Shown one piece after another: positions 1 to 64,000 of a stretch of DNA of 64,000 nt. This DNA comes from Candidatus Zipacnadum vermilionense. GTDB lineage: Bacteria > Armatimonadota > Zipacnadia > Zipacnadales > Zipacnadaceae. The notes under the pieces were generated by a model. That model was not told the DNA's origin. It made no database searches and saw only the letters and a program-made list of their open reading frames with translations. The stretch lies in NCBI GenBank assembly GCA_029821755.1, contig JALGSV010000006.1, positions 42,018 through 106,017 of the forward strand, read 5' to 3'. Position numbers and translations under genes: made by a program. Numbering within the stretch: the stretch's first letter is position 1; every line of letters begins with the position of its first letter.

Positions 1-1764
1 CTCCAGCGGGTCTATCTGGTGGTAGAGCAGGCAGGTATCGTTAAGCTCCTCACGCGCGGCCATCACGTCGTCGTACTTGTCCGCCACGCTCAGGCAGGCC
101 TGCAGGTACTCGCGGGGGCTGGCGAAGGGGCGCTGGTCGAAGGTGCGGAAGGGCTCGTCGGGGGCGGCGGCCAGGGCGGCGGCGCAGACGGTGTGGACCG
201 TGGCCTCCGGGGTGAAGGCCTCGGCGGTGGCGACGGCCAGGATGGTCGCGGCGATCATGTCCATCCCCCGCTGGTACATGTAGGAGACAGCGGTGGCGTC
301 AATCACGGCCCAGTCCGGGTCGCCCAGGTGGTAGGCCCCCACCGGCTCCATGCACATCACCGTGGAGCCGGTGACCTGAATCCAGTGGCCGGTGATCCGC
401 GCGTCCCAGTCGGCGCGGATCAGGTCGTAGGCGTGGCCCATGCAGGCGTTGAAGAAGTGGTCGCGGTTGAGGCGGTCGTACCAGGTCTGGCCGAAGTGCC
501 GCGCCAGCACCGGCTTACCCTCGCGGTCGAGGTAGGTCTCCAGCAGCAACATCGCCATCTGGTTGTCGTCCTCGCCCTCCAGCCGCTCGGGGTTGAGGAC
601 GGTGGTGATGCCCCCCGGATGCTTCTTGTCCACCTCATACCAGAACGAGCCCTCCACCGGCGAGCCCATGGCGTTGCCGATAGCCCCGGCCAGGATGCAG
701 CCATAGGCCTTGGAGAAGAGCAGGGAGTCGTCGCCGGCCTGCTCGGTGGCGAGGCGTTGGGTGGTGGCGATGATCTGGGCTTCCTGACGCAGGCGCTGGC
801 CCACCACCGCTGCCAGTGGCTGCCAGGGGCGGGAGGTCTTCTCGCCCCAGGCGCGCCACTTCTCGGGGAAGGCCGCGGCCCCGCCGAGGGCGCCGGCGGC
901 GGCGGCGGCGAGGATGCCTCGCACTCCCGGTCCGGCGCCGGACGCGGCCAGGGACAAGGGAAGGAACTTGCGCGCATCCTGCCCGAAGCGCTCCAGCAGG
1001 GGCAGAACGAACAGCGGCGGGTTCCACTCCAGCCAGCCGCCGCCGGCTCTGGTGTACGGGGGGCGGGCCTCGGTCAACCACCAGGCGACGAAGTCCTCCT
1101 CGGAGGCGTCGCTCGCCGCGCGCGTGTGCTGCACGTAGGGGTTGATCTGGTAGTACAGCTCCGGGCAATGCTGGTGAGCGATCTTGAGGACGGCGTCGAC
1201 CGTCGCGGTAGCGTCGCCGGTGCAGCAGCCGGCGATCATGGCGGCGCACAGGCCGGCCCAGTCCGCGCCCCTGCGGCCCTGGGCAACGGAGGCGATCTCC
1301 ACGCCGTCGAGGTAGGCGTAGTCCGGGTCGCCGGCGTGGAAGAGACCGACGGCGGGCATGGACGCGCAGATCAGGCCGGAGGGGGTCGCGCCGAAGCCGC
1401 TCAGGCGAGGGGTCATGCCCTCCTTGAGGACCTCCTGGGTGGAGTGAATCCCGTCCCAGGAGAAGACCGGCTGGGCGATCCCGGCGTCGTCCTGCAGCAG
1501 CTCCCCGAAGACCTCCGGCGTCGCCCGACCGCCGGCGGTGAGGTAGGCGCGGACGCCGAGGTCGGCGAAGGGCGTGAGCTTGAGGGCCTTGGTGCGATAG
1601 GGGTTCAGCACCGACTCGGCCGGGGAAAGGTCCCAGGCTAGGAGATCGGCCGGAGTCGCCAGCGGCGGGCGGGGCCGGACTGAGGCGGCCCAGCCCATTT
1701 CGGCGCCGAGGGCCGCGCCGAGCAGGGCGTCTTGAATGCGTTCGGGAAGAGGTATCACAGCCAT
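1..1764 (-). CDS. Tandem two-domain ADP-ribosylglycohydrolase (ARH/DraG)-family protein, 3' end outside window
   Basis: Absent from the ORF track because no stop lies in the window. My translation from ATG 1764 gives MAVIPLPERIQDALLGAALGAEMG...PAVGLFHAGDPD, then a second domain KAYGCILAGAIGNAMGSPVEG...EGEDDNQM...EPVGAYHLGDPD. These are ARH-type G(D/N)A(L/M)G and xDD motifs. Confidence 0.75.
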   Translation of the reverse strand, partial: MAVIPLPERIQDALLGAALGAEMGWAASVRPRPPLATPADLLAWDLSPAESVLNPYRTKALKLTPFADLGVRAYLTAGGRATPEVFGELLQDDAGIAQPVFSWDGIHSTQEVLKEGMTPRLSGFGATPSGLICASMPAVGLFHAGDPDYAYLDGVEIASVAQGRRGADWAGLCAAMIAGCCTGDATATVDAVLKIAHQHCPELYYQINPYVQHTRAASDASEEDFVAWWLTEARPPYTRAGGGWLEWNPPLFVLPLLERFGQDARKFLPLSLAASGAGPGVRGILAAAAAGALGGAAAFPEKWRAWGEKTSRPWQPLAAVVGQRLRQEAQIIATTQRLATEQAGDDSLLFSKAYGCILAGAIGNAMGSPVEGSFWYEVDKKHPGGITTVLNPERLEGEDDNQMAMLLLETYLDREGKPVLARHFGQTWYDRLNRDHFFNACMGHAYDLIRADWDARITGHWIQVTGSTVMCMEPVGAYHLGDPDWAVIDATAVSYMYQRGMDMIAATILAVATAEAFTPEATVHTVCAAALAAAPDEPFRTFDQRPFASPREYLQACLSVADKYDDVMAAREELNDTCLLYHQIDPLE

Positions 1765-1819
1765 ACTATTCACCTTCCCTGCTATCTGCTCCCCACGTTC
1801 CACTACCGATCATCGATTC

Positions 1820-2899
1820 TCACCCTCCGCACGCCTCCGCCATCTTCTCCATGTAGTACCGGAAGTTGTCAAACGACACGTCCGGCGGGAAGCTGTGGTC
1901 GGTGTGCGGGAGGTAGCCGCCCTCCTCGATGAGGGGCCGCAGGCGGGCCAGCTCGGCGTCAATCGCCGCCGGGCCCTGGGCCACTGCGCGTTTGTCTACC
2001 CCGCCCCAGATGAGCAGGTCCTTCCCGTACTTGCGCCGCACCTCTAGCACATCCATCCCCGCTTGCGTCTCGAAGGGATAGAGCATGTTAAGGCCCGCGT
2101 CGAGCCACACCGGGATGAGCGGGTCAATCTGGCCGTCACTGTCCAGGCCGATGATCTCCACACCCCGCCCGCGCAGGAACTCCACCACCCGGGCGTAGCG
2201 GGGGAGCATGTACTGGCGCGCCATCGCCGGGGAGAGTAGGGGGCCGGTCTTGTAGGCCATGTCCTCCCAGAAGGCGAAGGCGTCGATGTCGATTACATCC
2301 AGGACCTGGTCCATGAGCGCGATGGTTAGGTCCGCGTTGGCGTCCATCATCTCCTCCACAAACGCGGGGTCGTCGTAGAAGAGCTCACAGAGGCGCTCGA
2401 CACCGACGAGGTTGCGCAAGGGACCGAAGAAACCGCCCCAGCGGTCGGAGATGACGATGAAGGGTACAGGCTGTTCCCGTTCCGCCCGGAGCTGCTCCTG
2501 CCAGCCGGGGCCGATCCGGGCCTCCAGGTCGGGCGTCATGTGCTCGGCCCAGAACTTGCGGAAGTCCGCGCGGGTCTGCACCGGGAAGCGCACGAACTGG
2601 GGCATGGAACTCATGGGCTGGTCCTTCCTCTGCCGCATGAGAATGCCCTCGTGGTTGATGAAGAGGATGGTCTCCTCGTCTTCCTCCACAACACGGTACT
2701 CGAAGGGGGGCTGGGGCTGCCACCAGCCGCTGTAGGCGATCCGCCGGTCGGCGCCCATGTTGAGATCGAAGGAGTCCGGATCGAAGCCCTCGCGCTGCCA
2801 GCGCTCCAGGGTCTCGGGCCAGGCGCCCCAGAACCAGAAGGGCGTCCGGTCGCGGGACCGGTAGTTCATGGTAGCCAGGAATCGCTCGCGGTCGGTCAT
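1820..2899 (-). CDS. Uroporphyrinogen decarboxylase (URO-D)/MtaA-like family protein
   Basis: MTDRERFLATM start; WEDMAYKTGPLLSP, DSDG, GGVDK and GGYLPHTDHS motifs typical of URO-D-like TIM barrels. Confidence 0.8.
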   Translation of the reverse strand: MTDRERFLATMNYRSRDRTPFWFWGAWPETLERWQREGFDPDSFDLNMGADRRIAYSGWWQPQPPFEYRVVEEDEETILFINHEGILMRQRKDQPMSSMPQFVRFPVQTRADFRKFWAEHMTPDLEARIGPGWQEQLRAEREQPVPFIVISDRWGGFFGPLRNLVGVERLCELFYDDPAFVEEMMDANADLTIALMDQVLDVIDIDAFAFWEDMAYKTGPLLSPAMARQYMLPRYARVVEFLRGRGVEIIGLDSDGQIDPLIPVWLDAGLNMLYPFETQAGMDVLEVRRKYGKDLLIWGGVDKRAVAQGPAAIDAELARLRPLIEEGGYLPHTDHSFPPDVSFDNFRYYMEKMAEACGG

Positions 2900-2910
2900 G
2901 ACGGAGGGGG

Positions 2911-2938
2911 ATTCGGCAGAAAGGAAGGGGGGACCTTC
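2911..2938 (-). promoter_or_regulatory. SigH-like promoter GAAGGT-N17-CGAAT
   Basis: Matches five other copies in the window; ends 11 nt before ATG 2899. Confidence 0.55.
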
Positions 2939-2983
2939 CGAGGGGAGGGGGAAGTGCACAGTGGCAAACGGCAAGGCGCCCCT

Positions 2984-3008
2984 GCACCGGCGAGACGCCG
3001 GTGCCACC
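2984..3008. repeat. REP-like palindrome, family A (GCACCGGCGAGACGCCGGTGCCACC)
   Basis: Near-identical copies at 4757-4781, 34651-34675 and 46018-46042 (inverted). Confidence 0.8.
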
Positions 3009-3021
3009 GTGCAAGGGCGCT

Positions 3022-3870
3022 CTACCCGCCGTCGTTGGTGGCCGGGGGCGGCGGAGGCTTCTCCTCTCCCCCACCTTCGGCCGGGGCCGGAGGCTCGGTC
3101 TCCGGGGGCTCCTGTTCCTCTACCGAAACGCCCTGGATATCCTGGGCTTCGACCCAATCGTCGTTCAGCGAGATAGTCGCCTTAGGGCAGCGGAATTCGC
3201 TCCCACTTTCCATGACCAGGCGGACGTTGCCCTTCAGGATCACCTGTTCCTCGATCCCATCGTAGTCGGCCTGGTCCGCGTAGACCGTCTTGTCCTCCTG
3301 CACTGCCTTGAGCGGGCCGTAGACCATAGCCTGCTTCTTGTCGTCGGCATAGTAGTAGTCGATCTTCGGGCAAGTGATGGTCGTCTTTTTCTCGCGGTAC
3401 TCGCTGACGCTGCCGGACTTCTCGTCCTCCGTGGGCGTAGTCTCCTCCTCCGCTTCCTTCTGCTTGCGCTGGGTGACGATGGTGACGTTGCCGATGACCT
3501 GGGCGAGCTTCTGGTCGAAGTCGGCCTGGACGCTGTCGCCGGTGAGGGTGGACTCGGGGTCGACTATCTTCAGGTGACCAGAGGCGACGGCGGTGTTCTC
3601 CGCGTCGTTGTAGTCGCACTTATCCATAGTCATGGTCACGTCGTCCTGGACCAGTACGATGTTGCCGGAGAGATGGTAGATGGAGCCTTCCTTGCGCAGG
3701 TGGTCGGCCCACTTGATCTGGACCTTCTTAGGCTCCTTCTCCGACTGGGCTGCCGAGCCCGAGGGCTCGGCGGGGGGATCGGCGGCACGGGCGGGCAGGA
3801 AAGCACGAGGGGCTGCCAATAGCAGGCCCGCACCCAGGAGCGCCAGGGCTAGTCTCCAGCAGCGTTTCAT
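3022..3870 (-). CDS. lptA: LptA/OstA-like beta-jellyroll periplasmic protein
   Basis: Signal peptide, repeated GNIVL/GHLKI/GNVTI/GNVRL jellyroll strands and a Pro/Glu tail; ATGA-type overlap with the lptC-like gene. Confidence 0.65.
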   Translation of the reverse strand: MKRCWRLALALLGAGLLLAAPRAFLPARAADPPAEPSGSAAQSEKEPKKVQIKWADHLRKEGSIYHLSGNIVLVQDDVTMTMDKCDYNDAENTAVASGHLKIVDPESTLTGDSVQADFDQKLAQVIGNVTIVTQRKQKEAEEETTPTEDEKSGSVSEYREKKTTITCPKIDYYYADDKKQAMVYGPLKAVQEDKTVYADQADYDGIEEQVILKGNVRLVMESGSEFRCPKATISLNDDWVEAQDIQGVSVEEQEPPETEPPAPAEGGGEEKPPPPPATNDGG

Positions 3871-4550
3871 GGTAGTCCCGGTTTGCTCAGCAGCTGCCGG
3901 GCCTCCTCCGCGTTGAAGATCATCTGTACCGCCTCAAGGCTGAAATCGCCGTTAGCGACGTTATAGTTGAGTCCCTTGCCCAGGATCTTGTTCTGCCCGG
4001 AGTAGAGGTTCACCTGGTTGGCCGCGGTGATCAGGCTGGCGTTGATATCGTAGGTCAGGCCGGTGGTACTGAAAAGGGCGCTCTTGCTGCGGGCGGCGAC
4101 TGCATTAGGGCAGACAATCTTGCCGTCTGCCTGGTTCCACTGGGCGGTGTCGGTGCTGAAGATCACGCCCTGGTAGGAGACGACCGTAACCTTGCCGGTG
4201 ACCTGGAAGTTGCTGCCGCTGGTGGTGCCGACTACCTTCTGGGCGGTCACGCGGACCAGCGGGGCCCCCGAGGCGCCGTAGATGAGCGCCTCCTGGATGC
4301 CCTCGGCGGAGATCTGCCCCTGGCCGCCGGTGATCTGGATCTGCTTAAGGCGAATCTGCCAGGCCAGCCTGTCCCCCTCGCTGTGCTTGAGCACGGGGCG
4401 CTCAATGGATACCAGCGACTGGGTGGTGCCCGGGGTCGTTCCCGGCGGGGGGGGGCGACGGAAGTAGACGGCTACCCACGCCCCCCCACCGAAAGCCAGG
4501 ACGGCTAGCAGGACGCCGATGAGTTTGCGCCGGCGCGGAGTGAGGTGCAT
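3867..4550 (-). CDS. lptC: LPS export protein LptC-like
   Basis: Single N-terminal TM helix after a basic stretch, WQIRLKQ motif and jellyroll strands; directly upstream of the lptA-like gene. Start chosen at MHLTPRRRK. Confidence 0.6.
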   Translation of the reverse strand: MHLTPRRRKLIGVLLAVLAFGGGAWVAVYFRRPPPPGTTPGTTQSLVSIERPVLKHSEGDRLAWQIRLKQIQITGGQGQISAEGIQEALIYGASGAPLVRVTAQKVVGTTSGSNFQVTGKVTVVSYQGVIFSTDTAQWNQADGKIVCPNAVAARSKSALFSTTGLTYDINASLITAANQVNLYSGQNKILGKGLNYNVANGDFSLEAVQMIFNAEEARQLLSKPGLP

Positions 4551-4701
4551 GGAAATCGCGGAACGATGCTCGATGACTTGGGGAACGGAGAGAACGTGTC
4601 CCCCGGTCGTCGTATGGGAATTGTAGCACAAACGGTGGTGCGGAGAAAGGAGAGGCCAGGGGTTGGGCCCTGGGAGGGGGCGGGAGGTTCCACGCATCCG
4701 G

Positions 4702-4781
4702 GACGCAGGCTGGGAAGCCCGCGCTACCCCGAGGAGATTCACCCCCGCTCCACCCCGCACCGGCGAGACGCTGGTGCCACC
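4702..4781. repeat. REP cluster (GCAGGCTGGGAAGCCCGCGCTACCC plus a family A copy)
   Basis: The same two motifs occur together at 46018-46075. Confidence 0.7.
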
Positions 4782-4830
4782 GGGACCGGCAAGTTTCCCC
4801 ACTTGCCACCTCCTACTTTCCACTTCCCTA

Positions 4831-4857
4831 GGAGGATTATCCCTGCCCCCGGCGAAT
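4831..4857 (+). promoter_or_regulatory. SigH-like promoter GGAGGA-N16-CGAAT
   Basis: Upstream of the URO-D-like gene at 4907; motif shared with other sites. Confidence 0.45.
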
Positions 4858-4906
4858 AGCCTCACCAACCTCCCAAGGTTGCGTCGGCGAAAGGGTGGAA
4901 CGGCCC

Positions 4907-5938
4907 ATGGCCGCTGTGGACTGCCTGGCCCAATGTATCGCGCTGGAAGCTCCCGACCAGCTCCCTGTTTTCTGCCATTCCGAGCGCTTTGACGCCGCTT
5001 ACTGCAACCTCTACTACCGCACCTACTGCAGCGACGTGCGCACCCTGGTGGACTGCCTGGTGTATGCCAATGAGCGCTTCGGCTGGGACTGGGTCTGGGT
5101 GCATCTGGACGATGTGTTGGAGCTGGAGTCCTTCGGCATCCTGACCAGTGAGGAGGAGGACGAGCCGCGGCGGGTGCTGCGGCCGCTGCCGCTGGAACCG
5201 GGGGTGCTGAGCCGGCTGCGGCCGGAGAAGGTGCTGGAGGCCGAGCGCCTGGATGTCCTGCTCCGGGGCTTGACCGGGCTGCGGGCGACCTTCGGGGATA
5301 CGCGGGTGGTATGCGGGCGGCTGTCGGGGCCGTTGACGTTGGTCAACCTGCTCTTCGGGCCGGAAGCGACCCAGGCGGCGGTGGCCAACAACGCGCCGGT
5401 GCTACGGGGAGCGCTGGACCTGGCGGTGGAGATCAACATCGAGCTGGCTGAGGCCCAGGCAGCGGCAGGCTGCCACGCGTTGTGGATAGACGACCGCATG
5501 GCCTGTTCGGACCTGCTGTCACCGGGGGCCTACGAGAACCTGCTGCTGGGCCCCACGGCGCGGTTATTGACCGCCGTGCGGTCGCTGGACGTCTGGAGCT
5601 TCCTGCACACCGCCGAGAACAGCCTCTCGGCACTCAAGGTCCACGCCGCCACCGGGCCGGACGTGCTCAGCATCGGCTCGTCGCTGCCGATGTCGCAGGC
5701 GCACGCGGCGCTGGGCAAGCAGGTGGCACTGATGGGGAATCTGGACCCGATCGTGCTCTTGACCAAGGCCTGGCCCTCGCAACTGGCAGCGTACGTGGAC
5801 AACCTGGTGCGGTACATGAAGCAAGGGGGCATGGTCCTGGCCACTGCCGGTCCCATCCCCTGCGAGGCCCGCGGCCCCAACCTGCACACGATGGTGGATA
5901 CGGCGAGGAAGATCTGGGAGATCGTGGCGGGGAAGTAA
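4907..5938 (+). CDS. URO-D / MtaA-CmuA methyltransferase-like protein
   Basis: GPLTLVNLLFG, LLSPGAYE, LMGNLDP and GGMVLA motifs; the Zn-ligand HxC appears replaced by HTA. Confidence 0.75.
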   Translation: MAAVDCLAQCIALEAPDQLPVFCHSERFDAAYCNLYYRTYCSDVRTLVDCLVYANERFGWDWVWVHLDDVLELESFGILTSEEEDEPRRVLRPLPLEPGVLSRLRPEKVLEAERLDVLLRGLTGLRATFGDTRVVCGRLSGPLTLVNLLFGPEATQAAVANNAPVLRGALDLAVEINIELAEAQAAAGCHALWIDDRMACSDLLSPGAYENLLLGPTARLLTAVRSLDVWSFLHTAENSLSALKVHAATGPDVLSIGSSLPMSQAHAALGKQVALMGNLDPIVLLTKAWPSQLAAYVDNLVRYMKQGGMVLATAGPIPCEARGPNLHTMVDTARKIWEIVAGK

Positions 5939-5966
5939 GGAGGGGCCGGCCGAGCGGAGGGAATAC

Positions 5967-6075
5967 GGGTTGCGTTCAACAACGCCATTTCCCGCTCCGT
6001 GGCGCGGGTTTTCTAGTCCGCGTCCGACAAACAAGCGGCTCGGAGGGCGGGCTAGAAAGCCCGCCCCACGCGGAC
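5967..6075. repeat. Family B REP doublet with a degenerate MITE-like left end
   Basis: CGTGGCGCGGGTTTTCTAGTCCGCG and GGGCGGGCTAGAAAGCCCGCCCCACGCGG are inverted; the left end GGGTTGCGTTCAACAA resembles the TIR at 32860. Confidence 0.7.
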
Positions 6076-6148
6076 GGCAAGGTAACCGGCGGGCGGCGGT
6101 GACGCGGGGACGCGCGCAAGCTCCCCCTGCCAGGAGAGGAAGACGGCT

Positions 6149-7000
6149 ATGAAGGTACTCATCACCGGCGCGGCCGGGGTGCTGGGGCACGCGATTACGG
6201 AGATGTTGGAGGCGGAGGGAGGGTACGACCTGCGGTTGACCGACATGGCGCCGATCGAAACCGCACACGAGTTCATGGCGGCGGACCTGGCCGACTATGA
6301 GCAGGTGGAGCCGCTGTGCCAGGGCGTGGACCAGGTGCTGCATATCGCTGCGCTCCATCCCTGGAAGCAGTACACCGACGAGCAGTACCTGGACTGCAAC
6401 ATCAAGGGTACCTACAACCTGATGCGGTCGGCGGCGGAGGCGAAGGTGGATCGACTCATCTACACCTCCAGCGTGGCCTCGATGGGCTACACGCCTACCG
6501 CGGAGCACCCCTTGCCGCTTGATGAGACCAAGCCGTGCTTCCCGGATGACCACATCTACAGCGTCAGCAAGCACGTAGGGGAGCAGTTCTGTCACCTGTT
6601 CCACCGCACCCACAGACTGGACTGGGTCGCCCTACGGCCGGGGTGCTTTATCCCGGCGGACGAGAACGAGCTGTGGTGGGGCCTGGCGCTGCTGGTGATG
6701 CGGATGACTTTCAGCGACGTGGCCCATGCGCACCTGCTGGCGCTACAGAGCGATGTGCGCAACGAGGCGCTGCTGATCACCGCCGGAGTGCCCTTCACCC
6801 GGGAGGATGGGCCGGCCCTACTGAGCGACGCGCGGTCAGTGATCCTGAAATACTTCCCGGAAGCCACCTGGTTTGAGGAGCAGGGGATGGAGTTGCCGCA
6901 GGTCGTGTCTCCTACGTACCGCATTGACAAGGCGCGGGAACTGATCGGGTACGAGCCGCGAGTGAGCTTCGGGAGCTGGCTGGCAGAGAGGGTGGGGTAG
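6149..7000 (+). CDS. NAD-dependent epimerase/dehydratase (extended SDR)
   Basis: ITGAAGVLG Rossmann motif, YTSS, and YSVSK (YxxxK). Confidence 0.9.
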   Translation: MKVLITGAAGVLGHAITEMLEAEGGYDLRLTDMAPIETAHEFMAADLADYEQVEPLCQGVDQVLHIAALHPWKQYTDEQYLDCNIKGTYNLMRSAAEAKVDRLIYTSSVASMGYTPTAEHPLPLDETKPCFPDDHIYSVSKHVGEQFCHLFHRTHRLDWVALRPGCFIPADENELWWGLALLVMRMTFSDVAHAHLLALQSDVRNEALLITAGVPFTREDGPALLSDARSVILKYFPEATWFEEQGMELPQVVSPTYRIDKARELIGYEPRVSFGSWLAERVG

Positions 7001-7036
7001 GCTCCGAATTGCGGCTTGTTCGCGCCAACCGCCGAT

Positions 7037-7076
7037 CCTCACCCCCTGCCCCCTCTCCTTGCAGGAGAGGGCGGAG
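7037..7076. repeat. CCCTCACCCC...CCCTCTCC-N-GGAGAGGG palindromic repeat (family D)
   Basis: A 21-nt core is identical in reverse complement to 57325-57364; related copies near 24455-24510 and 30392-30430. Confidence 0.7.
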
Positions 7077-7088
7077 ACGAACACATCC

Positions 7089-8243
7089 ATGTTTATCACA
7101 CCACCTCTCGTAGCCATCCTCAAGAGCGACGGCGACTATGCCGCGCTCCTGCCTCCACTGCTGGCCCTCGCCGAAGCGGAGAACGTTATCCAGCCCGGCG
7201 AGTCGGTGCTGATCAAGCCGAATCTCCATGCCCCCGTGGACACGCCGGCCACCTCCAGCGTCACCGACCCGGCGCTGGTGGGAGCGCTGATCGACTGGGC
7301 GCGAGAGCGGGGCGCGGGGGAGATCCTGGTGGCCGACGGGCCCTTCTTTGGAGTCAACCCGCCGGAGAGCGTCTTCACCCTCGTGGGGATGGACAAGGTG
7401 GTGGAGTCCCGCGGGGCCCAGTGGCGGGCGGTCAACCACGGGCCGTGGCGGGAGTTCCGGGAGGCCTCGCCCTACTGGCCGAAGCTGGTACGGATCAGCG
7501 AGCTGGCCTTTTCCTATGACCGGATTATCAACGTGGCCCTGGCCAAGACCCACATGGACTGCATGGTCACGCTGGGGATGAAGAACCTCAAGGGGCTGCT
7601 GCACCCGGAGGAGAAGGCGCGCTTTCACCAGGAGGGCGAGCTGAGCCGAGCGCTAGTGGCGCTCAACCAGGTGGTGCGGCCGGACCTGACGATTGTGGAC
7701 GGGACGCTAGGGATGGAGGGCCTGGGGCCACATGCGGGGACGGTGGCCAACTGGGGCTACCTCTTCGCCGGGCGCGACACCGCCGCGGTGGAGGCGGTAG
7801 TGACGCCGGCGATGGGGGTGGACATCGAGGAGGCGCGGGTGCTGCAGTATGCCGTGGAGGCCGGGATGGTGGACCCGGCGGCGATTGAGGTGCGCGGGGA
7901 GGACCCGGCGCGGATTCGGCGGCGCTTCGAGCGGCCGTACGAGGCGATGCTGCGCCAGCTCCCCGGCGTGCGCCTGGAGGGCAAGGCGGCCTGCAGCGCC
8001 TGCAAGCTCAACCTCATCCGCGCCCTATGCGAGGAAGCCGCGGCCGGGGTCTTACCGCCGGAGCGGTGCGTGCATATCGGCAAGGCGGAAGCCGGACCGG
8101 ACGCCCTCCTCATTGGCAAGTGCGCCGGCGCGGCCAATCCTGGTTGCCGTCACCTCCCCGGCTGTCCCCCGCGGGTGGAGAAGATCAAGGAGTATGTCAG
8201 GGGGGAAGGGGAGGGTCGGCGGCAGATTACCGACCTTCCTTGA
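7089..8243 (+). CDS. DUF362-domain protein with Cys-rich C-terminal Fe-S-like module
   Basis: LIKPN, VTDP, KTH, TLGMKNLKG and GMEGLGP motifs; C-terminal CSAC...IGKC...GCPP. Confidence 0.85.
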   Translation: MFITPPLVAILKSDGDYAALLPPLLALAEAENVIQPGESVLIKPNLHAPVDTPATSSVTDPALVGALIDWARERGAGEILVADGPFFGVNPPESVFTLVGMDKVVESRGAQWRAVNHGPWREFREASPYWPKLVRISELAFSYDRIINVALAKTHMDCMVTLGMKNLKGLLHPEEKARFHQEGELSRALVALNQVVRPDLTIVDGTLGMEGLGPHAGTVANWGYLFAGRDTAAVEAVVTPAMGVDIEEARVLQYAVEAGMVDPAAIEVRGEDPARIRRRFERPYEAMLRQLPGVRLEGKAACSACKLNLIRALCEEAAAGVLPPERCVHIGKAEAGPDALLIGKCAGAANPGCRHLPGCPPRVEKIKEYVRGEGEGRRQITDLP

Positions 8244-8272
8244 TTGACTCGTTTCCGGTGTTGTGATATTAT
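8244..8272 (+). promoter_or_regulatory. Sigma70-type promoter TTGACT-N17-TATTAT (extended TG)
   Basis: Canonical spacing upstream of the 8438 gene. Confidence 0.6.
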
Positions 8273-8437
8273 TATACCAATCCATTGGTCCATTTTTCCC
8301 GTCTCCGACGTCCGCAGCGCTGGGTCCTCTTGACGCGTGGGGGGATTGGTTTGGGCGGACCTCGGTTGCGCAGTCACCATTTGGCGTGGGCATTTCAGAC
8401 TAACACATCGTTGCTGCCTTGCCAGGAGGGTTCCGCT

Positions 8438-10588
8438 ATGCGCAGGATCCGCTTACTCAGCGGCTCGGTCATTTTCCACTTCGTCATCCTCAGCTTTCTC
8501 CTCACTTGTGTGATCCCGCCCGGGGCGTGGGCTATGCCCACCATCACCATCACCAACCCCGACGTGGACGGTGAGGGTAACGCCACGGTGTGGGGCGAGA
8601 CTACGGTGGACGTGGCCTACCGCGGGGACCGCGGGGCCAAGGTCATCAAGATCATCCTCTACGTGGACGGCAGTCCGCGCAAGGAGATCAAGCTCAACCC
8701 GCCCCAGGCGCAGGGGCAGCTTTCCTTCCCCTTCGACTTCAATTTGGCCACCGGCCAGACCCACGTGATCGCTGCTAAAGCCATAGACGCCACTGGCGGC
8801 GAGAACAGCATCACCGTCAACGTGCGGGTGCAGAAGGCCGGGGTGGGCGGCTCAGCTGCCGACAAGATGCCACCCACCATTCGCATCTTCTACCCCGCGC
8901 ACGGCACACAGGTTGATGGCATCATCCGCCTGAAGGCCGAGGGCCAGGACAACATCGGCATCACTAGCGTGGTCTTCTATGTCGACGGCAAGCTGCACAC
9001 CATGCTGGTCAACGCCCCGCCCTGGGAGACGGAGCTTAACTCCAGGAAACTTGCCGATGGCCTGCACACAATTGGCGCCTCCGCCGCCGATGCGGCCGGC
9101 AACGAGGGCAGATCAGCTGAGATCACCATCATCGTACAGAACAAGCCGCTGCCGCTACCGGGGATGCCGACGACTATCGAGAATGGGGGCGAGCCCGGGA
9201 CCATCGTCGTAGGGGGCCCCGGCGGGACGCAGCCCGGAAGCGAGACGCCGCCGGTAATCGACTATCCCCAACCGACCCCCGCGTTCACCTCACTGCCCGG
9301 CGAGGCAGCTCCGGCCCCCCGGTTCTCGGATAGCGCCGGGATGCTGATCGCCTCGGCCCCAATGGGGTTGGCGGGCATTGATGCGGGGTACCGCATCGCT
9401 ACGCCCGAACGCGCAGTCGCGGGGACTTTCCTGCCTGGAGCGCCCGGTCTGACCGCGGTGACTCCGCCGAGCCCGATCATCACGCCTCTTCCCACACACG
9501 TAGGCCCCGGACCGGCGCTGCCACGAGTGACTACGCCGCCAGTCGGTCCGCGCACCTCTACTCCCGGCGGGCATTTGGCCTCGGGGCCCGGGCTGACGGC
9601 GCCCAGCGCAACCGGCCCCGGCCTGACCCCCGCTCGCACCGCGACGCCGCCCAGCCAAGTCGCCTACCGGTCTCCCGCTACGTCCACCGTAGCCCCGAGC
9701 ACCGCGGCAGTCGCCTCCTCGTCCGACATGGTGGAAATGCTCCGGGATCCGCTGCAGTTCGCGGGGAGCGCTCCGCTCGCCCCGGCCCGCACCGTCGTTC
9801 CGTCCGGTGAGACGAGCGTGGCGATGCTGACCCCGGTGCCCGCGACCACCGTGCCGGGAGGCGTGGGCGCCGCCGCGACACCCTCTTACGGCGCGCAGAC
9901 TGCCTGGGATCCAGCCGGGGGCACACCCGCCCTGACCATCTGCCCCGCGCTCAACGGCCGGCCGCCAGAGGAGACCGGGGTAGCGATGGCTACGTCGTTC
10001 ACGCCGGTGCCCACCGCGGTACCGCCCGCGCTGGGGGTAGCCACTATGACCTCCGGGCTGGGGCTGCAGCCGACGGCGACCCCCTCCCCGGGCGCGACTC
10101 TTTCCGGCAGGCGCATCGGCATTCCGGAGCGCGTGGCTCTGACCCCCCGCATGCAGGCGCCGCCAGCCTCGGCAGCGACCGGCCACGAGTCGGCAATCTC
10201 CGACAACGTGCCGGCAGCTATTGCCCACATCCGCAACATCAAGGTTGTGTTCAACGGCCAGCAACTGGACCTGCGCACCCTCCCGGCGATGCAGCAGGGC
10301 ATCTCCATGACGCCGCTGCGCGAGGTCTTCGAGCACACCAACGGCGTGCTGTACTGGTACCCGCAGGAGAAACGCGTCGAGGCCAAGAGCGACCAGATGA
10401 ACGTCAAGCTGCAGATCGGCAACCCGCAGGCACAGGTCAACGGCGAGGCCCAGACGCTGTCGCTAGCGCCATACATCAAGCAGGGCCGGACCATGGTGCC
10501 GCTGCAGTTCGTGGCCGATACTTTGAACGTGACCATCACCTTCAACCCCGACACGGGGCAGATCGTGATCAGCAGCAACGAGTTCTAA
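8438..10588 (+). CDS. Secreted protein: two Ig-like (Big) domains, long Pro/Thr/Ala linker, C-terminal copper amine oxidase N-terminal (stalk) domain
   Basis: SD GGAGG and signal peptide; VVFYVDG...ADGLHTI...DAAGN Ig motif; C-terminal APYIKQGRTMVPLQFVADTL stalk motif. Confidence 0.8.
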   Translation: MRRIRLLSGSVIFHFVILSFLLTCVIPPGAWAMPTITITNPDVDGEGNATVWGETTVDVAYRGDRGAKVIKIILYVDGSPRKEIKLNPPQAQGQLSFPFDFNLATGQTHVIAAKAIDATGGENSITVNVRVQKAGVGGSAADKMPPTIRIFYPAHGTQVDGIIRLKAEGQDNIGITSVVFYVDGKLHTMLVNAPPWETELNSRKLADGLHTIGASAADAAGNEGRSAEITIIVQNKPLPLPGMPTTIENGGEPGTIVVGGPGGTQPGSETPPVIDYPQPTPAFTSLPGEAAPAPRFSDSAGMLIASAPMGLAGIDAGYRIATPERAVAGTFLPGAPGLTAVTPPSPIITPLPTHVGPGPALPRVTTPPVGPRTSTPGGHLASGPGLTAPSATGPGLTPARTATPPSQVAYRSPATSTVAPSTAAVASSSDMVEMLRDPLQFAGSAPLAPARTVVPSGETSVAMLTPVPATTVPGGVGAAATPSYGAQTAWDPAGGTPALTICPALNGRPPEETGVAMATSFTPVPTAVPPALGVATMTSGLGLQPTATPSPGATLSGRRIGIPERVALTPRMQAPPASAATGHESAISDNVPAAIAHIRNIKVVFNGQQLDLRTLPAMQQGISMTPLREVFEHTNGVLYWYPQEKRVEAKSDQMNVKLQIGNPQAQVNGEAQTLSLAPYIKQGRTMVPLQFVADTLNVTITFNPDTGQIVISSNEF

Positions 10589-10644
10589 CCACTGCGCGCT
10601 CCGGGGGCACAGGCGAACGCAGCCACTCCCGCACCGGGCGGCAA

Positions 10645-10752
10645 TGTGGTACAATGCACAGTAGAGGCACAGACAGCCTGAGCGGAGCGCCGGGCTGTTT
10701 TGTGCTATGTCGGGCCGAGAGGCCCAGCGCAGCAAAGGGAGCGATCGCGCAC
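10645..10752 (+). promoter_or_regulatory. Extended -10 promoter (TGTGGTACAAT) and structured lysA leader
   Basis: Hairpins GCACAGACAGCCTG/CGGGCTGTTTTGTGC and GGGCC-GAGA-GGCCC lie between the -10 box and the lysA ATG. Confidence 0.45.
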
Positions 10753-12087
10753 ATGGGGGCCTACCAACCCCTGCTATTCGGGACCCAGCGGATCAATGAG
10801 GCCGGGCATCTGGAGATCGGCGGCTGCGATAGCGTGGAACTGGCCGAGCGGTTCGACACGCCGTTGTACGTGCTGGACGAGCAGCATGTGCGGGAGCGCT
10901 GCCGCTTGTATCTGAGCGCCTTCCGCTCGCGCCTGCCGCAGGTGGAGATCGCCTACGCCGGTAAGGCCCTGCTCACCAAGGCCGTCTGCCGGATCGTGGA
11001 GCAGGAGGACCTGGCGCTGGACACGGCCTCCGCCGGAGAGCTATACACCGCCCGGCAGGCCGGCTTCCCCGCCGAGCGCATCAAGCTGCACGGAAACTTC
11101 AAGTCGGATGGGGAGCTGCTAATGGCCCTGCGCGAGGGCGTGGGCCGCATCGTGGTAGATAGCCTCACCGAGATCGAACGCCTCTCCCGCCTGGCCCAGG
11201 AAGAAGGGAAGGAGGCGCAGATCCTCCTACGCGTGGCGCCGGGGATAAAGACGCAGACGCACACCTTCATCCAGACCGGACAACTCGACAGCAAGTTTGG
11301 GCTGAGCTTGTCCACCAGCGCGGCCCGCGAGGGCGTGCGCATGGCGCTGAGCCTGCCGGGGATTAAGCTGCAGGGCCTGCACTCGCACATCGGCTCGCAG
11401 CTCTTCGGACTGGACTGCTTCCAGAAGGGCTCGGAGCTGATGGTGGAGTTCATGGCCAGCCTGCGGGAGGAGTTCGGCGTGGTGCTGGAGGAGCTGGACC
11501 TGGGTGGTGGCCTGGGCATTTCCTACACCAGCGAGGATACCCCGCCCACCATTGAGGAGCTGGCGGACGTCATCGTCGGCGGCCTCGAGCGGGCCTGCGC
11601 GCAGTTCAACTACCCGCGGCCGCGACTGATTCTGGAGCCGGGCCGATCCATCGTCGGCACGGCGGGGACGACGCTGTACCGCGTGGGGCCGGTGAAGGAC
11701 ATCCCCGGCGTGCGCACCTACGTCGCCGTGAACGGCGGTCTGTCGGACAACCCCCGCCCGGCGCTGTACGACGCGGAGTACATGGCGCTGGTGGCCAACA
11801 AGGCCGACCAGACCCCCACCCAGGCGGTGCGCGTGGCCGGCAAGCATTGCGAGACCGATACGCTGCTGGCTGAGGTGACCATCCAGCCGGTGCAAGAAGG
11901 CGACATACTGGCCGTCTTCTCCACCGGTGCGTACAACTACGCTATGGCCTCCAACTACAACCGCTTCTGCCGCCCGGCCATGGTCCTGGTCAACGAGGGG
12001 CAGGCGGAGGTCATCGTCGCCCGCGAGACGCTGGACGATCTGGTGGCCCAGGACGTAGTGCCGGCCAGACTGAGGGGGGCGAGTTGA
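10753..12087 (+). CDS. lysA: Diaminopimelate decarboxylase
   Basis: TPLYV, YAGKA (PLP Lys), HGNFKS, SKFG, HIGSQ, LDLGGG, EPGRS, HCE and GAYNYAMASNYN motifs. Confidence 0.96.
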   Translation: MGAYQPLLFGTQRINEAGHLEIGGCDSVELAERFDTPLYVLDEQHVRERCRLYLSAFRSRLPQVEIAYAGKALLTKAVCRIVEQEDLALDTASAGELYTARQAGFPAERIKLHGNFKSDGELLMALREGVGRIVVDSLTEIERLSRLAQEEGKEAQILLRVAPGIKTQTHTFIQTGQLDSKFGLSLSTSAAREGVRMALSLPGIKLQGLHSHIGSQLFGLDCFQKGSELMVEFMASLREEFGVVLEELDLGGGLGISYTSEDTPPTIEELADVIVGGLERACAQFNYPRPRLILEPGRSIVGTAGTTLYRVGPVKDIPGVRTYVAVNGGLSDNPRPALYDAEYMALVANKADQTPTQAVRVAGKHCETDTLLAEVTIQPVQEGDILAVFSTGAYNYAMASNYNRFCRPAMVLVNEGQAEVIVARETLDDLVAQDVVPARLRGAS

Positions 12088-12088
12088 G

Positions 12089-12199
12089 AATCGCTAATCG
12101 ATAGATGCTAGACGATAAATGGGAAACGGGGAGGGCCCATCAGCCGCTGCCGCCGGGCCGCCATTCATCATTTATCGATTATCGATTATCGATTATCGT
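12089..12199. repeat. Heptamer tandem repeats forming an imperfect inverted repeat
   Basis: TTATCGA x3 plus TTATCGT at 12172-12199 pairs with the 7-periodic AATCGCT AATCGAT AGATGCT AGACGAT AAATG at 12089-12121. Confidence 0.75.
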
Positions 12200-12208
12200 T
12201 TCCGCGCT

Positions 12209-12856
12209 ATGGGACTAATCAGCGCTCTTTTCAGCGGTGACCTCGTCTGGGTATTCTCCATTGTCATTGGCGTAGCCATCGCCCTGACCGTGCACGAGTT
12301 TGCGCACGCCAAGATCGCCGACTGGGCCGGGGACCCAACGCCCCGGAGCCAGGGGCGGGTCACGCTCAACCCGCTGGCGCACTATGACCCGATCGGCACC
12401 ACCCTGTTCCTGCTCTTCGGTCTCGGCTGGGGCAAGCCGGTGCAGATTAACCCCCAGAACTTTCGTCGTCCGCGCCAGGACGAAGTACTCGTCTCCCTCG
12501 GCGGCGCTGTCGCCAACCTGATCGTCGCCGCGATCTTCGGCACGTTGCTACGCTTCCACGTGGTCCCTGCCCAGTTCCTCGACCTGGCCTATTTTATCGT
12601 CATCCTCAACTGCGCCCTGGCCGTGTTCAACCTGATCCCGCTCTACCCGCTGGACGGCTCGCATGTGCTGGTCGGCCTCCTGCAAAGGCCCCAGGCCCGC
12701 CAGGTTGCCGCGTTCTACCAGCGGGCGGGAATGATGCCCCTGTTGGTTTTCATCGTGGTCAATCAGATGGTATCCAGGACGCTGAACGTGTCGGTGCTCT
12801 GGACTCCCATCGCCCTGCTCATCGGCCTACTTACCGGGTCGCCGTCCCATTTCTAG
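12209..12856 (+). CDS. Site-2 protease (peptidase M50) family membrane protein
   Basis: HEFAH, TLNPLAH, GWGKPV and NLIPLYPLDG motifs. Confidence 0.92.
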   Translation: MGLISALFSGDLVWVFSIVIGVAIALTVHEFAHAKIADWAGDPTPRSQGRVTLNPLAHYDPIGTTLFLLFGLGWGKPVQINPQNFRRPRQDEVLVSLGGAVANLIVAAIFGTLLRFHVVPAQFLDLAYFIVILNCALAVFNLIPLYPLDGSHVLVGLLQRPQARQVAAFYQRAGMMPLLVFIVVNQMVSRTLNVSVLWTPIALLIGLLTGSPSHF

Positions 12857-12879
12857 CTCCCCCCCAGGAGGCCTCGATC

Positions 12880-13965
12880 ATGGCTGACAACAGTCTGAGA
12901 AAAGCCGTTGTCTTGTGCGCCGGGGAGGGGACGCGCCTGCGGCCGCTGACCTTCTCCCGGCCCAAGCACCTGCTCCCCGTGGCGGGCAAGCCGCTGCTAG
13001 GATGGGCGTTGGAGTCGTTGGCAACGGCCGGCATTGAGGAAGTCGGACTGGTCGTCGGGCACCGGCCGGAGTCCATCCAGCGGTATGTCGGGGACGGGGC
13101 GGCGTTCGGGCTGGAGGCGACGTACCTCACCCAGCCCAAGCCCCTGGGCCTGGCCCACGCGGTGGACTCGGCCCGGGAGTTCATCGGCGAGAACGACTTT
13201 CTGCTGTACCTGGCTGACAACCTGCTGGAGAACGGCGTGGCGCCGCTGGTAGAGTTCTACGCCGCCCATCGGCCGGCCGCGGCGCTGTTTGCCAAGGAAG
13301 TCCCCGACCCCCGCGCCTACGGAGTGCTGGTTACCGAGGGGGCCCGGGTGACGCAGCTTCTGGAGAAGCCCCCCGATCCGCCCAGCAACCTAGCGATCGT
13401 GGGGGCCTATGCCTTTAGCCATACGATCATGCAGGCGATCAAGGAGACCCCGCCCTCGGCACGCGGCGAGTACGAAATTACCGACGCCATCCAACGGCTG
13501 GTGAGCAGCGGCCAGGAGGTGCTGGCCCTATGCGCGGAGGGCTTCTGGGAGGACGCCGGTCGCCCGGCGGAGTTGCTCAAGGCCAACCGGTTGTACTTGG
13601 ACCACATAGCTCCGGAGATCTTGGGCGATCTGGACGACCGCTGCAAGGTGGAGGGCCCGGTGCGCATGGGTCAGGGCACGCGGGCGGTCAACTGCCGCCT
13701 GATCGGGCCCTGCCTGATCGGGGCCAACTGCACCTTGCGCGACTCCACCATCGGCCCCCACGTCTCGGTCGACTCGGGCACCAGCATCACTGACAGCCGG
13801 GTGGAGGACTGCATCATCCAGCAGGACTGCCAGCTCCACCACCTGCGTAGCGGCCTGACCGACTCGGTACTGGGAGTGCAGGTAGAGGTCATCGGCCCGG
13901 AGAACAGCGCCGAGGCCCCGCTGCGCCTGCTGTTGGGGGATATGAGCAGCATAAGGGCGTTCTGA
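12880..13965 (+). CDS. rfbA: Glucose-1-phosphate thymidylyltransferase, long form
   Basis: LCAGEGTRLRPLT, PKHLLPV, EKP and SARGEYEITDA motifs; C-terminal hexapeptide-like region. Confidence 0.85.
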   Translation: MADNSLRKAVVLCAGEGTRLRPLTFSRPKHLLPVAGKPLLGWALESLATAGIEEVGLVVGHRPESIQRYVGDGAAFGLEATYLTQPKPLGLAHAVDSAREFIGENDFLLYLADNLLENGVAPLVEFYAAHRPAAALFAKEVPDPRAYGVLVTEGARVTQLLEKPPDPPSNLAIVGAYAFSHTIMQAIKETPPSARGEYEITDAIQRLVSSGQEVLALCAEGFWEDAGRPAELLKANRLYLDHIAPEILGDLDDRCKVEGPVRMGQGTRAVNCRLIGPCLIGANCTLRDSTIGPHVSVDSGTSITDSRVEDCIIQQDCQLHHLRSGLTDSVLGVQVEVIGPENSAEAPLRLLLGDMSSIRAF

Positions 13966-13990
13966 TCTCCGGCCTCGGGAGTCACCCGCC

Positions 13991-14019
13991 TTGCGTCCGA
14001 GTGGGAATGATAGTAGAAT
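13991..14019 (+). promoter_or_regulatory. Sigma70 promoter of the TA operon, TTGCGT-N17-TAGAAT
   Basis: Canonical spacing; places the antitoxin start at ATG 14042. Confidence 0.6.
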
Positions 14020-14041
14020 GGCGGAAAGAGAGGTGAGGGGT

Positions 14042-14296
14042 ATGCCAAGAGCCAAACTGTCGGAGAAAGGGCAGATTACCTTACCTGCTGCAATCCGACG
14101 AAAGATGGGTTGGACGGCGGGTCGGGAACTGCAAGTGGAGGTCAGCGAAAGCGAGGTCGTCATTCGTTCGCTCAAGACGCTGGATGAGTTGCAGGGCATA
14201 TTCCATGAATACGTCCGCAGCCGCAAGCCGCTCTCCCATGAAGAGGAGACTCGCTTGATGGAGCAGGCCGTGGCGGAGCATGTCGCCAATGAGTGA
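14042..14296 (+). CDS. AbrB/MazE-fold antitoxin (VapB-like)
   Basis: KLSEKGQITLPAAIRRKMGW motif; overlaps the PIN gene. Confidence 0.9.
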   Translation: MPRAKLSEKGQITLPAAIRRKMGWTAGRELQVEVSESEVVIRSLKTLDELQGIFHEYVRSRKPLSHEEETRLMEQAVAEHVANE

Positions 14297-14720
14297 ACCT
14301 GTCCCCGTCCTAACTGTGGACGCCAATGTCGTTCTGCGCCTGTTGCTCGAAGATGCCCCGGAGTTGACGGCAAAGGCACGCGCCCTCTGGGAGGCAGTGG
14401 CCAAGCGGAGGCTAACAGTGCGGTGGGATCCTGTCACTCTCTCCGAAGTGGTCTTCGTTCTGTCTTCCACCTATCGTTTGCCCAACGCGATGATCAGCGA
14501 CGGAGTCTTGCCCCTGGTACAGATGCCTAACGTGCTAATGGCGAACAAGGAGTGCTACGTTCAGGCCCTGAAGCTCTTCGCAAGGGACGTACCGCATTTC
14601 GGCGATGCCTGCCTTTGCGCGGCTGCGTTGGAGAGCTCTGAAGGGCGTATTCTCTCCTTCGACCGCAAGCTCTCCAAGGCACCCGGCATCATCCGCCTCG
14701 AAGACCTGCCCGACGAGTAG
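14289..14720 (+). CDS. PIN-domain toxin (VapC-like)
   Basis: Acidic catalytic set VDANV, SEV, GDA and SFD. Confidence 0.9.
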   Translation: MSEPVPVLTVDANVVLRLLLEDAPELTAKARALWEAVAKRRLTVRWDPVTLSEVVFVLSSTYRLPNAMISDGVLPLVQMPNVLMANKECYVQALKLFARDVPHFGDACLCAAALESSEGRILSFDRKLSKAPGIIRLEDLPDE

Positions 14721-14781
14721 CCGCCTACGCGTACCGAGTGAACCAGCCGGCGCCGGCTGGGAAGCTTGCGCTCCCGATCTT

Positions 14782-15570
14782 ATGCCGACTGCCTCCGCCC
14801 AATCCACCCCCACTTACAACGGCTACCCGGTCCAGATCCACCTCTTCACTGGGCCGCTGGACCTGCTACTGCACCTGGTCCGGCAGCATGAGGTGGACAT
14901 TTCGGAGGTGCCGGTGGCGAAGATCACCGGGCAGTTTCTGGGCTACCTGCGCACCATGCAGGAGATCAACATCGAGCTGAGCGGGGAGTTCCTGGTGACC
15001 GCCGCGGCGCTGGGGTATATCAAGTCGCGGGCGCTGCTGCCCCCGGAGCCGGAGACCGAGGAAATGGAGCCGGAGGACCCGGCGGTGCAACTCCAGCGGC
15101 GGCTGGCGCAATACCACGTCTACAAGGAAGCCGCCAACCGCCTGGAGGCGGCCAAACGGGTGCGCGAGCGCATATTCTTGCGGCCGTTGGAGGACGGCAC
15201 CGGGGTGGAGGCGGGGTTCGTCACCCTGGAGAACGTGTCGCTCTTTGACATGGTCGGAGCGGTGTATGACCTGCTCAAGCGCGCTGCGCCGGAGCCGGTG
15301 GGCCGGGTGCATCTTCCCCGGATCACTGTCCCCGACCGCATCGAGGAGGTCCTCCTGCGCCTGGACACGGAGGGGCGGGAGCTTACCTTCACGCAACTGG
15401 TCGGCGATCCGCCCACCCGCACGACCATCATCATCACCTTCCTGGCGCTGCTGGAGCTGATCCGTCGCAACGAGGTCGAGATGCACCAGAACGAGCCGCG
15501 AGGGGAAATCCTGGTGAAGAGGGCGGGAGCAGAGGCGGAAGGGCAAGTCGAGGCCCAGGACCAACAGTAG
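14782..15570 (+). CDS. scpA: Segregation and condensation protein A
   Basis: FTGPLDLLLHLV, EFLVTAAALGYIKSRALLP and TFLALLELIR motifs. Confidence 0.95.
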   Translation: MPTASAQSTPTYNGYPVQIHLFTGPLDLLLHLVRQHEVDISEVPVAKITGQFLGYLRTMQEINIELSGEFLVTAAALGYIKSRALLPPEPETEEMEPEDPAVQLQRRLAQYHVYKEAANRLEAAKRVRERIFLRPLEDGTGVEAGFVTLENVSLFDMVGAVYDLLKRAAPEPVGRVHLPRITVPDRIEEVLLRLDTEGRELTFTQLVGDPPTRTTIIITFLALLELIRRNEVEMHQNEPRGEILVKRAGAEAEGQVEAQDQQ

Positions 15571-15698
15571 CCCTCGCTTCGGGTGCCTTGGCAGCTGCCG
15601 CTCCCGGCGCCGTTCAGCTTGACTCCTCCCTCCCCTTCCGGGTATCATTAGCTACGCTTCGGGGCTCAGCGTTGTAGCACTATTCACCGTTCATCGAC

Positions 15699-16298
15699 AT
15701 GGAAGAAGCCACTCTGGACCTGTGCGCCGCCGCCGAGTGTGTGCTTTTCGTTAGCCGCGAGCCGGTCCCGACCGGGCGGCTGGCGGAGTGCCTCGGTGTC
15801 CCCGCAGAACGCATCCCGCCGCTGATGGAAGAACTGGGCGCGCGCCTGGACGGACACGGCCTGTATGTGCTGCTGCTCGCCGGCGGGTACTCCCTGGCCA
15901 CCCGCGAGCAGTATGGCGAGGTGGTGCGCGTCTTCCTGGAACCCAAGCCGGAGGAGCTCTCCCGGCAGGCCCTGGAGACCCTCGCTATCATCGCCTACCG
16001 GCAGCCGATCACCCGCCCGCAGATTGAGGCGGTGCGCGGGGTCAACTCCGCCGGGGCCGTGCGGACGCTGCTGGAAAAGGGCATGATCCGCACTGCGGGC
16101 CGGGAGAAGGTCCCCGGCCGGCCCTTCATCTTCGTCACTACCAACGAATTCCTGTCGCTTTTCGGTCTCGGCGGGTTGGAGGATCTGCCGCCCCTGAGTG
16201 ACGACGCCGCGGAGACACTCGCGAAGTCGCTCGCCCACGGGCAGCAGGAGGGGGAATTCGCCTCGGAGGAGGAAGCGCCATTCGAGTTCCACGCTTGA
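15699..16298 (+). CDS. scpB: Segregation and condensation protein B
   Basis: LSRQALETLAIIAYRQPITRPQIEAVRGV and FLSLFGL motifs; a promoter-like TTGACT-N18-TATCAT lies at 15619-15648. Confidence 0.95.
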   Translation: MEEATLDLCAAAECVLFVSREPVPTGRLAECLGVPAERIPPLMEELGARLDGHGLYVLLLAGGYSLATREQYGEVVRVFLEPKPEELSRQALETLAIIAYRQPITRPQIEAVRGVNSAGAVRTLLEKGMIRTAGREKVPGRPFIFVTTNEFLSLFGLGGLEDLPPLSDDAAETLAKSLAHGQQEGEFASEEEAPFEFHA

Positions 16299-17842
16299 CC
16301 GCAGCGCGTTCCGCGCTGTTGGCGCGAGCCCCGCTGTTGGCGTCGGTCGCGGGGTTGTCGCTGACCACGCTGGCCCTCACCGCCGCCCTCGCCACGCCGC
16401 CGAGTCTGACGCGGGACCACCCGCCGGCCCCGCCGCGGACGCCCGCCGCGCGCTCTCCCGCACCCCAACCTGCGGCTACTCCCGCCGCGGCCAAACCGCC
16501 CACCGAGGAGACCCGCGTTCCGCAGACGGTGCCCGGCCCTCCCCCGCCTCCCGGCATCCGCGGGCAGTGCGCCGTGCTCATGGACCCGCTCTCCGGACAG
16601 GTGCTGTGCACGCTCAACCCCGAGCAGCGTATGTTCCCCGCCAGCCTGACCAAGATGATGACCTGCATACTTGCGGCCGAGCGTCTGCGGCCGGACGACT
16701 ATGTGATCGTCGCCGGCGAGGCCGCGGCTGTCGGTGAGACCAGCCTATCACTCAAGGCCGGGCAGAAGGTGACAGTCCGCGATCTGCTGACCGGAGCGAT
16801 TCTGAAGTCCGCCAACGACGCGGCGGCGGCCCTGGCCTGCGCGGTAGCGGGCTCCCAGGCAGCTTTCGCCATGTTGATGAACCAGAGGACCACCGAGTTG
16901 GGCCTGCGCAATACCCGCTTCCGCAATCCGCATGGCCTGCACAACGCGAGCCACTACACCACCGCGGCGGACCTGGCGGTCATCGCCCGCTGCTTCTGGA
17001 TGCACCGCCTGCTACGCAACATTACGGCTCAGCGGGAGGCAAGTCTGCCCAGCCTGCCGGTCGAGCAGGGCAACAGTGTGTGGAACCACAACCGGCTGGT
17101 GTTACGCTGGAACGAATGCACCGGCCTCAAGGCGGGCTACACCAAGCAAGCCGGAAACTGCCTGGCCTCCAGCGCCCGACGGGGCGGTTGGGACCTGATC
17201 TGCGTGGTGCTGAAAAGCTCCGACGTCTGGGACGACAGCAAGCAGCTCTTGGAGTGGGGATTTACCAACTTCAGGCGGATGACCCCGCCGGCAAGGGCGC
17301 AGGGCTGTCAAGTGCGGGTGGGGAACGGGGAGCAAGACTACCTGCCGGCGGCGATCGGCGGCTCAGCGACGCTGGTGGTACCGCGCAACACACCGAACGC
17401 CTGGCAACTGCAACTGTACCCGGAAGACCAGCAGGCCCCGGTGCGAGAGGGGCAGACGGTAGGCTGCGCGGTGGTGCGCATACCGGGCCAGCTGGAGCGG
17501 CGCCTGCCGCTGGTGGCGTTGGCAGCGGTAGCGGCCAAACCGAAGCCGCTGCCGCGCGGGGCGGGGCTCTGGGGACTGCTGCTGATGTCGGGGGCGGTGC
17601 TACTGTATGGAACGGCTACCAAAACTCTTGGCGCGCGCCGGGCTCGGGTCCCGCCGGGCCAGCGAGCGGCTTATCGCGGAGGGCCGCGTAACGGTGAACG
17701 GGGAGGTAGCCGCCGGCCCGTCTCTACAGGTCGACCCCGCGCGCAGCGTGGTGCGGCTGGACGGGCGGCTGGTCCGCGTACCCACCGCGCACCGATACGT
17801 CCTCCTGAACAAGCCCCCCGGCCTCCTGACCGCCCGGCGTGA
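16295..17842 (+). CDS. D-alanyl-D-alanine carboxypeptidase (peptidase S11)
   Basis: PASLTK (SxxK), SAN (SxN), NPHGL and KAG (KTG-like) motifs; C-terminal TM helix, then a tail overlapping rluB. Confidence 0.9.
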   Translation: MTAARSALLARAPLLASVAGLSLTTLALTAALATPPSLTRDHPPAPPRTPAARSPAPQPAATPAAAKPPTEETRVPQTVPGPPPPPGIRGQCAVLMDPLSGQVLCTLNPEQRMFPASLTKMMTCILAAERLRPDDYVIVAGEAAAVGETSLSLKAGQKVTVRDLLTGAILKSANDAAAALACAVAGSQAAFAMLMNQRTTELGLRNTRFRNPHGLHNASHYTTAADLAVIARCFWMHRLLRNITAQREASLPSLPVEQGNSVWNHNRLVLRWNECTGLKAGYTKQAGNCLASSARRGGWDLICVVLKSSDVWDDSKQLLEWGFTNFRRMTPPARAQGCQVRVGNGEQDYLPAAIGGSATLVVPRNTPNAWQLQLYPEDQQAPVREGQTVGCAVVRIPGQLERRLPLVALAAVAAKPKPLPRGAGLWGLLLMSGAVLLYGTATKTLGARRARVPPGQRAAYRGGPRNGERGGSRRPVSTGRPRAQRGAAGRAAGPRTHRAPIRPPEQAPRPPDRPA

Positions 17843-18329
17843 TGACTACGGCCGCCGCACCATAATGGAGCTGCTCCCCGAGGAGTGGCACAGCCACGTC
17901 TTCCCGGTCGGCCGCCTCGACAAGGCGACCACCGGTTTGCTGCTCCTGACTAGCGACGGCGACCTCACTTTCCGCTGCCTCCACCCCTCCCACCACGTTC
18001 CCAAGACCTACCGCGTGACCGTGGGGAAGGCCCCCCACGAGAAGACGCTGCGCCAACTCCGGCAGGGCGTGGAGCTGGAGGACGGCCTCACCGCCCCGGC
18101 GGAGGTCTGGCTCAAGCGCACGACCCCGGAAGGGGCGCAGGTAGAGATCACTATTCACGAGGGCCGCAACCGCCAGGTCCGGCGCATGTTCGGCACGGTC
18201 GGGCACCCGGTGCTGGCGCTAGAGCGCCTGAGCATGGGCCCGCTCCGGCTGGGCGACCTCCCGCAGGGCCAATGGAGGGAACTGACGGAGGGGGAAGTGC
18301 GGGAGCTGCGGGAGGCGTGTGATTTGTGA
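17607..18329 (+). CDS. rluB: rRNA pseudouridine synthase (RsuA/RluB family)
   Basis: S4 domain ERLPKLLARAGLGSRR, catalytic GRLD and EGRNRQVRRM; scpAB-dac-rluB synteny. Confidence 0.9.
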   Translation: MERLPKLLARAGLGSRRASERLIAEGRVTVNGEVAAGPSLQVDPARSVVRLDGRLVRVPTAHRYVLLNKPPGLLTARRDDYGRRTIMELLPEEWHSHVFPVGRLDKATTGLLLLTSDGDLTFRCLHPSHHVPKTYRVTVGKAPHEKTLRQLRQGVELEDGLTAPAEVWLKRTTPEGAQVEITIHEGRNRQVRRMFGTVGHPVLALERLSMGPLRLGDLPQGQWRELTEGEVRELREACDL

Positions 18330-18362
18330 GCCGGTCGCTCCTGGCGACCGCAAGGCGCGCCC

Positions 18363-19340
18363 CTAACCAACCTTCACCCGTTGGCCCGTCCGCGCCGACT
18401 CCCGGGCGGCCCGGGCCGTGGCCAGGACGGCGCGAGCTTCGGCCAGGGTGACCTCCGGCTCCTTGCCCTGGACCAAGCACCCCACGAAGTGATCCAGCAT
18501 GCGGCCGACGTACCACGGCTGGACGCGCAGGGGCTGGCGGATGGGGATGGGGATAACCTCCTCGCCGCGGAAGCCGATCAGGGACCACTCGTCCTCTGGG
18601 TCGTCGCGAATCAGCAGCATCCCCTCCGTCCCCACCAGCCGCCGCTCAGCCATCGCCCGCACTCCTGCCGCCACCTGCGAGACCACAATCCCACTCAGCG
18701 CTGACTTGTCGTGGCGAAGTATGAGGCCGCAGTTCTCCGGCCGCTCGACCGGCCCCGCGCAGTCTGCCGCCACCGATTGCGCCGGCCCGAGGAACCGCTG
18801 CAGCACTGCTATGGCATGGAAGCCGGCGGCGCTCAGCACCGCCTGCGGTTCGCCAGCCGGCGGCTCCAGAGCCGTTACCTGGCCGAGCATCAGCTCCCCG
18901 ACGTCGCCGGCCTTCACCATCTGCAGCGCCTTGTGGACCGCCGGATGCATCAGATGGGGCAGCGAGGCAAAGACGCGGCCCTGGGAGCCCCGGGCCGCTT
19001 GGGTAATGGCGTCCAGGTCCGCCAGGCTCGCGGCGGGCGGGGCGTCGAGGATGACCGACTTCCCGGCCGCCAGGAAGGCGCGGGCGGTCTCCACGCGCTG
19101 GTGCAGCGGCCCGGACAAGTGGGCCACGTCCACGCCTTCGTCGGCGACCAACTCGTACCAGTCCGCCACCGCGCGCTTGATGATCCCCCAGCGGCCGGCT
19201 AGGGCCTGACGCGGCTCCTCCTCCGGCTCGGCGAGGAAGACCTCGGCCACCTGGTGGTTGTCCACGAAGGCGATCATCTGCATATCCGTGAGGTCGGAGA
19301 CCCCGATCTGAGCAAGGCGCAGGCGTCCATCGGTAGTCAC
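18363..19340 (-). CDS. Gfo/Idh/MocA-family oxidoreductase, divergent
   Basis: Overall family layout (LVADEGVDVAH...AGKSVILDAPPA...ESARTGQRV); GTG start overlaps the asparaginase stop. Confidence 0.7.
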   Translation of the reverse strand: MTTDGRLRLAQIGVSDLTDMQMIAFVDNHQVAEVFLAEPEEEPRQALAGRWGIIKRAVADWYELVADEGVDVAHLSGPLHQRVETARAFLAAGKSVILDAPPAASLADLDAITQAARGSQGRVFASLPHLMHPAVHKALQMVKAGDVGELMLGQVTALEPPAGEPQAVLSAAGFHAIAVLQRFLGPAQSVAADCAGPVERPENCGLILRHDKSALSGIVVSQVAAGVRAMAERRLVGTEGMLLIRDDPEDEWSLIGFRGEEVIPIPIRQPLRVQPWYVGRMLDHFVGCLVQGKEPEVTLAEARAVLATARAARESARTGQRVKVG

Positions 19341-20401
19341 GGGAGGACCTCCTCGGAGGGTAGCGGGGTGGGCAGCAGGTCGGCCACGGCGACGGTCGCC
19401 CGGACGGTGCCGACGACAGCGCCGTGGCAATTGGTCTGCTCCGGCTCGGCATACACGGCCAGGCCGGGCGGGAGGGGTGAAAGCTGGGGCGCGAGCAGGG
19501 CCATGACCACCGGCGGCCAAGGGCGACCGGAGCCGTCGGACACTTTGATCGCCAGGCCCAGGCCGGAGCCGGTCAGCGCCAGGGCGAACAGCCCCTCCGC
19601 CCCGCCCTTGGCGATTACCGCGCCGGCGGTCTCCTGCAGTAGCGCGGTGTTGAAGCTGCTGGGGCCCTGCACTAACTCGGGATGGGCGATCATCGCCGCA
19701 GTCAAGCGTCGGGCCGCCAGGGCCACCTTTTCCGGCAAGTCCTCCGGGTGAGCCAGTCGGGCGAAGGCCGTGGCGATGCTCCGCAGGGACAGCGCGTAAG
19801 TCGGCGCCCCGCAACCGTCGGCCAGGGGATGCAGGTCAATCTCGGACGCGCCCGACACCAGGGCCAGATGGTGGCGGATGAGGACCTGGACAGGATGCGC
19901 CGGGTCCAGGTAATCCCGGGGCGGGGCCCCCAGGGCCAGCGCGGTCGCCAGCATCCCGGCGTGCTTGCCCGAGCAGTTGTTGTGGATCGCGGTCGGCGCC
20001 AGCCCGGCGCGGATCAGCCGTTCGCGCTCCTCTCGGTCGTCAGGCCAGTGCACCCCGCAATCCAGGTAGCTCTCGTCCAGCTCCAGGCGCGCCAGGATTT
20101 CGCGCACCGCCGCCAGGTGCAGCGCCGTCCCCTGGTGCGAGGCGCAGGCGATGGCCAGGTGGCGCGGCTGCAGACCGAAGCGGTTGGCGGCACCGGAGGT
20201 GACTACCGCCAGCGCCTGCAGGGGCTTGGCCGAGGAGCGCATGACCACCGGCGTCTCGGGATCGCCCAGTGCCGCGGCCAACTCGCCGGAGGGCCCGGCC
20301 GCCGCGATCTGGCCGTAGTGTACAGCCTCCACGACCGGGCCACGGTACGACAGCGCCAGCGGGACGGCGGCGGGCAGCGTCTCGGCCGCGGCCACGCTCA
20401 C
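19337..20401 (-). CDS. L-asparaginase II (rhizobial AnsA-type)
   Basis: RSSAKP, CASH, NNCSGKH, DGCGAP and AKGGAEG motifs. Confidence 0.92.
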   Translation of the reverse strand: MSVAAAETLPAAVPLALSYRGPVVEAVHYGQIAAAGPSGELAAALGDPETPVVMRSSAKPLQALAVVTSGAANRFGLQPRHLAIACASHQGTALHLAAVREILARLELDESYLDCGVHWPDDREERERLIRAGLAPTAIHNNCSGKHAGMLATALALGAPPRDYLDPAHPVQVLIRHHLALVSGASEIDLHPLADGCGAPTYALSLRSIATAFARLAHPEDLPEKVALAARRLTAAMIAHPELVQGPSSFNTALLQETAGAVIAKGGAEGLFALALTGSGLGLAIKVSDGSGRPWPPVVMALLAPQLSPLPPGLAVYAEPEQTNCHGAVVGTVRATVAVADLLPTPLPSEEVLP

Positions 20402-20850
20402 TCAGCCTTCTTCACGAAGTTTACGCGCAGGTTGGCGAGAACGTTGTCGATCTCGCGCTGCTCGTCCAGGTCGAAAGAGGGGCGGAGTTGGTTCGCCAGG
20501 GCCTCCAACGAGTCAATGGCCACCCGCGCCTGGCCCAAGTCGGTCACCGCTTCCTTCGCCCCCGGCGCCACCACCAGCCCCAGGTGCATCCAAGCCGCCT
20601 GGTTGAGCACGCCAACCATAAAGCGCAGTGTGTCGTAGATGTCCAGGTCGGCCAGCGTCGGCGGGTGCGGCTCCTCCTCGGGCACACGGTCATGGGGCGG
20701 AGGCGAAGGCTCCTCCTCTTCCTTTTCCGGCACTTCGCCCTCGGGGGGGCGGCCGCCGGGGGGAGGGGGCTCCGGGATCTCCTCTTCCTTGCCTTCGACT
20801 TCAGGCTCGGGCTCGCCGGCCGGTTCTTCGGTGAGTTCGTCGTCGGTCAT
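20398..20850 (-). CDS. DUF1844-domain protein with acidic/Pro-rich N-terminus
   Basis: AWMHLG...DLGQARVAID...LANLRVNFV pattern. Confidence 0.75.
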   Translation of the reverse strand: MTDDELTEEPAGEPEPEVEGKEEEIPEPPPPGGRPPEGEVPEKEEEEPSPPPHDRVPEEEPHPPTLADLDIYDTLRFMVGVLNQAAWMHLGLVVAPGAKEAVTDLGQARVAIDSLEALANQLRPSFDLDEQREIDNVLANLRVNFVKKAE

Positions 20851-20942
20851 GTACAGGCACCTCCTGGGACCTCTGCGTGGCGCGGGGGATGCGACCTCCA
20901 TTTGTCAGTGCCGCCGGGCGACACAGGTCCCCCGCGATCGGC

Positions 20943-20985
20943 GGGCCGGATTCACTCCGCTGCGCTCCGCTCATCCGGCCCCTCC
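20943..20985. repeat. REP-like palindrome (GGGCCGGA...TCCGGCCC)
   Basis: Intergenic hairpin with a CTCCGCTGCGCTCCGCT loop, similar to GTAG-type REPs. Confidence 0.5.
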
Positions 20986-21016
20986 TGGAGGGCGACCCTC
21001 CCGCCCCCAGCGGACG

Positions 21017-22024
21017 TCACGGCGTCACAATGGCGCGGAGCATATCCCCCGGCCGGGCGGCAGTGGCGTCGAGGGCCTCCTGCGTCTGGTCGAGGGTGTA
21101 GTTGCGGGTGGGCAAGGCCGCCAGATCCACCTGGCCCGTCGCCAGCAAGTGCAGGGACTCCTCCAGGGCGTGGCGCGACCGGCGGGAGAAGAGGAGGGTC
21201 AGCTCGCAGCGGCGGGGAATGGTGGAGTCAAAGCTCACCACGTCCGGGTGGGGGATGCCCACCACCATGATCTTGCCGCCGGGCCGGGTCACGCGCATGG
21301 CCTGCTCCACCGCCGTGTTCTCGCCGGAACATTCGAAGACCACGTCCCCCTCTATCCCCTGTTTTCCCAACTCCTCGTAGGAAGCCACAACTTTGCAGCC
21401 GAGGCGAGCGGGCCAGTCCCGGCGCTCGCACAGCGGCTCGACAACCGTCAGGTCGCGAGCGCCTTTGGCCCGGGCGACCAGGAGAGTGCACATGCCAATG
21501 GCACCGGCGCCTAGGAAGACCAGGTGGTCGGTAGCCCTGAGCTCGGCCAAGCGGACGGCGTGGAGCCCCACCCCCAGCGGCTCAATTAGCGCCCCCACGC
21601 CGTAACTCGTGTCGGGCGGCAGGGGACTCACAGCGTCGGCCGGGCAGGCGATGTACTCGGCCAGCGCCCCGTCGCGCTGGGGGAAACTGGGGAAGATGAT
21701 GTGGCGGCACAAGTTCGGCAGGCCCTCGCGGCACAGGTCACATTCGCCGCAAGCCCAGGTGGGCTCTACTGCCACCGGCGTACCGACGGGCGGTCCGGAA
21801 ACCCCGGACCCCAGGGCGGCGACGTCGCCAGAGAACTCGTGGCCCTGAATCATGGGGTGGTCGGGGACGACGCCGCTGGCGTGGCCGTCCTCGTACAAGC
21901 GCCAGTCGGAGGGGCAGATGGAGACCGCGCGCACGCGGACCAGCACCTCCCCCGGACCGGCCTCCGGGGTGGGGATATCGTCGATCCGCACGTCGTGTGG
22001 GGCGTAAAGTCTAGCTGCTCTCAT
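21017..22024 (-). CDS. Zn-dependent alcohol/sugar dehydrogenase (MDR)
   Basis: CPSD, GHEFSG, CGECDLC...C and GAGAIG motifs. Confidence 0.92.
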   Translation of the reverse strand: MRAARLYAPHDVRIDDIPTPEAGPGEVLVRVRAVSICPSDWRLYEDGHASGVVPDHPMIQGHEFSGDVAALGSGVSGPPVGTPVAVEPTWACGECDLCREGLPNLCRHIIFPSFPQRDGALAEYIACPADAVSPLPPDTSYGVGALIEPLGVGLHAVRLAELRATDHLVFLGAGAIGMCTLLVARAKGARDLTVVEPLCERRDWPARLGCKVVASYEELGKQGIEGDVVFECSGENTAVEQAMRVTRPGGKIMVVGIPHPDVVSFDSTIPRRCELTLLFSRRSRHALEESLHLLATGQVDLAALPTRNYTLDQTQEALDATAARPGDMLRAIVTP

Positions 22025-22055
22025 GGGTTCATCACCTGTAACTGTAGGGCGGGGA

Positions 22056-22712
22056 CTACCGCGCCTGGAGCGCTCTGTGTAGCCTCCGACATGACTCGCA
22101 TCTTCCGCACGGTTCCTCGCCGCCCAGGTAGCAGGACCAGACCAGCTCCAGCGGGGCACCCAGGGCGCGGCCCCGGCGAGCGATCTCCGGCTTGTCCAGA
22201 TCGGCCGTCGGCGAGTATAGCTGCACACCGGTGGCGGTTGAGTACCGCCACAAAGCGTCGGTGGCCTGCATGAAGTCGCGGGAGTTATCGGGGAAGGTGG
22301 CGGCTTCCTCGGCATTGAAGCCGCACACTACCCACTCCGCCCCTCGCCGCTCGGCGTAGGCGGCGGCCACGTTCACCAGCACTCCATTGCGATTGGGGAC
22401 CCACACGGCGCGGGCGGTCTCGGCCGTGATCTCCGGCGCGTCCAGTTGCTCCACGGCTGGCTCGGGGAGAACCTGGCTGGCGTCGGTCAGGGCGTTGCCG
22501 CCGAGAGCGCCGAGCCAGGGCAAAGCGATGATCTCATGCGCGCAACCCAGCCACTGCGCCTGCCGGCGGGCCGCCTCCACCTCCCGCACCGCGGCTCGCT
22601 GGCCGTAGTCGCAGGTCAGCGCCAGCACCAACTCGGCCTCGCCCCGCGCCAGCGCTGCCGCTACCAGAGAGTCCAGCCCGCCGGAAAGCAGCACCACCGC
22701 ACGCACGGTCAT
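22056..22712 (-). CDS. queC: 7-cyano-7-deazaguanine synthase
   Basis: LSGGLDS, YGQR, VPNRN and WSCY...CGRCESC motifs. Confidence 0.95.
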   Translation of the reverse strand: MTVRAVVLLSGGLDSLVAAALARGEAELVLALTCDYGQRAAVREVEAARRQAQWLGCAHEIIALPWLGALGGNALTDASQVLPEPAVEQLDAPEITAETARAVWVPNRNGVLVNVAAAYAERRGAEWVVCGFNAEEAATFPDNSRDFMQATDALWRYSTATGVQLYSPTADLDKPEIARRGRALGAPLELVWSCYLGGEEPCGRCESCRRLHRALQAR

Positions 22713-23080
22713 TCCTCCCGGTAAGTCACCGCACTGGTAGGCGACTCATAGACGGTGACTGCCCAGACTTGCGCGGGCAGGTCCGCCGCTGCGGCGCGGA
22801 TCTGCTGGAACAGGTAGTGGGCGATCGCCTCGGCGGTCGGGTTGCGCCCGGCAAAAGCGGCGTGGTCGTTGAGGTACTGGTGGTCCAGGTCGTCCAGCAC
22901 GGTGTCGCACAGCGACTTGAGCGCGGCGAAGTCCATCAGGAAGCCGCTCTCGTCCAGCGTCGCCCCCCGGAAGGTTACCAGCACTCGGTAGTTATGCCCA
23001 TGCAACCGGGCGCAGGGACCGGCGTAGTTCTCCAGCTTGTGGGCCGCGGCGAATTGGCGTTCAATGGTGAGTTCGTACAT
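22709..23080 (-). CDS. queD: 6-carboxytetrahydropterin synthase
   Basis: FAAAH, CARLHGHNY, LDHQYLN and PTAE motifs; a TGCTATAAT promoter lies just upstream. Confidence 0.95.
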   Translation of the reverse strand: MYELTIERQFAAAHKLENYAGPCARLHGHNYRVLVTFRGATLDESGFLMDFAALKSLCDTVLDDLDHQYLNDHAAFAGRNPTAEAIAHYLFQQIRAAAADLPAQVWAVTVYESPTSAVTYREE

Positions 23081-23195
23081 GAGGCTCCCGCCCGACGGTG
23101 CGATTATAGCATAGGACGAGAGGGAGCGGCAACGCGGGGAACCCGGCCCGTCGCCGGCAGCCGTCGGCTGGCGCGCAGTTCATCCTGCCCCGGGC

Positions 23196-23528
23196 CTAGA
23201 CGGCTCGCACCCGAATCACCAGGGAGTCGGCGGTGCACACAATCTCCACCTCCCCGCCCTCTCGTGCGTAGATGGAGCGGAAGTGCTCCTCCAGCGCAGC
23301 CAGCCCCCGCTCGCGTAAGGCCTCCCGCAGCGGCGCATAGTAGACCCGGGTGAACCGGCGCAGGTACGCGCAGACCGTCTCGGGGCCGTGGGTTTGTTCC
23401 AGATAGGTCAGGGCGGCGCTAAGCGCGCCGTGGAAGTCGGGGTGGAAGTAGGGATTGTCGGAGGCGCGGCGGTCGAGCGTGAATTTGGGCATGGGTGGAG
23501 GAGTCAGTCCCTCTTCCGCCACGGCCAC
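23196..23528 (-). CDS. Hypothetical protein, possibly C-terminally truncated
   Basis: Coding-like 110 aa ORF (YFHPDFHGAL...YLEQTHG) overlapping the DHDPS-family stop; ends abruptly at a beta strand. Confidence 0.5.
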   Translation of the reverse strand: MAVAEEGLTPPPMPKFTLDRRASDNPYFHPDFHGALSAALTYLEQTHGPETVCAYLRRFTRVYYAPLREALRERGLAALEEHFRSIYAREGGEVEIVCTADSLVIRVRAV

Positions 23529-24448
23529 AACACCTCCGCCTCCGTTACCAGCGACCGGTCTATCGCCCGCCGGCAGGAGGCGGTCAGCGTGTAGCCGAGG
23601 TAGTTGTTCCCGGTGCGGAAGATCCCCATCTGCACGAGCAGGTACTTGAGGCCGGCTAGCCAGGTGGTGATGCGCTGGCCGCCGTAGACGGCGTACATCA
23701 GGCGGCTCATGCGCGCCTGCAGGCGGTCGGCCCCCCGGCGGTCGCCGTCGGCCATGGCCTGGGTAATCAGGTTCGCCAGGTGACCGTTGAACACGGCCCC
23801 GCCCAGCAGCAGGCCGTCGTAGCCGGTGGCCAGGAACTCCGGGCAGGCAAACTCGTTGCCGTTGAGTACGCGCAGGTCGGGATGCCGGCGACGGGCGGCG
23901 AGGGCGATCTGCCCCCGCGCCGGGTCCCCGGAGGAGTCCTTGATCAGTACCACGTTCGGCTCCTGGTAGACCCGGCGCAGTACCGACTCAGGAACCACCA
24001 CCTTCATGCGCGCGCCCAGGTCGTACAGGCCGACCGGCAAGGGGCTGTTGCGGAGGACCTGCAGGTACAGATCGAGCAGTACGGCTGGGGTGGGGTGGAG
24101 GTGGTGGAAGGGCGCGGTCATCACCGCGATCTGCGCGCCGGCCTGGCGCATGGTCTCGATGTTCTCGAGGATGCGCACGGCGGAGTTGTCGCTGACCTGC
24201 GCGGCCAGGATCATGCGCCCGCGGTTGTGGTCGGCGACGATCTCCATGAGCCGGCGGCGCTGGTCGTCGGTCATCCAGGGGCCCTCCCCGCAGCTTCCCG
24301 CGAGGAAGAGGCCCTGGACGCCCAGGCGGACGTGGTGGTCCACCATGCGCTTGACCGAGGCGGTGTCCACTTGCCACTTGTCGGTGAAGGGCGTGGGCGC
24401 AGCGGACCAAACGCCGGTGAGGTAGTCGGGCGCGATTCGGCTATCCAT
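23504..24448 (-). CDS. DHDPS/NAL-family class I aldolase
   Basis: PTPF, GSCGE, LYD and IKDSSGD (Schiff-base Lys) motifs. Confidence 0.85.
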   Translation of the reverse strand: MDSRIAPDYLTGVWSAAPTPFTDKWQVDTASVKRMVDHHVRLGVQGLFLAGSCGEGPWMTDDQRRRLMEIVADHNRGRMILAAQVSDNSAVRILENIETMRQAGAQIAVMTAPFHHLHPTPAVLLDLYLQVLRNSPLPVGLYDLGARMKVVVPESVLRRVYQEPNVVLIKDSSGDPARGQIALAARRRHPDLRVLNGNEFACPEFLATGYDGLLLGGAVFNGHLANLITQAMADGDRRGADRLQARMSRLMYAVYGGQRITTWLAGLKYLLVQMGIFRTGNNYLGYTLTASCRRAIDRSLVTEAEVLWPWRKRD

Positions 24449-24523
24449 CAGGGCCTCTCCCCCAGCCCTCTCCCTGCGCACGTTCGGTGCGCTGTGCGGG
24501 GGAGGGGGAACCCGCAAGGTGAC

Positions 24524-27500
24524 CTACCCTTTCGCCAACTGTACCTGGGTCACGTTGGCGGGGAGGGTCAGGCGGCATTTGCCCTCACCCACCCGCTCCC
24601 ACTTGACACCCGCCGCCGGCTTGACCGGGCTCCAGGCGCCAGGGAGGGTGATGGTGACCTGCAGCTCCTGGTGCCCTGCCGGGGCGTTGATAGCAGCCGC
24701 GGCCTCGCCCGCGCGCAGACTCACGGGAGCGTCGGCTTGGACGGCGCAATCCTCGTACGCCACCTCGCCCGCCGCGTTGAGGGCCAGGACCAAGCCGGTG
24801 GCGCGGTCCTGGATGCAGGCGCTAGTGCCCCGGAAGCGGGCGGCGTCAGCGTCAGCCGTGGCCTCAGCGGCGCTGAGGAAGGCGTAGTCGGTGCCCCAGT
24901 CAGCGGAGACCTTGATGACCTTGCCCCCGCCGAGCGTGGCGAAGGTGGGCACGGGCTCGGTGCGCAGGCGCGGGTACATGGCCACGAAGTAGACACCGTC
25001 GCCCGGCATCTGGACCTGCAGCAGGTCCTGGTACTCGTCGCCCACCACCCCGTAGTCCCCGTAGTACGTCCCCCAGCGCAGCGTCCAGCGGGGAGTGCCG
25101 GTGGGGGCGGCCAGGTAGTACTCCAGGTCGAGGTCAAGCTGGCCGACGGCGGTGAAGCGGTCGCCGGTCAGCGGACTGGGCGGAACGGCCGTCTCGCCGG
25201 GCTTGTCGGCGAGGAAGGCCGTCACGTCTGCGGCCTGCTCCGGCGTGCCGAGCTTCTCCGACAGCGTCCACATCTGCCACATGGTGGGCTGGCCGCCGCT
25301 GACCGTGTCGCGGAACACCAGGTAGTTGGGACCGCCCGGATCATCGTCCTTCAGGTACAGCACCTGACGGCGCCAGTCGAAGGGGTCCTGGCCTTCCTGG
25401 GCCACCGGGGGCCACTCGGTGAGGTCCGCCGGCACGTCGGTGGTCCACCAGTTGGCGTCGTAGACGCTGCCGATGGCGTAGGTGGTGTTGACGTAGTCAG
25501 CGCGCGGCAATAAGGCGGACAGGTCTTCCCCGGTAACGGTCGCGTTGCCAAAGGGGAGGAACCAGTTGTCCCCGGGCTTCCAGGTACGGGCGCGCAGCAC
25601 GCGGCTGGTAAGCAGCTCCTGGCGCTCGGAGTAGCCGGGGCAGAACAGACCGGCGATGGGCCGCCCCTTGGCGAACCACTTCATCAGCCCGCCCGGCTCC
25701 GAGACACGGGCGAACGCGATCTTGCTGTTGGTGAGCAGCAGAACGTAGTTCTCCTCGAGCGTCCCCACCCCGTTGCGCAGAATTGATCCCATCTCGGGGA
25801 ACCAGTCGGAGCCCCAGGCGGGCTTCTCCGCCGGCTGGTCGGGATCGAGGACCACCACCTCGAAGCCGGAGAGGCGCGTGTCCATCACCTTCATGTCGTA
25901 GCCCGACTGGGCCCAGCACCACTGCATGATCCGCGAGTACTCCGGCCGTGTCTCGCGGGTGAGAGCCGCGAGCAGGCCCAGGTGCGCCCACATCTCGCCG
26001 GCCTGGGCCCGGCCCAGGGGCGGCGAAGCACGGCGGTCGCCGCGCTGCGGGTCCAGGGGCGTCTGGTGCTTGGCGATGTACATACCGAACCTGAGGAAAG
26101 CCGGATCCTTGCCATAGTCGTAGAATCCCGCCCGCTGGGCGGCAAGCGCGAACCAGATCATCGTCGAGTAGGTCACCTGGGCGTAGTGCCCGCTCTCGTA
26201 CCACTCACCCTCCGGTCCCACCTCGGTCATCCACTGGTTCATCCGCGCGATGGCCGGCTCCACCCAGGCCTTAGCCATAGGATGATCGGGCAGCAGGCAG
26301 GCGAGAATCCCGCGGGCGAGCATGTGCGACACGCTCATGTTCGGGTTGCCGGATTTGTAACCGCGTTCAATAGACCAGGTGGAGGGGTCGTTGATCTTAT
26401 AGGCCAGGTAGGCCATCTGCGCCCGGTAGAGCGGCCGCTCCTCCGGCGTCACCAGGTCGCTGTCGATCAGAGCGTCGTACAGGGCCGCCACGATGCCGGT
26501 GGAGCGCATGGTGTCGAACTGGCCCAGCAGGTTCAGGTGCTGTGGCAAGCGCTCCGCCAACTGCACCTCAGTGGCGATCTCGTCTTTCCCCCCCGAGCGC
26601 AGCCAGGCCTCCAGCGCCCAAGCGTCCTTGTAGGAGGGTTCGGGGCGAATCTCGGGCTTGGTAGCGAGAATGTACTGAATCTGCTTCTCATCGTGCGGCG
26701 CGGTCCGGAAGTACTCCTGCACCTGCTCGCGCGAGACGAACAGGCGCGGGTGGGAGTCGGGCTGCTCCGGCCAGTCGAGCACATAGTCTTTGACCACGTT
26801 GAGCGGTTCCCGACCCATTCCTCGTTCCCACCACGAGAAGGCGCCCTCGCCGGTTGGCACCATCACCTGCCGGGAGGTCCAGCGACGGATCCCCTGGGCG
26901 TTGTTGACGCGTAGGTAGACCTCGCCGTTGTCGGCGCGCTCGATGGGAATTAGCTTGTGCTGCCAGCCGCCCCAGTCGCGCATCGTCCCCGGTGCGGCGG
27001 GCTCGACCCAGGCTCCGGGGTCGCGGCTGGATATCTGCAGTTGCGTGTTCTTGCCGGTGATATTGAGGGGAATGAGTATCTGGGTGTAGTCGTCCCACCA
27101 GTCGTTCCAGGGAGTGAGCTTCGTGACGATACGCTCATTGTAGGCATCGAGTGGCAGCTCGACCAGGTCGCCGACCTTGGCCTCGCTGTCCAGGAAGACC
27201 TTGCGCTTGGTGAACCACTCCATGTTGACGGGAAAGACGAGCGGGGGCAGGCCCTGACTAAGCAGGAAGTCCACGCCGTCTGCGACGCGGTCGTCCTTGA
27301 CGTCAGTGTCCCACATGATCCCGCAGTCGCCGGCGTTGACCTGAGCAATCATTCTTAGCGTGTTACCGTCCGCGTAGGTGTAGAGGTACTCGACGCGGGC
27401 GAAGACTCCGCCCACGCTGGTGAGGAGCGCCTGGTAGGAGGTGATGGTGGTATTGCCAAACAGGCGGCTGCCGGAGAACTGCGTACCGTCGCCGAGGGCC

Positions 27501-28012
27501 AGGCTGACAAGGGGCCCGGGTACCTGGGCAGGGACCGCGGGCGGGTCATAGGTCTTCCCGCCCAGGAGGAGCGTCGCGCTGAAAAGATTCGTGGCAATGT
27601 CCACCGAGCCCACCCCCTCCTTGACGGAGAGATCTCCCGCCAGGGGTGGCCTGGCGGGCGGGGTCGCCGCATAGGTGAGCGTGAAGGTCTTGGTCGTCTG
27701 TGGCGCGAGGTCGGTGATAAAGGAGACCTGCGCCTGCTTCACGGTCTGGTTGTCGGGCCACAGCTCGAGGTCGGAGAACTGCACCGGCAGGGGCCCGTCG
27801 GGGCCGGTCATGCGCAGGCTACCGGGAGCGCAGGCGCCCTGGGGCGCAGAGAAGGGGTAAGTCAGCAGTTCCTGCTCCCAGGTCTGACCCAGGTGTTCCT
27901 TCAGGACGATTTTCTGTTCGGCGGCCATCAGGGCACCCCCGAGGGAAAGGGTAAGTACAGCGGTCACGAGGCAGACGAGCAGGATGCGTTGCGAAGCAGT
28001 CATGACAATCAC
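24524..28012 (-). CDS. Large secreted protein, putative polysaccharide lyase-like (alpha-toroid plus beta domain)
   Basis: Signal peptide; helical core with NPNM and GEWYESGHY; C-terminal heparinase II/III-like pattern (GSILRN, WRRQVLYLK, YLVFRDTV). Confidence 0.55.
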   Translation of the reverse strand: MIVMTASQRILLVCLVTAVLTLSLGGALMAAEQKIVLKEHLGQTWEQELLTYPFSAPQGACAPGSLRMTGPDGPLPVQFSDLELWPDNQTVKQAQVSFITDLAPQTTKTFTLTYAATPPARPPLAGDLSVKEGVGSVDIATNLFSATLLLGGKTYDPPAVPAQVPGPLVSLALGDGTQFSGSRLFGNTTITSYQALLTSVGGVFARVEYLYTYADGNTLRMIAQVNAGDCGIMWDTDVKDDRVADGVDFLLSQGLPPLVFPVNMEWFTKRKVFLDSEAKVGDLVELPLDAYNERIVTKLTPWNDWWDDYTQILIPLNITGKNTQLQISSRDPGAWVEPAAPGTMRDWGGWQHKLIPIERADNGEVYLRVNNAQGIRRWTSRQVMVPTGEGAFSWWERGMGREPLNVVKDYVLDWPEQPDSHPRLFVSREQVQEYFRTAPHDEKQIQYILATKPEIRPEPSYKDAWALEAWLRSGGKDEIATEVQLAERLPQHLNLLGQFDTMRSTGIVAALYDALIDSDLVTPEERPLYRAQMAYLAYKINDPSTWSIERGYKSGNPNMSVSHMLARGILACLLPDHPMAKAWVEPAIARMNQWMTEVGPEGEWYESGHYAQVTYSTMIWFALAAQRAGFYDYGKDPAFLRFGMYIAKHQTPLDPQRGDRRASPPLGRAQAGEMWAHLGLLAALTRETRPEYSRIMQWCWAQSGYDMKVMDTRLSGFEVVVLDPDQPAEKPAWGSDWFPEMGSILRNGVGTLEENYVLLLTNSKIAFARVSEPGGLMKWFAKGRPIAGLFCPGYSERQELLTSRVLRARTWKPGDNWFLPFGNATVTGEDLSALLPRADYVNTTYAIGSVYDANWWTTDVPADLTEWPPVAQEGQDPFDWRRQVLYLKDDDPGGPNYLVFRDTVSGGQPTMWQMWTLSEKLGTPEQAADVTAFLADKPGETAVPPSPLTGDRFTAVGQLDLDLEYYLAAPTGTPRWTLRWGTYYGDYGVVGDEYQDLLQVQMPGDGVYFVAMYPRLRTEPVPTFATLGGGKVIKVSADWGTDYAFLSAAEATADADAARFRGTSACIQDRATGLVLALNAAGEVAYEDCAVQADAPVSLRAGEAAAAINAPAGHQELQVTITLPGAWSPVKPAAGVKWERVGEGKCRLTLPANVTQVQLAKG

Positions 28013-28042
28013 CTCATCTGATTAGACAACCGGGCCGGTCTC

Positions 28043-28190
28043 GTAGGGGCGAATGTTCCGCGGGGCCGTTTCCGCGGAACATCCGCCCGCGCCTGTCGCT
28101 TACGCACCGGATAACCGTCGCACGAGGCGAGGTGTCTGCCGTAGCCGCGGGCGGATATTGTGGCTCGGAAGCCACAATATCCGCCCCTAC
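28043..28190. repeat. GTAG-type REP doublet (BIME-like, family C)
   Basis: GTAGGGGCG...CGCCCCTAC ends with two internal hairpins; an inverted relative lies at 50962-51095. Confidence 0.85.
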
Positions 28191-28200
28191 GAGAACCGGT

Positions 28201-29319
28201 TCAGTGGTCGAGTTCCAGTATCTTCTCCCGGTAGTGCAGGTAGTTGACCAGCGGCACGTCCGGGGGCACGCCGTGGTCGGTGGTGGGGGCGTAGCCGCCG
28301 CGGCGGAACATCGCCGGGAGGAGGCGCTCCAGCTCCCGGTCGAGCACACTCAGGTCGGCGCCGTCGGTAAGCAAACGCTTGTCCAGACCGCCGAAGAGGA
28401 CCAGGTCTGGGTATTTCTCCCCTATCGCCACCACTTCCTGCCCTGAGGCCACCTCACACGGCGAGACGGCGTCAAAGCCGGCTTCCCGGTACAGGGGGAT
28501 GGCCTCGTCCGCGTTGCCATCGGTGTCGAGCATGACGTACAGCGGCCGCGTCTGGCGCTGCCGGGCGCGCTGGATAAGTTCGACGTAGTATGGTCGGAGG
28601 AACTCCCGCCACACCGCCGGCGAGATGAGCATCCCCGCCTTGTAACAGATGTCCTCGGCCATGGCCAGTTCGTCCAGGGCGTAGGCGGACTGAATGCGGG
28701 CCAAGCTCAGGTCCTGGAAGTTGAGCCACGCCGCCATGATCTCGTGCACCAGCTTCGGCATATCGTAGAAGGCGTAGAGGATGCCCTCCGGGCCGAACAT
28801 GTTGCGCAGATACATGTAGCCACCGATGAGGCCCTGGTAGACCCAGAAGGGCGGCGCATCGGCGGCAGAGGCGGCCTCGATTTCCGCCCGCCCCTGCTCG
28901 AAGCCCTCCCACCGGGCCGGATCGGCCGGGTCCAGGCGGTGCTCGACGTTGTCGCGCCAGTCCGCCTCGCAGGCCACCGCGTGCTGGAGGTAGGTGGGCA
29001 TGGCCAGGCTGGGCCGGTCCCTGAAGATGCGCTTGATGCGCCCGCTCGTGTCCTGGATGACCTGATACTCCGGAGTCTCCTCCAGCACTTGCGCCTCGAA
29101 GCCGGGCAGTAGGGGCGTTTCCACTCAGCCCAGGTCCACGTTGGGCCCGCGGACGTCCACCGGGTCGAAGCCGAAGAGGTTTGTCTCGGCCCAATCCTCG
29201 GGGAGGCCCTCCCCCTGCCAGCGCTCCAGGGTCTCCGGCCAGAAGTAGAACTCCTGGCGAGGGAAGTGGTCCACCGTGCCGAAGGTGCAGACGGCCTCGC
29301 GGCGCTCGCGGTAGGTCAT
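28201..29319 (-). pseudogene. URO-D-family gene interrupted by an in-frame TGA (29127-29125)
   Basis: ORFs 29125-29343 and 28201-29124 are contiguous and in frame (..NVDLG-TGA-VETPLLP..) and together give one full-length URO-D paralog. Confidence 0.7.
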
Positions 29320-29355
29320 GGTAGAAGGGGATGGGTTGAACATGGGCGGAGGATA

Positions 29356-29383
29356 ATTCGGCGAGAGGAGCGGAGGAACCTGC
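29356..29383 (-). promoter_or_regulatory. SigH-like promoter GCAGGT-N17-CGAAT
   Basis: Ends 12 nt upstream of ATG 29343. Confidence 0.55.
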
Positions 29384-29443
29384 CTGGTGCTGCCACCTGG
29401 CCGCCTTACGGTGATGCAGAGGAGCTGAGAGTGAGGTGCCGAT

Positions 29444-30376
29444 CTACCACCCCACCACCCGCGGCCCGTCTTGTTCCCATTCCACCCCCGTCAGCCACAG
29501 CCCCTTCGTCCGGTCGCTGTATGCGTGCTCCACGTCGTCCAGGTCACAGGAGCAGTGGCTCATGTACCAGCGCCCCTCCGCCTCGAACACCTCGACGGCA
29601 TGGGCCGGGGAGAAGGCCACGTCCTCCTGGTCCGTGAAGCGCAGGGGATTGTCGGAGACGGCCAGGCGGGTGCCGTCGCGGTGCTTGTAGAAGAGGTAGT
29701 AGAGGCCATCACGGGCGACGACGCAGGGGGATTCCATTGAAGTCGTGGAGTAGTCCGAGGCGAACTCGCGGATCATCACCGGCCCGGCATCTTGCCAGGA
29801 GACGAGGTTGTCCGAGACCGCCGCGCCCAGGGCGACGAGGCGGAAGTGGGTGTCCTTGATCCAGGTGACGTAGTATAGAACGTATCCGTAGTCCGGGTGC
29901 GGCAGGACGTGCGGATCGCGACAGCAGCCCCAAGTACCCGAGCCCGGCCGATACTCGGCCCAGGAGGTGGAGGGACGGAAGACGGGGTTGTGCGGGTGCT
30001 TCTCCCAGGTGTACAGGTCCCGCGAGGTCGCCAGGCACATAGACTCCATCTTCAGATCGGTGTTGATGCCGGAGTAGAAGAGGTAGTAGACGCCCTCTCG
30101 CTCGACCACGTAGGGGGCAAAGAGGTGGTGCGTCTCGTGGCGGGAGGCGGGGTCCACCGCCAGCACGTCCGGGCGCGGCTCCCAGGTCAGCAGGTCCGTG
30201 CTGACCGCGTGGCCGAAGCTGATCTCCGCGTCCACGTCATAGCAGCCCCGGCCCGTGGGCCCGACGATGTGGAAGAGGTGCCACCGGCCGTCGGGGCCAC
30301 GGACGAAGCTGTGGTCGTTTACGTAACGACCCTCCGGTTGGTAGACGAGGCGGAAGGGGGAAGGTTGATTGGTCAT
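29444..30376 (-). CDS. Five-bladed beta-propeller glycoside hydrolase (GH32/GH43-like)
   Basis: YVNDH, WHLFH, HAVSTDLLTW, RDPHV and MESP motifs give a Asp/Asp/Glu triad. Confidence 0.8.
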   Translation of the reverse strand: MTNQPSPFRLVYQPEGRYVNDHSFVRGPDGRWHLFHIVGPTGRGCYDVDAEISFGHAVSTDLLTWEPRPDVLAVDPASRHETHHLFAPYVVEREGVYYLFYSGINTDLKMESMCLATSRDLYTWEKHPHNPVFRPSTSWAEYRPGSGTWGCCRDPHVLPHPDYGYVLYYVTWIKDTHFRLVALGAAVSDNLVSWQDAGPVMIREFASDYSTTSMESPCVVARDGLYYLFYKHRDGTRLAVSDNPLRFTDQEDVAFSPAHAVEVFEAEGRWYMSHCSCDLDDVEHAYSDRTKGLWLTGVEWEQDGPRVVGW

Positions 30377-30451
30377 GGGTGAGCGGCCGGACCCACCCCC
30401 CTGCCCCCCTCCCTGGTAGGGAGGGGGGAGTTGAGAGGGCAAGAGGCGCGG

Positions 30452-31513
30452 CTAGAACCGCAGATTCCGCACCTGGTCCAGATACCACTTGTACATCTCC
30501 AGGGATACGCCAGGGGTGATCAGGTGGTCGGGCATCATGAGGTACCCGCCGTCCTTGAGCAGCGGCATCAGGCGGTCGAACTCAGCGAGAACGTCAACCT
30601 GGCTGCGCTCCAGGGTGAGCTTGTCGAAGTTGCCGACGATGCGCAGGTCCTTGCCGTGCTTACGCCGCAAAGCCATGCCATCGGCATGCCAAACGCCGAC
30701 CTCGACGGGGAACTGCACGTTCACCCCCGCCTCCAGCCAGGGGCCGACCAGGGCGCTGACATCGCCATCGGAGTCGATGCCGTACAACTTCACGCCGTAC
30801 TCCTCCAGCTTGTTGCGAATCTTGCGGTAGCCCGGCGCGACGCACTCGTTGAAGATCATGGGGCTGACCAGCGGCCCGGCCCGGCCGCAGATGTCCTCCC
30901 AGCCAAAGCCCATGTCCACCTGGATATGCGGCAGCACCTGGTCCAAGCCCCAGCAGGTCAGGTCCGCGACGGTGTTGACCATGTCGGCATAGCAGTCCCG
31001 GTCATCGAACATCAGGTACGACATGCCTTCGACGCCCATCCAGTTGCGGATCCAGCCCATCATCGAAGCGGTCCCCACCGTCAGGGGGAGACCCGAAGCC
31101 TCCGCCGTGGCGATCTGCTGGGAGAGGTTCTCGGGGAGGCGGGCCGGGTCGGGCTGTAGGCGCTTCTTATACTCCGGCCAGTCCGCAGCCGTCTTGAGCG
31201 TGAAGTCGATGAAGTGCGGGATGCAGGACTTGCCCTTCCAGTCCTTGCACACCACGCCATCTCCCTGGCGGAAGATGCGGTACTCCTCGGTCTCCTCCAG
31301 GCACTCCTCCTCGAAGGCAGGCAGAAGATTCAGGTCGACGCCCACGCCGCCCCATTGAGGGACGGTACCGAAGTATTCGTGCGTGTGGTCGCGCGGCAGG
31401 CCCTCGCCATACCAGCGCTCCAGGGTCTCCTCCCAGCCGGTCCAGTGGATGACCGGCATCCGGTCGAAGTCGCCGTAGAACATGATTTCGTGAAACAGCT
31501 CGCGATAGGTCAC
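30452..31513 (-). CDS. URO-D-family protein
   Basis: WEETLERW, WEDICGRAGPLVSP, DSDG and GGYLMMPDH motifs. Confidence 0.8.
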   Translation of the reverse strand: MTYRELFHEIMFYGDFDRMPVIHWTGWEETLERWYGEGLPRDHTHEYFGTVPQWGGVGVDLNLLPAFEEECLEETEEYRIFRQGDGVVCKDWKGKSCIPHFIDFTLKTAADWPEYKKRLQPDPARLPENLSQQIATAEASGLPLTVGTASMMGWIRNWMGVEGMSYLMFDDRDCYADMVNTVADLTCWGLDQVLPHIQVDMGFGWEDICGRAGPLVSPMIFNECVAPGYRKIRNKLEEYGVKLYGIDSDGDVSALVGPWLEAGVNVQFPVEVGVWHADGMALRRKHGKDLRIVGNFDKLTLERSQVDVLAEFDRLMPLLKDGGYLMMPDHLITPGVSLEMYKWYLDQVRNLRF

Positions 31514-31641
31514 TGTGGTGACTCCCTTCAGAATAAGCGTCCGAGGGCCGGGGGGTCCTGTCGGCGTCGGCCGCAGCTTAGCAAGCGGGCGGCCGTCACG
31601 CCGCCGACGGCGCGAAAGCCGCCCCACGCGGACCGACGGCC

Positions 31642-32799
31642 CTACAAGTTCGCCGTGGTCAGCGCCTCCCGGTACAGGTCCATGACCTCCGCCTCGGTCG
31701 GCACGCGCGGGTTGCAGGCCACGTCCGGGAAGTCCATGCAGTCCTTAAGCACCGGACCCAGGCCCGACTCGGGGACGTTGAGGTCGCACAGGCTGATATA
31801 CATCCCGATCCGCTTCATCCAGGCGATGATCGCCTCCACCGCCTCGCCGCAGTCGGTTACCGAGGCCTCGAAAAGCCGGGCCACCTTGGTGAACTTGTCC
31901 GCTGCCGCCTCGCAGGTGAAGCGCAGGAAGGGCGGGTAGACGACCGCGAGCGACTGGCCGTGCGCCACATGCGGGAAGTGGCCGCTAATCGGCTGGCCCA
32001 TGGCGTGGGGCAGCGTTGTCCCCGCGTTGGAGATGGACATGCCGGCCAGGGTGTCGGCCCAGGCCAGGTTGGTGCGCGCCTCCAGGTTGGCGCCGTCCGC
32101 CACGGCCGTCTCGACGTTCTCGGCCAGCAAACGCAGGGCCTCCAGCGTCATCAGGTCCGTCATCGGCGTGGCCCCGGGGTTGGTGTAGGACTCGAAGGCG
32201 TGGGTGAAGGCGTCGAAGGCAGTGGAAGCGGTGAGCGGCGCGGGCAGGCTCAGCATCAGCTCGGGATCCACGATCGCCGCACGGGGGAAGACCTGATCGT
32301 GGGCGATGGCCGACTTACACTCGATGGCGCTGTTGGTGATGACCGCGTAGCGGGTGGCATGAGCGCCGGTCCCCGAGGTGGTGGTGACCGCGATGATGGG
32401 CAGCGTCAGCGGCGTCGGCTGCTGGGGCTGGAAGTACATGTAGTCCCACACACTGCCGGGATGGGTCGCGGCGACGGCGATGCCCTTGGCGGTGTCAATG
32501 GTACTGCCGCCGCCGATGCCGATGACGCACTCGACGCCCTCGTCCTGGGCGATCCGCGCGCCGCGGTCGATGCTCTCCACGGTGGGGTTGGGGACGGCCT
32601 GGTCGTAGACGACCACCGACAGCCGCGCCGCCTCCAGGCTGGCTTGGGCCCGAGCGAACATCGGCTGCAGCGCCGGCTCCCAGGGCACGGTGACCAGCAT
32701 GACGCGCCCGCCGTGCGGGGCGGTGAGTTCTCCGAGCATTTCCAGTTTCCCCGCGCCAAACTCGATGGCGGTGGGGGCGAGATGGCGGAAGTTGAGCAT
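31642..32799 (-). CDS. Iron-containing alcohol dehydrogenase
   Basis: GGGSTIDTAK, TTSGTG, DAFTHAFE and metal-binding PHAMG/HG motifs. Confidence 0.93.
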   Translation of the reverse strand: MLNFRHLAPTAIEFGAGKLEMLGELTAPHGGRVMLVTVPWEPALQPMFARAQASLEAARLSVVVYDQAVPNPTVESIDRGARIAQDEGVECVIGIGGGSTIDTAKGIAVAATHPGSVWDYMYFQPQQPTPLTLPIIAVTTTSGTGAHATRYAVITNSAIECKSAIAHDQVFPRAAIVDPELMLSLPAPLTASTAFDAFTHAFESYTNPGATPMTDLMTLEALRLLAENVETAVADGANLEARTNLAWADTLAGMSISNAGTTLPHAMGQPISGHFPHVAHGQSLAVVYPPFLRFTCEAAADKFTKVARLFEASVTDCGEAVEAIIAWMKRIGMYISLCDLNVPESGLGPVLKDCMDFPDVACNPRVPTEAEVMDLYREALTTANL

Positions 32800-32859
32800 A
32801 GTATCCTCCTGAGTAAGTGTCAGTTGACAGTGTCAGTTGTGGACGTAGGGGCGCGTTTT

Positions 32860-32991
32860 GGGTTGTGTTCAAAAAGGCCGTTTCCGCGTGGGGCGGGCTT
32901 CCAGCCCGCCACGGGAGCCGCATATTCATGGGATGGCGGGCTGGAAGCCCGCCCCACGCGGACAGAAGGAGCGACTTTTTGAACACAACCC
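32860..32991. mobile_element. 132-bp MITE-like element with 17-bp TIRs enclosing a family B REP doublet
   Basis: Perfect TIRs GGGTTGTGTTCAAAAAG / CTTTTTGAACACAACCC; inner GTGGGGCGGGCTTCCAGCCCGCC and its reverse complement. Confidence 0.7.
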
Positions 32992-33056
32992 TTGCCGCGT
33001 CTGCGCGGCAACACACGCCCGAGCGCTACGGTGTGGACAGCGACGGGCTACAGAGC

Positions 33057-33731
33057 TCACCGCAGAAACCGAGCGATGAAGAGGCGGACCCCGTCTATCA
33101 TCAGCGAGACGCGCCCTGGGTCAACGTCTTCGAGTCTTTCGAACCTGTGGTGGTCCACGTCGTTCCGCAGTCCTCCCCACGCGACCACGTGTTTCTGTTG
33201 GGTCTTGTCGTATTCGGGAAAACCCCCCTGTCCGTGGAGGTGGTACAGGGCTTGGTTGTACTTCTCGATGCTCCCGTCGCCCGACCAGGGGCCGACGTGC
33301 TCTTCGTGTAGTTTCCTTAGGGCATCTTCCAGGACCGCCCCGGCGAGGCTTGCGGCGGGGATGTGGTACGGGCTGCCTGCGCTGCAGAAGTGCTTGGCCA
33401 TTTCGAGCAGGTCGTCGAATACCTCCGCGGTGATCTCCTGGCGTAGGCCCGGAAGAGCCGCGGCCAGGTCGCTTCTAGCGCCCTGAAGTACCCCCCAGCA
33501 GGCGGTGAACACGGCCCGCTCGCCCGACGGCTGTTTCTTCTTGACAACATCCCGGAAGCGGGCCCAGTGCAGGTTCTCCTTGTACGGCCCGAAGGACAAC
33601 CTGATGACGTTCTCCGCCGATGTACGCCAGGCTGCGTACCCTCGCTCCCAAGCGGCACCGCCAGCCCGGTCGATTTCCTCAGCCGACTTGAGCAACTCAT
33701 CCATGCGGTTCAGATATGGCTCAATGGCCAT
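33057..33731 (-). CDS. HEPN-superfamily (DUF4145-like) protein
   Basis: AASLAGAVLEDALRKL helix and RNDVDH (Rx4H) motif; SD GGAGG. Confidence 0.65.
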   Translation of the reverse strand: MAIEPYLNRMDELLKSAEEIDRAGGAAWERGYAAWRTSAENVIRLSFGPYKENLHWARFRDVVKKKQPSGERAVFTACWGVLQGARSDLAAALPGLRQEITAEVFDDLLEMAKHFCSAGSPYHIPAASLAGAVLEDALRKLHEEHVGPWSGDGSIEKYNQALYHLHGQGGFPEYDKTQQKHVVAWGGLRNDVDHHRFERLEDVDPGRVSLMIDGVRLFIARFLR

Positions 33732-33799
33732 CGGTCCATGGCCTCCTGAAGCGTCAGATGGTTGGTTATCGATGCTCCACGACGCCGCGCCAGCCGCCC

Positions 33800-34882
33800 C
33801 TACGTGGTGATCATCACTTTCAAATGGTCCGCGCCCGGCGTCAGCATGAAGCGCACGGCCTCCGGGGTCTGCTCCAGCGCGAAGCGGTGCGTGATCAGAC
33901 GCTTGGGGTCCAGGCGACCCTCCGCCAGCAGGGCGAGAGGGATAGTCCACGGCTCCCCGGGCCAGGTGGGGCCGTACGACATCCACTGGCCGCGCAGGGT
34001 TAACATGCGCCGGCAGATTTGTTCCCGCTGCTCCCCGGTGAGCACGACCTCACCCGGGCCGGTACCGACCATCACCAGCGCGCCGCCCTTGGCCAGAGAC
34101 TCCAACGCCGGGGCGAAGGCGGCGTAGTGTCCACTGCACTCCAGGCAGACCTCCGTCCCGCGCCCGGCGGTCAGCTCCCGGACTTGCTCGGGGACGGAGT
34201 CCGCGGTGCTCAGCACCGTCTCGGCCCCCAGCGAGGCGGCCAGGGCCAGCTTCTCCGGGATAACATCACAGGCGATCACCGGCGCGGCCCCCAGGGCCAG
34301 AGCGACCTGGACGGCCAGGAGACCAATGGCACCGGCGCCCATGACGAGGACGGCGGGGCCTGCCCCCCCGGCCTCGCCCGGGAACAGACCGGACAGCAGG
34401 CAGCCCTTGGTCGCTACCGACAACGGCTCCAACATGGCGGCGGATTCATCGTCCACTGCGTCCGGAAGTGACAGGAAGTTGCTCGCGGGGGCTACCATGT
34501 ACTCCGCCAACCCGCCGTCCTTCCGTGAGCCGAAGAAGCTGTAGCCGTCGCAAAGGGAGAACTCCCCGCGCCGGCAGTAGGAGCAGGTGAAGTCGGGGAG
34601 AAGCGGGAGGAGGGCGACGCGCTGGCCGACCGCCAGGGTCTCTCCGCCCGGCACCGACGAGACGCCGGTGTCACCGGGGCGAGAAGCCTCCACCACTCCG
34701 CTGCACTCATGGCCCAGCACCACGCGGTTCCACTTTTCGTCCGGGTCCCGCAGGCGGGCCAGGTCGCTGCCGCAGATCCCGCAGGCCCGCATGCGCACCA
34801 GCACTTCCCCCGGCCCGGGCTCGGGCGGAGGACGGTCCACGACGGTTACCTCGCCGGGTTGGGTGCGCAGGATGGCCCTTAT
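33800..34882 (-). CDS. Zn-dependent polyol/sugar(-phosphate) dehydrogenase (GatD-like); apparent ATA start
   Basis: CGICGSD, GHECSG and GAGAIG motifs; the reading frame extends to ATA-AGG-GCC-ATC (xRAIL) 8 nt after GGAGG. Confidence 0.8.
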   Translation of the reverse strand: MRAILRTQPGEVTVVDRPPPEPGPGEVLVRMRACGICGSDLARLRDPDEKWNRVVLGHECSGVVEASRPGDTGVSSVPGGETLAVGQRVALLPLLPDFTCSYCRRGEFSLCDGYSFFGSRKDGGLAEYMVAPASNFLSLPDAVDDESAAMLEPLSVATKGCLLSGLFPGEAGGAGPAVLVMGAGAIGLLAVQVALALGAAPVIACDVIPEKLALAASLGAETVLSTADSVPEQVRELTAGRGTEVCLECSGHYAAFAPALESLAKGGALVMVGTGPGEVVLTGEQREQICRRMLTLRGQWMSYGPTWPGEPWTIPLALLAEGRLDPKRLITHRFALEQTPEAVRFMLTPGADHLKVMITT

Positions 34883-36390
34883 ACTATATCCCTCCCCCGC
34901 GCCAGGTGGTGGAAGCTGGGGCGCAAGACGGTGAAGACCTCGGCCAGGAGGCTACACAGCGGCGCGTAGTGCTGGTGCTGCTCGGGCCGCGGGTCGTAGC
35001 GCTGCTTGAGGCGGATCGGCGCGGTCATGTCGGCCGGGGAGGCGTACAGCTCCGCGCCCAGACCGGCCAGCAGCGCCGCGCCGTGGCAGGTGACCTCCGG
35101 CGCATCCATGATCAGCACCGGCCGGCCGGTTACATCGGCCACTATCTGGTTGACCAGCGGCAAATTGCTCTGCCCGCCGGAGATGTGAATCTCCTCAATC
35201 TGCCCCTGGTGCACCTCCTCCTGCAGCCCCTGCAGCCGGCCCAGGGCCAGAGCGTTGCCCTCGATGACGGCGCGAATCAGGTGCCCCGCCGTGTGGTCCG
35301 GCCGCAGACCGAAGAATACGCCCCGGCAGTCGTCCTCCCACAGTGGTGCGCGCTGCCCCACCATGTAGGGCAGGAAGAGCAGGTCGGAGGGTGTATCCAG
35401 AGTCGCCTCGGCCAGCGCGGCCATCTGCTCGAAGCTCAACTCCGCCCCGGCCTGCTGGAGCACCCCGCGCAGCCAACTAAGTGCCGCCCCGCCGTAGTCC
35501 ACGTTCGCCGCGTGGACCCAGCGCCCCGGCACCGCGTGGTTGTGCATCTGCAGGTCCGTGTAGGGCTGCGGCGCGCGCAGGATCGAGGCCAGGACGCTAG
35601 CCGTGCCGAGGACCAGGAAGGACTGCCCGTCCTCCACCACTCCCGCTCCGGTCGCCGCTGCCAGCAGGTCCATGCACCCGGCAACCACCGGCAAGCCTTC
35701 GGCCAGACCGGTGGCAGCCGCGGCCTCGCGGGTCACCTCCCCCACCACCTGCGCGGGTGGGGTCATCGGCGGCAGCTTCTCCGCCGGCAGGTCAAAGCGT
35801 TCCAAGATCTTCGGCGACCAGTCGGCGATGCCCATGTCATACAGCAACGACATGCCGCCCTCGGTCAGATCGGTGGTGGCGGCGCCGGTCAGGCGGTAGA
35901 CCAGGAAGCCATTGGCGTGCAGGAGCCAGCGTGCGTTGGCGAGGGTCTCGGGCTCATGCGCGCGCAGCCAGAGCAGCTTGGGGAGGAGGTAGGAGGGGTC
36001 GATCCGGTTGCCGGAGAGGCGCATTATCTCCTCCTCGTCCATCGCCGCCCGGATCGCCTCGCACTCAGCCATGGAACGCCGGTCTAGCCAGAGCGGAGCG
36101 GGGCGCAGGACGCGACCGGCCTCGTCCACTGCCACCACAGCGCTGCTTTGGGAGGCAATCCCCACCGCCCGCGGCTGCAGGCCGGAGTCCCCCAGGACCT
36201 GCCGGATGGTGGCCGCGGAAGCCTCCCACCAAGTATCCGGGTCCTGCTCGGCCCAGCCGGGATGCGGGCGCGCGGTCGGGTAGTCGCGTTGGGCCGTGGC
36301 CAGAACGCGTCCCTCTAAGTCGAACAAAACGGTTTTCACGCTGGAGGTCCCCAGGTCCAGTCCCAGGAGAGCCTCCGAGGAAGCGGGCAT
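34879..36390 (-). CDS. FGGY-family carbohydrate kinase (xylulokinase-like)
   Basis: GLDLGTSSVK, AEQDP, WLDRR, LPKLLWL, FLPYMVGQRAP and SGG motifs. Confidence 0.92.
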   Translation of the reverse strand: MPASSEALLGLDLGTSSVKTVLFDLEGRVLATAQRDYPTARPHPGWAEQDPDTWWEASAATIRQVLGDSGLQPRAVGIASQSSAVVAVDEAGRVLRPAPLWLDRRSMAECEAIRAAMDEEEIMRLSGNRIDPSYLLPKLLWLRAHEPETLANARWLLHANGFLVYRLTGAATTDLTEGGMSLLYDMGIADWSPKILERFDLPAEKLPPMTPPAQVVGEVTREAAAATGLAEGLPVVAGCMDLLAAATGAGVVEDGQSFLVLGTASVLASILRAPQPYTDLQMHNHAVPGRWVHAANVDYGGAALSWLRGVLQQAGAELSFEQMAALAEATLDTPSDLLFLPYMVGQRAPLWEDDCRGVFFGLRPDHTAGHLIRAVIEGNALALGRLQGLQEEVHQGQIEEIHISGGQSNLPLVNQIVADVTGRPVLIMDAPEVTCHGAALLAGLGAELYASPADMTAPIRLKQRYDPRPEQHQHYAPLCSLLAEVFTVLRPSFHHLARGRDIV

Positions 36391-36437
36391 GAGTGCAACC
36401 TCGGATAGAGAAGTCGGAAGTCGAGAGTAGGTGGGAG

Positions 36438-36465
36438 ATTCGGCACGAGAGAACAATAATCCTTC
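36438..36465 (-). promoter_or_regulatory. SigH-like promoter GAAGGA-N17-CGAAT
   Basis: Upstream of the FGGY kinase that heads the catabolic run. Confidence 0.55.
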
Positions 36466-36663
36466 CAGCGAACAGGCAGGAGTTGGGAAGTGGGTAGGGG
36501 AATGGACAGCGGTCGCTCGCAGGTCAGGCGGAAGCCCGTAGATGAGCCGGGCTCTGCTATACAGAGGGGCCATCCCGGGCAACGTCCGCCCACCTGATGG
36601 GCTCTGGGCGGCTTCTGGCGCCCGCTCCGGGCTCTCTCTGCCCGGCATTAGGAGGAGCAACTC

Positions 36664-37329
36664 ATGTCCATGAACAACCACCAGCCTCTCGCGGAGACCA
36701 CTCCCGGCTTCCCCCGTTTGGGGGAGCCGGCGCCGGCTTTCGAGGCGCTTAGTACCCATGGCCCTCTGCGACTTAGCGAGATGCGCGGGCGCTGGGTCCT
36801 CCTTTTCTCGCACCCGGCCGATTTCACCCCGGTCTGCAGCACCGAGTTCCTGTCCCTGGCCAAGCTACAGCCGGAGTTCGCGGCGCGCGGCTGCCGCCTG
36901 GTGGGACTGAGCGTGGACAGCATCTTCTCCCACATCGCTTGGGCCCGGGAGCTGGAGCAACTGGGCGGGACCAAAATCACTTTCCCGATCATCGCCGATA
37001 CGGATATGCAGGTGGCACGCGCCTACGGAATGCTCCATCCGGGCGTCGGCGAGGCCGCAGCGGTACGGGCGGTGTTCTGGATCGATTCGGAGGGCCTGCT
37101 GCGGGCCATGATGTACTACCCGCCCACCACCGGCCGTAGCATGACGGAAATCCTGCGAGTGCTGGAGGCGCTGCAGATGGCGGACCATGAGAATGTGGCC
37201 ACCCCCGCCGACTGGCAGCCGAATGACCGCGTCATCGTCCCCGTCCCCCGCACCCAGGACGCCGCCGAAAGGCGCCTGGAAGAGGAGCCGGACTGCGAGA
37301 CGTGGTATCTGTGCCGGAGAAAAGCTTAG
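36664..37329 (+). CDS. Peroxiredoxin (Prx6-like)
   Basis: FSHPADFTPVCSTE, YYPPTTGR, TPADW and C-terminal CETWYLC motifs. Confidence 0.93.
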   Translation: MSMNNHQPLAETTPGFPRLGEPAPAFEALSTHGPLRLSEMRGRWVLLFSHPADFTPVCSTEFLSLAKLQPEFAARGCRLVGLSVDSIFSHIAWARELEQLGGTKITFPIIADTDMQVARAYGMLHPGVGEAAAVRAVFWIDSEGLLRAMMYYPPTTGRSMTEILRVLEALQMADHENVATPADWQPNDRVIVPVPRTQDAAERRLEEEPDCETWYLCRRKA

Positions 37330-37409
37330 TGGCAAGGTGGGGCATGGGGCAGGTGGGGATGACAGCGAGGGGAGCGGGGAGGGTCCGTTCCGATACCTGC
37401 CACTCCTTC

Positions 37410-37438
37410 TTGCACTCTGTGCAACTTCTACCTATAAT
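37410..37438 (+). promoter_or_regulatory. Sigma70 promoter TTGCAC-N17-TATAAT with an overlapping palindrome TTGCAC-TCT-GTGCAA
   Basis: Read directly from the sequence, upstream of the lipoprotein gene. Confidence 0.6.
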
Positions 37439-37521
37439 CCCTGCACTTCTTTGATTTCCTCGCGAGACCTTGGTTCCGGGCCGCTTGGCGGCTCGAATCC
37501 CTTCCACAGGGGGCGATTGCT

Positions 37522-38478
37522 GTGCGTGCAGTCTCCTTAGTGATGTTTATCCTCGGCCTGGCTCTCCTTACTCTGGGTGGCTGCCGGCCTGCCGCAACAA
37601 CTCCGCCCGTGACCGACACCGGGGGCCAGCAGCAGAAGGAACTCCAGGACATGAAGAAAGCCCTGGATCAATACGGCGGTAACCTGCAGGGCCTGCTGGA
37701 CGAATTCCGGCAGATGAAGGCCCAGCAGGAGGACACCGGCGGCGTCAAGGCCCTGGGGGAGGACATCCAGGTTTGCCGGGCCCTGTCGAGCGCGGCGCGG
37801 CGGGCGGCCAACGACAAGAAGCCCACCGAGACCGCGGCGGCCTTGAACCGGCTGGGGCCCGCGCTGATCTCTTTGCGGGCGACGCTGCCGGCGGCGCGCG
37901 TGGCGGAAGCGGTGGAGCGAGCCGCAGCGGCCCTCAACTCCTACGAGACCGAAGATGCGGTCAAGATCGCCTCGCGCGACCTGATGCAGGCCCAGGAGAT
38001 CCGCGGCAGCGCCCCGGCCACGCTGGCCCCCGACATCCTAAAGGACCTGGAGAGCGCCAAACAGCAGGTGGGGAAGTCGGACATCTCGGCGGCCAACCAG
38101 ACGCTGCTGAGGATCATCGATACGTTGGCCGGCGATGAATCGGTACGCAGCGCCGCCCAGGCCCTGGCCACCGGGCGCGGCGCGCAGGAGGCGCTGGGCC
38201 GCGAGGCGTGGGGCGTAGTCCTGGCCGAGCTGGACAATCTCGACGCGCTCCTGGCCGCGCTGGGACAGAAGGTGGAGGGCGCCAAGACGGCCCTAGCGGG
38301 CGAGAAGCCCCTGGCCACCGCTGGCGGCGAGACCAAGCCCGAGACGCCGCCAACCGGCACCCCGCCGGCAACCGAAGCGCTAGTCGCGGAGACGCAACCG
38401 GCCGCAGGGACAGCCCCGGCTCCACCGGCGACTCCGGCGGCTCCAGCGACAGGGGCGGCGACGAGTAGTACGAGGTAG
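37522..38478 (+). CDS. Helical lipoprotein of unknown function
   Basis: Hydrophobic signal with an LGGC lipobox; Ala-rich helices and a Pro/Ala/Thr tail. Confidence 0.75.
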   Translation: MRAVSLVMFILGLALLTLGGCRPAATTPPVTDTGGQQQKELQDMKKALDQYGGNLQGLLDEFRQMKAQQEDTGGVKALGEDIQVCRALSSAARRAANDKKPTETAAALNRLGPALISLRATLPAARVAEAVERAAAALNSYETEDAVKIASRDLMQAQEIRGSAPATLAPDILKDLESAKQQVGKSDISAANQTLLRIIDTLAGDESVRSAAQALATGRGAQEALGREAWGVVLAELDNLDALLAALGQKVEGAKTALAGEKPLATAGGETKPETPPTGTPPATEALVAETQPAAGTAPAPPATPAAPATGAATSSTR

Positions 38479-38610
38479 CACTCCCGAGCACTGACCCTGG
38501 ACGCGTCTGCGCGGCCGGTGTCTGTCCCCGTCGTTTGCGGCCCTACCGGGCGCGACGATGTGGTGCCCAGGCGCTGGAAGCCCGGCCCACGCGGAAGAGA
38601 AGCAATCCCC

Positions 38611-41600
38611 ATGGCAGCCAACTTCGCACACCTGCACGTCCACAGCGAGTACAGCCTGCTTGACGGCGCCTGCCGCATCAAGGACCTGGCCGCGCGCGCG
38701 GCGGAGTTGGAGATGCCGGCGATGGCCCTCACCGACCACGGGGTCATGTATGGGGCCATTGACTTCTACCAGGCCTGCCAGAAGGCCGGGGTCAAGCCGA
38801 TCCTGGGCTGCGAGGTCTACGTCGCCGCCCGCACTCGCTTCGACCGCGAGGGGCAGATCGACCGCGCCAATTGCCACTTGACCCTCCTCGCTGAGACCCT
38901 CGACGGTTACCGCAACCTGCTCAAGATTGTCTCCGCCTCCCATCTGGAAGGCTTCTACTACCGGCCCCGCGTGGATATGGAGCTGCTGGACCAGTACCAC
39001 GAGGGGATCATCGCCATGAGCGCCTGCCTGCAAGGCGCCGTGGCCCAGGCAGTAGTGCAACAGTCAGTCAATGCCGCCGCCGACCAGGCCGCACGCCTGC
39101 GGGAGATCTTCGGGGCCGACCACTTCTACCTGGAGCTGATGGACAACGGCCTGCCTCAGCAGCTCCGCGCCAACGCCGGCCTGCGCGAGGTGGCCGCGCG
39201 CCTGGACCTCCCGCTGGTCGCCACCAACGATGCGCACTACCTCCATCAGGCCGACGCCGAGATGCATGACGTGCTCCTGTGCATCCAGACCGGCGCGACC
39301 CTGCACGAGGCCAATCGCCTCAAGTTCGACACCGACCAGTTCTACCTGCGCACGCCCAGCGAGATGGCCGCGCTGTTCCCCGACTGCCCCGAGGCCCTGA
39401 CCAACACGATAGAGGTCGCCGAGCGCTGCAACGTGGAGCTGAAGCTGGGCGAATTGATGCTACCCCGCTTCGACGTGCCGGAGGGACATGACCTGTCCAG
39501 CTACCTCCGCCACCTGTGCGAACAGGCTCTCCCCACTCGCTACGGGGCGCAAGTTTCGCCCGAGGCCATCGATCGGCTCAACTACGAGCTGGACGTCATT
39601 GATCAGTGCAACTACTCTGGGTACTTCCTGATCGTCAGTGACTTCGTCCAGGAGGCCAAGCGGCGGGGGATGCTGGTCGGACCAGGACGCGGCTCGGCCA
39701 CGGCCAGCGTCGTCGCCTATCTGCTGGGCATCGTGGATGTGGACCCCCTGCGCTACGGGCTGATCTTCGAGCGCATGCTCAACCCCGAGCGCAAGAGCCC
39801 GCCCGATATTGACATGGACTTCCCGGACGACCGCCGGGAAGAGATCATGGAGTACGTCAAGGAGAAGTACGGCCGCGAACAGGTCGCGCAGGTGGGCACC
39901 TTCAACACCATGGGCCCCCGCGCGGCCATCCGCGACGTGGGGCGGGTGCTGGGCGTGGCCCTGGATAAGGTGGATCGCGTGGCCAAGCTGGTGCCCGGCG
40001 TCAAGGCCTCCATCGCCGACGCGCTCGATCAGGTCCCGGAGCTGCAGGCCTTGGTGCGCGAGGACAGCGAGGTCGCCCGGGTCATGGACCTGGCCAGCCG
40101 CCTAGAGGGCCTGGCCCGACACGTCTCCGTCCACGCCGCTGCTGTCGTGATTTCCGACCGGGTGCTGACCGACTACGTCCCCCTTCGCGGTGAGAAGGAT
40201 GGCACCATCTCCACCCAGTACGCCATGAACCCCGTGGTAGAGGTGGGCCTGGTGAAGATGGACTTCCTGGGGCTCAAGACCCTGACCGTCATCGACCGCA
40301 CGGTGCAGGCGGTCAAGCGCAACCACGGCGTCGAGGTCGACCTGTACAATCTGCCACTGGATGACGAGAAGACCTACGACCTGCTCAGCCGGGGTGACAC
40401 GGTGGCAGTGTTCCAGCTGGAAAGTGAGGGCATGCGCCAGCTCCTGCGGGACCTGCAGCCCAACCGCTTCGAGCACGTCATCGCCCTGGTGGCGCTCTAC
40501 CGCCCCGGCCCTATGGCCAGCGCCCCGCAGTTCTGCGCCGGCCGCCACGGGGCAATTGTGGAGTATCTCGACCCGCGTCTCAAGCCCCTGCTGGAGGAGA
40601 CCTACGGCGTCATCCTCTACCAAGAGCAGGTTATGCAGATCGCCCAGGAGATCGCCGGCTTCTCCATGCCGCAGGCCGAAATCATCATGCGGGCCATGGC
40701 CAAGAAGCAGGCCGCGAAGATGGAGCAGATGAAGCCGCTGTTCCTCGAGGGCTGCCTCAAGAACGGTCTATCCCCGGAAGCTACCCAGACGCTATTTGAG
40801 CGGATGGAGACCTTCAGCAACTACGGTTTCAACAAGTCGCACTCCGCCGGCTACGGGCTGGTCGCCTACTGGACGGCATACCTGAAGGCCAACTACGCGG
40901 CCGAGTTCATGGCCGCGCATCTGTCCACCGTCATGGACAAGAGCGAAGACGTAGCCAAGGCGGTCACCGAGGTCCGGCGGCTGGGGCTGAAGGTCCGCCC
41001 GCCGTCGGTGAACCAGTCCGAGGCGGGGTTCTCCGTAGCCGAGGGGGACGTGGTCTTTGGGCTGGCGGCGATCAAGGGTTTCGGGCTGGCCGGGGCGGAG
41101 GCGATCGTGGCGGAGCGGGAGGCGGGGGGACCCTTCGGGGGGCTGTGGAACTTCTGTCGGAGGATGCCGGGCGACAAGGTGCAGCGGGCGGCGATCAAGA
41201 CGCTGGCAGAGGCGGGGGCCTTCGACAAGTTTGGCGAGCGCAATGCCGTCCTGGCCGTGGTGGAGCAAGCGGCGGCAGCGGGGCAGAGGCATCAGCGAGA
41301 TCAGGCGGAGGGCCAGGGCGCCTTTTCGTTTGGGGAGACGCCGGTGACGTCCGAGGCCCCGGGGGCGGGATCGCTGGCTGAGCCGGCCCTGCCCGACGTG
41401 CCTCCTATGTCCGACGAGGACCTCCTCGACGTGGAGCGCCGGGTGCTGGGGTTGTACGTCTCCGCGCACCCGCTGGAGAAGAACGCCGACCGCGTGGCCC
41501 AGTGCACCACGGCCCGCGTGGAGGACGTGAGCGAATACCCCACCAAGTGCCCGTTGCAGGTGGCCGGGCTGGTGGAGGAGGCACGCCGCCACCTGACCCG

Positions 41601-42240
41601 CAAGGGCGACCCCATGATGTACGTCACCCTCCAGGGCGTCGCCGATTCGGTAGAGGTAACCGTCTTCCCCTCGGCCTTCGAGGCCTGCGTGGATATTCTG
41701 GTCCCGGGGAACCTCGCCGTCGTCGCCGGCAAGGTGGAGCGGCGCGACCGCAACGGCAACAGCGGCGAGCATCGCAGCGGCGGGGCCAAGCTGCTGTGCG
41801 ACCGGGCCTGGCCCCTGGCGGAGGCGCCCAAAGTCTATAAGAAGAAGAAAGGGGAGGCCGAGGAAGCCCGTCGGCGCTATGCGGCGGAGCTAGCCGCTCC
41901 CCCTCCCCCGCCGCCGCCGAATGTAGTCATCGAGATCGACGCGCTGACCATGGTGCCGGAGGACCTGCGCGACGTGCGGGGGCTGCTGGAGCAGTTCCCC
42001 GGCTATCAGCACGTCGTGCTGCGTTACCTGGGCAACGGCACCCGCCGGCGCGTCCGCTTGGGCGACCGCTTCCGGGTCAACCTGGACGGCGACCTCTCAG
42101 TCCGGGCGCGCAAGCTACCGGTGGTGCTGGGCATCTACGAGGAGAAAGCAGCAGCAACGCCCGCTGCGGCGACACCGGCAGCGACGCCCGCGCCGCTGGA
42201 GGGCGCAGCGGACGATGCCGACTTCGCGGGGTACGAGTAG
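38611..42240 (+). CDS. dnaE: DNA polymerase III alpha subunit
   Basis: HLHVHSEYSLLDG PHP domain, GPGRGSA, PDIDMDF, KMDFLGL and FNKSH motifs. Confidence 0.98.
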   Translation: MAANFAHLHVHSEYSLLDGACRIKDLAARAAELEMPAMALTDHGVMYGAIDFYQACQKAGVKPILGCEVYVAARTRFDREGQIDRANCHLTLLAETLDGYRNLLKIVSASHLEGFYYRPRVDMELLDQYHEGIIAMSACLQGAVAQAVVQQSVNAAADQAARLREIFGADHFYLELMDNGLPQQLRANAGLREVAARLDLPLVATNDAHYLHQADAEMHDVLLCIQTGATLHEANRLKFDTDQFYLRTPSEMAALFPDCPEALTNTIEVAERCNVELKLGELMLPRFDVPEGHDLSSYLRHLCEQALPTRYGAQVSPEAIDRLNYELDVIDQCNYSGYFLIVSDFVQEAKRRGMLVGPGRGSATASVVAYLLGIVDVDPLRYGLIFERMLNPERKSPPDIDMDFPDDRREEIMEYVKEKYGREQVAQVGTFNTMGPRAAIRDVGRVLGVALDKVDRVAKLVPGVKASIADALDQVPELQALVREDSEVARVMDLASRLEGLARHVSVHAAAVVISDRVLTDYVPLRGEKDGTISTQYAMNPVVEVGLVKMDFLGLKTLTVIDRTVQAVKRNHGVEVDLYNLPLDDEKTYDLLSRGDTVAVFQLESEGMRQLLRDLQPNRFEHVIALVALYRPGPMASAPQFCAGRHGAIVEYLDPRLKPLLEETYGVILYQEQVMQIAQEIAGFSMPQAEIIMRAMAKKQAAKMEQMKPLFLEGCLKNGLSPEATQTLFERMETFSNYGFNKSHSAGYGLVAYWTAYLKANYAAEFMAAHLSTVMDKSEDVAKAVTEVRRLGLKVRPPSVNQSEAGFSVAEGDVVFGLAAIKGFGLAGAEAIVAEREAGGPFGGLWNFCRRMPGDKVQRAAIKTLAEAGAFDKFGERNAVLAVVEQAAAAGQRHQRDQAEGQGAFSFGETPVTSEAPGAGSLAEPALPDVPPMSDEDLLDVERRVLGLYVSAHPLEKNADRVAQCTTARVEDVSEYPTKCPLQVAGLVEEARRHLTRKGDPMMYVTLQGVADSVEVTVFPSAFEACVDILVPGNLAVVAGKVERRDRNGNSGEHRSGGAKLLCDRAWPLAEAPKVYKKKKGEAEEARRRYAAELAAPPPPPPPNVVIEIDALTMVPEDLRDVRGLLEQFPGYQHVVLRYLGNGTRRRVRLGDRFRVNLDGDLSVRARKLPVVLGIYEEKAAATPAAATPAATPAPLEGAADDADFAGYE

Positions 42241-42285
42241 GGAAACGACAGTGGCCCGTGGGGAGGAGACGGGAGGAAAGCGCGG

Positions 42286-43686
42286 ATGAGCGAATACTTG
42301 AGGGTGATTGAGGCCCGGGACGACGACAGCGCGTTCCGGGCGTTTAAGACGCAGCGATATGGGCTCGGCCCGAGGGCCGGACAAATCGATCTGGACCTAC
42401 GGAATGAGGTTCACGACATCTTGCACAACGTGGGCTATCACGACGACGGGGTCCTAGCGACATATGAGCGGCGGGGGGCCGCTTACTACGACGACGGGAT
42501 GCTCGTCAAGTGGGAAACCCAGCTCGACTGTCCCACCTATACCCGCGAGCACATTCGCGTGTCGGAAGACGACATAGAGGCCGCTTACGAGAAGGTCTCT
42601 GCGGAGCATCCGGAGCACCTGGCGGCGCTGAAGTCGGCGATTGAGAATGTGCGGGCGTACCATGAGCGGGAAGTGCAGCAGGGATGGCGGGAGGATATCG
42701 GCGGGCTGAGCCTGGGGAGCCGGGTGAGACCGCTGGAATCGGTGGGGATTTATGTGCCGGCGGGGCAGGCGCCGCTTCCGTCGAGCTTGTACATGTGCGC
42801 GGTCCCGGCGCAGGTGGCCGGGGTGAAGCGCCTAGCCGTGTGCAGCCCGCCGCGCAGGGATGGAAACGTGGACCCGCTGACCTTGGTTGCGGCGAAGGAG
42901 ACGCACGTGACGGAGGTGTACCGGCTGGGTGGGGCGCAGGCGATTGGGGCGATGGCATGGGGAAGCAAGAGGGAGCCCGAGACGCCGGGGTACCCCTGGA
43001 CTGTCGCCCCGGTGGACAAGATCGTGGGGCCGGGGAATCGGTGGGTAGTGGAGGCCAAGCGCCAGGTCTTTGGGGCGGTCGGGATTGACTCGCTGGCGGG
43101 GCCGAGCGAGTCGGCGATGATCGCGGATGACTCGGCGGACCCGGAGCTGGTGGCGGCCGACCTGCTCTCGCAGGCCGAGCACTCTGGGGACAATACGGTG
43201 GTGCTGCTGACGCCCTCAGAGCGGCTGGCGGCGGCGGTACAGGCAGCGATTCCGGCGCAGGTCGCCACCCTGGAGCGGGCGGAGTTGATCGGGCGGTCGC
43301 TACAGGAGCAGGGGGCGCTGGTGCTGGTGCGGGACCTGGCCCACGCCGCGGCGCTCGTCTCGGAGCTGGCCCCGGAGCATCTGGAGCTGGCGGTGCAGGA
43401 CCCGGAGGCGCTGGCCGAGCGCGTCGAGAACGCCGGCTGCATCTTCCTGGGCCACCGGGCGGCGGTGCCGCTGGGGGACTATGCGGCCGGGCCCAGCCAC
43501 GTCCTGCCCACCGGCGGCACGGCGAGGTTCTCCTCGCCGCTATCGGTGCAGGATTTCGTCAAGCGGACCTCACTGGTGGGGGTGTCGGAGGAAGGCCTGC
43601 GGAGAATCGGCCCGGACGTGATCGCGCTGGCCGAGGCGGAGGGCCTGACCGCGCACGCGGAGGCGGTGCGGAGGCGGTTGCAGTAA
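42286..43686 (+). CDS. hisD: Histidinol dehydrogenase with N-terminal inserts
   Basis: GIYVP, GGAQAI, VDKIVGPGN, AGPSE, SQAEH, APEHL, GDY and HVLPT motifs. Confidence 0.93.
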   Translation: MSEYLRVIEARDDDSAFRAFKTQRYGLGPRAGQIDLDLRNEVHDILHNVGYHDDGVLATYERRGAAYYDDGMLVKWETQLDCPTYTREHIRVSEDDIEAAYEKVSAEHPEHLAALKSAIENVRAYHEREVQQGWREDIGGLSLGSRVRPLESVGIYVPAGQAPLPSSLYMCAVPAQVAGVKRLAVCSPPRRDGNVDPLTLVAAKETHVTEVYRLGGAQAIGAMAWGSKREPETPGYPWTVAPVDKIVGPGNRWVVEAKRQVFGAVGIDSLAGPSESAMIADDSADPELVAADLLSQAEHSGDNTVVLLTPSERLAAAVQAAIPAQVATLERAELIGRSLQEQGALVLVRDLAHAAALVSELAPEHLELAVQDPEALAERVENAGCIFLGHRAAVPLGDYAAGPSHVLPTGGTARFSSPLSVQDFVKRTSLVGVSEEGLRRIGPDVIALAEAEGLTAHAEAVRRRLQ

Positions 43687-43689
43687 TCA

Positions 43690-43766
43690 GCGGGGTGCGG
43701 GCTTGCCAGTCCGCTATCGATACCCACCAACAAAAGAGGGGCAGGCTCGAAAGCCCGCCCACGCGG
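43690..43766. repeat. Degenerate family B REP doublet between convergent hisD and hpf
   Basis: GGTGCGGGCTTGCCAGTCCGC ... GGCAGGCTCGAAAGCCCGCCCACGCGG. Confidence 0.65.
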
Positions 43767-43787
43767 AATCTTCTGGTAAAACGACCC

Positions 43788-44369
43788 CTACAGACCTCGC
43801 GTCTCCGGCTCGATCAGCCCGTAGCCGCCGGCCTTGCGGCGATAGACGACGCCGACCTGCTCCGTCTCGCCGTCCATGAAGACGAAGAAGTCGTGGCCCA
43901 GCAGTTCCATCTGCAAAGCGGCTTCCTCCGGGGTCATGGGCTTCATCTCGAAGGCCTTGGTCCGCACAATCCGAATGCCCTCCGGCTCCTCTTCTTCCGC
44001 TTCCTCCACCAGCAGCGCCGGCTCCTCGAGCAATTCCGGACCGCCCTTGCCGGTAGCCAGGGTGCGGAGCGACTCATGGCCGAAACTGTTCCGCCGCTCC
44101 TTGATCTTCGTCAACTGGCGCTCCATGCGGGGGAGAGCCTTGTCAAAGGCGCGTATGGGGTCGTCGCCGCGTTCCTCCGCCCGCAGCAGCGCGCCGTGCA
44201 GTTGCACCGTCATGTCCACGGTCCGCCAGTTGCGTTGCGCCGCAACGGTGACCCTGACTCCCTCAATCCGCTCGTATACACGGGTCAGCCCCTCCACCCG
44301 CGGCTGGGCATGCTCCTCGAACTTCTGCTGCCCCTCATCCATGTTGCGGTACACGAAAGTGATGTGCAC
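43788..44369 (-). CDS. hpf: Ribosome hibernation promoting factor (long HPF)
   Basis: C-terminal KPMTPEEAALQMELLGHDFFVF...VVYRRKAGGYGLIEP. Confidence 0.93.
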   Translation of the reverse strand: MHITFVYRNMDEGQQKFEEHAQPRVEGLTRVYERIEGVRVTVAAQRNWRTVDMTVQLHGALLRAEERGDDPIRAFDKALPRMERQLTKIKERRNSFGHESLRTLATGKGGPELLEEPALLVEEAEEEEPEGIRIVRTKAFEMKPMTPEEAALQMELLGHDFFVFMDGETEQVGVVYRRKAGGYGLIEPETRGL

Positions 44370-44486
44370 AGTACTTGAAACTCTCCCTTATACCTAGGCG
44401 TCCTCAAACGGCTTGGGTGTGATCCACCAAGCCGGGGAAGAAACCCGCGAAGCCGGTGAAGCATTCCCCACAAGTGGGGGGGGGTG

Positions 44487-44762
44487 TCACCAGGGCTGTG
44501 CGGCTTCGTCCTCTGCGGAGGGGGGCACTTCTTCGGCGGGGGGAGCTTCCGCGACTACCGCGGTGCGGCAGACGCGAGCCGCTTGCGGCCCGCGGTCGGT
44601 AGTCACGATGTCAAACTCCACTTCCTCCCCGTCGTCCAGGGCCTTGTACCCGTCCATCTCGATGGAAGAGAAGTGGACGAATACATCCTCCTGGTCCTCC
44701 CGAGCGATGAAGCCATAGCCCTTGCGGGCGTCGAACCACTTAACACGCCCTCGGAGCCGCAT
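44487..44762 (-). CDS. Cold-shock domain protein with acidic tail
   Basis: [22 protein letters not shown] and GPQA motifs. Confidence 0.93.
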
Positions 44763-44799
44763 CCTCAGTCCCTCCCGACAAGTGCTCTGGGACGGCACA

Positions 44800-44828
44800 A
44801 CTGTATCCCAACCATCGCCGTTTGTCAA
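44800..44828 (-). promoter_or_regulatory. Sigma70 promoter of csp, TTGACA-N17-TACAGT
   Basis: Consensus -35 with 17-nt spacing. Confidence 0.65.
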
Positions 44829-44986
44829 CGAGAGAGGGCGCACTCCTGTTGATACAACGTAAGATGACGTCAGCACGTTGTCAGTTATGTGACGGGGGAT
44901 GCCGCGGGGGTGGCCGCGCGGGTAGCGGGGGCGTCGTTGGCGCACGAAATGGGAGCCATCCGGCCCTGCTGCGGCACCACCTGCCC

Positions 44987-45015
44987 TTGCCTCACCCCGC
45001 CGCCGGGTGTAGAAT
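44987..45015 (+). promoter_or_regulatory. Sigma70 promoter of pdxS, TTGCCT-N17-TAGAAT
   Basis: Canonical spacing upstream of SD AGGAGG and GTG 45098. Confidence 0.6.
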
Positions 45016-45097
45016 CATGGCCCAATACTCTGGACGACGCGACCAGGCCCTAGGTCTGGCCCCCGCGACTTCCCATGCTGGCAGGAGGAATCTCATC

Positions 45098-46012
45098 GTG
45101 TCGGAACAGTCCGTAGATAAATCAACTGTCGATCAATCGACTTGGCGAAACAAGGTGGGCCTCGCCGAGATGCTGCGGGGCGGGGTGATCATGGACGTTA
45201 CCACTCCCGAGCAGGCCAAGATCGCCGAGGACGCCGGCGCGGTTTCGGTCATGGCCCTGGAGAGGGTCCCCGCCGACATCCGCGCCGAGGGCGGCGTGGC
45301 CCGCATGGCCGACCTCCCGGTCATCGAGCGCATCATGGAGGTCGTGACCATTCCGGTCATGGCCAAGTGCCGCATCGGCCACTTCGCCGAGGCGCAGGTG
45401 CTGGAGTCCGTCGGCGTGGACTTCATCGACGAGAGCGAAGTCCTTACTCCTGCCGACGAGAAATACCACGTGTGGAAGCACGACTTCAAGGTGCCCTTCG
45501 TTTGTGGCTGCACTTGCCTGGCCGAGGCCCTGCGGCGCATCGGGGAGGGCGCGGCGATGATCCGCACCAAAGGCGAGGCCGGCAGCGGCAATATCGTCGA
45601 GGCCACCCGCCACATGCGCACCGTCATCTCTGAGATGAACCGGATCAAAGAATTGCGCCAGGAAGAGCTGATGACCACCGCCAAGGAGATGGGCGCGCCC
45701 TTCGACCTGGTGCAGGTTATCCATGACAGCGGTAAGCTCCCCGTCCCCAACTTCTCCGCAGGCGGCATCGCCACCCCGGCCGACGCGGCGCTCATGATGC
45801 AACTGGGGGCCGAGGCGGTCTTCGTGGGCTCGGGCATCTTCAAGTCCGAAGATCCGGCCGAGCGCGCCGCGGCAGTCGTACACGCCATCACCTACTACGA
45901 GGACCCGGCCGAAGTCGCCAAGGCCTGCCGCGGCCTGCGCGGCGCGGCCATGGCGGGGATAGACGTGAGCAAGCTGGAGGACCACGAGCGCATGGCGACG
46001 AGGGGCTGGTAG
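45098..46012 (+). CDS. pdxS: Pyridoxal 5'-phosphate synthase, lyase subunit
   Basis: [36 protein letters not shown] and GSGIFKS motifs. Confidence 0.97.
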
Positions 46013-46017
46013 TCCCC

Positions 46018-46075
46018 GGTGGCACCGGCGTCTCGCGGGTACTAGGGCGCAGGCTAAGAGGCCCGCGCTACCCAC
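46018..46075. repeat. Family A REP (inverted) plus a GCAGGCT..GCCCGCGCTACCC REP
   Basis: Contains the same two motifs as 4702-4781; lies right after the pdxS stop. Confidence 0.7.
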
Positions 46076-46079
46076 CGCA

Positions 46080-46814
46080 ATGATCATCATCGGCCTGCCC
46101 GCCTACAATGAGGAAAAAGCACTCTCGCGTCTCCTCCCGGACCTGGCCGCAGCGATGGGGGAGGCGCACCTCCCCTATCGCATCCTGGTGGTGGACGACG
46201 GCAGCTCCGACCGGACCGCTGCCGTCGTCGAGTCCTGCGCCGACCACCTGAGCGTCAAGCTGGTGCAGCATCCTCACAACCAGGGCCTGGGCGCGGCCAT
46301 GCAGACCATGTTCAGCACGGCCCTGGCCGACCTGGGTGAGGACGACATCCTGGTCACCATGGACGCTGATGAGTCTCACCGCCCGGCGCTGATCGCCCCT
46401 ATGGTGCAGAAGATCCGCGAGGGCGCCGAGGTGGTCATCGCCTCTCGCTACCGGCCCGGCGCGCAGATCATCGGCGTTCCCACCCACCGCAACCTGATGA
46501 GCAGCGGCGCCGCCTGGCTCTTCCGCATCTTGGCCCCGGTGCGCGGCGCCAAAGACTACACCTGCGGTTACCGGGCCTACACCGCCCCGGTCCTGCGCCG
46601 CATGGCCGCCGCCTACGGCGAGACGCTCACCACCGAATCCGGCTTCGCCTGCATGGTGGACCTCCTGCTCAAGCTCGGCAGCCTGGGCGCGGTGGTGGCC
46701 GAGGTGCCGATGATCCTGCGCTACGACCTCAAGCCGGGCCCGTCCAAGATGAACGTGCGCCAGACGGTGCGGGATACGCTGCGGCTGTTGGGGCGGAGGA
46801 GAAGTCGCAGGTAG
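46080..46814 (+). CDS. GT2 glycosyltransferase (polyprenol-phosphate sugar synthase-like)
   Basis: PAYNE, VDDGSSD, MDAD, ASRY and DYTCGYRAY motifs. Confidence 0.9.
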   Translation: MIIIGLPAYNEEKALSRLLPDLAAAMGEAHLPYRILVVDDGSSDRTAAVVESCADHLSVKLVQHPHNQGLGAAMQTMFSTALADLGEDDILVTMDADESHRPALIAPMVQKIREGAEVVIASRYRPGAQIIGVPTHRNLMSSGAAWLFRILAPVRGAKDYTCGYRAYTAPVLRRMAAAYGETLTTESGFACMVDLLLKLGSLGAVVAEVPMILRYDLKPGPSKMNVRQTVRDTLRLLGRRRSRR

Positions 46815-46882
46815 TAACTCAAAGGTCGGAAGTAGGGGCACGGTCCACGGTGCCCGCTTGAGGGGCTTAGTCAAAGAAGACG

Positions 46883-48499
46883 ATGAAGGACGAGTCCCCG
46901 CTATCCCCCAGCACTCCCTCCCCACCCTCGCCGGCAAGGGCGCCCTCTCGTCTCCTGTGGTGGCTCTTTGCGGCTGTGCTGGCTGGCAACCTCCTGCTCT
47001 TCTCGGGGACTGTGCGCTCGGCGGACGGCGGGACCATGCTGGCCGTGACCCGCAGCCTAGCCACGCACGGAGACGCTGCGGTGCCCCCGGGATCGGTGGG
47101 GCGCCCGGGTCGGGACGGACGGCTCTACGCGCAGTATGGCCCGGCCTGTTCGGTGGCTGCCCTCCCGCTCTTCCTGGCCGGACATGGCCTGGCGCGGGCT
47201 GCCCACCTATCGCCGGAGCGTACCGCGCAGGTCGAGGAGTTTGCGGTCGCCCTGTTCAACCCGCTGGTCGTGGCTCTGATCGCGGTGCTGGCGTGCGCCG
47301 CAGCCTTGGAGTTGGGGGTAGGCCCTCGCTGGGCCGCGGCCGGGGGGCTGCTGTGTACTTTCGGCACCGGCCTGGTCGTGCAGATGAAGGACTTCAACAG
47401 CGAGCCGCTGACCGCCCTGCTCTTGCTGGCCGCCTTCTATGTGCTCTTGCGGCAGCGGAGGTCGGTAACCGGCGGCGGCATGGCCCTGGCCGGAGCGTTG
47501 GCTGGAGCGGCGATTCTCGCCCGCCCGTCCAACGCGCTGGGGGCAGCTATACTCGGCGGGGCGGTGGTGGTCCTGGCGGTGAGGAAGGCAGGGGGTCTCC
47601 GCGGCCTCGCCGCCGTAGTCTGCTTCGCGCTGCCGGTTCTGGCCGGAATGGGGCTGTACGGCTGGTACAACTACGCCCGCTTCGGCAATGCCCTGGACAC
47701 CGGCTACCACCAGGTGACCTTCAACTACCCTCTCTGGCGAGGGCTATGGCTACAGCTTTTCAGCCTCGAGCGCGGGCTGGTCTGGTACGACCCACTGGTC
47801 CTCCTGGCCCCGGCGGGAGCGGCCCTCCTGTGGCGGCGCGAGCGGGGCGCGACGGCGCTGGCGGGGGCGCTGGCGATCGGCTTCCTGTTGCTGTACTCTA
47901 CCTACGCCCAGGCTCCCGCGGGCGGGCACAGCATGGGGCAGCGGTTCCTGCTGATGGTGATCCCGCTGCTGGTGCTACTGGCGCTGCCGGCGGTCGAGAA
48001 GGCCTTCGGAGGGGCGCATCACGGGTCCGCGCCCTACAGCACGCCCCGTCCTTGGACACGCCGCCTGGTTGTGGCTATAATCGCAGTCTCGGTGCTGGTG
48101 CAGTTGCCACTCGTGTGGGTCAATCCCTCCTACTACTACGCGGTGCTCGGCGCCGAGCGGGAAGCAGAGGGAGCGCCGACGGTGGGGGTACAGGCGGGGC
48201 AGACGGTGTTGGCTCGCTCCTGGAGCCTGGCCGCGCAGGTCGCGGGAGACGTGCTAGCCCGGCCCGGATGGGTCCGCGCCCTGCCGGAGCACATCGGTCC
48301 CACCGCGACGGCGGCGGAGATGTTGCCCGGCCCGCGCTCCTTCCACGTCCCCTACTTCTGGTGGGCGCTGGCCTGGGCCTATGGGGTGCCGGTGGTGGTG
48401 CTGCTGGGGGTGGGGCTGGTGAATCTACTCTTGGCTGCCTACTGCGCTGGAAGGCTGGCTCGTTATCTACGGCTTGCACCCGAGGTGATTGCCACATGA
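46883..48499 (+). CDS. Multi-pass membrane GT-C-type (ArnT/PMT-like) glycosyltransferase
   Basis: Many TM helices; DG in the first loop, SEPL, YNYARFG and GQRFLL motifs; flanked by two GT2 genes. Confidence 0.65.
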   Translation: MKDESPLSPSTPSPPSPARAPSRLLWWLFAAVLAGNLLLFSGTVRSADGGTMLAVTRSLATHGDAAVPPGSVGRPGRDGRLYAQYGPACSVAALPLFLAGHGLARAAHLSPERTAQVEEFAVALFNPLVVALIAVLACAAALELGVGPRWAAAGGLLCTFGTGLVVQMKDFNSEPLTALLLLAAFYVLLRQRRSVTGGGMALAGALAGAAILARPSNALGAAILGGAVVVLAVRKAGGLRGLAAVVCFALPVLAGMGLYGWYNYARFGNALDTGYHQVTFNYPLWRGLWLQLFSLERGLVWYDPLVLLAPAGAALLWRRERGATALAGALAIGFLLLYSTYAQAPAGGHSMGQRFLLMVIPLLVLLALPAVEKAFGGAHHGSAPYSTPRPWTRRLVVAIIAVSVLVQLPLVWVNPSYYYAVLGAEREAEGAPTVGVQAGQTVLARSWSLAAQVAGDVLARPGWVRALPEHIGPTATAAEMLPGPRSFHVPYFWWALAWAYGVPVVVLLGVGLVNLLLAAYCAGRLARYLRLAPEVIAT

Positions 48500-49182
48500 A
48501 ACTCTCCGTGATCATGCCGGTTTACAACGAGAGGCCGACGGTGGAGGAGATCGTGCGGCGGGTGCTGGCCGAGGGGCATGAGAAGGAGCTGATCATCGTC
48601 GATGATGGCTCTACCGACGGCACGCGCGAGATTCTGGCGCGACTGGCGCAGGCCCAGCCGGACCGCATCCGCGTGATCCTGCACGAGCGCAACCAGGGCA
48701 AGGGCGCCGCGGTACGCACCGGCTTGGCGCAGGCCACCGGCGACGTCCTGCTCATCCAGGACGCCGACCTGGAGTACGACCCTGCCGACTACAGCCTCCT
48801 GCTCGAACCGATTGAGCAGGGGCAGGCCGATGTCGTCTACGGCTCGCGCTTCCTGGGGGTGCACCGCGCTTTTATGTTCTGGCACATGGTCGGCAACCGG
48901 CTACTGACCTTCGTCACCAACGTCTTGTACAACGCCACCCTCACCGACATGGAGACCTGCTACAAGGCCATCCGCAGGGAGTTCCTGGTGGGGATGCGCC
49001 TGCGCAGCAACACCTTCGATATCGAGCCGGAGATCACCGCCAAGCTACTCAAGCGCAAGGCGCGGCTGTATGAAGTGCCCATCCACTACTACGGCCGGGA
49101 CTTCACCGAGGGCAAGAAGATTCACTGGCACGACGGCTTCCGGGCGATCTGGACGTTGATAAAGTACCGGTTTGTAGAGTAG
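48496..49182 (+). CDS. GT2 glycosyltransferase (DPM1-like)
   Basis: SVIMPVYNE, VDDGSTDG, QDADLEYDP and DMETCYK motifs; ATGA overlap with the upstream gene. Confidence 0.92.
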   Translation: MKLSVIMPVYNERPTVEEIVRRVLAEGHEKELIIVDDGSTDGTREILARLAQAQPDRIRVILHERNQGKGAAVRTGLAQATGDVLLIQDADLEYDPADYSLLLEPIEQGQADVVYGSRFLGVHRAFMFWHMVGNRLLTFVTNVLYNATLTDMETCYKAIRREFLVGMRLRSNTFDIEPEITAKLLKRKARLYEVPIHYYGRDFTEGKKIHWHDGFRAIWTLIKYRFVE

Positions 49183-49228
49183 TCACCAGTCGCGAGTAGG
49201 GGACGAGAGACAGTAAGGAGTACCTATC

Positions 49229-49621
49229 ATGCCGAGCAAGATGCACCACATCGGAGTAGAGGTCAGGGACATCGAGCGGTCCGAGGCGTTCTACGTCGGC
49301 CTGCTGGACTTCCACAAGGTAGCGGAGTTCCAGTTCGAGGAGAGTGGGCGGCGGATCGTCTTCCTCGACCTGGACGGCGTGAGCCTGGAGCTCTTGAGCG
49401 CGCCGGGGGATGAGGCGTACATGGAGCCGCCGGAGACGCAGTGCGGCTACAAGCACCTGGCCCTGGTCACCGAGGACGTGGACGGCGACATCGCCCGCTT
49501 GCGCGAGGCGGGGACGACCATTCGCCTAGAGCCCACCGAGATCCCAGCGATCAAGGCCCGCATCGCCTTTGTGGAGGATCCCGACGGGATTCCGGTCGAG
49601 TTGTGGCAGGACCTCGCCTAG
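49229..49621 (+). CDS. VOC/glyoxalase-family protein
   Basis: HHIG...FY, LEL, HLAL and FVEDPDGIPVEL motifs. Confidence 0.9.
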   Translation: MPSKMHHIGVEVRDIERSEAFYVGLLDFHKVAEFQFEESGRRIVFLDLDGVSLELLSAPGDEAYMEPPETQCGYKHLALVTEDVDGDIARLREAGTTIRLEPTEIPAIKARIAFVEDPDGIPVELWQDLA

Positions 49622-49715
49622 CCAGTGACAGTGGGCAGTAGACAGGGCCAGTGAACCCTCCCGGCAGCGCTTCCCGCTGCCCCTGACGTCCGCCGACTGA
49701 TACCTTCTGATTCCC

Positions 49716-50930
49716 ATGCGCAGATACGTCGTCCTCATCGCCTCCGTGGTCATTCAGATATGCCTCGGGGGCACTTATGCGTGGAGCGCTTTTGTCCCGG
49801 CGCTCAGCGAGAAGTATGGCCTGAGCAGCGCCCAGACGCAAACCATCTTCGGCGTCACCATCGCGGTGCTGACCCTCTCCATGGTGCTTTCTGGGAGGTT
49901 ACAGGATCGCTACGGGCCGCGCCTGGTGGCCATGATCGGCGCTGCTCTGTACGCTTGTGGCTACGTGCTGGCCTCCTTCTCCCACGGCGCGTATCCCCTG
50001 CTCTTGCTGGAGGTCGGCTTCATCGTCGGCGCCGGCATCGGCTTCGTCTACGTCTGCTCCCTGGCCACCTGCATCAAATGGTTCCCCGAGCGCAAGGGGC
50101 TGATCACCGGCGTAGCGGTGGCGGGCTACGGCGCGGGGGCCATCGTCCTGTCCTACCTGGCAACGGCCCTGTTCGCCCGGGGACTAGACGTGCTGGAGAT
50201 CTTCCGCTGGATTGGCCTCTGCTACGGTGTGGTGGTCTTTCTGGGCGCGCTGCTGCTGAGTGTCCCCGCGACCGCCAGCCCGGCGCAGGCGCGGGTGAGT
50301 GTGGGCTTGGGCGAGGTGCTCGGCCACCGGGCCTTCTGGGGACTGGCAGTCGGGGTGTTCTGCGGCACCTGCGCCGGGGTGATTGTGATCGGCAATCTCA
50401 AGCCTATGGGCCTCCACGCCGGGGTCGGTCTCGGCGTGGCCACGACCGCGATCAGTGCCCTGGCGGTCGGCAACGCTCTCGGCCGGATCTCCTGGGGCCT
50501 GCTCTACGACCGCTGGGGACAAGCGGTTATCCCGTTGTCGCTGCTCTTCCTGGCGGGAGCCGACCTGGCCTTGCTGGGTGCGCGGGGCAGCGGAGCTGGG
50601 CTCCTGCTGGCCGCCCTCGCGGTGGGCCTAGGTTACGGAGCCTGCGTGGTCCTGTATGCCGCCCGCGTCGCCTCGGTCTGGGGCCCCGAGCGCGTGGGGA
50701 GCGTCTACCCCATGGTTATGCTCTTCCACGGGGCCGCCGCCTTCGTGGCCCCGGCGCTGGGCGGGCGACTGTTCGACGTGACTGGCGACTTCACTCTGTC
50801 GCTGCTGCTGGCCGCCAGCACCGCCCTGGTGGGCGCTGCGGCGGTGTGGATGCTCATGGCGCGCGACGCAGCCCCGCCGACCCCGGCGGTGACCTCCGAA
50901 GCAATGCTGATGGTCGAGCCGCCGGACTGA
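49716..50930 (+). CDS. MFS transporter (OFA, oxalate:formate antiporter-like)
   Basis: YAWSAF, GRLQDRYGPR, KWFPERKGLITG and GNALGRISWG motifs. Confidence 0.9.
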   Translation: MRRYVVLIASVVIQICLGGTYAWSAFVPALSEKYGLSSAQTQTIFGVTIAVLTLSMVLSGRLQDRYGPRLVAMIGAALYACGYVLASFSHGAYPLLLLEVGFIVGAGIGFVYVCSLATCIKWFPERKGLITGVAVAGYGAGAIVLSYLATALFARGLDVLEIFRWIGLCYGVVVFLGALLLSVPATASPAQARVSVGLGEVLGHRAFWGLAVGVFCGTCAGVIVIGNLKPMGLHAGVGLGVATTAISALAVGNALGRISWGLLYDRWGQAVIPLSLLFLAGADLALLGARGSGAGLLLAALAVGLGYGACVVLYAARVASVWGPERVGSVYPMVMLFHGAAAFVAPALGGRLFDVTGDFTLSLLLAASTALVGAAAVWMLMARDAAPPTPAVTSEAMLMVEPPD

Positions 50931-50961
50931 ACGTACGCACGGGAAGCCGCGTCGACTCCCC

Positions 50962-51095
50962 GTAGGGGCGGATATTGCGGCTTCCGAGCCGCAATATCCG
51001 CCCGCGCCCGTCGAGAACGTCACTATTGCCATGGCTTGTGGCTTCCGTGGGCGGATGTTTCGCGGGATACGGCCCCGCGAAGTATCCGCCCCTAC
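50962..51095. repeat. GTAG-type REP doublet (family C)
   Basis: Inverted relative of 28043-28190; lies between the tandem MFS paralogs. Confidence 0.85.
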
Positions 51096-51138
51096 GGGGT
51101 CACCGGAACCGTTCACACACGCCCTGGACGCAGACTTC

Positions 51139-52437
51139 ATGGATCACCATCTCCCCGAGACAATCAGCGTCGCCGATGAACTGGCCGGTCCGTTGGAGCC
51201 GGCCGCACTGACCTGTCCGGTCCCCTCCAGGCGGCGCTGGACGGTACTGGTCGCCTCGGTGGTGATGCAACTAGCGCTCGGCGGCATCTACGCCTGGAGC
51301 ACCTTCGCCGTTCCTCTGCGCCAAGGGCACGGCTTAACCAACGCCCAAACCCAGATGATCTTCGGCCTCACCATCGCCCTGCTAACCACCTCCCAAATCA
51401 TCTCCGGCCGCCTACAGATACGCCACGGCCCCCGCCGGGTGGCGCTGCTGGGCGCCGTGCTCTACGGCAGCGGCTACGTGATCGCCGGCTACTCCGGCGG
51501 CAGCTTCCCGGTGCTGCTAGTGGGCATCGGTCTCATCGGCGGACTGGGCACCGGCCTGGCCTACCTGTGCCCGGTTACCAGTTGCCTTTGCTGGTTCCCC
51601 GAGCGCAAGGGCCTCATCACCGGCATCGCCGTCGCGGGCTTCGGGGCGGGGGCAATTGTCCTGTCGGTAGTGGCTCGCGTGGCCTTCAACCACGGCTGGG
51701 ACGTGCTGCGCTTCTTTTGCTGGATGGGCCCTGTCTGGGGCGCGATAGTCCTGCTCAGCGCTCTGTTCCTGTCGACGCCCGCCCTCGCGCCCGGCGAGGA
51801 GCTGCCGGAGCGGCCCCTGTTCTTGACGCTGCTCCGCAGGCGAGATTTCCAGCGCCTGGTTTTGGGGACGTATTGCATCTCCTTCGCCGGCCTGACCGTC
51901 ATCGGCAGCCTGGAGCCAATGGGGCGCGCGGCCAGTCTCGCCCCGGCGATAGCTACCCTCGCCATCAGCCTGCTGGCGGTGGGGAATTCCGTCGGGCGGA
52001 TCACCTGGGGCGGGGTATATGATCGCGTGGGGCGCGCCTCCGTGCCTGCGGCCCTGTTCTGCACCGGCCTGGCGGCCCTGGCCATGCTCTCGCTGGGCCG
52101 GAGCCAACCGGGCTACCTCTTCGCCGCCATCGTCACCGGGCTGACCTACAGCGCGACCACAGTGCTGTTCGCCGCGGAGGTCGCCACCCTCTGGGGTCCC
52201 TCGCTGGTCGGCGTCATCTACCCCTTCCTAAGTGTCTTCACCGGTCTGGCGGCGCTCACCGGCCCCTCGATAACCGGTGCCCTATACGACCGCACCGGAA
52301 GCTACGCCCCCGCTCTGCTGCTCAGCGCGGCGGTAGCGATAATCGGAGCGGCTCTGATATGGAAGTGGCCGCACCTTGACGATACGCGGCCAACCAACGA
52401 CAATAGCAGACAGACGGCGCCAGCGACGAGGGAGTAG
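51139..52437 (+). CDS. MFS transporter (OFA-like), tandem paralog
   Basis: YAWSTF, WFPERKGLITG and GRITWG motifs. Confidence 0.88.
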   Translation: MDHHLPETISVADELAGPLEPAALTCPVPSRRRWTVLVASVVMQLALGGIYAWSTFAVPLRQGHGLTNAQTQMIFGLTIALLTTSQIISGRLQIRHGPRRVALLGAVLYGSGYVIAGYSGGSFPVLLVGIGLIGGLGTGLAYLCPVTSCLCWFPERKGLITGIAVAGFGAGAIVLSVVARVAFNHGWDVLRFFCWMGPVWGAIVLLSALFLSTPALAPGEELPERPLFLTLLRRRDFQRLVLGTYCISFAGLTVIGSLEPMGRAASLAPAIATLAISLLAVGNSVGRITWGGVYDRVGRASVPAALFCTGLAALAMLSLGRSQPGYLFAAIVTGLTYSATTVLFAAEVATLWGPSLVGVIYPFLSVFTGLAALTGPSITGALYDRTGSYAPALLLSAAVAIIGAALIWKWPHLDDTRPTNDNSRQTAPATRE

Positions 52438-52460
52438 GCGCCGGTGGAGGTTTTCCAGTA

Positions 52461-53036
52461 GTGAAGATCGGGGTATTGAGCTTACAGGGCGATTTCGCCG
52501 AGCATATAGTGGCTTTGCGGGAGGCGGGAGCGGACGCGGCAGCGGTCAAGAAGCCGGAGGACGTGCTCTCCTGCGCCGGACTAGTGATTCCCGGCGGAGA
52601 GTCCACTACCATCGGCAAGCTGTGCGTGCGCTTTGGCGTGGGGGAGGCTATCCAGGAGCTGGCCCGCCGCGGCGCCCCGATCTGGGGCACCTGCGCCGGG
52701 ATGATCCTGCTCGCCAAGGAGATTGAGGAGAGCGACCAGTGGCGTCTGGGCCTGATGGACATTGCCGTGCGCCGCAATGCCTTCGGGCGGCAGGTGGATA
52801 GCTTCGAGGCGGACGTGCCGATGGCCGGTGTCGAGGGCGGCCCGGTGAGGGCAGTATTCATCCGCGCCCCCCACGTCACGCGAGTCCTCGACGGCGCCGA
52901 GGCGCTGGCGACCCTCCATGACAAGATCATCGCCGCCCGCCAGGGCCAGTTCCTGGTCACGGCGTTTCATCCGGAGCTGACGGACGACCGGCGGGTGCAG
53001 GAGTATTTCATCGGGATGGTGCGGGAGGGGAAGTGA
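52461..53036 (+). CDS. pdxT: Pyridoxal 5'-phosphate synthase, glutaminase subunit
   Basis: IGVLSLQG, PGGESTT, GTCAG, RNAFGRQVDSFE and FHPE motifs. Confidence 0.97.
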   Translation: MKIGVLSLQGDFAEHIVALREAGADAAAVKKPEDVLSCAGLVIPGGESTTIGKLCVRFGVGEAIQELARRGAPIWGTCAGMILLAKEIEESDQWRLGLMDIAVRRNAFGRQVDSFEADVPMAGVEGGPVRAVFIRAPHVTRVLDGAEALATLHDKIIAARQGQFLVTAFHPELTDDRRVQEYFIGMVREGK

Positions 53037-54317
53037 GGTAGGGCGGGGGCTACGTCCCCCGCCGCTCCCCAGCTCCATCCCAGCCATAGTACTGCGACCA
53101 CCAGCATCGGTCTCAGAAAGGGTGAGCATCCATGCAAGGCGACTTAGACGAACTGCGGCGCTTCGTGGAAAAGGTGAAGGGTTTGGTGGCGCAAAGGGCT
53201 GACTTTGTCGAGGCACAGACCAGAATCGCTCTCGTGGATCCGCTGCTCAGGTGGCTGGGGTGGGACGTATCTGACCCCTCCCAGGTGCAGGTGGAATGGA
53301 AGCGAAAGGGCCAGAAAGAGGGTGTTGACTACGCCCTGTTCGAGGGGGACGATCTCCTGCTCCTAGTCGAAGCGAAGCAGCTCACTGACCCTCTCAAAGA
53401 TAGAGGTTTGTGGCAGCTAATCAAGTACGTTCCGATAAGCGAGTCAGAAAAGGCCCGGTGGGGCATCCTCACGAGTGGCCGCGTGATAGTATTGGTGAAC
53501 GCCGACCAGAAGGGCACCCTGGAGAGCAAAATCTTCTGGAGACTCGATCTGGCGCAGGTCGACGCCCCTGGCGGGCCGTCGCTTCAAGAGGCAGCAGACA
53601 ATCTCCGCCTCCTCAGAAAGGAAGCACTCTCCAGTGGAGAGACCGACAAGGCTTGGGATGAGGAGCAGGTGCAAAGCAAAGCAAGGGCCGCCGTCGAGGC
53701 CCTTTTAGGCGCCCCCTCGGAGGAGCTGGTGGAACTGGTCCGCAACCAGGCCGGCGCATCGGACCTGCCGAAGGACGTTGTCGCCGTTCATCTGGCGGCG
53801 CTAGTGGGAAAAGAGCCCAATGCCACGGCCACTGCAACGCCGGCAGGAGGCGGGGTTACCCATAGACGAAAGCTCGAGGTATATGATCGACCCTTCTACG
53901 AGGAGTCGCACGATGCAAAAGCCGTTGATCAGTTCCTCGCCGTGGCTGACGCGATAGAGAAGCTCGCGTCCGCCAAGAGGTGGGCTGTTAAGAAGAAACC
54001 CAATATGTACTACGTAGGGTTCAAGTACGGGAGTAGGATATGCTTTCTGGTACATTGGATCAGTAGAGTGAGTTGGGACCTGGGCTTCAGAGTCCCCGAG
54101 GGTGCAGTCGAGGAGATGGGGGCAGAGCACTGGAGCGTTCATAGCTACGATAGCAAATCGAGTTGGGCGGTAATTCGCTGTGCGGAGCCGGAAACGGCCA
54201 ATATAGAGGAACTCGAAGCGCTATTCGAGGCTGCCTACCGCTTCATCGCTGGGGCGTAACGCATAGGCCCGATGGGTGCAGGAGTATTTCATCCGGATGG
54301 TGCGGGAGAGAGAGTGA
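52993..54317 (+). mobile_element. Integrase-free insert bounded by 44-bp direct repeats of the pdxT 3' end (52993-53036 and 54274-54317)
   Basis: The two copies match at 40/44 nt and both end in TGA in the pdxT frame. Confidence 0.75.
53132..54259 (+). CDS. HsdR N-terminal-like PD-(D/E)xK nuclease with a C-terminal DUF5655-like domain
   Basis: LVDPLLRWLGWD, VDYAL, LVEAK, QLIKY and WGILTSG motifs; visibly more A/T-ending codons than the neighbours. Confidence 0.75.
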   Translation: MQGDLDELRRFVEKVKGLVAQRADFVEAQTRIALVDPLLRWLGWDVSDPSQVQVEWKRKGQKEGVDYALFEGDDLLLLVEAKQLTDPLKDRGLWQLIKYVPISESEKARWGILTSGRVIVLVNADQKGTLESKIFWRLDLAQVDAPGGPSLQEAADNLRLLRKEALSSGETDKAWDEEQVQSKARAAVEALLGAPSEELVELVRNQAGASDLPKDVVAVHLAALVGKEPNATATATPAGGGVTHRRKLEVYDRPFYEESHDAKAVDQFLAVADAIEKLASAKRWAVKKKPNMYYVGFKYGSRICFLVHWISRVSWDLGFRVPEGAVEEMGAEHWSVHSYDSKSSWAVIRCAEPETANIEELEALFEAAYRFIAGA

Positions 54318-54373
54318 CGATCGACTGACACTTTCCCCCTTGCGTCTCGCGACTTCCCGACGGAGGTAAACGT

Positions 54374-55129
54374 GTGAAGGGCATCATCCTCGTCGGTGGC
54401 CTGGGGACTCGGCTCTACCCGATGACGCGGGTGACCAACAAGCACCTGCTGCCGGTGGACCGCTTTCCCATGGTCTACTACCCCGTGCACAACTTGGTCG
54501 AGGCCGGGGTGCGTGATATCATGCTGGTGACCGGCGGCAACCAGGTCGGCGCCTTCCTGGAGTTGCTGCGGGACGGGCGCGAGTTCGGCCTGGAGCATCT
54601 GTACTTCGCCTACCAGCACGCGCCGCGGGGCATCGCCGACGCCCTGCGCTGCGCCGAGCGCTTCGCGGACCGCGAGCGCTGCATCGTCATGCTGGGCGAC
54701 AACATCCTGGCCGGTAGCATCAAGCCCTTCGTGGACAAATTCCGCGCCCAGCCCGCCGGCGCTCGGGTGCTGGCCAAGGAGGTCCCCGACCCCCACCGCT
54801 TCGGCGTCCCCCGCTTCGACGACCAAGGCCACATCACCGAAATCATCGAAAAACCGGCTGATCCGCCCTCCAATCTGGCCATCATCGGCGTCTATATGTA
54901 CGACGAGACGCTGTGGGACATCCTGCCCGCGCTGGAGCTGTCGGCGCGGGGCCAGTACGAGATCACCGACGTAAACAACGCCTACTTGGCAAAGCACCAA
55001 TTGGAGTGTGACACCATTCCCTTCGCCTGGTCCGATGCCGGCACCCCCGAGAGCCTCCACCGCGCCGCAGAAATGATGCGCGCCAGTGACTTCCTACCGG
55101 CGGTGGCAGAGGGAGTATGGGAGGCGTAG
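54374..55129 (+). CDS. Sugar-phosphate nucleotidyltransferase (short RfbA/SpsI-like)
   Basis: GIILVGGLGTRLYPMT, NKHLLPV, LGDN, EKP and SARGQYEITD motifs. Confidence 0.9.
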   Translation: MKGIILVGGLGTRLYPMTRVTNKHLLPVDRFPMVYYPVHNLVEAGVRDIMLVTGGNQVGAFLELLRDGREFGLEHLYFAYQHAPRGIADALRCAERFADRERCIVMLGDNILAGSIKPFVDKFRAQPAGARVLAKEVPDPHRFGVPRFDDQGHITEIIEKPADPPSNLAIIGVYMYDETLWDILPALELSARGQYEITDVNNAYLAKHQLECDTIPFAWSDAGTPESLHRAAEMMRASDFLPAVAEGVWEA

Positions 55130-55219
55130 AAGAGAGGAGTGGCAGTCGCTGCCCGACAGTGTCAGGGAAGACCGCTGACGTGCTTCCCCCACTGACACTG
55201 TCCACCAGCGCTAACAGCT

Positions 55220-56089
55220 ATGCCCTTCTGGCAAGCCCTACTTAGTGAAGCCGGTGACACCCAAACCTGGGCGGGACGACTACTCAGCGTCCTGGCGACC
55301 GCCCTGGTCGCGACGCTGCTGATCACTCTAATCGTCGCCGTTGAGCGCCGTCTGCGTCCCGCTCTGCTGCGCCGGGCGGAGGCTGCCCCCGGCGCCAAGG
55401 CCGCTCGCGCCCGCGCCGCGACCACGGCCGTCTCTTTGCTTGGCAGTGTGGCCCGCTGGGCCGTCCTGCTGCTGGCCGGGCTCTACATTCTCGCCTCGTT
55501 AGGCATCAACCTCCTGCCGGTGCTCACCGGTCTCGGCTTCCTCGGCGCCGCCCTGGCCTTTGGCTCCCAATCCCTCGTGAGGGACCTCGTCACCGGCCTG
55601 TTCATCCTCCTGGAGGGCCAGTACGCCGTGGGCGACTACGTCTCCCTCAACGGCACCTTCGGCCAAGTCGCCGCCGTCAGCCTGCGCACCACCGCCCTGG
55701 ACACCCCCGACGGCAAGCGCCAATACTTCCCTAACGGCACCATCAGCAAGGTCGCCGTCTACACCGAGCCATTGGCCTGGTTCGAGCTGACCATCCCCCT
55801 CGCCACCGCCCCGCAAGCCGCCGACCTGGAGGAGCCTTTGACCCGCCTAGCCGAGGAACTCCACGCGGCCTTCCCCGAGCGAGTCCTGCAAGTCAGGGAA
55901 GCCGAGCCCTACGCCGAGGAGGGCCAGATGGTCCACGGCCTCCGCCTGCAAGTGGCGGTCTGCCCCGGCTACGAGTGGCTGGCGACGGACGAGCTGATAG
56001 GCCGGGTCAAAGGACTGTTGGAGGCGCGGGAGGCAACTCCGCCGGGAGGACTGCTGCCGGTAGCAAGGGCCCAGGGCATCACTTCCTGA
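55220..56089 (+). CDS. Small-conductance mechanosensitive channel family protein
   Basis: GAALAFGSQSLVRDLVTGLFILLEGQYAVGDYV...LRTT...PNG motif. Confidence 0.9.
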   Translation: MPFWQALLSEAGDTQTWAGRLLSVLATALVATLLITLIVAVERRLRPALLRRAEAAPGAKAARARAATTAVSLLGSVARWAVLLLAGLYILASLGINLLPVLTGLGFLGAALAFGSQSLVRDLVTGLFILLEGQYAVGDYVSLNGTFGQVAAVSLRTTALDTPDGKRQYFPNGTISKVAVYTEPLAWFELTIPLATAPQAADLEEPLTRLAEELHAAFPERVLQVREAEPYAEEGQMVHGLRLQVAVCPGYEWLATDELIGRVKGLLEAREATPPGGLLPVARAQGITS

Positions 56090-56109
56090 AGGCGGCGCAT
56101 GCCCGCTAC

Positions 56110-56138
56110 GAAACCTTTCCCCCTCCCCCGGGGTCTAA
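56110..56138 (+). promoter_or_regulatory. ECF-sigma-like promoter GAAACC-N17-GTCTAA
   Basis: AAC/GTC-type ECF boxes upstream of SD GGAGG and ATG 56173. Confidence 0.5.
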
Positions 56139-56172
56139 CCTATTGTTCCTCAACGCACTCCTATGGAGGCCG

Positions 56173-57270
56173 ATGATGACCGCAGCCCTCGCGATCGTGT
56201 TCCTGCTGAACGGCGCCCAGGTGGACCTGCCGGTACCGGCGCTCATAGTGAACAACGCCGCTTACGTCCCGGCGCGCGCGGTGTTGGAGCAGCTCGGCTG
56301 GAAGGTGGAGTGGGACGCCGCGGCCCAGAAGCTGAACGCTTCGGTGGAAGAGGTGTGCACCTACAGCTTCACCGTCGGCTCGCCCCAGATGACGCTGGAG
56401 TGCAGCGTCTGCGCCACCACCCCCGCCGGCACGCAAGAGACCCTCGACGCCCCGCCGCTGATCATCGGCGACTACCTTTACCTCCCGGTACGGGCGGTGG
56501 CGATTATGGCCGCCGGTCGTACGGAATGGAACGGCCCGACCATGACCGTGAACCTGATCACCGAAGCGCAAGGCAACCCCCAGGACGCGGAGACGGGCAG
56601 CATCATCGCCGATCCGGCCGCCTGGGTCCGCAAGCTGGTGCGCTTGCAGGGAGAATATACCGGCTGGCAAGCCGACCCCTTCGGCCCGGCCGTCTCCCAC
56701 GGCCCCCCCGTCACCCGCAGCGACTGGACGATCCGCGACCTGAGCGGCTCGCTCTACTGCACCCGCCCCACAAGCGTGCAGGAGTTTGCCGTCAAGCTCG
56801 ACCCCCAGGCTGACCTCGGCCGACGGCTCGAGGTGCTTGGCACCGTCGCTCTGACCGCGGACGGCTGGCCCTACCTCCAGATCAGCGACATCTCGCCCTT
56901 GGAGGGTCTGGCCGGGCTGACCTGCTACCTGACCACGGACCGGCATACCTACCAGCCGGGTGAGGTAGCCAAGCTTCAGATGAAGGTGTTCAACCCCACC
57001 GAGGAGGCCCAGATACTGCAGTTCCGCACCAGCCAGCAGTTCGACTTCAGCGCGCGCAACCCCGACGGCGAGACGGTCTGGAAGTGGTCACAGGGCCTCA
57101 TGTTCGCGCAGATGCTGACCCAGAAGGCGCTCCAGCCGGGCGAAGGCTACAGCGTGACTGCGGACTGGACCCTCCCCGCGGACCTGCCCCCCGCCCTCTA
57201 CCGGGTGAGCGGCGAACTCAACCGCGAGGTCTCTTCGTACGTCAAGACCGTCTCGGTGACGAAGGAGTAA
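56173..57270 (+). CDS. Stalk (copper amine oxidase N-terminal) domain plus OB-like domain plus BsuPI-like domain protein
   Basis: YVPARAVLEQLGWKVEWD and YLPVRAV; TRSDWTIRD; FRTSQQFDF...WKWSQGLMFAQML (BsuPI pattern). Confidence 0.7.
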   Translation: MMTAALAIVFLLNGAQVDLPVPALIVNNAAYVPARAVLEQLGWKVEWDAAAQKLNASVEEVCTYSFTVGSPQMTLECSVCATTPAGTQETLDAPPLIIGDYLYLPVRAVAIMAAGRTEWNGPTMTVNLITEAQGNPQDAETGSIIADPAAWVRKLVRLQGEYTGWQADPFGPAVSHGPPVTRSDWTIRDLSGSLYCTRPTSVQEFAVKLDPQADLGRRLEVLGTVALTADGWPYLQISDISPLEGLAGLTCYLTTDRHTYQPGEVAKLQMKVFNPTEEAQILQFRTSQQFDFSARNPDGETVWKWSQGLMFAQMLTQKALQPGEGYSVTADWTLPADLPPALYRVSGELNREVSSYVKTVSVTKE

Positions 57271-57280
57271 CCCTCGGCGC

Positions 57281-58285
57281 ATGACGGACTCGCGCCCAGA
57301 GCCCCTCGCCAACCTCTCCTCTGACTCCCCCTCTCCTGCAAGGAGAGGGAGTTGGGGGGTGAGGCTCTCCTTGCTCGGGTGGCTCCTCCTAGTGGCCGTT
57401 CTCGGCTGGGGCCTGGGACATCTCGTACCCCGGCGCGGCTCTCCCCAGCCCCCCTCCCCCGCGGTGATGGCCAGTGAGCCGGAGAAGATTCCCGACGAAG
57501 TGGTCATCAGCCCCACCGACCGGCGGCTGGAGAGTACCCCGGTGCTACTACCGGTCACGGTGGTGCCCCTGTACTGCTTCTACCGCCTGGACCGTCTCCC
57601 GGCCCGCTCCCCCCTGCAGGTGACCTGGAAGCTCAATGGCCAGGACCTGGGCGAGTTGCCCCTCGAGGATAACCGTCCGCAGGGGAAGACCGCCTTGGCC
57701 GGGCGCTTCCTGCTCCGCCCGCCCCAGGACGCCCGGGAATTCGCGCCCGGGCTCTACCAGTTGATCTTCCACAGCGGCGGGGAGGAGATCGTGGACGCCT
57801 CCTTCGTGGCGGCGGTGGACGCGGAGAAGATCCTTACGCAGCAGGCGCCGCCTGCGGGGGAAATCCGGGTGGTGAGTCTGACCACCTGCACCGGTGTGGA
57901 TGCCCAGGGCCGCCCCTCGGGCTTGACCGGGACCTTTCGCCCCACCGACCGCGTCCACGGGTTGTTTACGTACCTCAACGGGGTCAAGCAGGCGCGGTTT
58001 GAGGTGCGCTGGCTAGCGCAGGACGTGGTCATCCCCCAGGCGACGCAGCAGGTGGAGATGAAAGCAGGCGCGGGGCAGTCATACGCATGGCTCCAGGCAG
58101 GCGGGGAGGGCCTGCCGGAGGGCCCCTGCCAGGTGCAGGTGCTGGTTGCGGGCAGTGAGCAGCCGCTGGCGTCGGTTCCCTTCACCATCAGCAAGACCGC
58201 CGCCTCGCCAGCGCCAACCGCCGCTGCCCCGCCCCTCCCGGCGCTCCCGGCCCCGCCGACGCTACCCCCGCGGCCCAGCCCGTAG
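57281..58285 (+). CDS. Membrane-anchored hypothetical protein with two Ig-like repeats
   Basis: N-terminal TM helix, two similar beta-rich repeats (VTW...GLYQL; VRW...GPCQV) and a Pro-rich tail; alternative GTG start at 57359. Confidence 0.6.
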   Translation: MTDSRPEPLANLSSDSPSPARRGSWGVRLSLLGWLLLVAVLGWGLGHLVPRRGSPQPPSPAVMASEPEKIPDEVVISPTDRRLESTPVLLPVTVVPLYCFYRLDRLPARSPLQVTWKLNGQDLGELPLEDNRPQGKTALAGRFLLRPPQDAREFAPGLYQLIFHSGGEEIVDASFVAAVDAEKILTQQAPPAGEIRVVSLTTCTGVDAQGRPSGLTGTFRPTDRVHGLFTYLNGVKQARFEVRWLAQDVVIPQATQQVEMKAGAGQSYAWLQAGGEGLPEGPCQVQVLVAGSEQPLASVPFTISKTAASPAPTAAAPPLPALPAPPTLPPRPSP

Positions 58286-58318
58286 GACCTGCCGCGGCGG
58301 GAGGGCGCCCCCCGACCT

Positions 58319-59029
58319 TCACCCAACTCTCTCCTCTCCCCAGAACCCCTTCAGGGTACCCAACGCCTCTTCCTCGCTTACATCGTGCCACTGCTGGTAG
58401 GCCTCGGCCACCGCGAACCTGCCGCTCCGCCGAACGTTGGCGCAGTACAACCCGTCCGCCAGCGGGGCCACGCGGCCGATCGCCTCGGGGTGGCCCGTCG
58501 GGACGGCCACAATGATCTTGGCGGCCCCCGCCGCGCGCAGCGCCTGGGCGGCCGCGACCATGGTGTAACCCGAGGCCAAGCCGTCGTCGACCAGGATCAC
58601 CGTACGCTCCCGCACCGCGAGTGGTGCGCGTCCCGGCCGTAGCCGCGCTACTCGCCCCGCCACCTTCTCCCGCGTCTCGGCAATCCCGCGCCCCACCTCC
58701 TCCTCGCTCAGCCCTGCCCTGATCAGCATCTCGTGATTGAGCACGACCGTGCCGTCCCACGCTACTGCGCCATAACCGGCCTCCGCAGTCCAGGGCAGGA
58801 GTATCTTGCTGGTCGGGGCGGCCTCCAGGTCCAGCCCTAGCCAGCGCGCCAGGGCCGCCGCCACCGGCACTCCGCCAGCGGGGATGGCCACCACCAGTGC
58901 CCCCGAGTCACGCCACTCGGCCAGCATCTCGGCCAGTATTTCCCCGGCCGCCTCCCGGTCCGGCAAAATCCCCACCCGATCGCGCAACTCGGGCAGGTCA
59001 ACGATCTGTGCAGGGGTTCTGTCATCCAT
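58319..59029 (-). CDS. Phosphoribosyltransferase-family protein
   Basis: DREAAG, IPAGGVPVA and PRPP-loop ILVDDGLASG motifs. Confidence 0.9.
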   Translation of the reverse strand: MDDRTPAQIVDLPELRDRVGILPDREAAGEILAEMLAEWRDSGALVVAIPAGGVPVAAALARWLGLDLEAAPTSKILLPWTAEAGYGAVAWDGTVVLNHEMLIRAGLSEEEVGRGIAETREKVAGRVARLRPGRAPLAVRERTVILVDDGLASGYTMVAAAQALRAAGAAKIIVAVPTGHPEAIGRVAPLADGLYCANVRRSGRFAVAEAYQQWHDVSEEEALGTLKGFWGEERVG

Positions 59030-59261
59030 GGACGCACTCCACCACTTCCACAAGCCGCAAAGCGTATTGCCCACCCTTAATGACTGGCGCAAGCGGGAAC
59101 TGGTTCGCTAGCGAGAGAGATGGTGATGCGCGTCAAGACTGGGGAGAGTCCAACTGATCGCTATCCTCGGTCCGCGATCGAGTGAGCAGTGGGGGGTAAA
59201 CGGGGGGCGCTAGAGGGCGACTTGGGCCCGTGCCACTATCGTTGGTAGACCGGGGGGCCAA

Positions 59262-59289
59262 GCAGGAACTCTCCCCTTCCCCTGCGAAA
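59262..59289 (+). promoter_or_regulatory. SigH-like promoter GCAGGA-N17-CGAAA
   Basis: Ends 10 nt before the comEC ATG; no SD between them. Confidence 0.55.
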
Positions 59290-59299
59290 CAGACCGTCG

Positions 59300-61759
59300 A
59301 TGCGCGTGTCTTCGCCGCCGCGACCTGAGGGACTCCGCCGCGACCTGGCCCGACAGCTTGCCTATCGGCCGCTGGTGCTGATGGCCGTCGGCCTGGCCGC
59401 CGGCATTGCCCTGGCCGAGGCGCTGGAGCTACCCTTCTCCCCCGCCCTGCTGGTGTTGTGCGCCGCGGTGACCACCTTGGCTTTGGTGCTGGGGAGGCTT
59501 ACCGGCTCGTTGCGGCTGTGGCTTGCCCTCGTCTTTCTCGCCCTGGGTGTCCTCCTACACAGTCTCCACTCGGTCGTGCCCCCCTACCACTTGCAGTCCC
59601 AGCTGCCCCTGCACGGCGTGCGCCTGCTGGGCCGCCTAGTGGAGGCGCCCCGGACGACCGCGCACGGACGCCGCCTGGCCCTGGATTGCCAGTGGCTGGA
59701 GATCGGGAGCGGCTGGCAGCGGACCGCCGGTCGGGCATCCTTGTACCAGTGGGGCTCCGGGCCCACGCTATATGAGGGCGATCAGGTCACCGTAGTCGTC
59801 AGCCGACTGGCCGCCCCCCCCCGCGCGACCAATCCGGGGCAGTTCGACGCGCGCCGATACTATCGGCACCGGGGCTTGTGCGCGCGGGGCACCGCTCAAG
59901 ACGTGCAGGTCGCGCCGGGACCGCCCTCGGTGAGCGGGCGCGTGGAGGACTTCGTGGCGCAGCGGCAGCGGACCGCCCTCGCGGCGCTGCGGCGAGCCAT
60001 GCCGGGCGACAACCCCGACTTCTACGCGGGACTGCTGGGCGGGATGGTCTACGGCCGGCGGGCCGTCGGGTCACTGGACGAGGCAACCGAGGACCTCTTC
60101 CGACGCACCGGCACCATCCATCTCCTCGTCGTCTCCGGCGCGCAGATCACCTTCATCATCTTCACCCTCATCTTCCTGATTAGCGGCCGGGACCGCTGGG
60201 CGCTCCAGCCTTGGCATCTGCTGCTCATCTTCCCCCCCATGCTTGCCTTCTCTCTCTTCGCCGGGATCGCCGCCTCGGTGATTCGCGGCCTGATCATGGC
60301 CGGGGTGCTGGCCTATGCGCTAGTCAGCCACCGCGACTACGACCCCTACAGCGCCCTGGCTCTGGCAGCGCTGGCCCTGATGGTGGCCGACACCACTGCC
60401 GTCTTTAACGTGGGTACGCAACTGACCTTCGCCGCCTGTCTCGGAGTGATCACTTTCCCCCCGCGCCTGCGAATTGACGAGTGGACCGGCCGCCACCAAC
60501 GCCCACCGCTGCTGGTCACCGTTTTCTGGGCCAGTGTAGGCGCCTGGGCCCTGACCACCCCCATCATCGTTGCCACCTTCCACAGCCTACCCTTGCTAGG
60601 GAACCTCGCCAACCTGCTCGCCGTGCCCCTGTCGATGCTAATCATGCCTCTGGGCATGGTCGCCCTGCTCACCGGTGCCTGGCTGCTGCCGGTCACCGCC
60701 GTTGCATGTTGGCTATCCCGGTTGCTGCTAGTGATCATGCTCACCGGGAACCGTCTCTGCCAGGCCCTGCCCGGCGCTTTCTTGGACCTGGTAGAGTTCA
60801 GTCCTGAACTGACCCTGGGCTGGTACATGGTGGTGGCCGGGGGATTGCTGCTGGTAGCGAGGGCCGACCTGCGCCGGTGGCTCGGCTCGCGGTGGCGGTT
60901 GCTGCCGCACGAGGCCCTGTGGATAGGTGTCGGCGCGCTGCTGGCCCTTGGGGTGGTCGCCGGCGCCCTCTCTCTAGGCCAACCGCCTCGTCTCACGCTG
61001 AGCCTGCTGGACGTGGGGGAGGGCAACTGCTTCCTGGTGCAGGCGCCCGGGGGGGCGACGATGATGATCGACGCCGGGACCAATGGTGACGGCGGGGCAC
61101 TCGCTCAGGACACCGTCATTCCCTATCTCGCGCATCGGGGCGTGCGGCGGCTGGACTACTTCCTACTCACCCACGGCGATACGGACCACTGCAACGCCCT
61201 GGCGGAGCTGCTTCCCCGCGTACCGATAGGGCGGTACCTCGATCCGCAACTGGGTGGCACGCCCACCTACCAGGAGGCCCTGCGGGAGGTGCGGGCCCGC
61301 GGCGTGCCCCGCTACCGCGCGGGCGCGGGGCAGGAGATCTCGTTGGGCGCGGATGTGACGGCGCTATTATTGGCCCCCACTGAACCCTTACTGCGGGGCA
61401 CCGGCGCCGACGAGAACAACAACTCCGTCGCGGTGTTGCTCCGCTACGGCTCGACCCGCCTGCTGGTCCTGGGCGACCAGCAGGAGCCCGGCCTACTCCG
61501 CCTGACGGCCTGGGCGGACGCGCACCGCATGCCCCTGCAGGCGCAAGTGGTCGTCATCCCCCATCACGGCCGCTCGGCTCCCTGGTGTCGCGAACTGCTA
61601 CGCCTCTCCGGCGCTCACTGGGCCCTGGTCTCCGGCAGCCGCGGCCCCTTCACGCGAGGCACGCTCGCCGCCTCGGTCCAGGTTCTTTCCACCGGCGAGG
61701 TCGGCGCAATTGAGGTGATCAGCGATGGGAAGGAGGTACGGGTAAGACGAGCGCGTTAG
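59300..61759 (+). CDS. comEC: Competence DNA uptake protein ComEC/Rec2
   Basis: NPGQFD, GTIHLLVVSG, DVGEG, MBL-type THGDTDH, NNNS and PHHG motifs. Confidence 0.93.
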   Translation: MRVSSPPRPEGLRRDLARQLAYRPLVLMAVGLAAGIALAEALELPFSPALLVLCAAVTTLALVLGRLTGSLRLWLALVFLALGVLLHSLHSVVPPYHLQSQLPLHGVRLLGRLVEAPRTTAHGRRLALDCQWLEIGSGWQRTAGRASLYQWGSGPTLYEGDQVTVVVSRLAAPPRATNPGQFDARRYYRHRGLCARGTAQDVQVAPGPPSVSGRVEDFVAQRQRTALAALRRAMPGDNPDFYAGLLGGMVYGRRAVGSLDEATEDLFRRTGTIHLLVVSGAQITFIIFTLIFLISGRDRWALQPWHLLLIFPPMLAFSLFAGIAASVIRGLIMAGVLAYALVSHRDYDPYSALALAALALMVADTTAVFNVGTQLTFAACLGVITFPPRLRIDEWTGRHQRPPLLVTVFWASVGAWALTTPIIVATFHSLPLLGNLANLLAVPLSMLIMPLGMVALLTGAWLLPVTAVACWLSRLLLVIMLTGNRLCQALPGAFLDLVEFSPELTLGWYMVVAGGLLLVARADLRRWLGSRWRLLPHEALWIGVGALLALGVVAGALSLGQPPRLTLSLLDVGEGNCFLVQAPGGATMMIDAGTNGDGGALAQDTVIPYLAHRGVRRLDYFLLTHGDTDHCNALAELLPRVPIGRYLDPQLGGTPTYQEALREVRARGVPRYRAGAGQEISLGADVTALLLAPTEPLLRGTGADENNNSVAVLLRYGSTRLLVLGDQQEPGLLRLTAWADAHRMPLQAQVVVIPHHGRSAPWCRELLRLSGAHWALVSGSRGPFTRGTLAASVQVLSTGEVGAIEVISDGKEVRVRRAR

Positions 61760-61780
61760 CCTACCGCCCAGGAAAAGCAC

Positions 61781-61806
61781 AGAAGCGACCCACAAGGATC
61801 GCTTCT
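61781..61806. terminator. Hairpin between convergent comEC and response regulator genes
   Basis: AGAAGCGA...TCGCTTCT inverted repeat. Confidence 0.4.
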
Positions 61807-61852
61807 CTATCGCGTCGATGGTCGCGGGTTGGTCCGTCTGCGCCGCGGGCGT

Positions 61853-62236
61853 CTACTCTGTATTGGTGCTGTCCAGCACCCGCCGAATGACCAGCGCCAG
61901 GTCGTCGTAGTCCGTGATCGGCTTGGTGTAAAACCAGGTGCAGCCCAGGTCGAAGCCCGTCAGCACGTTGACCGGCTCCTTGAGGGCGGTTAACATCAGC
62001 ACTGGAATCTTCGCGTTCTCCTCATCGGTCTGGAGCATCTGCAGCGTCGCCCAACCGTCGAGACGCGGCATCATCACGTCCAGGATGATCAGGTCCGGCT
62101 TCTCCTTGCCCACGACCTCCAGCCCCTCGAGACCGTCGTAAGCCTCCAGTACCTTGTAGCCCTGGCTCTCCAGGAATAGCCTGGTGGCGAAGACGAAGTC
62201 GCGGTGGTCGTCAACAATCAGGATCGTCTCGGCCAT
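61853..62236 (-). CDS. Stand-alone receiver-domain response regulator
   Basis: ILIVDD, LDVMMPRLDG, MLTA and KP motifs. Confidence 0.93.
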   Translation of the reverse strand: MAETILIVDDHRDFVFATRLFLESQGYKVLEAYDGLEGLEVVGKEKPDLIILDVMMPRLDGWATLQMLQTDEENAKIPVLMLTALKEPVNVLTGFDLGCTWFYTKPITDYDDLALVIRRVLDSTNTE

Positions 62237-62242
62237 ACTGCT

Positions 62243-63244
62243 CTACTCTCCCTTGATCTCGCGTGGCGGGCCCGCGCCGGTGAGGTGCGTGTGGCGCCGG
62301 TCCCCGACTAGTCCCGTTTTCTCCGTGCGGCGGGCATATTCCTTCAACTCCGCCAGGATCGCGGAAACCTGCCCCGGGTGGTCCACGTCCTCTGCCTCGT
62401 TCGTCACGGCCACCGCCACCAGGCGAGTCAGCGGCACCAGACGTTCCTCGCCGGTGCGGGTGATGACCGTCACTCCGCCCACCGCTCGATCTTGCGTATC
62501 ATACAGCCTAGGGGCCAGATGGTCAAACCTTTCCTGCGCTGCCGTCACCAGTGCCTCCATGCGCGCGGGGATGGTCACCAGGAAGAAGTCGTCCCCGCCC
62601 AGGTGAGAGAGCACGTCCTCCGGCCCACCGTGCTCCCGTAGCACCGCGAGGAGCGTGTCCCGCAGTAGTAGCAGCACGCCGTCGCCCCGGGCATAGCCGT
62701 AGCAGTCGTTGTAGGCCTTGAAATGGCGCAGATCCAGGGCGACGACCGCCAGTCGGCCCCGCTCCGGCAGGCGCCGCAGCAGCTCGCGCTCCAGGACCCC
62801 GACGCCGGGAAGTCCGGTCAGCGGGTTGCTCTCCTGCCGCCGCCAGGCGAGGCGCAGCCGCACGCGCAAGCGCCGCAGCAGTCGCGCTCCCATCTGCGCT
62901 GGGTCCACGAACTCGTCCGCTCCCGCCTCCAGCGCCTGCTCCTCGCCCTGGTCGCTGAAGCGCTCCGCGACGACTATCATCGGCAGGTCGGCTCCCACCT
63001 GCCCCGCTCGCAGCGCCCGGCACAAGTCGAGCGCCGGCATGTCTTCCAGTTGTTCCCCTATCACCGCCGCCCCCGCTTGCCCCCGCCGCGCCTCCGCCAT
63101 AATCTCTTCCCCACGCGCCACCAGGCGTACCTCGCCCAGGTCCAGCAGGTGAGCCAGACGCTCCCCTGGCCCCGGCGTAGCCAGCAGTGGCACCGCTCGC
63201 ATGGGGACGGCCGGCAGAGGTTGTTCGAGGCTGTCATCGGCCAT
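62243..63244 (-). CDS. Degenerate REC plus GGDEF (GGDDF) diguanylate cyclase-like protein
   Basis: NPLTGLP, DLRHFKAYNDCYG and HLGGDDF motifs; the receiver lacks the canonical Asp. Confidence 0.85.
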   Translation of the reverse strand: MADDSLEQPLPAVPMRAVPLLATPGPGERLAHLLDLGEVRLVARGEEIMAEARRGQAGAAVIGEQLEDMPALDLCRALRAGQVGADLPMIVVAERFSDQGEEQALEAGADEFVDPAQMGARLLRRLRVRLRLAWRRQESNPLTGLPGVGVLERELLRRLPERGRLAVVALDLRHFKAYNDCYGYARGDGVLLLLRDTLLAVLREHGGPEDVLSHLGGDDFFLVTIPARMEALVTAAQERFDHLAPRLYDTQDRAVGGVTVITRTGEERLVPLTRLVAVAVTNEAEDVDHPGQVSAILAELKEYARRTEKTGLVGDRRHTHLTGAGPPREIKGE

Positions 63245-63274
63245 TGCGACACTAACTTTAGGCCACAGCCGGAG

Positions 63275-63301
63275 GCAGGTCAAGATGCGCCGAGGGCGAA
63301 T
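63275..63301 (+). promoter_or_regulatory. SigH-like promoter GCAGGT-N16-CGAAT
   Basis: Ends 8 nt before ATG 63310; interdigitated with a divergent TTGACC-N17-TAAAGT promoter for the GGDEF gene. Confidence 0.5.
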
Positions 63302-63309
63302 ATTGCGCT

Positions 63310-64000
63310 ATGCCGCGACGCCTCTCGGCCCTCATCTGGCTGGGCCTCTTCGCCGCCTTCTATGTCGGTTTCGCCTCCGGCCTCCAGCGGCTGTGGGACT
63401 ATGACTTCTGGTGGCACCTCAAAACCGGCGAGTTGATTGTCCACCAGGGCGCCATTCCCCATGCCGACCCCTTCTCCTGGAGCCGCCCCGGCGCGGCCTG
63501 GACCGCTCACGAGTGGGGCTGGGACGCCGTGCTTTACCTGGTTTACTCGGCCGGTGGGTGGCTCGGGCTCATCTATCTCAAGGCCACGCTCTTCGGCCTC
63601 TGCGCCGCCCTGGCCGCCTACCTAGCCCTGCGCTGGGGCGCGGGCCTGCTGCCGGCGCTAGCAGTGACCGCCCTAATGTCCGTCGCCGTCAGCCTCTGGC
63701 TCAACGCCCGCCCGCAGATGCTGATCGTGCTCTATGTCCTGCTCATCCTGCACCTGTTGACCTCGTACCGCGAGGGCCGTCCCCGCGCCCTGTGGTGGCT
63801 GCCGGTAACCTTCCTCTTCTGGGCCAATACCCATGGGGCTTTCCTGCTTGGGTGGGCCATACTCGCGCTGTTCGGGGTGTGCGAAGTCTTCCAGCCCTCT
63901 CTGCGTGGCGCGGACTTTCTAGCCCGCGCTCCCCTGGGCGGACTAGGAAGCCCGGCCCACGCGGACCCGTCAGACCTCCGCCTCACCTGGCCCCGGCCGC
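63310..64000 (+). CDS. Multi-pass membrane protein (GT-C-like, DxWWHL family), runs off the window
   Basis: Absent from the ORF track. My translation gives MPRRLSALIW...DFWWHLKTG...DPFS...HEW...RPQ...WANTHGAF, with no stop before the window end. Confidence 0.75.
   Translation, partial: MPRRLSALIWLGLFAAFYVGFASGLQRLWDYDFWWHLKTGELIVHQGAIPHADPFSWSRPGAAWTAHEWGWDAVLYLVYSAGGWLGLIYLKATLFGLCAALAAYLALRWGAGLLPALAVTALMSVAVSLWLNARPQMLIVLYVLLILHLLTSYREGRPRALWWLPVTFLFWANTHGAFLLGWAILALFGVCEVFQPSLRGADFLARAPLGGLGSPAHADPSDLRLTWPRP

Follow-up and report, generated by a model that had tools for sequence, protein, structure and literature searches.

A nuclease gene behind pdxT in Candidatus Zipacnadum vermilionense: a recombinase-free insertion with long target duplication

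In integrase-borne islands and prophages, such as e14 and phage 21 in icd, a duplicate end closes the target gene, and the displaced end comes to lie at the far side of the element. Elements of this type encode an integrase, whereas the cassette described here, which stands behind pdxT in Candidatus Zipacnadum vermilionense, is without one. Insertions with long target duplication form another group, described for R-M units (Furuta, Abe and Kobayashi, 2010, PMC2853133, and, as cited there, Nobusato et al., 2000, Gene 259:99). Where the 2010 paper defines its cases, an insert had to be absent in a related genome with aligning flanks, be bounded by a direct repeat of >30 bp that is unique in the genome, measure <20 kb without a mobility gene, and contain both R and M genes. 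Its examples include a lone mcrA gene as well as inserts of lower GC, and in H. influenzae 46-bp repeats reach into gene 3' ends by 15 and 2 bp (PMC2853133). Because a lone mcrA is among these examples, the demand for R + M genes was a search filter and not a part of the phenomenon. The movement of defence genes in the absence of mobility genes has been a question since 2000, and the present genome contains three compact cases side by side.

The segment from 53037 to 54317 of the window (the whole 64,000-nt stretch analysed, positions 42,018 to 106,017 of contig JALGSV010000006.1) is a small foreign cassette directly behind the pdxT stop codon and has no recombinase of its own. Its layout is not new and matches the insertion with long target duplication as set out in Furuta et al. 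(2010, PMC2853133), and the lone nuclease gene is a further example of this known arrangement. The insert is absent in relatives with aligned flanks, the 49-nt repeat is unique, and the 1,232 nt of inserted DNA are free of mobility genes. Instead of R + M genes there is one nuclease-type gene; both kinds of gene are found in a second island of this genome, behind leuS. The likeness to the described cases lies in a small insert without a mobility gene, in repeats of >30 bp of which the empty genome has a single copy, and in restriction-type cargo. In contrast, Furuta et al. compared strains, while the relatives compared here are other species. The cargo here is an HsdR_N-DUF5655 protein that does not belong to a classified R-M type, and the repeat, unlike theirs, lies wholly within the upstream coding end and stops at the stop codon. 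Additionally, the sister island behind leuS retains part of the gene downstream of it, a hint of homology-guided import. This is not discussed in the available text of PMC2853133, in which "single crossover" has 0 occurrences and "circular" is used for permutations only.

The H47 genomic island of E. coli offers a second comparison, being likewise integrase-less, with imperfect direct repeats that contain blocks of identity and with mobility provided by host functions (Azpiroz et al., 2011, PMC3191183). As far as it is described there, H47 differs in its size of 13 kb, in its longer repeats and in that its excision and integration have been shown experimentally, whereas the pdxT cassette is known from sequence alone. 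Furthermore, the attachment sites of H47 are widespread among strains (PMC3191183), whereas the pdxT repeat occurs in no other genome searched.

The insertion behind pdxT

The gene for the PLP synthase glutaminase subunit, pdxT, occupies 52461..53036 on the forward strand, on which the other features described below also lie. It is an intact ORF (PF01174, E 8.9e-63, profile positions 1-186 of 188; TIGR03800, E 1.2e-70) that ends in the first copy of a direct repeat. This copy (52988..53036) comprises the final 49 nt of pdxT, the TGA stop included, and the second (54269..54317) is a displaced, non-functional pdxT 3' end with no pdxT coding sequence before it. The repeat is imperfect, with an identity of 43/49 (88%), and contains identical blocks of 20 and 14 nt. 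A duplicated pdxT 3' end had been predicted with copies 1,281 nt apart; the corresponding 44-nt core copies are in place at 52993-53036 and 54274-54317, and the duplication has now been extended to 49 nt. It is the longest direct repeat within 52000-55500, where the runner-up measures 25 nt at 84%. A 35-nt pattern spanning both identical blocks (<=3 mismatches) has two matches in this genome. The same pattern is absent from the 66 other genomes of the order and from the reversed control (0 in each), and the pdxT end is therefore not a dispersed repeat.

Between the two copies lie 1,232 nt of inserted DNA (53037..54268) that are missing in relatives. The insert has a GC of 0.589, compared with 0.668 and 0.676 for the flanks, and local values range from 0.55 to 0.62 inside and from 0.66 to 0.71 outside. 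This lower GC, which bears out the atypical composition originally ascribed to the nuclease gene, points to a foreign origin. The sole ORF of the insert is an intact nuclease gene (53132..54259), so that the expected absence of a methylase holds as well. Repeat copy 2 starts 9 nt after the stop of this gene, and the non-coding DNA of the insert amounts to only 95 nt and 9 nt. No Rfam matches at E<=1 were obtained within 51000-56500, and a promoter scan gave 0 sigma-70-like sites in the insert. Beyond copy 2 is a gene for an rmlA-like sugar-phosphate nucleotidyltransferase (54374..55129; PF00483, E 2e-50; TIGR01207, E 7e-66, below the cut-off of that model), which follows pdxT directly in relatives.

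Forty relatives were compared, all of them other species (71-82% nucleotide identity) and not strains. In 23 of these, pdxT adjoins the rmlA-like gene on one contig, and in 8/8 loci measured the gap between the two genes is -4 to 174 nt. Neither the cargo nor the pdxT-end repeat was found in any of the 40. Since the two genes are adjacent in 23/40 relatives and the cargo is present in 0/40, the segment is an insertion, which agrees with the single-gene, integrase-free insertion first proposed. The nuclease gene was not found in 3/3 same-genus genomes, and its best match within the order has 40% identity over residues 3-224. Neither a conspecific genome nor a donor allele was detected in a metagenome scan with the 20-nt core or in a scan of species representatives with the protein. 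Four metagenome contigs with the identical 20-nt core had no other similarity to 50000-57000 at E<=1e-5 and were treated as chance matches. One public run contained 0.05 of the sampled words and, when compared with 51500-55600, yielded seven short contig pieces with no junction spanned; neither empty-site nor circle-junction reads were found. One 267-nt contig from this run is 97% identical to 53211-53477, inside the nuclease gene.

No integrase or recombinase gene occurs in the insert or on its contig. The recombinase genes of this genome, eight tyrosine (above the Pfam cut-off) and two serine, are all on other contigs. With only 95 + 9 non-coding nt, the insert has no room for a decayed recombinase, and no DDE transposase fits inside its 1,232 nt. 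A search of 40 relatives found no larger integrase-bearing island at the pdxT site, the case that the original prediction had set against itself.

The left edge of the insert is marked by a GTAG-headed REP hairpin (53038..53063; DNA fold -11.9 kcal/mol), an exact copy of a REP family that is dispersed in this genome. The family has 30 copies at <=3 mismatches, seven of them exact (the copy at the left edge included), compared with 0 in the reversed control, and the same REP is also present in relatives G002 and G024. In addition, three matches to the Y1 transposase (RAYT-like) family PF01797 are above the cut-off. The hairpin thus has the characteristics of a GTAG-headed REP, namely many dispersed short hairpins together with a Y1 transposase gene in the genome. 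The claim that only a hairpin and a nuclease gene lie between the copies was correct as to the contents, but the hairpin also occurs outside the island, as one of a 30-copy family. With its exact REP at the left edge, the insert would suit a donor of the same REP-bearing lineage; the REP could also postdate the insertion.

The nuclease gene

The inserted gene encodes a 375-aa protein with an HsdR_N-type PD-(D/E)xK nuclease module at about residues 1-230 and a C-terminal DUF5655-like domain at about residues 248-374. The HSDR_N family (PF04313) matches the whole protein at E 8e-6 and 26.3 bits, a narrow pass of the cut-off of 25.1, and residues 1-169 at 29.5 bits. The assignment to HsdR_N-like nucleases, made earlier from the letters, is backed by alignment and fold. 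Specifically, the catalytic residues D66, E80 and K82 are invariant in 20/20 aligned sequences, and the structure model has a pLDDT >90 across most of residues 11-220. The top Foldseek matches of the N-terminal module are restriction enzymes: DrdV (E 5e-4, prob 1.0), the HsdR fragment 3h1t (E 4e-3) and BpuSI (E 0.016). A sequence search of the PDB with the 375-aa protein gave nothing significant. The C-terminal part is modelled at a pLDDT <50, and its match to DUF5655 (PF18899) reaches 14.6 bits against a cut-off of 24 (E 0.035). The C-terminal 127 residues also match the PADLOC profile PDC-S18 (E 5e-26), but only at profile positions 181-306 of 307, so that the likeness to PDC-S18 is limited to this part of the protein. 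A 296-aa relative (P0003) that shares the PDC-S18-type C-terminal domain has a different N-terminal part.

The same architecture is found in atlas clusters of HsdR_N-DUF5655 proteins of 340-380 aa, in which PF04313 is present in 70-91% of members and PF18899 in 48-60%, with a score of 0.93-0.95. We know of no HsdR_N-DUF5655 protein whose function has been tested experimentally. The nuclease family as a whole is large, with 2,519 matches at E<=0.001, and the many different C-terminal domains of its members are typical of defence genes. Judged from its domains, the 375-aa protein most likely acts alone, without a methylase, as a DNA-targeting nuclease of the defence or selfish kind, and stand-alone HsdR_N-DUF5655 nucleases can be flagged as a likely, predicted defence gene family. 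A word-based protein search returned three relatives besides the protein itself, with identities of 65% across the N-terminal 61%, 57% across the C-terminal 34%, and 33%, and the scan of species-representative genomes gave one distant match (32% over residues 67-166). In collections of plasmids and phages, the 20 and 8 records that matched did so only distantly and in the N-terminal part (25-31% identity), with no sign of a known plasmid or phage carrying the cassette. At 12 loci of distant nuclease homologues, convincing flanking repeats were found in 0/12, the best bracketing pair being 27 nt at 74%.

Displaced gene ends elsewhere in the genome

A scan of the genome for other displaced 3' gene ends, which had been proposed as a check, found islands behind leuS and argG. 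In the first, leuS is followed by a D12 methyltransferase (PF02086, E 5e-17), an EcoRV-type endonuclease (PF09233, E 4e-99) and then a copy of the leuS 3' end. The repeat is 44-46 nt long with one mismatch, the GC of the island is 0.555, and the cargo is a complete EcoRV-type R-M unit. The relative G002 has leuS, an ORF of ~115 codons, REPs and thuA at this place, without the R-M unit. In the second island, argG is followed by an MNT nucleotidyltransferase gene (PF01909, E 3e-12) and then by a copy of the argG 3' end, 86 nt at 92%. No recombinase was found in or near either island.

The right end of the leuS insert provides further evidence on how such DNA arrives. Here, the leuS copy is joined to a piece of ~69 nt that resembles the start of thuA, the next gene downstream, at 84-91% identity (E 1e-13). 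This piece indicates that a leuS-thuA locus in a relative was the source of the incoming DNA, which entered at the corresponding locus here, and it makes homology-guided import by host recombination more likely than a random staggered cut. Capture by trans-acting or microhomology recombination had been suggested in the original prediction. The pdxT insert contains no piece of the rmlA-like gene, and homology guidance at pdxT is therefore argued by analogy with the leuS island.

Two other loci, C17 and C31, have the same layout with ordinary genes of normal GC as cargo. For C17, C31 and argG no empty site is shown, as the relatives are not syntenic downstream, and C17 and C31 are for this reason not established as insertions. 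The sixth candidate, C15, was dropped, since it consists of tandem paralogues. Across the cases the repeats are 44-130 nt long, and in the short isolated cases (5/5) the end of the repeat lies no more than ~3 nt from the stop codon of the upstream gene, as expected if donor and recipient resemble each other most in their coding sequence. Weaker similarity continues beyond the repeat for ~15 nt more at leuS and ~47 nt at C17. Counted over 4,661 long ORFs, the last 40 nt recur downstream in 20, compared with 16 for an internal control segment. Gene-end duplications are thus not enriched in bulk, and the signal resides only in short, isolated, two-copy cases. The pdxT, leuS and argG targets are unrelated except for one shared 10-mer, for which a chance of ~1% was estimated from its frequency. 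The gene ends are G-rich (G >=0.46 over the last 45 nt) in 4/6 affected genes, with a post hoc P of ~0.006 and with the dropped C15 counted among the six. For annotation, short orphan copies of gene ends should serve as a warning that such inserts are present.

Origin of the duplication

Based on the current evidence, the best explanation, to which we give a probability of about one half, is that the pdxT cassette is a recombinase-less insertion with long target duplication, imported from a related bacterium by host recombination via the pdxT end. DNA from such a bacterium would have been acted on by the host's own recombination, with homology confined to the conserved final ~49 nt of pdxT that the incoming DNA carried. 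One joint would then lie within the pdxT end and the second would be illegitimate, an event that is formally a single (Campbell-type) crossover of a circularised fragment. The outcome would be a whole pdxT followed by the cargo, which in turn is followed by the gene end in a second copy. Later, the two repeat copies could recombine, and the cassette would be deleted or released, in the original prediction as a 1.28-kb circle. The leuS case turns the vague term "target duplication" into a model of this kind, with one homologous joint in a conserved gene end and one illegitimate joint. A point against the homology route is that the pdxT copies agree in 43/49 positions with a longest perfect block of only 20 nt, a short stretch for recombination of the RecA type, unless drift has altered copy 2 in the meantime.

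A bolder version of this import, which must be considered speculative and rather doubtful, would make conserved gene ends of 44-130 nt integrase-free attachment sites, used for single-joint import from relatives, release as circles and re-insertion elsewhere. It would amount to the "virus-like life cycle" of Furuta et al., here with three cassettes (nuclease, R-M pair and MNT) behind three housekeeping genes. If it were true, the fragment of the downstream gene that was kept would provide the first trace, at sequence level, of a circular or allelic intermediate.

The strongest competitor of homology-guided import, possible though clearly less probable, is a true target-site duplication. A long staggered break or a replication template switch would have occurred behind the pdxT stop, foreign DNA would have been captured without homology, and fill-in would have copied the 49 nt; a double-strand break was indeed proposed for long target duplication in Furuta et al. 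(2010, PMC2853133). The length of the repeats, which varies between cases (44-130 nt) as it does in the literature, agrees with this, as does the weak similarity that C17 retains 31 nt past the stop, which a longer duplication followed by drift would give. Either the G-rich gene ends or the hairpin that abuts the junction could mark a fragile site. However, a random break leaves unexplained why a relative's leuS-thuA DNA landed at leuS-thuA, and why the well-matched part of the repeat stops no more than ~3 nt from a stop codon in 5/5 cases and not anywhere in the intergenic DNA. The 6/49 differences between the pdxT copies must then also be later drift.

Site-specific integration is improbable. 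Here, the copies would be the attL and attR of an element that carried its own pdxT end and whose integrase was lost or acted in trans, as in a CIME or an H47-like island. The layout is indeed the classic one of islands that restore a gene's 3' end, and the imperfect repeats with identity blocks of 20 and 14 nt recall H47, which has no integrase and excises and integrates without homologous recombination, by crossover in such blocks (PMC3191183). The eight tyrosine recombinase genes of the genome could also be a source of activity in trans. In contrast, none of the three cassettes has an integrase in or near it or space for a remnant, and their targets are unrelated apart from the shared 10-mer. 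Moreover, no larger island is present at the site in the 40 relatives, the repeat pattern is in no other of the 66 genomes of the order, and the four metagenome contigs with the 20-nt core are otherwise unlike the window.

Homing is far less probable still. The nuclease would cut naive pdxT ends and the cassette would be copied in by break repair, as is the case for free-standing homing endonuclease genes that bring a replacement gene end with them. While a nuclease with an intact catalytic motif is the cargo, and the sequence differences between the repeat copies would suit an immune site and a sensitive one, cargo of unrelated kinds (an R-M pair, an MNT gene and ordinary genes) is found in the same layout. 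None of the 12 homologue loci has such repeats, and the size of the family and its diverse C-terminal domains are typical of defence genes. A diversity-generating retroelement was rejected by eye, as the differences are not confined to adenines and there is no reverse transcriptase. Finally, an assembly artefact or chimeric contig is hardly credible even for a metagenome-derived genome of 115 contigs at 95% completeness: with 88% identity and a longest identical block of 20 nt, the copies lack the length and the likeness that could confuse an assembler, synteny with relatives holds on both flanks, the insert contains a native REP, and the 267-nt contig from the public run matches part of the nuclease gene at 97% identity.

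An island behind pdxT

The segment behind pdxT is a real island that carries no integrase and belongs to an already described class, insertion with long target duplication (Furuta et al., 2010; PMC2853133). The two repeat strings of the original prediction are present as stated, at 52993-53036 and 54274-54317, and a repeat finder lengthens each of them to 49 nt (52988-53036 and 54269-54317; 43 of 49 positions identical, including identical blocks of 20 and 14 nt; spacing 1,281 nt). This pair is the longest direct repeat within 52000-55500. A 35-nt pattern spanning both identical blocks has two matches in G000, the genome carrying the window (reversed control 0), and none in the 66 other genomes of the order. 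The first copy forms the end of intact pdxT, and the solitary second copy lies 9 nt beyond the end of the inserted ORF, with 56 nt separating it from a downstream rmlA-like nucleotidyltransferase gene. Between them, the sole ORF (53132-54259) encodes a protein of 375 aa, and an Rfam search yielded nothing at E up to 1. The GC of the insert is 0.589, versus 0.668 and 0.676 in the 5-kb flanks.

The stretch from pdxT to rmlA was run against 40 relatives. In 23 of these, pdxT and the rmlA-like gene share one contig with less than 250 nt between the aligned parts, and at the eight loci measured exactly the pdxT stop is separated from the next start by -4 to 174 nt. Among the remaining 17, four lack any match, G002 has a contig break directly behind pdxT at a palindromic repeat, G001 has a different upstream neighbour, and in the rest the two genes are on separate contigs or just one was detected. 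Neither the cargo at the pdxT site nor the pdxT repeat occurs in any of the 40. The 375-aa protein was not detected in any of the three same-genus genomes. Within the order it is matched at E up to 1e-5 in 19 of 67 genomes (G000 counted), scattered over 12 of 28 genera, with a best match of 40% identity over residues 3-224. Based on these sequence comparisons, namely the adjacency of pdxT and rmlA in relatives, the absence of cargo and repeat from the 40 and the patchy occurrence of the cargo in the order, the segment between the pdxT copies is an insertion of foreign origin.

The absence of an integrase, as originally predicted, is borne out. None is encoded in the insert, and the non-coding DNA comprises 95 nt on the left, 26 of which are REP, and 9 nt on the right, leaving no room for a decayed one. 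The eight tyrosine-recombinase genes (over the Pfam cut-off) and two serine-recombinase genes of G000 are all on other contigs (C1, C114, C28, C53, C73 and C18). With low probability, the pdxT copies could be att sites recombined by a trans-acting integrase, a reading that has a precedent in the H47 island of E. coli, reported in PMC3191183 as integrase-less, flanked by imperfect repeats and experimentally demonstrated to be mobile.

The predicted hairpin is present at 53038-53063 but is not private to the island. It is identical to a GTAG-headed REP that occurs 30 times in G000 (up to 3 mismatches; 7 exact; reversed control 0) and is found in G002 and G024 too. These dispersed copies, together with the Y1-transposase (RAYT-like) genes present in G000, mark the hairpin at the insert's left edge as native repeat DNA. 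Repeats have also been taken up behind pdxT in G002, the nearest relative and a member of the same genus, where a long palindromic MITE-like repeat just behind pdxT is common to the end of contig C34 and the start of C35 (loci L011 and L004). Upstream of pdxT, 49716-50930 and 51031-52437 are adjacent paralogous MFS transporter genes with a common 74-nt stretch at 86% (G000:C69:92096-92169, +1,513), an ordinary tandem duplication.

A predicted restriction-type nuclease

The 375-aa protein narrowly passes the Pfam cut-off for HSDR_N (26.3 versus 25.1 bits). Over its C-terminal 127 residues it aligns with the end of the PADLOC candidate PDC-S18 (E 5e-26) and, weakly, with DUF5655 (E 0.035). With E up to 0.001, an exhaustive HMMER search returned 2,519 proteins; the majority align to residues 1-230 alone and differ in their C-terminal parts. 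Of two close relatives, P0002 has the N-terminal module in common (65%) and P0003 the C-terminal domain (57%), behind an unlike N-terminus, so the two modules are seen apart. Residues T30, E55, D66, E80, K82, W110, G116, K133 and L158 are invariant in a 20-sequence alignment, and D66...E80-x-K82 forms the PD-(D/E)xK motif. AlphaFold modelled most of residues 11-220 with confidence and the C-terminal third poorly. In the PDB, the model is closest to restriction enzymes, with DrdV, an HsdR fragment and BpuSI as the top matches, and the neighbours in a protein atlas are HSDR_N + DUF5655 proteins of 340-380 aa. We read the gene as predicting an intact stand-alone restriction-type nuclease and infer a role in defence.

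A 267-nt contig in one public metagenome run (X1) is 97% identical to 53211-53477 within the nuclease gene, which shows that a near-identical gene is present elsewhere. In genome G043, a distant nuclease homologue on contig C16 has REP/MITE-like clusters on both sides (L029:768-1271 and 2604-2941; families of 4-5 copies).

Displaced gene ends elsewhere in the genome

A k-mer scan covering all 115 contigs identified 363 direct-repeat pairs of at least 30 nt spaced within 80 kb; 107 of the pairs were isolated, and exactly two genome copies were counted for 35. In a second scan, the final 40 nt of each of 4,661 long, high-GC3 ORFs were compared with the 30 kb downstream. There was no bulk enrichment of gene-end recurrence (20 ORFs, versus 16 for an internal control segment). 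Further displaced 3' gene ends, which the original prediction had proposed to seek, were found as short isolated cases at leuS and argG and on contigs C17 and C31. In their common layout the first copy ends a gene and the second keeps the stop codon at the matching place. A sixth candidate, on C15, was rejected as tandem paralogues.

The leuS island (G000:C37:24611-26704; L040:2112-4205) has a repeat of 44-46 nt with one mismatch (24611-24654 and +2,050) and no recombinase. Its cargo, with a GC of 0.555, encodes a D12 adenine methyltransferase (PF02086, E 5e-17) and an EcoRV-family endonuclease (PF09233, E 4e-99); judged by these domains, it is a complete type II R-M unit. In the same-genus G002 the order is leuS, a ~115-codon ORF, REPs and thuA, and the R-M unit is missing. 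At argG (G000:C105:4593-5222; L041:1594-2223), a repeat of 86 nt at 92% (4593-4678 and +544) encloses 442 nt with an MNT-type nucleotidyltransferase gene (PF01909, E 3e-12) and a 37-codon ORF, which looks like a toxin-antitoxin remnant. The other two cargoes have normal GC. One, behind the end of a short-chain dehydrogenase gene (G000:C17:82523-84572; L038; 130 nt at 92%), contains an AhpC-like gene and one further ORF; the other (G000:C31:17227-20722; L039; 90 nt at 97%) contains a 947-aa glycoside-hydrolase-like gene. No empty site is demonstrable for argG, C17 or C31, where relatives are not syntenic downstream. In the second C31 copy, a REP follows immediately after the stop.

In all five retained cases, pdxT included, the well-matched repeat stops no more than about 3 nt from the stop codon, with weaker similarity continuing for ~15 nt at leuS and 47 nt at C17. 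The last 45 nt of pdxT, leuS, argG and the C31 gene have a coding-strand G content of 0.49-0.56; the baseline mean, over the last 60 nt and 12 beyond, is ~0.36. G is at least 0.46 in four of six candidates, counting the dropped C15 (post hoc P about 0.006). Additionally, the 10-mer GGAGGGGAAG is common to the pdxT and leuS repeats and has 91 genome copies on both strands. The G-rich ends and common 10-mer may be a fragile-site signal, or chance.

Route of insertion and the known class

As described in PMC2853133, the class includes a lone mcrA and two H. influenzae inserts whose 46-bp repeats overlap gene 3' ends by 15 and 2 bp; the relatives compared there were strains, and here they are other species. 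That study proposed a double-strand break and a virus-like cycle and left the mechanism open, as it remains in the later papers sampled (from 2012) that use the term. The present genome adds three cassettes with selfish genes that belong to this class, the regular ending of the repeat at the stop codon, and a thuA fragment that supports homology-guided import.

At the right end of the leuS cargo, abutting the second copy, ~69 nt match the opening ~69 nt of thuA, the gene next to the island, at 84-91% identity (E 1e-13; G000:C37:26589-26654 versus 26841-26909; L040:4090-4155 versus 4342-4410; one 3-nt indel). The fragment and the displaced leuS end are joined in frame into a ~38-codon chimeric ORF, and the locus reads leuS, M, R, thuA-start fragment, leuS-end copy, spacer, thuA. 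The fragment indicates that the donor DNA had the R-M unit between leuS and thuA and landed at the same locus, which would not be expected if insertion proceeded by a homology-blind mechanism. Under homology-guided import, a circularised allelic fragment could have entered by a single crossover in the leuS end, joining the thuA start to the leuS end; the identical junction is expected from a one-sided homologous event whose second joint was illegitimate. Homology guidance would explain why similarity is strongest in coding sequence and ends near the stop codon, and why recombination took place in the leuS end, which is nearly identical (one mismatch), and not in the thuA start, which has diverged further. 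By analogy, the pdxT cassette may have been imported in the same way; it lacks any fragment of the rmlA-like gene, and the two pdxT copies have diverged more than those of leuS.

Inside leuS of G000, a GC-rich palindromic repeat (L040:1590-1650) lies in frame and adds a Pro/Gly-rich stretch. About 120 nt of leuS at this palindrome are absent from alignments of more distant relatives, and the repeat is dispersed in G000, G002, G018 and G022.
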